A stretch of 31,599 bases of DNA from Oligoflexia bacterium (GCA_043732305.1 JAYTHU010000115.1:1-31599); one strand, 5' to 3'. Counted from the stretch's first letter, positions 1 to 31,599 are shown. A program made the numbers and translations. The notes: generated by a model not told the origin, from the sequence alone.

Positions 1-42
1 TCCGACGATTATGAAAATTTGAAATACTTTTTTTATTTTCAT
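1..42 (-). CDS. actF: 5' end of next ACIII operon gene, probably ActF (truncated by window edge)
   Basis: ATG at 42-40 overlaps the actE stop (ATGA); open frame MKIKKVFQIFIIVG runs off the window; identity from operon order only. Confidence 0.5.
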   Translation of the reverse strand, partial: MKIKKVFQIFIIVG

Positions 43-656
43 TTCTTTTGTCCTAACCCTTTAAGATCTGCATCTGTGGGCGCGGAAGCTCTTTGAAGAC
101 CGCGCACGTAATGAATGACGGCCCATCGATCGTCGGGCTCGAGTTGAGAGCCGTAACTGGGCATCAAATTTTGTCCGCGAGTGATAACATTAAAGATGCA
201 ACCATCAGCCCAAGTTTTAACTTTATCACTTAAGAGTGAAGGGGGACGGGGATAGGGAGGTACAACATAGCCTTCGCCGTTTCCTTTGGGTCCATGACAA
301 ACGATGCAATAGGTATTGAACATCTTTTGTCCACGTTCTACCACGTTTTTGGTTCGCAAGAGAGGATTGTGCAATTCTTTGCACGCCTTGTCTGTTTCAG
401 ACGCATCGTAATGATAGGGCTGATAATTTATGGGAACTGTTCCTTCTGGAGGAACGCGAGCCGCAGCACCGTCAGGTGAGTGATGATCTTCTTTTTGTGC
501 TTTGTAGGAAGTGCTTTCATACATGTCAGGGGTCATTTCCCATTCGGGCGTCGACTTGGTGCAACCTACTGCGAATCCAACTAAGAGTAAGCTTAGTAGC
601 GCAATTTGACGCGGTCCTGGACAAAAAGGAAGCTGGTACGTTTTGGCGGATTTCAT
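39..656 (-). CDS. actE: Alternative complex III subunit E, monoheme cytochrome c lipoprotein
   Basis: Lipobox FAVGC, PDMY motif, single CIVCH heme motif, MPSY axial Met; ATGA overlap with actD stop; operon order. Confidence 0.9.
   Translation of the reverse strand: MKSAKTYQLPFCPGPRQIALLSLLLVGFAVGCTKSTPEWEMTPDMYESTSYKAQKEDHHSPDGAAARVPPEGTVPINYQPYHYDASETDKACKELHNPLLRTKNVVERGQKMFNTYCIVCHGPKGNGEGYVVPPYPRPPSLLSDKVKTWADGCIFNVITRGQNLMPSYGSQLEPDDRWAVIHYVRGLQRASAPTDADLKGLGQKK
604..640. repeat. 37-bp dispersed repeat, copy 1 (in frame within the actE N-terminus; terminal GGTACC changed to GGTACG)
   Basis: ATTTGACGCGGTCCTGGACAAAAAGGAAGCTGGTACG; 31/37 identical to copy at 22304-22340. Confidence 0.9.
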
Positions 657-1162
657 GAGACCACCGAGATTTCTTCAGGATGAAGACCACTCATAAAACT
701 TTTCACTTCGCCCTCGTTATAATTTTTCTCTGTCGATGGAACAAATAGGACAAAACGATCATTGGTGATTCGTTCGTGCAAAATTTTAGCATTAGTGTTG
801 GGAAGTCTGCATACAGCAAAGAGCGCGCCGACTGTGGCCAAACCGCCAAAAAGAACGGTGAGTTCAAACATGATTGGAACAAATGCGGGGAAAGAAACGA
901 AAGGTTTCCCACCAACGTTGATGGGCCAGTCAAAAGCGGAAGTCCATATTTCCAGAGCCGTCGCAAAAACCAAGCCAGTCAAACCTGCAACTAAGGTCAC
1001 GTAGGGAAGCCAAGAACGCTTGAGTCCCATGGCATCATCCAATCCGTGAACAGGGTACGGTGTGAGGGCATCGTAGTTTTTATAATTTTTGTCGCGAGCC
1101 GCTTTCGCCGCCGCAATAATTTCGCCTTCGGTTTTAAAGACGGCAATCATCCCTGCACTCAT
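653..1162 (-). CDS. actD: Alternative complex III subunit D (DUF3341 membrane protein)
   Basis: TPYPVHGLD, DWPINVGGKP and FELTVLF motifs, two TM segments, lies between actC and actE. Confidence 0.92.
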   Translation of the reverse strand: MSAGMIAVFKTEGEIIAAAKAARDKNYKNYDALTPYPVHGLDDAMGLKRSWLPYVTLVAGLTGLVFATALEIWTSAFDWPINVGGKPFVSFPAFVPIMFELTVLFGGLATVGALFAVCRLPNTNAKILHERITNDRFVLFVPSTEKNYNEGEVKSFMSGLHPEEISVVS

Positions 1163-2571
1163 CAGTGTGCTCCTTTGTTATGTTCACCGTTTTTCATCAC
1201 GCCTTTGATTTCTGCCATCGCGATCATAGGTAGCAAACGACAGAAGAGCAAAAATAGCGTGAAGAACAAGCCAAAGCTTCCTATAGTGACACCCCAATCC
1301 CAGAGTGTGGGACGGTAATATCTCCAAGAAGATGGCAAAAAGTCAGAGTTCAAAGAGGTGACAACAATAACAAATCGCTCGTACCACATTCCGACGTTCA
1401 CTAAAATTGAAAGTATGAACATGATTTTCAGGTTACGGCGAATTTTTCTAAACCAAAAAAGTTGAGGCCAGAAAACGTTACAGGTAATCATTGTCCAATA
1501 AGACCAGGCGTAAGGCCCGAGTGCTCGTTGGATAAAGATAAATCTCTCGTAAGGATTTCCGCTATACCAAGCCATGAAAAATTCAGACGCGTACGCGTAG
1601 CCGACGAGTGAACCCGTGAGCAAGATGACCTTGTTCATGTTTTCCAAGTGATTGAGCGTGATGTAATTCTGAAGATTGAATGTTTCGCGAGCGATACACA
1701 GGAGTGTGACGACCATTGCAAAACCGGAGAAGATCGCGCCAGCAACGAAATAGGGAGGGAAAATTGTTGTGTGCCAACCTGGCAATAGTGAAACGGCGAA
1801 ATCGAAAGAGACGATCGTGTGAACGGACAAAACGAGCGGTGCTGAAAGTCCGGCTAAAACCAAATAGGCGATTTCGTAATGTGACCAGTGCTTGTTGCTC
1901 CCGGTCCATCCCATTGCGAGTGTTCCATAAATCATTTTTCGTACTTTGTTTTTGGCGCGATCTCTGATCGAAGCCAAATCAGGAATGAGTCCAACGTACC
2001 AAAACACGGCTGAAATAGTTAAGTAAGTAGAAACGGCAAAAACGTCCCAAATAAGTGGTGATCTGAAGTTGATCCAAAGTGGTCCGCGATTATTTGGGTA
2101 GGGGAAAAGCCAGAAGGCGAGCCATGGGCGTCCAACGTGAATGAGTGGGAACAATCCTGCTGTCATGACGGCAAAGATTGTCATGGCTTCAGCGGATCTG
2201 TTGACGGCGGTTCGCCATTTTTGTCTAAACAAAAACAGAATTGCAGAAATCAAAGTCCCTGCGTGACCAATACCAATCCAAAAAACGAAATCGATAATGA
2301 AAACGCCCCAACCAACGGGAGAGTTGATTCCAACATTTCCGAGTCCATCAAGCACGCACCAAATGATGGCAACACTTCCGAAGCCCAGAGCGCTGACCGC
2401 GATTAAGAAAGCGATGTACCATTTCTTGGTTGGAAAGCTTTCAAGTGGCCGAGACACGTCTGTGTTGACATCTCTAAGTTCCAGATTTCCGAGAACCAAA
2501 GGTTCCCTATCAATAAGAGTACCCGTTGTCAGGTTGGAGTTTGAATTAGTAGTAGTCACTGGTTCCATCAA
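1162..2571 (-). CDS. actC: Alternative complex III subunit C (NrfD/PsrC-family quinol-binding membrane subunit)
   Basis: [53 protein letters not shown] motifs; many TM segments. Confidence 0.95.
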
Positions 2572-5500
2572 ACCGTCTCCGTGTTTCTGATTTTGGTCAG
2601 ATAGGTGATTGAGGGTCTCACGTTGAGTTCTTCAAGCACGTGGTATCCGCGAGGGTCTTTCGAAATCCTTGAGATTTCACTTTCGGGATCGTTAATATTT
2701 CCGAAGGTGATGGCGTCAGCTGGGCAGCTCTGTTGACAGGCTGTTTTCACTTCGCCGTCTTTGATTGGGCGACCCAAGTTTTTTGCGACGTTACGAGAAT
2801 CATGAATTCTTTGAATGCAGAAACTGCATTTTTCCATCACGCCACGTGAACGAACGGTGACTTCTGGATTTTGAGCCAATCCTGACGGATATTTTGTTTG
2901 TCCGCCGTAATTGTATTCAAACCAGTTGAAGCGTCTGACTTTGTAAGGACAGTTGTTGGCGCAGTAACGTGTTCCGACGCAGCGATTGTAAATCTGGCTA
3001 TTCAAACCTTCGCTGTCGTGAACTGTCGCCAGCACTGGACATACGGTTTCGCATGGAGCGTTTTCACAGTGCTGACAAAGCATGGGTTGGAACGCCACTT
3101 GAGGGGCGTCCACAGTTCCGGTGTAATATCTGTCGATACGAATCCAGTGCATGATCCGACCGCGGTTCACTCCGTCTTTTCCGACTACTGGAATGTTGTT
3201 TTCGGATTGGCAGCTCACAACACAAGCATTGCAACCTGTGCAAGAATTCATGTCGATGGCCATACCCCAACGGTAACCCTCATATTTGTGAGGAGTCCAA
3301 AGTGTGGTCAACTTGTCTTTTTCAGTTTCGTTGCCAGCGGAAGGATTTTCCAACCAATCTTTGTAGGAAGCTTCTTTGATGATGTCTCGGCCTTCCATAC
3401 TTTGATTTTGCTGTGGATTAGCGAGTACATACTTTTCACCGGTTTTGGTGAGTTCAGTTTGCATTCCGGCATATTGCATTCCGCCATTAGCGGTCATTTT
3501 TGCGAATCGGAAAAAGTTTTTTCCGATTCCATTGCCAATACTGCCAGTAGCTTCTCGTCCGTAGCCAAGAGCTACGGCAACAACTTTTTCACTTAATCCT
3601 GCCTGAACGTGAGCTGGAATTTCAATCTCATGTGCTCCAACTTTAAATTTGACGATGTCGCCATCCATCAAACCTAGTTTTTTCGCGGTAGCGGGCGCAA
3701 CAGATGCGTAGTTATCCCAGCAAACGCGAGTGATAGGATCTGGTAATTCTTGAAGCCAAGGATTGTTAGCCGATGATCCATCATAAGTAGCGATTTGAGC
3801 GTACAGAACAGCTTCTAATGTTGAAGACGATTTTCCAGAATTTGTTTTGTTTGCCATCATCACGTTTTTTAAGCTTCCGTGGAAGCTGCGTGCTGATCCA
3901 GATTTATCTCGACCAACTGCTGCGGTTAATGAAATGCCATCGCGTAGTGCGCTTTCCCAGAAATTAATGAAACTGACTTGTGGACTTATTTTGTTGTTGG
4001 GCGATTTAAATATTGAAGTTTCCCAGTTGTGCTGCAAATAGGAATGCCAATCGGTCAAATCCCCAGCTGCTCCGCCTGATTTGAATTTGGCAGGAGAAAC
4101 TGCTTTACCCCAAACGAGAAGAGAATCTTGGAACTGGCGAGTGTCATAGAGTGCGCGAATCGTGGGCTGTTGAATGCTGAAAAGATTCTTCTGAGGTTCA
4201 GAATCGTTCCAAGCTTCTAAGCTGTGATGATCGGGCAAAACATAATTTGAAAGCAAAGCTGTTTCATTCAACTCATTGCCAATGTACAAAATGGTTTTTA
4301 CTTTTTTAAGTGCTTCTGTGAAACCAGCTTCTAACGGCAAAGTATAAACAGGATTGGCTTTGTAAATAATGAGAGTGTCTACCTTGCCATCATTCATTTC
4401 TTTAATGAGGCCGGATAACTCTTTGTAACTGCCTTGCATTTGATTGGAAGGACTGACGTTATGATCGACGGTTTCGCCATCATTTTTCAACATGCTGTTG
4501 ATCATGTTGACGGCGACTTGAATAGCCAATGCATTTTCTGTCTGACCATGAGGAGATCCAGCAACAACGAGTGAGCGGCCTTGAGCTTTCATCAAGTCAG
4601 CTGCTGCCGTTTTAATGGAAGGAGTAGCTTTGTAATGACTTAAAATATCGCTGTTCGCTGCATCCACTGCGAGTCCACGTGAGTGAAGTTCGGATGCCAA
4701 ACTCAATACCATGGTGAGAGCTTCGCTTGGAGCGATGGCTTCTCTGACATCCGCGTTTGTTCCTGTCAAGGTCATCATGGATTCGAATGCATAAAGTTTT
4801 GAAAGTGATTTTTTAGCTTTGCTCAGTTTTCTTTTTGCTGAAAACTGTTTAGTGAATTCCACGGGAGAAATCCAAGTTCCCAGGAAATCAGCATCGAAAG
4901 AAACAATGACATCAGCTTTGTCGAACCTAAAGCGGGGGAGAATTTTCTCGCCGTAGCTGAGGTTCTGACCTTCAATGATGGCTTCTGAACTGATGGGTTC
5001 ATAAACAACATGCCCACTGTTTGCAAAGCTTGTGAGAAACTGCTTTGCGAGTTTCAAAGTGCTGGGACTATGAATTGTTTCAGTCAACAGGCGAATGTGT
5101 TTGGTGGCTTTAAGTTTTTCGGAAACTTCTTTGTCCACGATTTCCCAAGTGGTCCCAGTCGCACCAATCATGGGTCTTCTTAGACGATCTGGATCATAAA
5201 GATTCAAAAGACTAGATTGCCCACGAGCGCAGAGTCCGCCCTTGTTCATGGGATGATCCGGGTTTCCTTCAAGCTTGATGGGACGGCCTTCACGAGTTTT
5301 AACGAGAGTTCCGCAACCAGCCCCGCATTCGCCACAAACGGAAGCATAATAGTTCGCTATACCGAATGTGACTTCAGGTGGCTGATTCACATAAGGAAGA
5401 ATTTTGTGCATTGGTTTTTGATAACAAGCCGCCGAAGCCATGGCGGTCGAAGCAGCCATGAGTTTCATGAAATCTCTTCTGTCGAAAATGCCGGTAGCGC

Positions 5501-5693
5501 CAACCTTGGATGCGCCCTCAGCCATTGGGCTTTCGGAATTTTTTCCCGGAGAGAGTTTGCTATCGTCGATGATCGGCGAAGACACAAATTCTTTTTTAGA
5601 ATTAGCGATGAACTCGGGATCGTTTTGGAGTTGTTCTAAACTCACCCAGTATTTGCGTTTTGAATCTTTAGTATTTTCCAAATCAAAGCTCAT
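2568..5693 (-). CDS. actB: Alternative complex III subunit B (molybdopterin-oxidoreductase-like domain fused to Fe-S domain), Tat substrate
   Basis: Tat motif DRRDFMK followed by [28 protein letters not shown]-terminal Cys clusters including [12 protein letters not shown]. Start placed at ATG 5693 (GGAGA SD upstream) rather than 5726. Confidence 0.93.
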
Positions 5694-5704
5694 TTCTTTT
5701 TCTC

Positions 5705-6247
5705 CTACCTGTGACAAGTGTCGCAAGTGATGGGCGCATTATACTCGGGTTTTCTATGACAATTCACACACCAGCCCATTGTAAGAGGCGCAACTTGTTT
5801 GATGCGACTCATCTCTTGAACTTCGCCGTGACAAGTCTGACATGCGACACCTTTGGCAATGTGTCTTTGATGATTGAAGTAGGTGAACTCAGGCAAATCA
5901 TGAACCTTGATCCAAGGAATTGGTTTGCTCTGACTGTAATGTTCAGCAATGTACTTGATGTAAGGGCTCTGTGTTTTCACAAGTCTATGACAGTTCATGC
6001 AGATATTTTCTGCTGGCACTGTCGCGTGACGAGATTTTTCCACTGAGATGTGACAATACATGCAAGGGATATTGTATTTTCCCGCATGCAGTTTGTGACT
6101 GAATGGAATGGGTTGTTCAGGGGAGTAACCTTGGTTTTTTTGCGGACCATAGAAGGCGTATAAAACAACACCGACCAAAAATAACATGACAAGGGTCGCA
6201 ATGAGAGCTTTCGTGCGAGCGAAGCCGCTGGGATTCATTCGAGGCAT
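5705..6247 (-). CDS. actA: Alternative complex III subunit A, pentaheme cytochrome c
   Basis: One N-terminal TM, PEQPIPFSHKLH, five CxxCH motifs (CMYCH, CMNCH, CQTCH, CVNCH, CDTCH); start could be 6238. Confidence 0.92.
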   Translation of the reverse strand: MPRMNPSGFARTKALIATLVMLFLVGVVLYAFYGPQKNQGYSPEQPIPFSHKLHAGKYNIPCMYCHISVEKSRHATVPAENICMNCHRLVKTQSPYIKYIAEHYSQSKPIPWIKVHDLPEFTYFNHQRHIAKGVACQTCHGEVQEMSRIKQVAPLTMGWCVNCHRKPEYNAPITCDTCHR

Positions 6248-6354
6248 TCAACAGGCCTTTTGGTTAGAGGTTATTGATTTCAGTGACGATTTAATATTTA
6301 AAGGATTTCAAACCTGTAGACAAGAAAACTTTTTAGTGATCAAACATTATTCTT

Positions 6355-6654
6355 ATGACACAGCAAGACTCAAAAACTAAAAATCCCGCTTCAATCTCGC
6401 GAGATTTCGAACGAAGAGTTGTTTCCGAAGAACCCTCTTTCGCTCCAAACCCTCCTCCAGGAAAGGGTTTAGGGGATAGACAAGGAGAGTCATCTGGGGC
6501 AATAGACCAGAAATCTTCGGTGCCGGAAAAACCGCCGGAGAAATCTATGGACCGGCGGTCCATGTTAAAAAATCTTTTGCCGTTGGCCGGTGAAGTCACC
6601 ACCAAGGCACTTCGCGACTGGTCTTTGACTATCGGTCGTTTGGGTAAGAAGTAA
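6355..6654 (+). CDS. Small hypothetical protein (possible shorter start at 6547)
   Basis: Fills the gap divergent from actA; low-complexity N-terminal part, DRRSMLK motif and C-terminal amphipathic helix. Confidence 0.5.
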   Translation: MTQQDSKTKNPASISRDFERRVVSEEPSFAPNPPPGKGLGDRQGESSGAIDQKSSVPEKPPEKSMDRRSMLKNLLPLAGEVTTKALRDWSLTIGRLGKK

Positions 6655-6711
6655 TCAACGGGATAATGCAGTCCAGCTCGATCGCGCGTCCTTTTTTGTA
6701 AAAGAAAAGAT

Positions 6712-7179
6712 TTACTCAAGCGATAGATTGAATTTATCGGCGCAAGTTGTTCTTGTTGGATTCTCTTTAAGTCGCATACCGAGTTCCGTTGTGAATACTT
6801 CTCGGAGATAGTTTTCACGCCAATGCTCTTTGATTGCCTCAAATAAACCGGGTCGCTTGGAGAGCAGCATTTGGCTAAAGCTCATAAGTCCCGAGTATTG
6901 AAATAAGATTTTTGTGTAACCGTCTTGTAGAACTATGGGTATTGGCTGACGGGCTAGATCCAATAAGAGTATGGCGTGATTGCTGAGCATGATTCCTTCA
7001 GCTCGTATCTCATGTTTTGACCAAGCACGGACCGGGAATCTTCCGAGGTAGGTTTCACTTTTCTCGATTTGATCTTTCACGCGATCATCGAGAAAAGTAA
7101 TATGGGGTGCGCAAAAGGCATAGTGATTATTAAGGAGAATCAGGGTTGAGAAAACACAGAGGCAAATCAGTTTTAGCAT
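6712..7179 (-). CDS. Hypothetical secreted protein
   Basis: Signal-peptide-like N-terminus; starts 6 bp after the resB-like stop; no recognised domain. Confidence 0.6.
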   Translation of the reverse strand: MLKLICLCVFSTLILLNNHYAFCAPHITFLDDRVKDQIEKSETYLGRFPVRAWSKHEIRAEGIMLSNHAILLLDLARQPIPIVLQDGYTKILFQYSGLMSFSQMLLSKRPGLFEAIKEHWRENYLREVFTTELGMRLKENPTRTTCADKFNLSLE

Positions 7180-7185
7180 AAAAAT

Positions 7186-8643
7186 TTAAAGCTTTTTCTT
7201 TTTCTGATTTGGCTGTCTTGTCCAGCGGGGCTTGATGTAAAACATAAAGGCAATCCCGAATACTAATAAGATCGCTCCGATATATTTGATTGCGCGACCA
7301 GGATCATAATTCACAGAGAAAATACTAGCGATAGGCTCGCCACGTTCATTTTGTTCAAAACTCGATTGATACAAAGTGTAGCCATTGTATTTCAAAGGCT
7401 CGTTCATGGAAATCACTTGGGTGCTGTTACGTCCATCAATGCTTACCGTGCTTTCATAGCTGCGTGGTAAGTTTGATCCTTCATACATTCCAAGCTTAAA
7501 TTTTTTCAATTCGAGTTTGAATCCTAAATTGTATTTGCGCCTCACGAAGCTCACAAAATAAGAAAGCTTGTCACCGCGGATTTCATGCGGGCTATCGAGT
7601 TCAAACCAAGCGGGTCTGTGAGCTACGTCTGCACCTTTTTCCACTTTAGTTCTCACTTCGGCTAAAATAGCTGATGTCAGATTTGGCGAATCTTCAGCAG
7701 AATTTGGTTCGATGTCTCGGTAGTCAATTTTCACTTCGGATGATGGAATGAAATTAAGGATTTTAAACTTGAGTCCCATCCATCCTGTTTCAATCTCGTC
7801 GCCTTCTTTAATTTTGCCTTGAAGCTTCGGTTTTCCACCGTCTTTTAAAGCATAGACGGCGTATGTTAGAAGTTTTGTTTTTGGATTTTGCAGAATGACA
7901 ATTTGATTTCTAGGTTGTGGCTGCGGAGGCAAACTTTCGCTTTGGATAAATGTCACGAGTGCCGGCCCAAAATCAAAAAATGGTGGGAGTTGATTGTCTA
8001 AACCCAGCCATTCTTGGACGTCCACTTGCGCGTTCGCCATTTTAAATTTCAAAGCGGGCAGAGCTGCAATTAGAGATTCCGTAGAGGGAGCCGGACCCAC
8101 ACTCACTGATCTTAAGCCACGTTGGACGTACTTGAGAATTTTGAGAGAGTCGTCGTCTACCAGGGGCAAAGTATAATTTTTTTTCTCTGGAGGTCTAAGG
8201 TCAAAGTCAACGGGCTTTTGGAACAGCGGGACTATCGGGCGCCCACGCATGCTTTCGTAGACTCTCAGCTCCGTATTGTCGACGGAGAAGAAACTTCCTG
8301 ATTCATGGAGCGGTAAATACAAAATACCGTCGATGCCTTTTTGCTGCGTGATAAATGATCCCAAAATAATAATGATGAGACCCGAGTGTGTGATCACAAA
8401 TCCCACGTGATGTCTTTTCCACGGGACGCGGTCGATCGCCGAACAAACGAGATTCATAATTAAAAGTAACATAAGGATCGTTGCGTAAAAACTGTGATAA
8501 ACAAATTTCTGCGCCATCGGAGTTCCATGCAGAGATTCATAAAAAGTCCCTGTGGCTAAAAGTGTGCCCAAAGACAAAATCAACATAACGGCGAGTTTAA
8601 TAGATGAGAAGAAATTAAATATTTGTTTCATTTTATAAGGCAT
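7186..8643 (-). CDS. ResB/Ccs1-like cytochrome c biogenesis protein (system II)
   Basis: FFSSIKLA start, three N-terminal TMs with conserved His (ITHSG), large periplasmic domain, ISMNEPLKYNGYTLYQSSF, C-terminal DPG plus TM. Confidence 0.85.
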   Translation of the reverse strand: MPYKMKQIFNFFSSIKLAVMLILSLGTLLATGTFYESLHGTPMAQKFVYHSFYATILMLLLIMNLVCSAIDRVPWKRHHVGFVITHSGLIIIILGSFITQQKGIDGILYLPLHESGSFFSVDNTELRVYESMRGRPIVPLFQKPVDFDLRPPEKKNYTLPLVDDDSLKILKYVQRGLRSVSVGPAPSTESLIAALPALKFKMANAQVDVQEWLGLDNQLPPFFDFGPALVTFIQSESLPPQPQPRNQIVILQNPKTKLLTYAVYALKDGGKPKLQGKIKEGDEIETGWMGLKFKILNFIPSSEVKIDYRDIEPNSAEDSPNLTSAILAEVRTKVEKGADVAHRPAWFELDSPHEIRGDKLSYFVSFVRRKYNLGFKLELKKFKLGMYEGSNLPRSYESTVSIDGRNSTQVISMNEPLKYNGYTLYQSSFEQNERGEPIASIFSVNYDPGRAIKYIGAILLVFGIAFMFYIKPRWTRQPNQKKKKL

Positions 8644-8685
8644 TTTTATGACGGGATGAATGCTTGGGTCAAGCTAAGAGAGGCA

Positions 8686-8725
8686 AAATGACGCGGATCT
8701 GGACAGAAAGGTACCTGGTACCTTT
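8686..8725. repeat. 37-bp dispersed repeat, copy 2, abutting the PilZ gene stop codon
   Basis: AAATGACGCGGATCTGGACAGAAAGGTACCTGGTACC, 33/37 identical to copy 4; perfect palindrome AAAGGTACC-T-GGTACCTTT at 8707-8725. Confidence 0.92.
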
Positions 8726-9188
8726 ATTTTTCGTCTTTGCTGGGGAGGAGATCAACGAGGGATTCGCGCCAGTAATCGGGAGCGTCATCGCGGAAGTCGA
8801 CGGCAATTAAAAACTCGCCGCGTCCCAAGGACTTAGTGCGTTTGATTGAACCTTCAATGTAGGTGTCCATCACTTCGATTGTGAAGCCAACAGCGATGTC
8901 GTGCAAAAGTGTCATGGTGAGTGTCGAACGAAGCGACATGGCCACAATTTCTTCACGTTTGACTTGAAGTAAAAGGCCAGTGGCACTGACATCTAAAACT
9001 TCTCCTCGAGAGAAAAGCACTTCACCAGTTTTGAGATCTTTGATGTTGAGAACAAAAATCTCGGCGACTTCTTTTCTAAACGAGTGCTCCCGCTCTTGCT
9101 TCGGTTCTTGTTTCGATTCTGGCAATGTTTTGCGAGAAGGAGCGGGTGTTGCTATTTTTTCTGTGTCAGACGTTTTGCTTTTTTTCAT
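8724..9188 (-). CDS. PilZ-domain protein
   Basis: DVSATG (DxSxxG) motif, Arg pair REHSFR, beta-rich body ending in AVDF and a helix. Confidence 0.7.
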   Translation of the reverse strand: MKKSKTSDTEKIATPAPSRKTLPESKQEPKQEREHSFRKEVAEIFVLNIKDLKTGEVLFSRGEVLDVSATGLLLQVKREEIVAMSLRSTLTMTLLHDIAVGFTIEVMDTYIEGSIKRTKSLGRGEFLIAVDFRDDAPDYWRESLVDLLPSKDEK

Positions 9189-9196
9189 TCATAATT

Positions 9197-9223
9197 TTAT
9201 CGGCTAAACGTGGCCAATCTTAA
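9197..9223 (-). promoter_or_regulatory. Sigma28 (FliA)-type promoter of the PilZ gene
   Basis: Minus strand TTAAGATT-N11-GCCGATAA versus consensus TAAAGTTT-N11-GCCGATAA; perfect -10 and exact spacing. Confidence 0.75.
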
Positions 9224-9236
9224 CTAAACAAACGAT

Positions 9237-11432
9237 TTATTTACTTTTTTTAGGCTTCTGGATGCGCATTGCATTGGCGATCCAGAACGTTATGGCGCCA
9301 AGAATTCCGAACGCGATGCAAGATACACCATCACTTTGAGCCATATTAGGGAATCTGGCACTCAAGTCGATCGCTTGCGCCCAATTTTCTTTGATCGACA
9401 ATAAAGCCACAAAAATTCCCGCAATGGATCCACCGGCAATCAAGCCGCTGGAAAAGAGTATTCCTGGCGAGGTGTCATCATCGGTTTGCCCGCGCTGCGT
9501 CTTTGCTTTTTTATCTTTTCGACGAGTGATGTATTCGGTGGCTAAACGGAGCATGCCTCCGGCAAAAATTGGCGAGCTTGCTGAAATAGGAAGGTACACG
9601 CCAACAGCAAAGGGAAGCGAAGCGATTCCACAAAGCTCAAGAACGACTGCGATGAAAACGCCTAAGAGCACGAGACTCCAGGGGAGTTTTTGGGTGAGAA
9701 TGCCATCGATGATCAAAGACATGAGGCGCGCTTTTGGAGCTTCATATTTAGGAACAGGGGTTCCGTCATCACGAGTTTTAAGCGCACCATTGATTCCGGG
9801 ATCGACCAAATAGACAATGTGACCAGAGTTATCTACAAGATATTTTCCCGCAGGAATTTTTTCTTTTGGCTCTGAAAGATGCAAGACATAATAAGTCCCT
9901 GGATCTTTTTTTGCCTCAGGGCCAGCGACGTGTTCCATTTTTGTTAGAGCCGCAACATCAAAAGTTGTCTCAGGAAAACTTCGTTTAGCGTAAATGGTGC
10001 TGGCGTCATTCAATAGCACAAGGGTGTAACCAATAACCAATGCACTTGTGAGAGCTCCCACTAACACTGCAATCTGTTGATACATTGGAGTTGCGCCGAT
10101 GAGATACCCAGTTTTTAAATCTTGAGATGTCGTGCCACCGTTAGATGCGGCAATGCAAACGATTGCGGCAATGCTAAGCGCTGTCACGCGGTAATCTATT
10201 CCAACCCAACCAAGCATGACAAAAATCAAACATGTAAGTAGTAGTGTGGCCACAGTCATTCCTGAGATTGGATTTGAAGAGGATCCAATCTCGCCAGTCA
10301 ATCGGGATGAAACTGTCACAAATAAAAATCCAAACAACACAATGAGCATGGCACCGAGTAAATTCATTTTCAAAGTAGGTGCAGCCCAAATCGCTAGAAT
10401 TAAAAACACACAACCCAGGAGAACGTACTTCATGGGGATATCCCGGTCCGTTCTTAAAATCTTTGAAGCAGATTTTTTTCCGCGCGAGTTCTTGAGTTGA
10501 CCTAGGCCGGCCATGAAAGAGCCAGCGATCGAAGGCAAACTTCGGACTAAACTGATAATTCCGCCCGCAGCGACAGCGCCGGCACCAATGTAGAGAACGT
10601 AATTTCTCCAGATTTCGTGAATTGTCATTTGAGAAATTAAAATCGTCGCGGGAAATAAAGGGGCGGTTAGTCCATGTCCAAAAAGTGTGATTGCAGGAAT
10701 TAAAACCAAGTTAGAAAGAACTCCTCCTCCCATCATGATTAAGGAAATTTTTGGACCAATGATATAGCCGACGCCTAAGAGCTCGGGGGAAACTTCGCAT
10801 GAGATAGATCCGCCCTTGTACCAGTTGAATGCTTTTTCCGGGACGTCATTCCAAAGTTTCAATCCTACGTTTAGCGCTTTGTAAATCAAGCCTAAGAAAA
10901 ATCCTGAGAACACGGTGAGGGCACTGGTGCCGCCTTTTTCTCCAACTATTAATACTTCGGCGCAAGCCGTTCCCTCGGGATAAGTGAGTTCTTCATGACC
11001 GTTGACTATCAGCGCGCGTCTCAGTGGAATCATCATGAGAACTCCAAGGAGTCCTCCTAGAACTGCCACGAGCATGATGCGGGAGATTTCCATGTTGTAG
11101 CCCATGATCAAAAGGGCGGGCATGGTGACGGCGACACCGAAGGCGATCGACTCGCCGGCTGAACCGGTCGTCTGGACAATATTGTTTTCTAAAATTGTTG
11201 CTTGTCTCAATCCAAATACTTTGGAGAGTCCCCGAAAAATGGTGATGGATAAAACGGCGACTGGGATCGAGGCGCTGACCGTCATTCCTACTTTGAGAGC
11301 CAAGTAAAGTGACGAGGCTCCAAAAACTATTCCTAAAAGGGCTCCAATAATTATCGGTAAGATCGTCAGTTCGGGAATTCTTTTTTCCGGAGCAATAAAC
11401 GGCTTAAAAGTTTCTGATGATGCAGTTTTCAT
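9237..11432 (-). CDS. OPT-family oligopeptide transporter
   Basis: YLALKVGMTVSASIP, LENNIVQT, YPEGTACAEVL, NPISGM, QDLKTGYL motifs; many TMs. Confidence 0.93.
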   Translation of the reverse strand: MKTASSETFKPFIAPEKRIPELTILPIIIGALLGIVFGASSLYLALKVGMTVSASIPVAVLSITIFRGLSKVFGLRQATILENNIVQTTGSAGESIAFGVAVTMPALLIMGYNMEISRIMLVAVLGGLLGVLMMIPLRRALIVNGHEELTYPEGTACAEVLIVGEKGGTSALTVFSGFFLGLIYKALNVGLKLWNDVPEKAFNWYKGGSISCEVSPELLGVGYIIGPKISLIMMGGGVLSNLVLIPAITLFGHGLTAPLFPATILISQMTIHEIWRNYVLYIGAGAVAAGGIISLVRSLPSIAGSFMAGLGQLKNSRGKKSASKILRTDRDIPMKYVLLGCVFLILAIWAAPTLKMNLLGAMLIVLFGFLFVTVSSRLTGEIGSSSNPISGMTVATLLLTCLIFVMLGWVGIDYRVTALSIAAIVCIAASNGGTTSQDLKTGYLIGATPMYQQIAVLVGALTSALVIGYTLVLLNDASTIYAKRSFPETTFDVAALTKMEHVAGPEAKKDPGTYYVLHLSEPKEKIPAGKYLVDNSGHIVYLVDPGINGALKTRDDGTPVPKYEAPKARLMSLIIDGILTQKLPWSLVLLGVFIAVVLELCGIASLPFAVGVYLPISASSPIFAGGMLRLATEYITRRKDKKAKTQRGQTDDDTSPGILFSSGLIAGGSIAGIFVALLSIKENWAQAIDLSARFPNMAQSDGVSCIAFGILGAITFWIANAMRIQKPKKSK

Positions 11433-11462
11433 AAAGTCAACTCCCCCGAGTTCAAGCGTTTA

Positions 11463-13430
11463 CTACAATTTAGAAACACGATCCAAAACTTCAGAACAGT
11501 TAACAACGATGGAATTTTTTGGAAGACCTGACGTTTCATTGCTATATTTAGCAAGGGAGTTTTCAGTTCCATTTTGTGTGCGCCAGTTTAAAAGCGTTGC
11601 AGAGATCTGGTCTAACGTAGGTGTTTGTGCAGAAGTCACAAAGCCTAAACCAGCAGAGTAAGTTTTTAAAAACTCGTCGTTTGGTTTCAACTTCAAGCTT
11701 TCATCAACTTTAGATTTAAGTGACATTAGAAGCGGATCTCTTACAAAAGTGGTCTTGAGAATGACAGATTCTTCCAGTCGCGCTATTTCATATTCTAATA
11801 AATTCATCATTCGAGGATTACGTCCAGTTTGAAAATCGGTCGCACCTTTCAAGATGTCGGTTTCTAAAGACGCTAAATCGATTTTTAATTTCGATGTGAG
11901 TGCCGCATCTTTGGTTTCAGACAACGTATTTTGGATTCCTTCGCGCAGAATCATAAGTCTCAGAAATAGGTTTCTGAAAGAAATGATCTGGTGATTGCGG
12001 GCATACTTAAAAGCGTAGGTGGCTCGCGAAGCATTGGCCGGATGATCCGAGTTGTCTCCAGTCATAGCCGATCTCAGTTCCTCTGGACTTAGCAATGAAA
12101 CCATTTCGGCAAGTTGATCCTGAACACGGCCAACTCCACCTCTGACTTCGGAACGATATGTTGGAGGAGCTTGCGGTCTCGGATTCATAGAATCTTCACC
12201 TGCAGGGTGAACCAAATCATATTCTTTTGCTGCATTTAAGAACGCTGGAAATTTTGAACTGTTAGGAACTGCCATTCCTCCTGAAACGCGAAAGAAGAAT
12301 CTTGCCATAGCATAATGACCGCCATTGGAAACCGCGCCGAGATCGGCGGTGAATTCGTTCTCTCTTGAGACTGTGGCTTGAATGAGTGTGACCAAATCTT
12401 TGTAAGCTTGCTCGTCTTTTGCATTGCCGGGCTTAGTGTCCGTTAAAATGCCTTTGTCTCTAAGCATTATTAACATATCAGTTTTGTCTTTGGACACTTC
12501 TAACATTTGGAAATTCACAATCAGTGAATTTAGAAAAGCTGTGGATTCTTTAATGATCTCTTCTTGACTTGCGTCAATGGCTGGTTTCTGAATAGCGTTC
12601 GCATTTTTCAGATAGGCTTTTTTACGTCCGGTGACAATGAGTTTGGAAACTTTCTTGGCTTCAGTGTCGTGCACTCCGTAAGTCATTCTCATTCTCATGC
12701 GAATGAGATCTTCCATGCCGGTAAATAAAGTTTCTTTAAATCCGCTAACAATACTTTTCATATGTGGAGCTGCGGCAAAGTATAATTCGGTGACTTTTTC
12801 CATCATCATCATCAACTGCATCCCACGTTCAGGATGGCTCATTATGACGTGTGTGAGTTCATGTTCAAGCACTGATTGCAGCATTCTGGGATCGGCAATC
12901 GCGAGCAATTCATCATTGATGACGACATCAACATGGTCTTTAGAAACCGCAAAGGTGTAAGCGTTGATCGGGCCTGCGGCAATCAGGAATCGAGCATTGG
13001 CTAATTGCAAATCGTTATACCCAAGATTTTTCATTGCGGACGTTATGGCTTTAAAAACTGCGGGATTGGTTTCTGCTGTCACGCGAGTCATGTTCAATAA
13101 ACTCTGTGCATAGGTGGTGCGGATTTCTTCCTGCATGCCCTTTGAGAATGCCGCAGACTGTTGAGCAATGATTGGCAATTGGTATACACTCGTGAGGTCT
13201 ATATCCAAATGGGATGCGGCAAGTTCTGTTTGTTGAATCCGAAAAATTTCATTGAGAGTAGGGTCATTTAAGTAGCGGGCGAGAGTTTGAGTGCTCCATC
13301 GCATGTTCGTTGATAGCGTTGATTCGTTGTCATTTGGTGCTGCGTGAGCAGTTGTTGCCGATGACAGAACGAATGCGCCAAGTAACACATTGCTGAGTAC
13401 ATAACTGCACAAGATAGAAATGTTTTTCAC
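11463..13430 (-). CDS. Secreted M48-like zinc metallopeptidase
   Basis: Signal peptide (TAHA), INAY, HELTH zinc motif, SRENEFTAD third-ligand motif, SDHP; GTG start with G-rich SD. Confidence 0.75.
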   Translation of the reverse strand: MKNISILCSYVLSNVLLGAFVLSSATTAHAAPNDNESTLSTNMRWSTQTLARYLNDPTLNEIFRIQQTELAASHLDIDLTSVYQLPIIAQQSAAFSKGMQEEIRTTYAQSLLNMTRVTAETNPAVFKAITSAMKNLGYNDLQLANARFLIAAGPINAYTFAVSKDHVDVVINDELLAIADPRMLQSVLEHELTHVIMSHPERGMQLMMMMEKVTELYFAAAPHMKSIVSGFKETLFTGMEDLIRMRMRMTYGVHDTEAKKVSKLIVTGRKKAYLKNANAIQKPAIDASQEEIIKESTAFLNSLIVNFQMLEVSKDKTDMLIMLRDKGILTDTKPGNAKDEQAYKDLVTLIQATVSRENEFTADLGAVSNGGHYAMARFFFRVSGGMAVPNSSKFPAFLNAAKEYDLVHPAGEDSMNPRPQAPPTYRSEVRGGVGRVQDQLAEMVSLLSPEELRSAMTGDNSDHPANASRATYAFKYARNHQIISFRNLFLRLMILREGIQNTLSETKDAALTSKLKIDLASLETDILKGATDFQTGRNPRMMNLLEYEIARLEESVILKTTFVRDPLLMSLKSKVDESLKLKPNDEFLKTYSAGLGFVTSAQTPTLDQISATLLNWRTQNGTENSLAKYSNETSGLPKNSIVVNCSEVLDRVSKL

Positions 13431-13475
13431 TGAAGTCCCCCAAGAAAACCCAAACCATTGTTGAAAAGTTGGTAG

Positions 13476-13504
13476 AAGTTAGCATGCGGGGGAAAGCAGG
13501 TCAA
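13476..13504 (-). promoter_or_regulatory. Sigma70-type promoter of the M48-like gene
   Basis: Minus strand TTGACC-N17-TAACTT with TG extended -10. Confidence 0.5.
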
Positions 13505-13531
13505 TTTTGAATTGCAGCGAGGAGGAAGGTT

Positions 13532-15112
13532 TTAAGCGGCGTCCTTTTTAAACGAGATTTGAGATCGCAGAAACTTGATTTTTGCACAGTAAGCATACAA
13601 GAGGGGGTAGTCGGCTCTGCGGATAAACAAGTTCTCTAAGTCATAACTATTCAGACGTTGCAAAGTCTTTGTTGAGAGAACGGTCCCTTTTTTGAGATAC
13701 CTTAAATATTTGTCGTTTTTAGGAAGCCGCATGTAAATGTCGAATAGGATTGCTTGGCCACCTTCGAAATATTTAAGTGCTACTTTGCTGAAATCCTCGC
13801 CATCGATGTCGGAAAATTTTGGAAGGCTATCAACGGGAAGAAATGCAAAAATAATTTCTTCTTTGCCGATTTGAGATTTGACTAAAAAATCAGCCTGACT
13901 TTCGGCCCAGATTTCAAATTGTATTGGTTCTGTCCTTAATTCCAAGACACCGCAGATATCAGAGAGATCTTCTCCGCTTTTGCCCATTTCAATTTTGAGT
14001 TGATCGTAGACCTTTTTTGCAAGCTCATAGTCGGGAAGATTACTCGAAGTTCCCGAAAGTAAGTAACCTGAATAACGTGAACTCTTGATCACGGATGCGG
14101 TCACTTGGTTAAGGACCCTGATCTGTTCAGACTTTTCCTGGGTTTCTGTCACCAACACATTATCAATTGCTTTTATTAAACATTGTTCCAGTATTGAGAT
14201 CACCGTCACAGTTTTCTCAGCAGTTTCGTCTTTCTCAATCGTTGTTTCGCTCTCAGTTTCAAAAGCTTCCAACAAGGCGATTTCTAAGCTGTTGTCATCC
14301 ACTGTGAGCTTGCTTGAAACTTCTGAAACTCCCGAGACCATTTCTTCGGGCGCTTCTTGAGTGACTTGAAACTTAACATCTGACCCCACTTTTTGAAACA
14401 TGATCAATCCTGAATCGTCCACTTCTCTGTCTGTCATGATCAAATGAGATTTTCCTTGGCGCGTGCCTCTTTGCACTTCGTTAAATAGTACGGATGGGTT
14501 TCCGCCTTTGAAGTAAAAAAATCTTTCTTTGTTTTCGATCGTCGCTGATCCCATCCAAATTTGGTCTTCTTCTAACTGAGCGTCAACTTTTACTATCCAC
14601 TGTGTTTCTTTGGGAACTTCGTTGGAGGAAATTTTCTTCTTATCAATGATATGCAGTTTACTAGAATCTGTATTGTCCCAATTGATATTTACCTTTTTGG
14701 AAGGTGCCTTTCTTTTGTCGTTTGCACGATCTGACTGTGAATTTTTATTTCTCAAAAGACCTTGAATCCGCATGTGAATATTCACCCCACTCAACGGTGG
14801 GAGCACAGTGTTCGGAATTCCACTCGCCATTAGCGATGTTGTCGTGCGGGAGTTATTTTCTTCCGCAAAGATAATGCAAATGGAGTCAGTTTTTGATTTA
14901 AAGATTTTATGAACTTTTTTAATATTGACGCCTTTGAGATTCCAACTAAGGATTAAGACGTCAGGTTTGAAAGTAGAAATAGCGTTGACAGATTCCATGA
15001 GATTATGAATAAATTTTATTTCATATTCATGCTTTTTGAGATAGTCAAAAGTGCTCATGACAAGCTCATTATTGTTCATTAGAATCAAAACTTTTGCGAT
15101 TTCGGCCGACAC
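13532..15112 (-). CDS. Multidomain protein with N-terminal degenerate receiver domain
   Basis: Receiver-like pattern KVLIL...KPDVLILSWNL; acidic linker; GTG start with GAGGAGG SD. Confidence 0.7.
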   Translation of the reverse strand: MSAEIAKVLILMNNNELVMSTFDYLKKHEYEIKFIHNLMESVNAISTFKPDVLILSWNLKGVNIKKVHKIFKSKTDSICIIFAEENNSRTTTSLMASGIPNTVLPPLSGVNIHMRIQGLLRNKNSQSDRANDKRKAPSKKVNINWDNTDSSKLHIIDKKKISSNEVPKETQWIVKVDAQLEEDQIWMGSATIENKERFFYFKGGNPSVLFNEVQRGTRQGKSHLIMTDREVDDSGLIMFQKVGSDVKFQVTQEAPEEMVSGVSEVSSKLTVDDNSLEIALLEAFETESETTIEKDETAEKTVTVISILEQCLIKAIDNVLVTETQEKSEQIRVLNQVTASVIKSSRYSGYLLSGTSSNLPDYELAKKVYDQLKIEMGKSGEDLSDICGVLELRTEPIQFEIWAESQADFLVKSQIGKEEIIFAFLPVDSLPKFSDIDGEDFSKVALKYFEGGQAILFDIYMRLPKNDKYLRYLKKGTVLSTKTLQRLNSYDLENLFIRRADYPLLYAYCAKIKFLRSQISFKKDAA

Positions 15113-15159
15113 TTTTCCCTCCTCTTTTCTCTCTGCTTTTTCGGAGACTTTGAGAGAAA

Positions 15160-16125
15160 TTATGAGGAATAAATGGCGTAGTGAGCGATGAGTGCGGCTA
15201 AAGTAGCTGTTCGTTGGTCTAGGTCATAGCTAGGATTGACCTCATATATGCTGAATAGCTGGGGTGAGTATTTTTCGACTATGCGCTTTATCATTGGTAA
15301 AAAATCTTTAGACTGAAGACCAGTAGGAAAAACCTGACTTGCTCCAGGTGCCTCGCTAGAAGAAAATCCATCAATATCAATGCTGATGGCCATCATGTGT
15401 TTTTTTGGATTGAACTTTTTAAAAACTTTCTTATGCATGAGATCAAACAAGCCATATTTATGCGAAAAAATATCATCGAGTGTGATAACTGTTGCGCCTT
15501 TTCCCTTCGCCCAATCCATGTGATATTTTGAATTGCACCAATTTTGAATTCCAACTTCAAAAAAATGCATATCTGGAAATTGATTGAGCAGTCGGTAAAA
15601 AGCAGTTCCACTATTGATGTTTTTTTCATCCGAGCGAACATCTAGGTGTGCATCGAAATTTATGATGAATGGCTTTTTCTGGTTCAGTGCCGCCCAAGTG
15701 CAAAATCCTGCCAGATCTGGAAAAGCGTAATCGTTTCCGCCACCGAGAGTGAGAATTTTGGCATGTCGCGCGAGACAACCCGTGATAATGCTTTGAGCCC
15801 GCAAGTGTCTTTCGTTGATAGTTCCATCGAGTTTTAAATTACCGATGTCATAGATTTTACTTTTAAATAGAGAGTTATAGCCTGGAGTCATTTTGTAAAA
15901 AGATTTTTTAATAGACTGTGGGCCGAGTTTTGTTCCAACCCGTCCTCTGTTATTTTTGACTCCATCGTCATCAGGATAGCTCAATATGACGACGTCGCCC
16001 TTTTTGATTTCCGAATCAATTTGGGACCACTCGGCACTTAAAACAATGTCGCCGAGCCGGGGATCGAGGGGATCATTTTTAGAAAAAAAGACATCATGTG
16101 TGGTGGGTTCTAGCCATTCTTTCAC
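15160..16125 (-). CDS. hutG: Formimidoylglutamase (arginase family)
   Basis: NRGRVG..GP, LGGGND, DAHLDVR, SGTAF, SIDID, APGAS, EVNP motifs. Confidence 0.85.
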   Translation of the reverse strand: MKEWLEPTTHDVFFSKNDPLDPRLGDIVLSAEWSQIDSEIKKGDVVILSYPDDDGVKNNRGRVGTKLGPQSIKKSFYKMTPGYNSLFKSKIYDIGNLKLDGTINERHLRAQSIITGCLARHAKILTLGGGNDYAFPDLAGFCTWAALNQKKPFIINFDAHLDVRSDEKNINSGTAFYRLLNQFPDMHFFEVGIQNWCNSKYHMDWAKGKGATVITLDDIFSHKYGLFDLMHKKVFKKFNPKKHMMAISIDIDGFSSSEAPGASQVFPTGLQSKDFLPMIKRIVEKYSPQLFSIYEVNPSYDLDQRTATLAALIAHYAIYSS

Positions 16126-17288
16126 TTGTTGTGCCCAAGCTTTAAAGTTCTTGGGGCAAATAGTGGGCGAGTATGAAAAAAACTTTCGCTTTTCTTCAAT
16201 TCTTGTAAGAGTACTTTCTTGTAACTCGCGCTCGGCAATTCCTTTTTTATTCTGATAATTTTATAAAATTTTACCAGGATTTTTACCGCATTTTCGACAT
16301 CGCTTAGACTGATTTGTTCCGGCCCCGGTTTTCCATTTTCTTTTTGATTGTGATAGTTTCCAAGAGGAACCGCCATTCCAGCCGCTTTAATTCCAAAAAC
16401 GCTAAATGCTGTGGCTTCGCAAGTTCCGCCGCTCATGATACGTCTCTGAGATTTAATCCCTTTGGCCGCCTCATCAATTAGAGCAATCAAGTCATTGTCA
16501 AAAAGCGTGCGCCGATCTCCAAGCCTGATCACCGGGCCACTCCCAATTTTAGCGCCGTCCATTTGCTTGCTTGCTTCAAGTGAAATAACTCTGTTTTTGA
16601 AACCAAGCGTTTTATCTTTTAAAATTCCCAGAGTTCCCTTGAATCCAGTTTCCTCTGCGGTTGTAAAAATACCTAAAAAGTTTTTTCTTTCAATTGTGGA
16701 TAGACGTCTGATTACACTTAATATAATCACCGCCCCGGCGAGATCGTCAGCCACTCGTGTTTCTAAAAGATTCTTTTTAAACTTATATGCCGGAAAATCA
16801 AACGCACCAAAACAAGTTGTTCCCACTTGAAATGGAGAACTTAAAAGCTTAATGAAAAAACGCCGTTCTTTTTTGTCAGGCTCAGACAAAACCTGACCCG
16901 TTCCCATGAGTCCGGGAAAACCAGGATGATGAATGGCCATGCGCGAATTTTTCATGATGGGAGGGTGACCGCCGTGCCATTTGGCTTCAAAAATTTGGCC
17001 ACCAGCTTGGCGATTTGCCTTTCGGGTTGACGAACGAGTGACGACTTCAGTCTGCAAAATGTGAAAGCCGGGATGATCAGTGTGAGCAACTAGCGCTACT
17101 TTAGATGACATTTTGAGTTCTCGAGGAGATTTCGCCCCGGCAAATATATTTCCCCACCTGTCTTGAAAATACGGAAAACGAATTTCATCCAATTCATTTT
17201 TAATATATTCCAACACCCATTCTTCACGATAGGGAGCGGTCGGCTGGGAAAAAAGTCCTTTAAGTTGTGTTTTGATTGATTTTATCAT
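16122..17288 (-). CDS. M42/M20/M28-like metallopeptidase
   Basis: DRWGN, AHTDH, ADD, AEETG, GGTCEA, NYHN motifs; start set at ATG 17288 (alternative GTG 17306). Confidence 0.8.
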   Translation of the reverse strand: MIKSIKTQLKGLFSQPTAPYREEWVLEYIKNELDEIRFPYFQDRWGNIFAGAKSPRELKMSSKVALVAHTDHPGFHILQTEVVTRSSTRKANRQAGGQIFEAKWHGGHPPIMKNSRMAIHHPGFPGLMGTGQVLSEPDKKERRFFIKLLSSPFQVGTTCFGAFDFPAYKFKKNLLETRVADDLAGAVIILSVIRRLSTIERKNFLGIFTTAEETGFKGTLGILKDKTLGFKNRVISLEASKQMDGAKIGSGPVIRLGDRRTLFDNDLIALIDEAAKGIKSQRRIMSGGTCEATAFSVFGIKAAGMAVPLGNYHNQKENGKPGPEQISLSDVENAVKILVKFYKIIRIKKELPSASYKKVLLQELKKSESFFHTRPLFAPRTLKLGHNK

Positions 17289-17299
17289 AAATTTTTTAA

Positions 17300-18220
17300 A
17301 TGTCACTTTCGCTTTTAGGACTTATTGTAGCTTCTATCGCATGGGGAGCAAGCTTCTTTCTCATCAAAGAAGCGATTGCTCTCATTGGAACTCATGTTTT
17401 TTTGGTGATGCGTTTGGTCGTGGCGGGACTTTTTCTCTCGATAGTGTTCTGGAAAAAAATGTGGGCCACGCCATCAAAAGTAAGGAGACAAGGCCTCGTG
17501 CTGGGCCTCGTGCTTTTTGTGCCGCTTTGGCTCCAGACTGTTGGTTTAGAAAGTATCTCTTCAGCTCGTTCGAGCTTTATCACTTCTCTCTATGTGCCAT
17601 TCACTCCGCTCATCGTTTGGATTTATTTGAAGAAGAAAGTTTCTTCAGTCCAGATTTTTTTAACTTTGTTTGCTTTGGCTGGCTCGTTTTTAATGAACTG
17701 GCCTTCTATGGATATAGCTTCTGGAAAAATTGTAAGCACTGGAGATTTGCTTACGGTAATCAGTGCCGTGCTTTTTGCTTTGCACATGGTTTTGGTCGGC
17801 GAGTGGATGGCTAAAGAACATGCTGTCGATGGATTGCAACTCGGCATTTGGCAATTTATTGGTAGCAGTGCCGGCGCGATTTCTCTACTCGTTTATGATT
17901 TTATTTTTGCTTCAAATGGTCAGAGCTGGCTGGTCCTTTCGCAAATGCCCCATTGGAGTTTCGGGTTGTGGGCGATTATTTTGTACTGCGGGATCATTGC
18001 GACTTGCCTGTGCTTCATGCTGCAGATTTATTGTCAGCGACATGTTGAGGCTTCGCGAGCGGCGTTGATCTTCGCTTTGGAAGCACCTTTTGCAACGATT
18101 TTTGCGTTCGTCTTTGTGGGAGAGACTGTGGGCTTGATTGAAATGGTCGGCGCAAGTTTTATTTTTTTAGCTAGCATCTGGCCGGAAAAGTGGTTATCAA
18201 AATCCCATGGCACACTTTGA
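17300..18220 (+). CDS. EamA/DMT-family transporter
   Basis: WGASF, SFITSLYVPFTP, GDLL, ALEAPFA; two hydrophobic repeats. Confidence 0.9.
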   Translation: MSLSLLGLIVASIAWGASFFLIKEAIALIGTHVFLVMRLVVAGLFLSIVFWKKMWATPSKVRRQGLVLGLVLFVPLWLQTVGLESISSARSSFITSLYVPFTPLIVWIYLKKKVSSVQIFLTLFALAGSFLMNWPSMDIASGKIVSTGDLLTVISAVLFALHMVLVGEWMAKEHAVDGLQLGIWQFIGSSAGAISLLVYDFIFASNGQSWLVLSQMPHWSFGLWAIILYCGIIATCLCFMLQIYCQRHVEASRAALIFALEAPFATIFAFVFVGETVGLIEMVGASFIFLASIWPEKWLSKSHGTL

Positions 18221-18659
18221 ATTTTCCAGTTTAATTAAAGCTCCTCGCGCACAAGTCTTTGCGTTCATGACCAATCCTGAGAGTTTGGCCGCAATCATTC
18301 CTCCAGATTACAAACTCGAACCTATGAGTCTGATATCTCAATTCAAAAAAGGTCTCGAGTATGATTTGCGAGTCAGTCGCTACGGCATTTCTATCTTATG
18401 GGGTATTTTGATTGAAGATTTTGAGGCCGGGGTGATGTACCGAGATCGTCAGACTCATGGACCATTTTCATTGTGGCTACACACCCACCGTTTTGACGAT
18501 CACGGGCAAGGCACCATCATGAAAGATGTTGTCGAGTATGATTTAGCTTTTGGACTTTTCGGGAAACTTGCTCTTGATCTCTATGCGAAGCGCGAACTCG
18601 AACGTGTTTTTACCGCCCGCCACGCCCGCCTCCAAGAATTGATTGGTTCGAAAGATTGA
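18207..18659 (+). CDS. SRPBCC-family protein
   Basis: APRAQVFAF..NPESL, DRQTHGPFSLWLHTHRF, GTIMKDVVEY, FTARH. Confidence 0.85.
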   Translation: MAHFEFSSLIKAPRAQVFAFMTNPESLAAIIPPDYKLEPMSLISQFKKGLEYDLRVSRYGISILWGILIEDFEAGVMYRDRQTHGPFSLWLHTHRFDDHGQGTIMKDVVEYDLAFGLFGKLALDLYAKRELERVFTARHARLQELIGSKD

Positions 18660-18668
18660 ATTGAGTTA

Positions 18669-18684
18669 GGGCATCTGGATTGCA
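18669..18684 (+). promoter_or_regulatory. Possible sigma54 -24/-12 promoter
   Basis: GGGCATCTGGATTGCA: GG-N10-GC spacing, 14 nt before ATG 18699. Confidence 0.45.
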
Positions 18685-18698
18685 GTAGCTGCAGCCAT

Positions 18699-19676
18699 AT
18701 GCAGAACAGCTCGGGCATTTGCGCCAGAACGCTCCTGGCCTTCAAAATCTCAATTATAACAGCATGCTTCATGCCGTTATTTGCTTCGGCGACTACACTT
18801 TGGCCATCTTCACTGTCTTGTGAAACAGCCCTTGCAAATATCGCTATTGAACTTCCACTAGCACTCAGCGCAAGGAAATTCATATCACTCACAATGCTTG
18901 ATCAATCAACCGTGCAAGGACCAAAGGAAGGAAGTGACCAATCGGTGGAGCCACTAGTCTCAGAAATTCTTGAGCACACGCACGGAATTTGGCGAACGAA
19001 TAAAACTTCCTACGGGGAATTTTATTTTAACTCTAACGCCGGTCGAGAAATTATACTTTTTGTACCACGACTAATCCAAGACGAAACGAAATCACAATTG
19101 GAGTCTGTTTTTAGCGCCACAACATATGATCACCTTAACCTCATCACTACGAATATTAAAAGTGAGGCGGGGCAGGTTAAGTTCGAAGATTACCGAATGG
19201 CGAATCGAGGAAATAGGTTTATCCGCTCGGTAAACCTTGGCTTGTTGAAGTCTGAACTCGAAGCAAAGATTCTTAACATCCTTTGCGAAAACAATATTAT
19301 TCAAGGCAATGGCGAAGCGATCAAAGATGTAGGTGATGATCCAAGTTTTATTGCCGCTAAAAAAATCCTCTCTGAAATTGAAATGAATTTTGAAAGCGAA
19401 GCCAAAGATGCTGGTGATTTTGACTTGGTCCAGCAGCAAATAGCAAGAGCGTTTAGCCGACAGGTAAAACAGGCCACGGAGATGAAAAATCATGTTCTTG
19501 CAGCGTCGCTTTCGAAGAGCGCTACCCAATCCCAAGATTTTGCGGGGCGCCTTTACGGGTTCAGCAAAGTTTTGTCTATTGGGTTGGGCGGCAATAAACG
19601 TCTGGAAAAATCCCATCAGGTTCAAGTTGGCAGAATTATAACTGAGTTGCTCGAAAGCCAAAGCGTTAGAAATTAA
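18699..19676 (+). CDS. Hypothetical secreted protein
   Basis: 325-aa ORF filling the gap; signal-peptide-like N-terminus (FASA); no recognised domain. Confidence 0.65.
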   Translation: MQNSSGICARTLLAFKISIITACFMPLFASATTLWPSSLSCETALANIAIELPLALSARKFISLTMLDQSTVQGPKEGSDQSVEPLVSEILEHTHGIWRTNKTSYGEFYFNSNAGREIILFVPRLIQDETKSQLESVFSATTYDHLNLITTNIKSEAGQVKFEDYRMANRGNRFIRSVNLGLLKSELEAKILNILCENNIIQGNGEAIKDVGDDPSFIAAKKILSEIEMNFESEAKDAGDFDLVQQQIARAFSRQVKQATEMKNHVLAASLSKSATQSQDFAGRLYGFSKVLSIGLGGNKRLEKSHQVQVGRIITELLESQSVRN

Positions 19677-19698
19677 ACTAGCTATGCAACATAAGGTT

Positions 19699-21057
19699 TT
19701 ATGGTCTACGTTTTTGAGCAAAAATTATTAGCTTCGATGTCAAAACGCCATTGGCGCGAAGACCCGAAGCCTTAAGTAAAACATCCGCAGTTTTCATCGG
19801 TGTGAGGATTCGAATTTCTTTCAGGTAGGGACTGTAAATTAAAAATGAAATCAATCTAACGACTGCGGTGGCAACAAACAAAGTTCGAAACGCAAAGTCA
19901 CTATCCTTGGAAAACGCCACGTAAATTGCGCCAATCACGCCCCCAGAAAATCCGGTTGCGGTGTTGAGAATATTGTAATAGCTCATCACCATCGTTCGTT
20001 CTTCAGGCACTGTGGCGTCCAGCAAAAATGTGAAAGTTGCTAATTCGTACCCTGCCCAGGCGATGCCCGTAAAACATTGCGTCACGAAAAGTATTTTTAA
20101 ATTCGATGAAAATGCCCACGGCCAAGTGGTGAGACCGATCATAAAGCTTGTCGCTACGACAATTCTTTTTGCGCCAAGTTTGTCAATGACTTCGCCCCAA
20201 AACCCTGACGCTAGAGATTTGAAAAGTAAAACCGAACTGATCATCACCGTATAAGCCCAATAATTTAATTTCAAATGAGAAAGCAAGTGGGGAGTGTAAA
20301 AAGCGGCAGCTAAGTAAACTCCAAAATTTACTGTAACCATCGATAAAATCAAATGCCCATAATTTCTAGATGGAAGTTCCCAACAAAATTGAAAAAAGGA
20401 CCGCTTGTTTTTATTCTCTTCATCACGAGAGGGAAGGTCGAGTTTTTTTGTCAACGCTTTGAAGCTTAGAAGTCTAAAACCGAAGCCAAAAAGTAAAATA
20501 ATTGCAAATCCCAATAATTCCACTTTAAATTTTTTACAGTAATAGAGAATAGCTCCGCCGGCGATCATGCTCAGAAAAGTTCCGACCATCACGATCCTGT
20601 TTCGTTTGCCAAAATACTTTCCGCGGGAATTCGTCGCCACGAGATCACCCATCCAACTATTCCAGACGGGGCTAATGGTATTGTTAAAAGTAAAATAGAG
20701 AGTGACAAAAAAGATGTAAAATTCAATGCGGAGAAACTGAAATTGATGGGTCAGAAAAATCGGCACCAAAGAAATGGCTTGAAGGAAGACTCCGCCGGCG
20801 ACCAACCTTTTCCGGGATGGAAATAACCGCGAAAGTCTCGAGGTAAAAAACTGGGTCTGTCCTGCCAAAAACAATGGAAGGCAAGCCAGCACCCCCATCT
20901 GAAAGTAACTGGCTCCCAAAAATATCGCAAACGCGGGGAAATAAGTTTCTGCAAATCCCACCATCAGGCTATAGAAAAAACCATCCCATATGGAGTAGGC
21001 TAAGCTTTTGACTTTCTCTAATCGGATACTCGGAGCTTTATTTTGATGAACAGCCAA
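19699..21057 (-). CDS. MFS transporter
   Basis: About 12 TMs, WNSWMGDLV..RGKYFG, WGEVIDKLGAKR; TTG start with GAGAGGGA SD. Confidence 0.88.
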   Translation of the reverse strand: MAVHQNKAPSIRLEKVKSLAYSIWDGFFYSLMVGFAETYFPAFAIFLGASYFQMGVLACLPLFLAGQTQFFTSRLSRLFPSRKRLVAGGVFLQAISLVPIFLTHQFQFLRIEFYIFFVTLYFTFNNTISPVWNSWMGDLVATNSRGKYFGKRNRIVMVGTFLSMIAGGAILYYCKKFKVELLGFAIILLFGFGFRLLSFKALTKKLDLPSRDEENKNKRSFFQFCWELPSRNYGHLILSMVTVNFGVYLAAAFYTPHLLSHLKLNYWAYTVMISSVLLFKSLASGFWGEVIDKLGAKRIVVATSFMIGLTTWPWAFSSNLKILFVTQCFTGIAWAGYELATFTFLLDATVPEERTMVMSYYNILNTATGFSGGVIGAIYVAFSKDSDFAFRTLFVATAVVRLISFLIYSPYLKEIRILTPMKTADVLLKASGLRANGVLTSKLIIFAQKRRP

Positions 21058-22125
21058 GATTCAGTCCCTCTCTACAGCGGAAAACCTATCGCCTTTTCAC
21101 CTCGACCGGTGAAAATGAAACGGTCCACTTACGACTTTATTGAATCATCTTTGGCTGGGATTCTCAAACAACTTGAAGATTTCACGACTCAAATTTTGGG
21201 ATCAAATCTCGGACCCAGCTTCAAGCGGGACAAGGATTTGCTCACGAGCCTCGGAGTGCCAACCAATCTTGATGGCACCCCCACGCCATTGGGCTTGCAT
21301 ATTCCATTTGCTCGATTTGATTTTAGCCTCGGTGACGATGGGAAAATTCAGATCATGGAGCTCAACACGGATGGAACAAGTTCGTGGAATGTGGTCGAGT
21401 GGGTGGCAGAACAATCTAAAATTCCCAATGACGCTAATCCAAATTTCAATTTGAGTTTACGTTTGCTTGCGGGCTTGCGGGCTCACAAACCAGAGGCGCT
21501 GAAAGTATTTCTGATGGATTTTCCTACTGTTCTGACCAAGTGGGAGCAGGATGATCTCATGCGAAGGTGGTCCAGGGTTTTGCCGGCACAAAGATGTGAA
21601 CCAAATCAAAGAAGCTGGGATCAGGGCGGACTGATTTATCGGCGGACGGTGAGTTGGAATTTGCGAGAGAATTCAAAGGCCGCGGAGCCATTTCTAAAAG
21701 ATTGGTTGGAGAAAAAAATCACGGTTGTTGGTGGTTGGTCGAGTGACATTGGCATGAGCAAAGCCTGGCCTGCGATTTTAAAAAATCCTCTGACAATTGA
21801 AACAGTTTTGGTTGATGATCAAAATCGACGCCTTTTGAAAGAGCAAAAAGATCTGTGGGTTTTAAAAAGGCATTTCAGTCACTCAGGCCAAGGTGTCACA
21901 TGTGGCATAGACGTGAGTGAGGCCGAATGGGCCATGAAAATTCGCGAAAACGGCAAATTCATCGCTCAAAAATTTATTGTCCTCCCAGAGTTTGAGGGCG
22001 AACGCTTGGAGTGGGGCATGTACTTCATCAACGGCAAAGCTTCCGGACTCCTGGCCCGCTCTGGCCACAAAGGCGCCATCACCGACGACTCCGAAGATCT
22101 CGTCCGCCCCGTCCTCCTCTATTAG
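21043..22125 (+). CDS. ATP-grasp ligase, glutathionylspermidine-synthase-like or circularly permuted type
   Basis: ARFDF, IMELNTDG, VLKRHFSHSGQGV, IAQKFI motifs; no amidase domain; start 21043 (TTG) or 21046 (ATG). Confidence 0.7.
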   Translation: MMNSQDSVPLYSGKPIAFSPRPVKMKRSTYDFIESSLAGILKQLEDFTTQILGSNLGPSFKRDKDLLTSLGVPTNLDGTPTPLGLHIPFARFDFSLGDDGKIQIMELNTDGTSSWNVVEWVAEQSKIPNDANPNFNLSLRLLAGLRAHKPEALKVFLMDFPTVLTKWEQDDLMRRWSRVLPAQRCEPNQRSWDQGGLIYRRTVSWNLRENSKAAEPFLKDWLEKKITVVGGWSSDIGMSKAWPAILKNPLTIETVLVDDQNRRLLKEQKDLWVLKRHFSHSGQGVTCGIDVSEAEWAMKIRENGKFIAQKFIVLPEFEGERLEWGMYFINGKASGLLARSGHKGAITDDSEDLVRPVLLY

Positions 22126-22161
22126 GTACCAGCTTCCTTTTTGTCCAACCTTGCGTCATTT
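22125..22161. repeat. 37-bp dispersed repeat, copy 3 (inverted), overlapping the ATP-grasp gene TAG
   Basis: GGTACCAGCTTCCTTTTTGTCCAACCTTGCGTCATTT; reverse complement 33/37 identical to copy 4. Confidence 0.93.
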
Positions 22162-22303
22162 ATAGTAATTTATTTAATGGACGCAAACTGATTGCAAGAC
22201 ACCTGATTTCAAAATGACCGAGTCGTGCAGGCTCGACGGGAAAATTTAAATTTTGCTCTAAATGTCGAGCGCATTGCAGGTGCTATAGTAGACCCTTGGT
22301 TAA

Positions 22304-22340
22304 AAATGACGCAGATCTGGACAAAAAGGAAGCTGGTACC
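22304..22340. repeat. 37-bp dispersed repeat, copy 4, abutting the glutaredoxin TAG
   Basis: AAATGACGCAGATCTGGACAAAAAGGAAGCTGGTACC. Confidence 0.93.
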
Positions 22341-22580
22341 CTAGAGGGCGTGGTCGCGTAGCCATTCGACGATGTCGTCGCTTTCGAGTTTGGGTTTGCC
22401 GTCGATCACCAGGCAAGGGACTTGATCGTCATCATTCATTTTCATAAGGCGGGCGTGTGCGCCCTTGTCTTTGCGAATGTCATGAAAGGTGATTTTGGAT
22501 TTGAGGTTTTTTAGATCGATGAAATCTCTGACTTTATGACAAAAAGGGCAGGCTTCGAAATGATACAGTTCTAGTTTCAT
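22341..22580 (-). CDS. Glutaredoxin-like protein
   Basis: CPFC active site, QVPCL, ESDDI; AAGGAG SD. Confidence 0.9.
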   Translation of the reverse strand: MKLELYHFEACPFCHKVRDFIDLKNLKSKITFHDIRKDKGAHARLMKMNDDDQVPCLVIDGKPKLESDDIVEWLRDHAL

Positions 22581-22606
22581 AAACGCTCCTTAGTTAAAGA
22601 AGATTA

Positions 22607-23266
22607 TTAAGGTATTTTTTTAAAGGTGTCAAAATCTTTGGCATTCAATGCGGGATTGGTTTTAATCTGATCAGCAATTGTTGCAAAAGGCCTCGGTCCG
22701 TAGTCATGACCGGGATAAACAATCGTGCCGCCTGGGAGGCGTTTGAGTTTTTGCAAAGAAAAATAAAGTTCTTCGTCACTCCCACCTATCAGGTCTGTTC
22801 GGCCGCATTGATCAATGAAAAGCGTGTCACCCGTAAACACAAATTTATCGTAGAGATAACAAGAGCCACCCTCGGTGTGCCCTGGCGTGTGCATCACGCG
22901 AACTGGTTCTTTCCCCACATGAATAATCTGACCATCGGTCACCGGCATTTGTACATTGAGCCCGTAAGCACGCAGGCGATAGACATCATCCTGATGGCAG
23001 ACAACTTGAGCGGTTGGAAAAAGCCTAAGCATGTCAGGAAATCCACCTGCGTGATCCGAGTGGCCGTGAGTGGCGATCAGATATTGTAGATTCAGATTCT
23101 CAACACCGTTTTCCAGGGCAATCTTTTCGCACCATTCAGCGACGCGGTCTGCTTCGAACGCAGCATCGATAAGTGCTGCATCCAAAGTGCGAGGACACAA
23201 GAGCAGGTAGCAAAAATTTTTCTCAGGACCAATTCTTAGACTCTTGATCACAAGTTCATTTTTCAT
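22607..23266 (-). CDS. MBL-fold hydrolase (glyoxalase II-like)
   Basis: THGHSDH, HTPGHT, FTGDTLF, GRTD, YPGHDY. Confidence 0.9.
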   Translation of the reverse strand: MKNELVIKSLRIGPEKNFCYLLLCPRTLDAALIDAAFEADRVAEWCEKIALENGVENLNLQYLIATHGHSDHAGGFPDMLRLFPTAQVVCHQDDVYRLRAYGLNVQMPVTDGQIIHVGKEPVRVMHTPGHTEGGSCYLYDKFVFTGDTLFIDQCGRTDLIGGSDEELYFSLQKLKRLPGGTIVYPGHDYGPRPFATIADQIKTNPALNAKDFDTFKKIP

Positions 23267-23304
23267 CTTGCTTCATCATAATCATTTTGTGTACGTTTCG
23301 TCTT

Positions 23305-24030
23305 GTGAAAACCGCTCAAATTCTCATTATTGGTGACGAAATTCTCACTGGTCGAACTCAGGACACGAACTCTCGTTTCTTGGCTAAGGGCCTTTTTGTG
23401 CGTGGGATTCGCGTGCAAAAGATCGATGTGCTTCCAGACAATCTCACTCTCATCTCTCAATGGGTAAATAAAAACCATGCACTCACGGACTACACTTTTA
23501 TTTGTGGTGGGATCGGTGGAACGCCGGATGACATCACTCGCGAAGCAGTGGCGCAAGGTCTTGGCGTGAAAATCGAACGTAATAAAATAGCCGAAAAAAT
23601 TCTCACGGATTATTATGGTGATAAAATTAATCCCCACCGCATGCTCATGGCAGATCTACCCGTCGGTTGTGAATTGATCGAAAATACCGTGACAAAAGCG
23701 CCGGGTTTCAAAATCAAAAACATCTATGTATTCGCGGGCATCCCGGAAATTATGAAGGCCATGTTTGAAACGATTCGTGAGTCTCTGGCTCAATCTCAAC
23801 TCTTCGAAGAGGCTCTGGATCTAAAAGTAGGCGAGGGTGAAATCGCTCAGTTTATGAAAGTTTTGAACAAAGAATTTCCGCTTCTCGAGCTTGGATCTTA
23901 CCCGCGTATTCTCAAAGCCGGAGACACTGGCTATCGAACTCAGTTAGTTTTCCGCGCGATCGATCAACAGATCGTGATCGATTCGCTCGCTAGATTCAAA
24001 GTGCTTTGCGCCGGAAAAGAATATTTCTAA
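23305..24030 (+). CDS. CinA N-terminal-like molybdopterin-binding-domain protein
   Basis: IIGDEILTGRTQDTN, GGIGGTPDDIT, AGIP, LGSYP; no PncC domain; GTG 23305 preferred over TTG 23287. Confidence 0.87.
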   Translation: MKTAQILIIGDEILTGRTQDTNSRFLAKGLFVRGIRVQKIDVLPDNLTLISQWVNKNHALTDYTFICGGIGGTPDDITREAVAQGLGVKIERNKIAEKILTDYYGDKINPHRMLMADLPVGCELIENTVTKAPGFKIKNIYVFAGIPEIMKAMFETIRESLAQSQLFEEALDLKVGEGEIAQFMKVLNKEFPLLELGSYPRILKAGDTGYRTQLVFRAIDQQIVIDSLARFKVLCAGKEYF

Positions 24031-24971
24031 GAAATATTTTCTAATGCGCGCCTCGCGTTTGCCATGAGGTGTTCAGGGCCTGCTCGCTCTAGTGCAGTGC
24101 CTTTAATAAATTCAGAAACTTTAATTGTTGGCCAACTGATGAAATCACGAAGATCTAAAGTGCGAACTGTGTTTGCGGTATTCTCAAAGGGGGGCCGATC
24201 ATTTTGCCTTCTAGCTTTTTTATTCCAAGGGCAGACGTCCTGGCAAATGTCGCAACCAAACACGTGCGAACCAAACTTTTTTCCTAAGTCGAGTGGCGGC
24301 GCCGCCTCATCTTCAATCGTCCAATAACTGATGCATTTTCTGGCATCTAAATGCCGGGGTGAAACCAACGCTCCGGTTGGGCAGGCCACCAAGCATCGGT
24401 CGCATGTGCCGCAATGGTCGGTCGCCGGGGTATCGGCATCGAGATCTAGAGTAGTCAAAATCTCTGAGAGAAAGAGAAAACTGCCTTTTTCTTTATTGAT
24501 AAGGCATGTGTTTTTGCCTATCCACCCAAGGCCAGCATGAGTAGCCACGTCCCGTTCTAGTACCGCTTTAAAATCCACGCAGTCTAAAAATTTCTCGTTA
24601 GGATAAATTTTCTGAAGCTCCTGAATAACCAAATTTAATTTGGTAGTGAGAAGATCATGATAGTCTCCCCCTCTAGCGTAGCGGGAAATCCAACCAAGTT
24701 TTTCATCGTGCAATTGATCCTGAATGTCGATCGATAGGGGTTCGTCAGTATCGTAAACGAATGCCACCGCAATCCAAGACTTTGCTCCAGGCAAAAGCAT
24801 TTGCGGATTCTTTTTCCTCTCAATATGACGCTTGAGATATTCCATCCGCCCGTGCTCGCCACCGGCAATCCAGTTTTCATAGTACGATATCGTGGCGGGG
24901 ACCCCCACGGAAGTCACGCCAATGAGATCAAAATGGTTTTGAGCTATCTTTTTGACCGTTTCATTATTCAT
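24027..24971 (-). CDS. queG: Epoxyqueuosine reductase
   Basis: ISRYARGGDYH, GLGWIGKN, CGTCDRCLVACPT, CISYWTIE, FGCDICQDVCPWN. Confidence 0.95.
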   Translation of the reverse strand: MNNETVKKIAQNHFDLIGVTSVGVPATISYYENWIAGGEHGRMEYLKRHIERKKNPQMLLPGAKSWIAVAFVYDTDEPLSIDIQDQLHDEKLGWISRYARGGDYHDLLTTKLNLVIQELQKIYPNEKFLDCVDFKAVLERDVATHAGLGWIGKNTCLINKEKGSFLFLSEILTTLDLDADTPATDHCGTCDRCLVACPTGALVSPRHLDARKCISYWTIEDEAAPPLDLGKKFGSHVFGCDICQDVCPWNKKARRQNDRPPFENTANTVRTLDLRDFISWPTIKVSEFIKGTALERAGPEHLMANARRALENIS

Positions 24972-25015
24972 GTTTTCATATTGGCTTTTTCCATGAAAAA
25001 GTTCAAATTGTTACA

Positions 25016-26254
25016 ATGAAACAAAAAATAATACATGCTTTTCAGAAGTCGCCCCAATGGGAGGACGTAAAAATCGTCTGCCAGACGCTCGAATCCCACG
25101 GATTCCTGGGCTGGATCGCTGGTGGAGCAGTAAGGGACGGACTTTTGGGTTTGATTCCCAATGATTTTGATGTGGCCAGCAATGCCACCCCTGATGACAT
25201 TGAAAAGCTGTTTTCCAAGACCGTTTCAGTAGGCAAACAATTCGGGGTGGTCAGAGTGGTCACGTCTAGAGGTGACATCGAGATCGCAGCTTTTAGAAAA
25301 GACGGACTTTATATTGATGGAAGAAGGCCTGATCATGTTGAGTATTCAACGCCCGAGCTCGATGCCGAAAGGCGAGACTTCACCATCAACGCACTTTTTT
25401 ACGATGTTAAAAACGGGAAAATTTGTGACTACGTCAATGGTCAAAAAGATCTTGGAAAAAAGACAATCAAAACTGTTGGCGATGCCTACCAAAGATTTTC
25501 GGAGGATAAACTTCGCATTTTAAGAGCCGTGAGATTTGTTTCTCAACTAGGCTTTCGCATGGAAGGCAAAACACTCAAAGCTGTGAAAGAAATGGCCCCG
25601 GAAATCTTAAAGGTGAGTGGCGAAAGATTTTATGAAGAGATGACAAAACTTCTCAAAGGAAAAAATGTCGAACTTGCGATGGGAATATTGAAATCCACTG
25701 GTCTGGCTAAAGTGATTTCTCCTAGACTAGATATTAAAACAGTGAATTTCAAAAAAGCTAAACTTGATAAGTCTTGGAAAGTTTTAAAAACATCGAGAAA
25801 AGTTTCTGCAACAGTTTTTAATTGGGGCTTATTCTTGTCACAAATTAGAGATGCCAATGCCCGCTCAAAAGTGATTTCAAACCTTAAAACATCTCAAGTG
25901 ACTAAAAATTCCATTAAATCAGTTTTCGACATTGCTGATGCTCTCGGAAAATTCATGAAGCTTTCGATGAGCGAAAAAAGGCATCTTTCCGCTAAAGCCG
26001 AAGCCGTGGCGAGTTTAGAAATAATGAAAATCACCAGGCAAGGTAGTGCTGCGCTTCATAAAACTTTGGCAGTGTTTTTAAAGAAATATCCTGAACTTCC
26101 TGCGCCAATCGTGACCTCAGGAACTCTATTCAGCCTGGGCCTAGAAACGGGGGCTACTTTTGGCAAAGTAATGAAAGACGCTTATGAGGCACAGTTGAAT
26201 GGAAAATTTAATACCGCCAAGCAAGCACTTCTCTGGCTCAAACGAAACATATGA
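25016..26254 (+). CDS. cca: Class II tRNA nucleotidyltransferase (CCA-adding enzyme-like)
   Basis: GGAVRD, DFD, RRDFTINA, EDKLRILRAVRF, SGER motifs. Confidence 0.85.
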   Translation: MKQKIIHAFQKSPQWEDVKIVCQTLESHGFLGWIAGGAVRDGLLGLIPNDFDVASNATPDDIEKLFSKTVSVGKQFGVVRVVTSRGDIEIAAFRKDGLYIDGRRPDHVEYSTPELDAERRDFTINALFYDVKNGKICDYVNGQKDLGKKTIKTVGDAYQRFSEDKLRILRAVRFVSQLGFRMEGKTLKAVKEMAPEILKVSGERFYEEMTKLLKGKNVELAMGILKSTGLAKVISPRLDIKTVNFKKAKLDKSWKVLKTSRKVSATVFNWGLFLSQIRDANARSKVISNLKTSQVTKNSIKSVFDIADALGKFMKLSMSEKRHLSAKAEAVASLEIMKITRQGSAALHKTLAVFLKKYPELPAPIVTSGTLFSLGLETGATFGKVMKDAYEAQLNGKFNTAKQALLWLKRNI

Positions 26255-28896
26255 AAAAGCTTTGGTTCACTTTTAATATTTCTGCCCTGTTTTACGGACT
26301 AGTGAGTGGCCTGCTTCTTGTTGCAGGGTGCGGACCTCAGAATTCTTCTACAAATGTTAAAGTCGTCGCTCCAGAAATCTCCCAGTTTCAAAAGCAGATT
26401 GAGAATTTGCGACCAGATGAAAAAACTGTGTTGTCGGAAAAAACCGACCTCGATGAAACGGCGTTCATCCCTTTGCATTACGACGTCAGTCTTGACCTTT
26501 CTCATGCAGACACTGAAGATTTTCATGGCACCGTAAAGATTAAAATCAAGAATCAGGACCTTACTCATCAGAAACCATTGCGACTTCATATTCAGAAAGA
26601 TCTCCAAATAATTGAAATCACTGTGAATGGACTTCCCGTAAGTTATGAGCGTGGTTTTGCAAGTTTGCAAATTGCCGCTGCTAAAATTTATACGGGGCAG
26701 TTTACTTTAATTATAAAATATCGAGGATCTCATCCCCGCGATGGCCTGCATTTTATTAAAATTGGCGGGCAAGTTGTACAGGCTTGGACGCACGGAGAGC
26801 CCACTTCCGCAAGGTTTTGGCTGCCTAGTTTCGATCAGCCCAAATTTAAAGCCACGGCTAATTTTCATATCACCGTTGTTAAAAACTGGAATGCGCTTTC
26901 CAACGGAAGTCTTAAGAGTGATTTGATTCATAGAAATCGCGAGAACAACAATGAAGAACTGAGGACAATAAATTGGCAAGAGCGGGCGCCGCTTCCCACG
27001 TATCTTTATTCAGTTTTGACGGGCGAATTAAAAGTCCAAGAAATGAAATCTATAACTCCTCTTTCAGTTTGGTACCCATCTCAAATAAATTCTGCAGAAT
27101 TTATGACAAACAATATTAAATCTGGGTTTAAGTGCCTGCCTCAGATGCTTGAGTTTTATTCAAATCTTTTTGGCCCATATAATTTTGAAAAACTGGCCGT
27201 GGGCATCGCCTATGACTTTGCTGGCGGTATGGAAAATGCTTCAGCCATCACCTATTCAAGTATGAATTTCTCTGGAAATTCATCTGGAAGCTTTTCCGGG
27301 AGAGACGGTTTTGATGCTGCCATTTTGGCCCACGAAGTTGTTCATCAGTGGTTTGGAGACACGGTTAGCCCAAAAGATTGGAAAGATTTATGGTTGAACG
27401 AAGGTTTTGCCGATTACTTTGATGCGGCATTTTGGGAAACAGCGCAAGGCCGGGAAAAATTTCACGAACGGATGGATGAGTATAAAGTCCGATATCTTGC
27501 TAATGATTACGCAGTCGGAGCAAGTGGAATTCAAAATGGAATTTTAGGACCTATTATTAATCCTAAAACTCTACCCAGCCAGATGTTTGGAAAGTCCGCG
27601 ACTCTCGCCTATGAAAAAGGTGCACTCGTTTTACAGAACCTAAAATTCTTTCTTGGAGAACAACGCTTTAATCAAGGACTTCGCTATTATCTTCAGAAAT
27701 TTAAATTTCGATCCGTAAACTCGCAGGATTTAAAAACCGCTCTTGAAGAAAGCACCCACGAGAATCTAGATGTTTTTTGGAACCAGTGGATCCATCGCGC
27801 AGGACTTCCCGAGTTTAACTATACATGGAGTACAGAAGCAAATCACTCTGGTTTCGACGATTTCGGAAACGGAATTCTCAATATAACTGTGACCCAGACT
27901 CAACCCGTGGCCAACGGATTCTATGAATCGCCAATTACAATCCAAATTGTATATCCTTCGCGTACAGAGTTTAAGCAAGTGGATTTGAAAGCCCGGAAAG
28001 ATAATATTTTTAAGTTTGATATCAATGAGTTGCCTTTGACTGTTCTCTTGGATCCTGATCATTTAGTATTGTCAAAGGTGAGTGGAGTAAAAGCTAGAAA
28101 TGAATGGCTGTTGATGGCAACCACTAGTAAGAATTTTCTAACTCGCATAGATGGAATTGAAGGTCTTGGAGAAAGTCTAAATCTCGATGTGGTAAAAAGT
28201 ATTTTCACCCACGAGAGCAATGAATATGTGAAATCGAAAGCACTTCTTGCGCTAATTTCCCAAGCTCAGAAAATTCCATCTTTAGAAATAAAAAATATTT
28301 TAATTGAGAGCTTGAATGCCAATGGAGATCACTTGCGAACTGCGGCGGCTCAGTACATTGGCCATATGGAGGCGTCAGTTGCACTGCCATTGTTTGAAGA
28401 TCGCCTTATTGAAATATATGAAAGCGATCCTGCCGTACTAGCTTCTCTCCAGGCTGGAAACTCTCTTGTTGCTATTGAATCGCCAAAAGCGAAGAAAGTT
28501 TTTTTGCAAACACTCTATCAAGAGCCCAGAAGAAATTATCAGTTGCTGGCAGTAGCAGTCATCGGCTCCGGAGTTTTACAAAATAAAGGAGCTATTCCTC
28601 AGCTCGAAAAACTATTCAAAGAAGATTTTAGTCCAGCGCATTTTATGAAAACTATCACCGCCGGAATGCTTGCCATGCTCAAGGATAAAGCGGCAGTCCA
28701 TATGATTGCGGAAGCTATGATTCAGGAAGAGCAGCCCGACTTAAATTTAAGCTACATTCGAAGTTTGAAGTCTTTCAAAGAAAAAGCTGCACTGCCTTAT
28801 TTATATGAAATGGCGACCGATCCTCATCGTCCAATGCAAGTGCAGGAGGCCGCGAAAGCTGCGGCAGGAATTATTTCAAGCGCGAATGTTCCTTGA
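26251..28896 (+). CDS. M1 aminopeptidase lipoprotein with C-terminal HEAT-like repeats
   Basis: Lipobox LVAGC, GGMEN, HEVVHQWFG..WLNEG, YEKG; helical repeat tail. Confidence 0.92.
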   Translation: MKKLWFTFNISALFYGLVSGLLLVAGCGPQNSSTNVKVVAPEISQFQKQIENLRPDEKTVLSEKTDLDETAFIPLHYDVSLDLSHADTEDFHGTVKIKIKNQDLTHQKPLRLHIQKDLQIIEITVNGLPVSYERGFASLQIAAAKIYTGQFTLIIKYRGSHPRDGLHFIKIGGQVVQAWTHGEPTSARFWLPSFDQPKFKATANFHITVVKNWNALSNGSLKSDLIHRNRENNNEELRTINWQERAPLPTYLYSVLTGELKVQEMKSITPLSVWYPSQINSAEFMTNNIKSGFKCLPQMLEFYSNLFGPYNFEKLAVGIAYDFAGGMENASAITYSSMNFSGNSSGSFSGRDGFDAAILAHEVVHQWFGDTVSPKDWKDLWLNEGFADYFDAAFWETAQGREKFHERMDEYKVRYLANDYAVGASGIQNGILGPIINPKTLPSQMFGKSATLAYEKGALVLQNLKFFLGEQRFNQGLRYYLQKFKFRSVNSQDLKTALEESTHENLDVFWNQWIHRAGLPEFNYTWSTEANHSGFDDFGNGILNITVTQTQPVANGFYESPITIQIVYPSRTEFKQVDLKARKDNIFKFDINELPLTVLLDPDHLVLSKVSGVKARNEWLLMATTSKNFLTRIDGIEGLGESLNLDVVKSIFTHESNEYVKSKALLALISQAQKIPSLEIKNILIESLNANGDHLRTAAAQYIGHMEASVALPLFEDRLIEIYESDPAVLASLQAGNSLVAIESPKAKKVFLQTLYQEPRRNYQLLAVAVIGSGVLQNKGAIPQLEKLFKEDFSPAHFMKTITAGMLAMLKDKAAVHMIAEAMIQEEQPDLNLSYIRSLKSFKEKAALPYLYEMATDPHRPMQVQEAAKAAAGIISSANVP

Positions 28897-29287
28897 GAAT
28901 ACATCGGTCTGAAATCACAATGAGTCCTGCGGCGCGAGCTTTTTCTTCTGCGACAGGATTGAAAACTCCTTCTTGGAGCCATAAAACTTTTGCTCCGACG
29001 GCAATCGCTTCATCGACAATAGCGGGAACTGCATCGCTTTTACGAAACACATCCACGATTTCAACTGGCTTTGAAAGTTCACTTAGAGAGCCGACCGATG
29101 GAACTCCTAGTATGCTGACGTTATCCGGTCTGACTGGCGTGATTTCATAACCATTTGCCTGCATGTATGCAGAAACACCAAAGCTTGGCCTTGTGGGGTC
29201 CGGGCTAAGTCCAACCACCGCAATTTTTTTATATTGAAGGGCTTTTTTAATCAAAGTGTCTAAATCTGAGGTCTTTTTAATTTCCAT
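28871..29287 (-). CDS. CoA-binding protein (YccU-like)
   Basis: IAVVGLSPDPTRPS, VDVFR, WLQEG, DRC. Confidence 0.92.
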   Translation of the reverse strand: MEIKKTSDLDTLIKKALQYKKIAVVGLSPDPTRPSFGVSAYMQANGYEITPVRPDNVSILGVPSVGSLSELSKPVEIVDVFRKSDAVPAIVDEAIAVGAKVLWLQEGVFNPVAEEKARAAGLIVISDRCILKEHSRLK

Positions 29288-30374
29288 CGTTCATTTCTCC
29301 GCAAATGTTTTTTTGAAAGTAATTTCTTAAATTAGCGCCTTGAAATTTCATCCCCAGGCCGTGCATAAGTTTGACTACGCAAGCTTCCGTAGTCATGTCC
29401 TGGCCACTGATGGCTCCCGCTTTTTCAGCCTGAACCCCGCAATCATATTTTTTCAAATCGACCCGGCCATGAGGACATTGCGAAGATATTATCACCGGTT
29501 TTTTCAATCTTTTAGCTTCCCTGATCATCGCTAGAACTGAATGATCGAAGTCCGGAACGTTTCCCGTCCCGTAGGCTTCAAGTACCATTCCCTGACATGC
29601 TTTTGCTCTCACTGTGCCCATAAGTATTTCTCCGGAAATCCCCGGAAAAATTTTAAAGCAAAACACTTTTTCATTAAATTTACTCTGCCATTTTGAAGGT
29701 GCGCTGTACTTTTTTTGCAACTTTTCGGGCGTGTTTGACTCACCCCCTCTACCAAAAGGAACCTGGTACCTGGGGGCGGTGTATCTTATGTCGACGCCCA
29801 TGGTGGCGAGGTGAGGGGTGTTGAAACTTTGAAAGGCGACGTAATCAGTGGCGGAAAGTTTGGTGGCTTGCATGGCGTTGAGCAATTGATTTCCAAAACA
29901 GAGAGAAACAATCCCCGTACTGCTACATGCCGTTTCAACAGAATTTATTAAGTTCATTGGCGCATCTGACCGCAAATCACCAAGTGGTTTTTGGCTGCCA
30001 GTGAATACCATGGGCTTTGAGAGTCCCGTCATTGCAAATCCAAAAGCTGCCGCCGTGTAAACCATCGTATCGGTTCCATGAGTGATTACAAAACCATCAT
30101 ACTTTTCGTAAACTTTTCCGATTTGTGCCAGCCACTTTTCCCAATTCCTTGGTGTGACATTTGACGAGTCAATATTGTCTCCCAGCATGACATCAATTTC
30201 AGCAAGTTGAGAAAGTTGAGGGACATGTTTCAGTATTTGAAGCGGAGAAAAATGAGTGGCAGGTTTAAGATCTGAATCCCGTCCTTGAATTCGCTTGCCG
30301 TTGTCTGACACCACATTGCCAGAAATCATATTAATGGTTCCACCGGTTTGAAAAATCAAAATTTTCTTTTTCAC
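29277..30374 (-). CDS. ansA: Type I L-asparaginase
   Basis: TGGTI, IDSS, HGTDT, TGSQ, AFQSFN, SQC, DMTTEA motifs; GTG start overlaps recombinase stop. Confidence 0.9.
   Translation of the reverse strand: MKKKILIFQTGGTINMISGNVVSDNGKRIQGRDSDLKPATHFSPLQILKHVPQLSQLAEIDVMLGDNIDSSNVTPRNWEKWLAQIGKVYEKYDGFVITHGTDTMVYTAAAFGFAMTGLSKPMVFTGSQKPLGDLRSDAPMNLINSVETACSSTGIVSLCFGNQLLNAMQATKLSATDYVAFQSFNTPHLATMGVDIRYTAPRYQVPFGRGGESNTPEKLQKKYSAPSKWQSKFNEKVFCFKIFPGISGEILMGTVRAKACQGMVLEAYGTGNVPDFDHSVLAMIREAKRLKKPVIISSQCPHGRVDLKKYDCGVQAEKAGAISGQDMTTEACVVKLMHGLGMKFQGANLRNYFQKNICGEMNDGN
29754..29771. repeat. Partial repeat, copy 5, in frame inside ansA
   Basis: AAAAGGAACCTGGTACC matches the last 17 nt of copy 4 at 16/17; TTTGAC remnant at 29734-29739; encodes RYQVPF. 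Confidence 0.72.
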
Positions 30375-30904
30375 AAAATCAATTTCCTTAATTCATTTTG
30401 AGAGTAAATGTAATCCGCATAAACCATAGTGTTTGTTATATTTCGATGTCCAAGAGCAAGTTGAACCAAGCGCAAATCTTTTGTCTTTTTATAAAGACGG
30501 ATGGCAAAGGTGTGTCTAAGCGCATGGAATTTTTTATGACATGGGCGGTACACAACCCAAATGTCGCGCAACCGATTGTACGTGATATCAAAAATCACTT
30601 CTGTCGGCCGAGTGGCGGCGTAATCTATCAGTCTTTTAAAAAGTGCTGTAGGCAGCGGGATTTCGCGATCGCTCGAGCCCTTCAATCCCTTTATCAAGAG
30701 AGTCTCGTCGAAACTGTTGATATCAGCCTTCCGCATGTTCAGAAGTTCGGTGGCGCGAGCCCCAGTGCGCAAAGCCAGCTCTATGATAAGAACGTTTCGA
30801 GCATCTGAAGCGGCGTACTTTACAAGCAAGGTTTCTAGACCTTCGACCTCGGGGTCGAGCAAATACTTGGTTTTATTTAGAGCATATCTTATTGAAGTCG
30901 CCAT
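30371..30904 (-). CDS. Small tyrosine recombinase (catalytic domain only)
   Basis: TGAR, K, HALRH, LGH, TMVY catalytic set; 177 aa from ATG 30904 (alternative TTG 30916). Confidence 0.9.
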   Translation of the reverse strand: MATSIRYALNKTKYLLDPEVEGLETLLVKYAASDARNVLIIELALRTGARATELLNMRKADINSFDETLLIKGLKGSSDREIPLPTALFKRLIDYAATRPTEVIFDITYNRLRDIWVVYRPCHKKFHALRHTFAIRLYKKTKDLRLVQLALGHRNITNTMVYADYIYSQNELRKLIL

Positions 30905-30972
30905 AGTTGTAATCAACGTTACTAGAATTTCTCATTGCAGCGCCAGGCTTTTTTATGTGACACTTTCGGTAT

Positions 30973-31503
30973 ATGTCTGAGAAAACAGCGCCTAAGAAAA
31001 CGGATGAGATTGAACGACAATTCTGGCAACACCAAGGTGTGCAGATTGTCTTCATCTTATTGCTCTTGGTTTTAAGTTTGGTTCTCCCTAAAATTCCGCT
31101 ACTCAGAGGCTGGGAATATAAGCTGACGGCGGCTTCGGTCGAAGTCGGAAAATCTGAAATCCCCATTCAAGCTACTCGAATCAAATCGACAGATGAAGCA
31201 CTTGTTCTTTTTCCTTCGAAAAATATTTATTTGCGCGATGTTTTAAAGCTCAATGGTCCATTGCCCATTGCCGCATGGAGTTGCAAGCTATTAGGCCAAC
31301 CTGGACTTTGCGTCCGGTATTTATGGAAAAACAATGATCCGCTGACTTTAGTAGTCACTGCTGCCACCAAACGTGCCAAAGAAACAATGAGCCCGTTCAC
31401 TAAATCTGGATGGAGCGGATACATAATTGTAACCCATGACTTGGCTGTTGCCATTAGTGGGCCAGCCGATCCCGATGAAATTCTAGGAATGGTTCCGCGG
31501 TAA
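30973..31503 (+). CDS. Single-pass membrane protein, C-terminal domain loosely resembling anti-sigma factor extracytoplasmic domains
   Basis: One TM; CKLLGQPGLCVRY..LTLVV..AISG pattern; function tentative. Confidence 0.6.
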   Translation: MSEKTAPKKTDEIERQFWQHQGVQIVFILLLLVLSLVLPKIPLLRGWEYKLTAASVEVGKSEIPIQATRIKSTDEALVLFPSKNIYLRDVLKLNGPLPIAAWSCKLLGQPGLCVRYLWKNNDPLTLVVTAATKRAKETMSPFTKSGWSGYIIVTHDLAVAISGPADPDEILGMVPR

Positions 31504-31599
31504 ACGTATTGACTCACGGGTAAAGGTGACCGAAGAGGGTTCATGATCCTGTTAATCTTTTCTTCTTTTCCATTTCGACTATTCTGAAGAAAAAGTTTA

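Follow-up and report, generated by a model that had tools for sequence, protein, structure and literature searches.

The window, i.e. the whole stretch of 31,599 nucleotides analysed here, is a contig (C115) of a 2.99-Mb assembly in which 2827 genes were called with an in-house ORF script. Two copies of a repeat of about 38 bp, both of subtype A, form in it a non-autonomous element of 216 bp (22125..22340), made of two inverted repeats and a spacer, without transposase, between two convergent genes. The copy at 22125..22162 (plus strand) has its outer-end GGTACC overlapping the stop codon of a GSP_synth/ATP-grasp-like gene (21043-22125) and is identical at 33 of 36 bases to an arm flanking a Y1 transposase gene on another contig (C179), while its inverted partner at 22303..22340 (minus strand) abuts the stop codon of a glutaredoxin/GST_N-like gene (22341-22580). 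No such repeat occurs at the orthologous gene ends in four genomes of the same family, and the GSP_synth-like gene has no match in a phage collection. In the following, the strand reading flank, GGTACC and then element is called inward and its complement outward, and C3 and G3 are the fractions of codons with C or G, respectively, at the third position, the genome background of third-position C being 0.217.

Both genes end in a C-rich stretch. For the GSP_synth-like gene, the outer flank (21945..22122, plus strand; left boundary approximate, the skew fading upstream) has a C3 of 21/30 (z 6.2), and four repeat-free orthologs have 1-8 C-ending codons among their last 26; for the glutaredoxin-like gene, the flank (22344..22480, minus strand; far boundary approximate) has a C3 of 18/30 (z 5.2), and four repeat-free orthologs have 4-9 of 26. 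A single subtype A copy with a nearly perfect palindrome as core (8685..8722, minus strand) borders the 3' end of an ORF (8724-9188) with a skewed flank at 8727..8820 (minus strand; C3 16/30, z 4.4); the label PilZ given to this ORF in the first-pass annotation could not be confirmed, as no Pfam match was found. Further along, a single subtype B copy (29733..29770, minus strand) lies in frame inside the asparaginase gene ansA (29277-30374), as an insertion of 10-13 residues missing in three orthologs, a fourth and partial one giving no usable frame. There, the outer flank (29772..29861, minus strand) has a C3 of 19/30 (z 5.0) vs. 3/30 on the inner side, and the repeat-free orthologs have 4-6 of 27. 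Finally, a subtype A copy starting with CGTACC (603..640, minus strand), 12 bases beyond the actD stop codon, has an unskewed flank (4/30, z -1.0).

These stretches had first been noticed by hand counting, and the recount matched exactly: 25/34 at 22021-22122 vs. 3/34 at 21781-21882 in the ATP-grasp gene, 17/26 at 22344-22421, 16/26 at 8727-8804, 17/26 at 29772-29849 vs. 3/27 at 29646-29726 in ansA, 4/26 in actD (656-733) and 15/26 in an OPT gene (11100-11177). Against the background, the binomial p values are 2e-10 (22021-22122), 2e-6 (22344-22421), 1e-5 (8727-8804) and 2e-6 (29772-29849); since these four windows were hand-picked, the genome-wide test reported below weighs more. The OPT patch, where no repeat is visible, is a C-rich stretch of another make-up: its codons 90-119 (C19 G7 A2 T2) keep G and lose A, and no indel separates it from four orthologs, whose counts are 4, 12, 8 and 18 of 42 vs. 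23 here.

Repeat subtypes and their Y1 transposases

On sequence grounds, the repeat is identified as the terminal inverted repeat (TIR) of a TIRtron-like element with a Y1/HUH transposase. Profile scans retrieved 32 copies of subtypes A and B and 20 oriented copies of a type C, whose core is GGTACGCCGTACC, hence about 50 dispersed copies, including singles and dimers. Seven Y1_Tnp matches are present in the genome; three make up one clade and all three lie within an inverted pair, namely of type A on C179, type B on C19 and type C on C207. The guess of the first-pass annotation at a partner enzyme of HUH/RAYT type was thus right, each repeat subtype bracketing its own Y1 gene. Matches to PF01797 are above cut-off, with the HFH and YxxxNP motifs invariant in the six aligned proteins, and the RAYT model NF047646 is the best family for the three Y1 proteins at 71.0, 76.1 and 53.5 bits (curated cut-off 80). 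The model of IS200-type TnpA (NF033573) gives only 21-27 bits for a cut-off of 55 and, unlike in IS200/IS605, TIRs are present. In the C179 protein, the sole one scanned, Pfam finds Y1_Tnp and no C-terminal HTH. Regarding the repeat itself, the arms begin with GGTACC or a variant and lack the GGGGWSAS motif; no fold clearly beats shuffled sequences (best z -1.4, subtype A being at about -1 kcal/mol), and the layout of a 5' GTAG plus hairpin is absent, a GTAG being found only internally in subtype B, on the inner side. Proteins of the C179 type likely belong to subclass 2.1 of Quentin, i.e. group 1 RAYTs of Bertels.

Other candidate partners were set aside. The repeat-linked deaminase or reverse transcriptase (RT) also envisaged at first was not found in the genome: no repeats bracket any of the four PF00383 deaminase matches, the closest of which lies 4.6 kb away from a copy. 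A diversity-generating retroelement (DGR) or a retron was rejected, both RTs (one with a group II maturase domain) being on contigs without a repeat copy; besides, none of the 34 flanks scored has a full-length second copy that could be a DGR template repeat, the six partial matches spanning 28-97 bp, the longest at 73% identity. The single Y-family polymerase gene of the genome is 80 kb from the nearest copy. DinB errors favour a 5'-GX context, which is not evident in the flank bias. An invertible switch operated by the tyrosine recombinase at 30371-30916 was discarded as the repeats pair with Y1 genes instead, according to family scans, and a sigma-70 or sigma-54 promoter within the repeat was dismissed by eye for unfit spacing.

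Strand-specific skew across the genome and the phylum

Where a gene ends at a type A/B copy (20 genes), C3 is 0.58 over the last 15 codons, then 0.46, 0.32, 0.34, 0.24 and 0.22 moving outward; the first value is 0.45 for the 14 genes with a bare palindrome at their end and 0.20-0.25 for other gene-end classes. With amino-acid composition adjusted for, the mean z for third-position C is 3.95 over 34 sense flanks (31 gene ends and 3 mid-gene flanks) vs. 0.15 over 2544 other gene ends, z exceeding 3 in 74% of the former vs. 2.1% of the latter, which bears out the proposed genome-wide excess on the GGTACC side; low scorers among the 34 are three flanks with z below 0 and five more at 1.2-2.1. The skew declines with distance over some 60 codons, about 150-180 bp. 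The one-sidedness put forward earlier stands for types A and B, and the reach of about 100 bp was set too short. Over the last 20 codons, the base fractions at four-fold sites change from 0.23 to 0.12 for A, 0.26 to 0.67 for C, 0.17 to 0.08 for G and 0.35 to 0.13 for T, T being lost more than A (pooled odds ratio 1.55, p 4e-5), and C rises from 0.39 to 0.78 in two-fold pyrimidine codons. As had been noted by hand, Lys, Glu and Gln codons stay A-ending, even slightly more so (0.76 to 0.84). The preference for C over any other base is about five-fold and roughly equal in all neighbouring-base contexts, with G mildly disfavoured. The falling G3 rules out a high-GC patch as a general account, and a general gene-end effect is ruled out by a rise of only +0.02 to +0.03 at gene ends at large, both as first claimed. 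A common tail carried in by the element is ruled out as well, since the flanks are unrelated and encode orthologous protein. Of note, C-rich gene ends also exist away from any repeat, at convergent pairs on C148 and C20 and on C96.

The strength of the skew varies with the copy. It tends to be higher where the 13-bp core is intact (rho 0.41, p 0.017, n=34), and no correlation was seen with outer-arm complementarity or with the overall identity between the copy and the arms that flank the Y1 genes (rho 0.19, p 0.27). The four scored flanks of the Y1 units themselves have z of 7.5, 6.7, 6.1 and 4.2, and an in-frame mid-gene insertion on C10 has a flank z of 3.5. That every intact copy is accompanied by skew held in the window (4/4) and not genome-wide, where an intact-core type C copy on C64 scores -0.2 and promoter-facing copies show little skew, non-coding flanks in this genome being near baseline past 20 nt. 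Likewise, the rule that a broken GGTACC leaves no skew holds at 603..640 and fails at a CGTACC copy on C19 (outward-strand G3 14/30).

The same association recurs in relatives, whose genes were called with cruder ORF rules, hence with some miscalled rows, and whose non-independence makes cross-genome p values overstated. Within the class, 136 of 301 genomes encode relatives of the C179 protein and, at a looser threshold, so do 147 of 251 in the phylum. Inverted repeats flank 61 of the 69 related Y1 loci examined, with a GGT-type core on 100 of 122 arms, and three relatives each have 23-86 dispersed pattern matches in their genome. When the genome collection was scanned with exact long patterns, 0 and 4 matches came up, one of them in Pseudobdellovibrio; the description of the hosts as Bdellovibrio-like bacteria draws in part on this record. 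In genes transcribed toward a Y1-flanking repeat, C3 of the last 30 codons is 0.41 vs. 0.25 in the rest (35/38 higher; 29 loci, including two without convincing repeat), 0.47 vs. 0.23 in a second set (28/28 higher) and 0.42 vs. 0.25 in other classes of the phylum (13/17 higher). For dispersed copies from four pattern sets, C3 is higher in 41 of 48 genes transcribed toward the repeat (115 flanks examined, 37 unclassifiable; four of the 48 already in the Y1-flank sets), and 251 control gene ends of relatives away from repeats give 0.273 vs. 0.246. At four-fold sites, the flanks of relatives have A 0.22, C 0.51, G 0.09 and T 0.17 vs. 0.19, 0.23, 0.22 and 0.36: A is kept while G and T are lost. 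The claimed specificity for C is therefore valid in the present genome, where C is the gainer, and has to be widened in relatives, which gain C and A. Symmetric palindromic dispersed copies are weak or flat in three genomes (G024, 0.27 vs. 0.21, n=9; G038, 0.33 vs. 0.26, n=5; G035, 0.13 vs. 0.12, n=3), even though all three hold Y1 genes. In E. coli, 19 gene ends adjacent to REPs within 250 kb, located with REP motifs, show no C excess (four-fold C 0.22 vs. 0.30).

Carriers and non-carriers of the repeat were compared in genus g14 (30/44 genomes per gene). At the 3' end of mpl, C ends 21, 21, 21, 14 and 19 of the last 30 codons in the five carriers (mean 19.2) vs. 5-16 (mean 10.0) in 25 non-carriers. 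The carriers hold two TIR types; four of the five (19-21) exceed all non-carriers, and G280, with a different TIR type, has 19 vs. 12 and 12 in its nearest relatives. The gaps are smaller for oppC-like (12.7 vs. 9.6) and speA-like (11.4 vs. 8.2) genes. Some non-carriers are high (16/30 in G018 as well as in G227 and G245; G29/C7 in a promoter of G046); several such genomes (G018, G014, G138, G227) sit amid carrier lineages and may have lost the element. Between carriers and their closest non-carriers, the flanks differ by T/C 98:53 (p 3e-4), G/A 68:39 (p 0.007), A/C 24:19 and G/C 15:9, whereas the same transitions are T/C 478:482 and G/A 235:283 in the rest of the genes. Both flank excesses fit A-to-G and C-to-T changes on the outward strand, the direction being drawn from which genomes carry the repeat since these are unpolarised pairwise counts with partners shared between pairs. 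As repeat-free orthologs of ansA, the glutaredoxin and GSP_synth-like genes and mpl lack the C-rich codons, the skew depends on the repeat; neither outcome named beforehand as speaking against the claim, i.e. no excess over control windows or equally C-rich repeat-free orthologs, occurred, and repeat dependence and strand specificity are supported.

The skew tracks the orientation of the repeat on DNA, not the transcript. Where the coding strand leaves the repeat without a normal gene start before the scored codons, G3 is raised in all five genes, significantly in four (p<0.002): 14/30 vs. 0.16 in the rest for a gene on C124 and 14/30 vs. 0.21 for one on C19, both with first codons that come from the repeat, 14/30 vs. 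0.17 after a mid-gene type C copy on C19, and, in the relative G086, 17/30 vs. 0.23 beside an in-frame insertion in coaBC and 11/30 vs. 0.29 in an aldehyde dehydrogenase gene. At the mid-gene type C copy, the same coding strand is C-rich before and G-rich after the repeat, as expected of a near-perfect palindrome acting both ways. Besides, mutS is transcribed away from the element, and the 70 bases preceding this gene hold G29-30/C6-7 (three carriers) or G24/C7 (a fourth carrier) vs. G16/C19 in the closest non-carrier G018, the G29/C7 of non-carrier G046 mentioned above being of this region; three further carriers, with the copy 37-48 bases upstream, are only mildly skewed. Ordinary gene starts facing the repeat show no rise of G3 in relatives (0.29 vs. 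0.28, n=10; 7 more flat), and non-coding flanks are weak (C257:G218, p 0.08), another set, which comprises four mutS loci and keeps ribosome-binding sites, giving C331:G204. The skew could be masked there by constraint on gene starts and promoters, or it could gain strength where transcription runs toward the repeat.

Origin of the skew

The bias leaves little trace in rates of change. Synonymous flank differences amount to 36/162 (0.22) vs. 0.205 in the rest for six close carrier pairs and to 56/355 (about 0.158) vs. 0.188 for 14 non-carrier pairs, and amino-acid divergence is not raised in flanks. At mpl, three close carriers show 0 favoured-state changes, as against 2-4.5 predicted by a two-state model with raised rate and 0.2-0.9 by one of selection/protection; in this weak test, the crude two-state model counting A as unfavoured and ignoring recombination at mpl, the result speaks against hypermutation and is compatible with selection or biased fixation. 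Reads from two runs, likely the source samples, contain no variant at the flanks, so the local polymorphism looked for by read mapping did not appear. The process has the appearance of a slow bias in one direction rather than of a generator of diversity, and calling it a site-directed mutagenesis system, in the sense of DGRs, was overstated, as no clear rise in substitution rate is seen among close relatives.

Four results computed here, namely the pairing of repeat and transposase, the gradient, the dependence on the repeat and the tie to its orientation, are the pillars of an explanation that we put at an even chance: the flank skew would stem from a nick of the outward strand at the outer end of the repeat, this strand being then repeatedly exposed or recopied. 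According to the accessible text of two reports (PMC8266576; PMC3333891), HUH enzymes stay on the 5' end after cleavage and free a 3'-OH that can prime synthesis, and TnpA-REP cuts single strands near its repeat, the 3'-OH possibly priming replication. By analogy, the Y1 enzyme would nick the strand reading element, GGTACC and then flank, at its outer end; the 3'-OH would point into the flank and the old outward strand would be displaced. The displaced strand could then deaminate (A to G, C to T) or, alternatively, dG and dT could be misinserted into the recopied strand. Either event would yield the sign, side and gradient that are observed. In either case, the outward strand would become G/T-rich and its partner C/A-rich, less so with distance, under a push that would be slow, directional and felt mainly at synonymous and spacer sites. 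Deamination alone is at odds with C displacing A too at four-fold sites (A 0.23 to 0.12), a loss of A in this genome that points more to dG misinsertion. Most likely, the skew is a side effect of the element's activity and not an adaptive means of generating diversity.

Among the rival explanations, a protein-bound TIR acting as a roadblock would make RNA polymerase stall, and transcription-coupled repair, the work of Mfd and UvrABC, would refill the template with a dG/dT error bias, without any transposase nick. The skew is indeed steadiest in genes transcribed toward the repeat (41/48; 28/28), promoters and gene starts that face it showing little, and the template of the former is the outward strand, so that the sign fits; yet the five genes leaving the repeat and the mutS promoter region have the same DNA-strand skew and antisense transcription would be needed each time, which makes the roadblock unlikely. 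These five genes, whose mRNA is G-rich, reverse the composition predicted if selection favoured RNA rich in C and poor in G (Rho loading sites) immediately before the element, ending transcription there. This account is decidedly unlikely too, for the skew is also seen ahead of copies inserted in frame within a gene (ansA, z 5.0; C10, z 3.5), at which termination would cut short an intact gene, and four-fold sites lose more T than A, although selection out of equilibrium could give likewise. It has on its side the presence of a rho gene, the five-fold preference for C without context dependence together with the mild disfavour of G, the low divergence at the strongest flank (mpl) and the slight rise of C at repeat-free gene ends (0.23-0.25 vs. 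0.21 here; 0.273 vs. 0.246 at the 251 ends of relatives).

Orientation dependence together with the absence of raised divergence would also fit selection on DNA, or biased repair, favouring a G-rich outward strand (e.g. for an R-loop or strand exchange) and altering fixation rather than mutation. It has no known benefit, and GC-biased conversion would lift G alongside C on the same strand, whereas G falls, hence a low probability. It is quite improbable that the element merely inserts or survives beside sequence that is already C-rich: the repeat-free C-rich gene ends (C148, C20, C96) and the high non-carriers (G018, G227, G245, G046) would agree with it, but four of five mpl carriers exceed all 25 non-carriers, G280 has 19 vs. 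12 and 12, orthologs of three window genes are at baseline, and the high non-carriers are mostly amid carrier lineages and may have lost the element. In the accessible text of PMC8266576, TnpA-REP cleaves at CT or CA, and the outward strand here does lose C and A, as though a short motif cut in the flank were purged. This last possibility is very improbable, as the bias is even over neighbouring bases and codon shuffling shows only TA to be depleted (z -4.0), as at random gene ends (z -4.6).

Returning to the outward-strand nick, a broader and rather tentative claim, on which we would not bet, is that a phylum-wide domesticated Y1 family is a natural repeat-targeted, strand-specific mutator, each TIR serving as a priming site from which one strand of some 150 bp of adjacent host DNA is rewritten toward G, with neither RNA template nor deaminase. 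If so, codon usage, promoters and, slowly, proteins would be reshaped, and skewed scars would outlast the element. Should the nick explanation itself be true, the skew would give the strand, side and reach of the activity and rank copies by it. In conserved host genes such as mpl, mutS, coaBC and ansA, a mobile-element end alters synonymous sites and promoters, and the skewed flanks would distort estimates of codon bias and selection; the skew is also a way to spot lost elements.

Comparison with known systems

The initial observation is confirmed and extended to the phylum, and the partner enzyme is identified. In the accessible text of Di Nocera (2013; PMC3733652), TIRtrons (TIRYTs) have a Y1 gene between TIRs that are also dispersed, some of the TIRs, not all, carrying GGGGWSAS; according to PMC6006769, most TIRYTs fall in subclass 2.1 of Quentin, equivalent to group 1 RAYTs of Bertels (PMC5581495). 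The present elements resemble them in the TIR-flanked Y1 HUH gene, the dispersed singles and dimers, the several TIR-specific enzymes per genome and the class 2 Y---NP motif; unlike in TIRtrons, GGGGWSAS is absent and a C-terminal HTH was not found in the one protein scanned. As far as its accessible text goes, the TIRtron paper describes no effect on flanking host sequence. With REP/BIME/REPIN systems and TnpA-REP, as presented in the accessible parts of PMC3333891 and PMC8266576 (E. coli, group 2; Stenotrophomonas and Marinomonas, group 3), the elements share short dispersed repeats at stop codons and a non-duplicating Y1 enzyme, for which strand-specific cutting near the repeat and a 3'-OH proposed as primer are reported there. 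Unlike REPs, the repeats lack the 5' GTAG plus hairpin, subtype A is unfolded and copies number about 50 vs. hundreds; unlike the E. coli REPs, whose 19 gene ends have no C excess, they are flanked by skew.

No report of a strand-specific base skew beside REPs, REPINs or TIRs, nor any on these repeats in Bdellovibrio, was found in the open-access literature, most subscription papers being outside this scope. A REPIN preprint (10.1101/2021.07.10.451892), in its accessible part, cites one study for effects on local mutation rate, a study that the accessible part of PMC8049555 leaves without name, and terms the host benefit unclear, while an in vivo system for RAYT-type enzymes is called for in PMC3333891. 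The element itself is of a described kind and the flank skew is the new part: a measurable genomic footprint of RAYT/TIRYT activity in a biochemically unstudied branch.

Other systems come close to one aspect or another of this footprint. In DGRs, a cis element by the 3' end of a gene designates a stretch of about 100 bp in which the bases of one given strand are changed; unlike in DGRs, there is here no template repeat, no linked RT and no adenine specificity, the proteins are conserved and the change converges to C. Replication strand skew and the mitochondrial heavy strand offer the parallel of an exposed or leading-like strand that is G/T-rich with a C/A-rich partner; unlike there, the skew covers about 150 bp beside a mobile-element end and C exceeds A at four-fold sites. 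In EvolvR, a synthetic RNA-guided nickase with an error-prone Pol I opens a one-sided mutation window that fades with distance, at high rate. The outward-strand nick favoured above would work like EvolvR, by a nick followed by one-strand resynthesis, in a natural and slow form.

C-rich stretches lacking the repeat

The first-pass annotation had cautioned that a C-rich patch in the OPT gene lacks a visible repeat, and this was borne out: at 11060-11190 of the window (minus strand), the patch bears no repeat, A is lost while G is kept, and comparison with four orthologs revealed no indel. This stretch may be the scar of a lost element, i.e. the skewed flank remaining after its departure, or an unrelated GC-rich patch. 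Elsewhere in the genome under study (G000), genes on contigs C148 (21111/21295), C20 (15475/15574) and C96 (11081) have strongly C-rich ends although no repeat adjoins them, with z of 3.7-6.0 for amino-acid-adjusted third-position C, and these ends are candidate scars; the genes on C148 and C20 form convergent pairs. Between convergent partners, the correlation is weak (rho 0.13, n=364).

Second Y1 clade and other genes of the window

Y1 proteins of a second clade are encoded in G000 at C75:47205, C31:10524, C50:14758 and C118:1716 (loci L001, L003, L006 and L007), and GGTACC repeats are absent from all four loci. C-rich gene ends lie upstream of the Y1 genes on C75 and C31, where 18/30 and 13/30 of the last codons, respectively, end in C.

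In the window, a tyrosine recombinase of 181 aa, restricted to the catalytic domain, is encoded immediately upstream of ansA (30371-30916, minus strand) and scored under the cut-off for every NCBIfam model matched. The PilZ label formerly given to the ORF at 8724-9188 (minus strand) could not be confirmed, as no Pfam family was matched.

Repeat copies at gene boundaries

Read outwards, the repeat supplies the in-frame start and first residues of host genes at C124:~1060-1120 and C19:~14230-14290 in G000, as well as at L357 in a relative's genome (G086), and host stop codons are often supplied or overlapped by it. At C9:1961-2080 in G000, a tRNA-like gene, recognised by eye, begins a few bases past the end of a copy. 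After a C-rich gene end (18/30), C10:45277 (minus strand) carries a variant repeat with a GGTGCC core and an inner GCGTTA motif, possibly a fourth subtype.

Flanks in other genomes

Several G086 copies (L283, L344, L345, L346, L348 and L349) share a G-rich outer flank of opposite skew, which looks like a second repeat. In genus g14, comprising relatives, the mpl-mutS (L106-L165) and oppC-speA (L166-L225) regions look like insertion hotspots, since separate lineages bear TIR elements there that differ in subtype. In E. coli K-12, REP-adjacent gene ends (L238, L279-L282) appeared slightly C-poor and G-rich, with four-fold G of 0.48 vs. 0.40 (n=19 genes).
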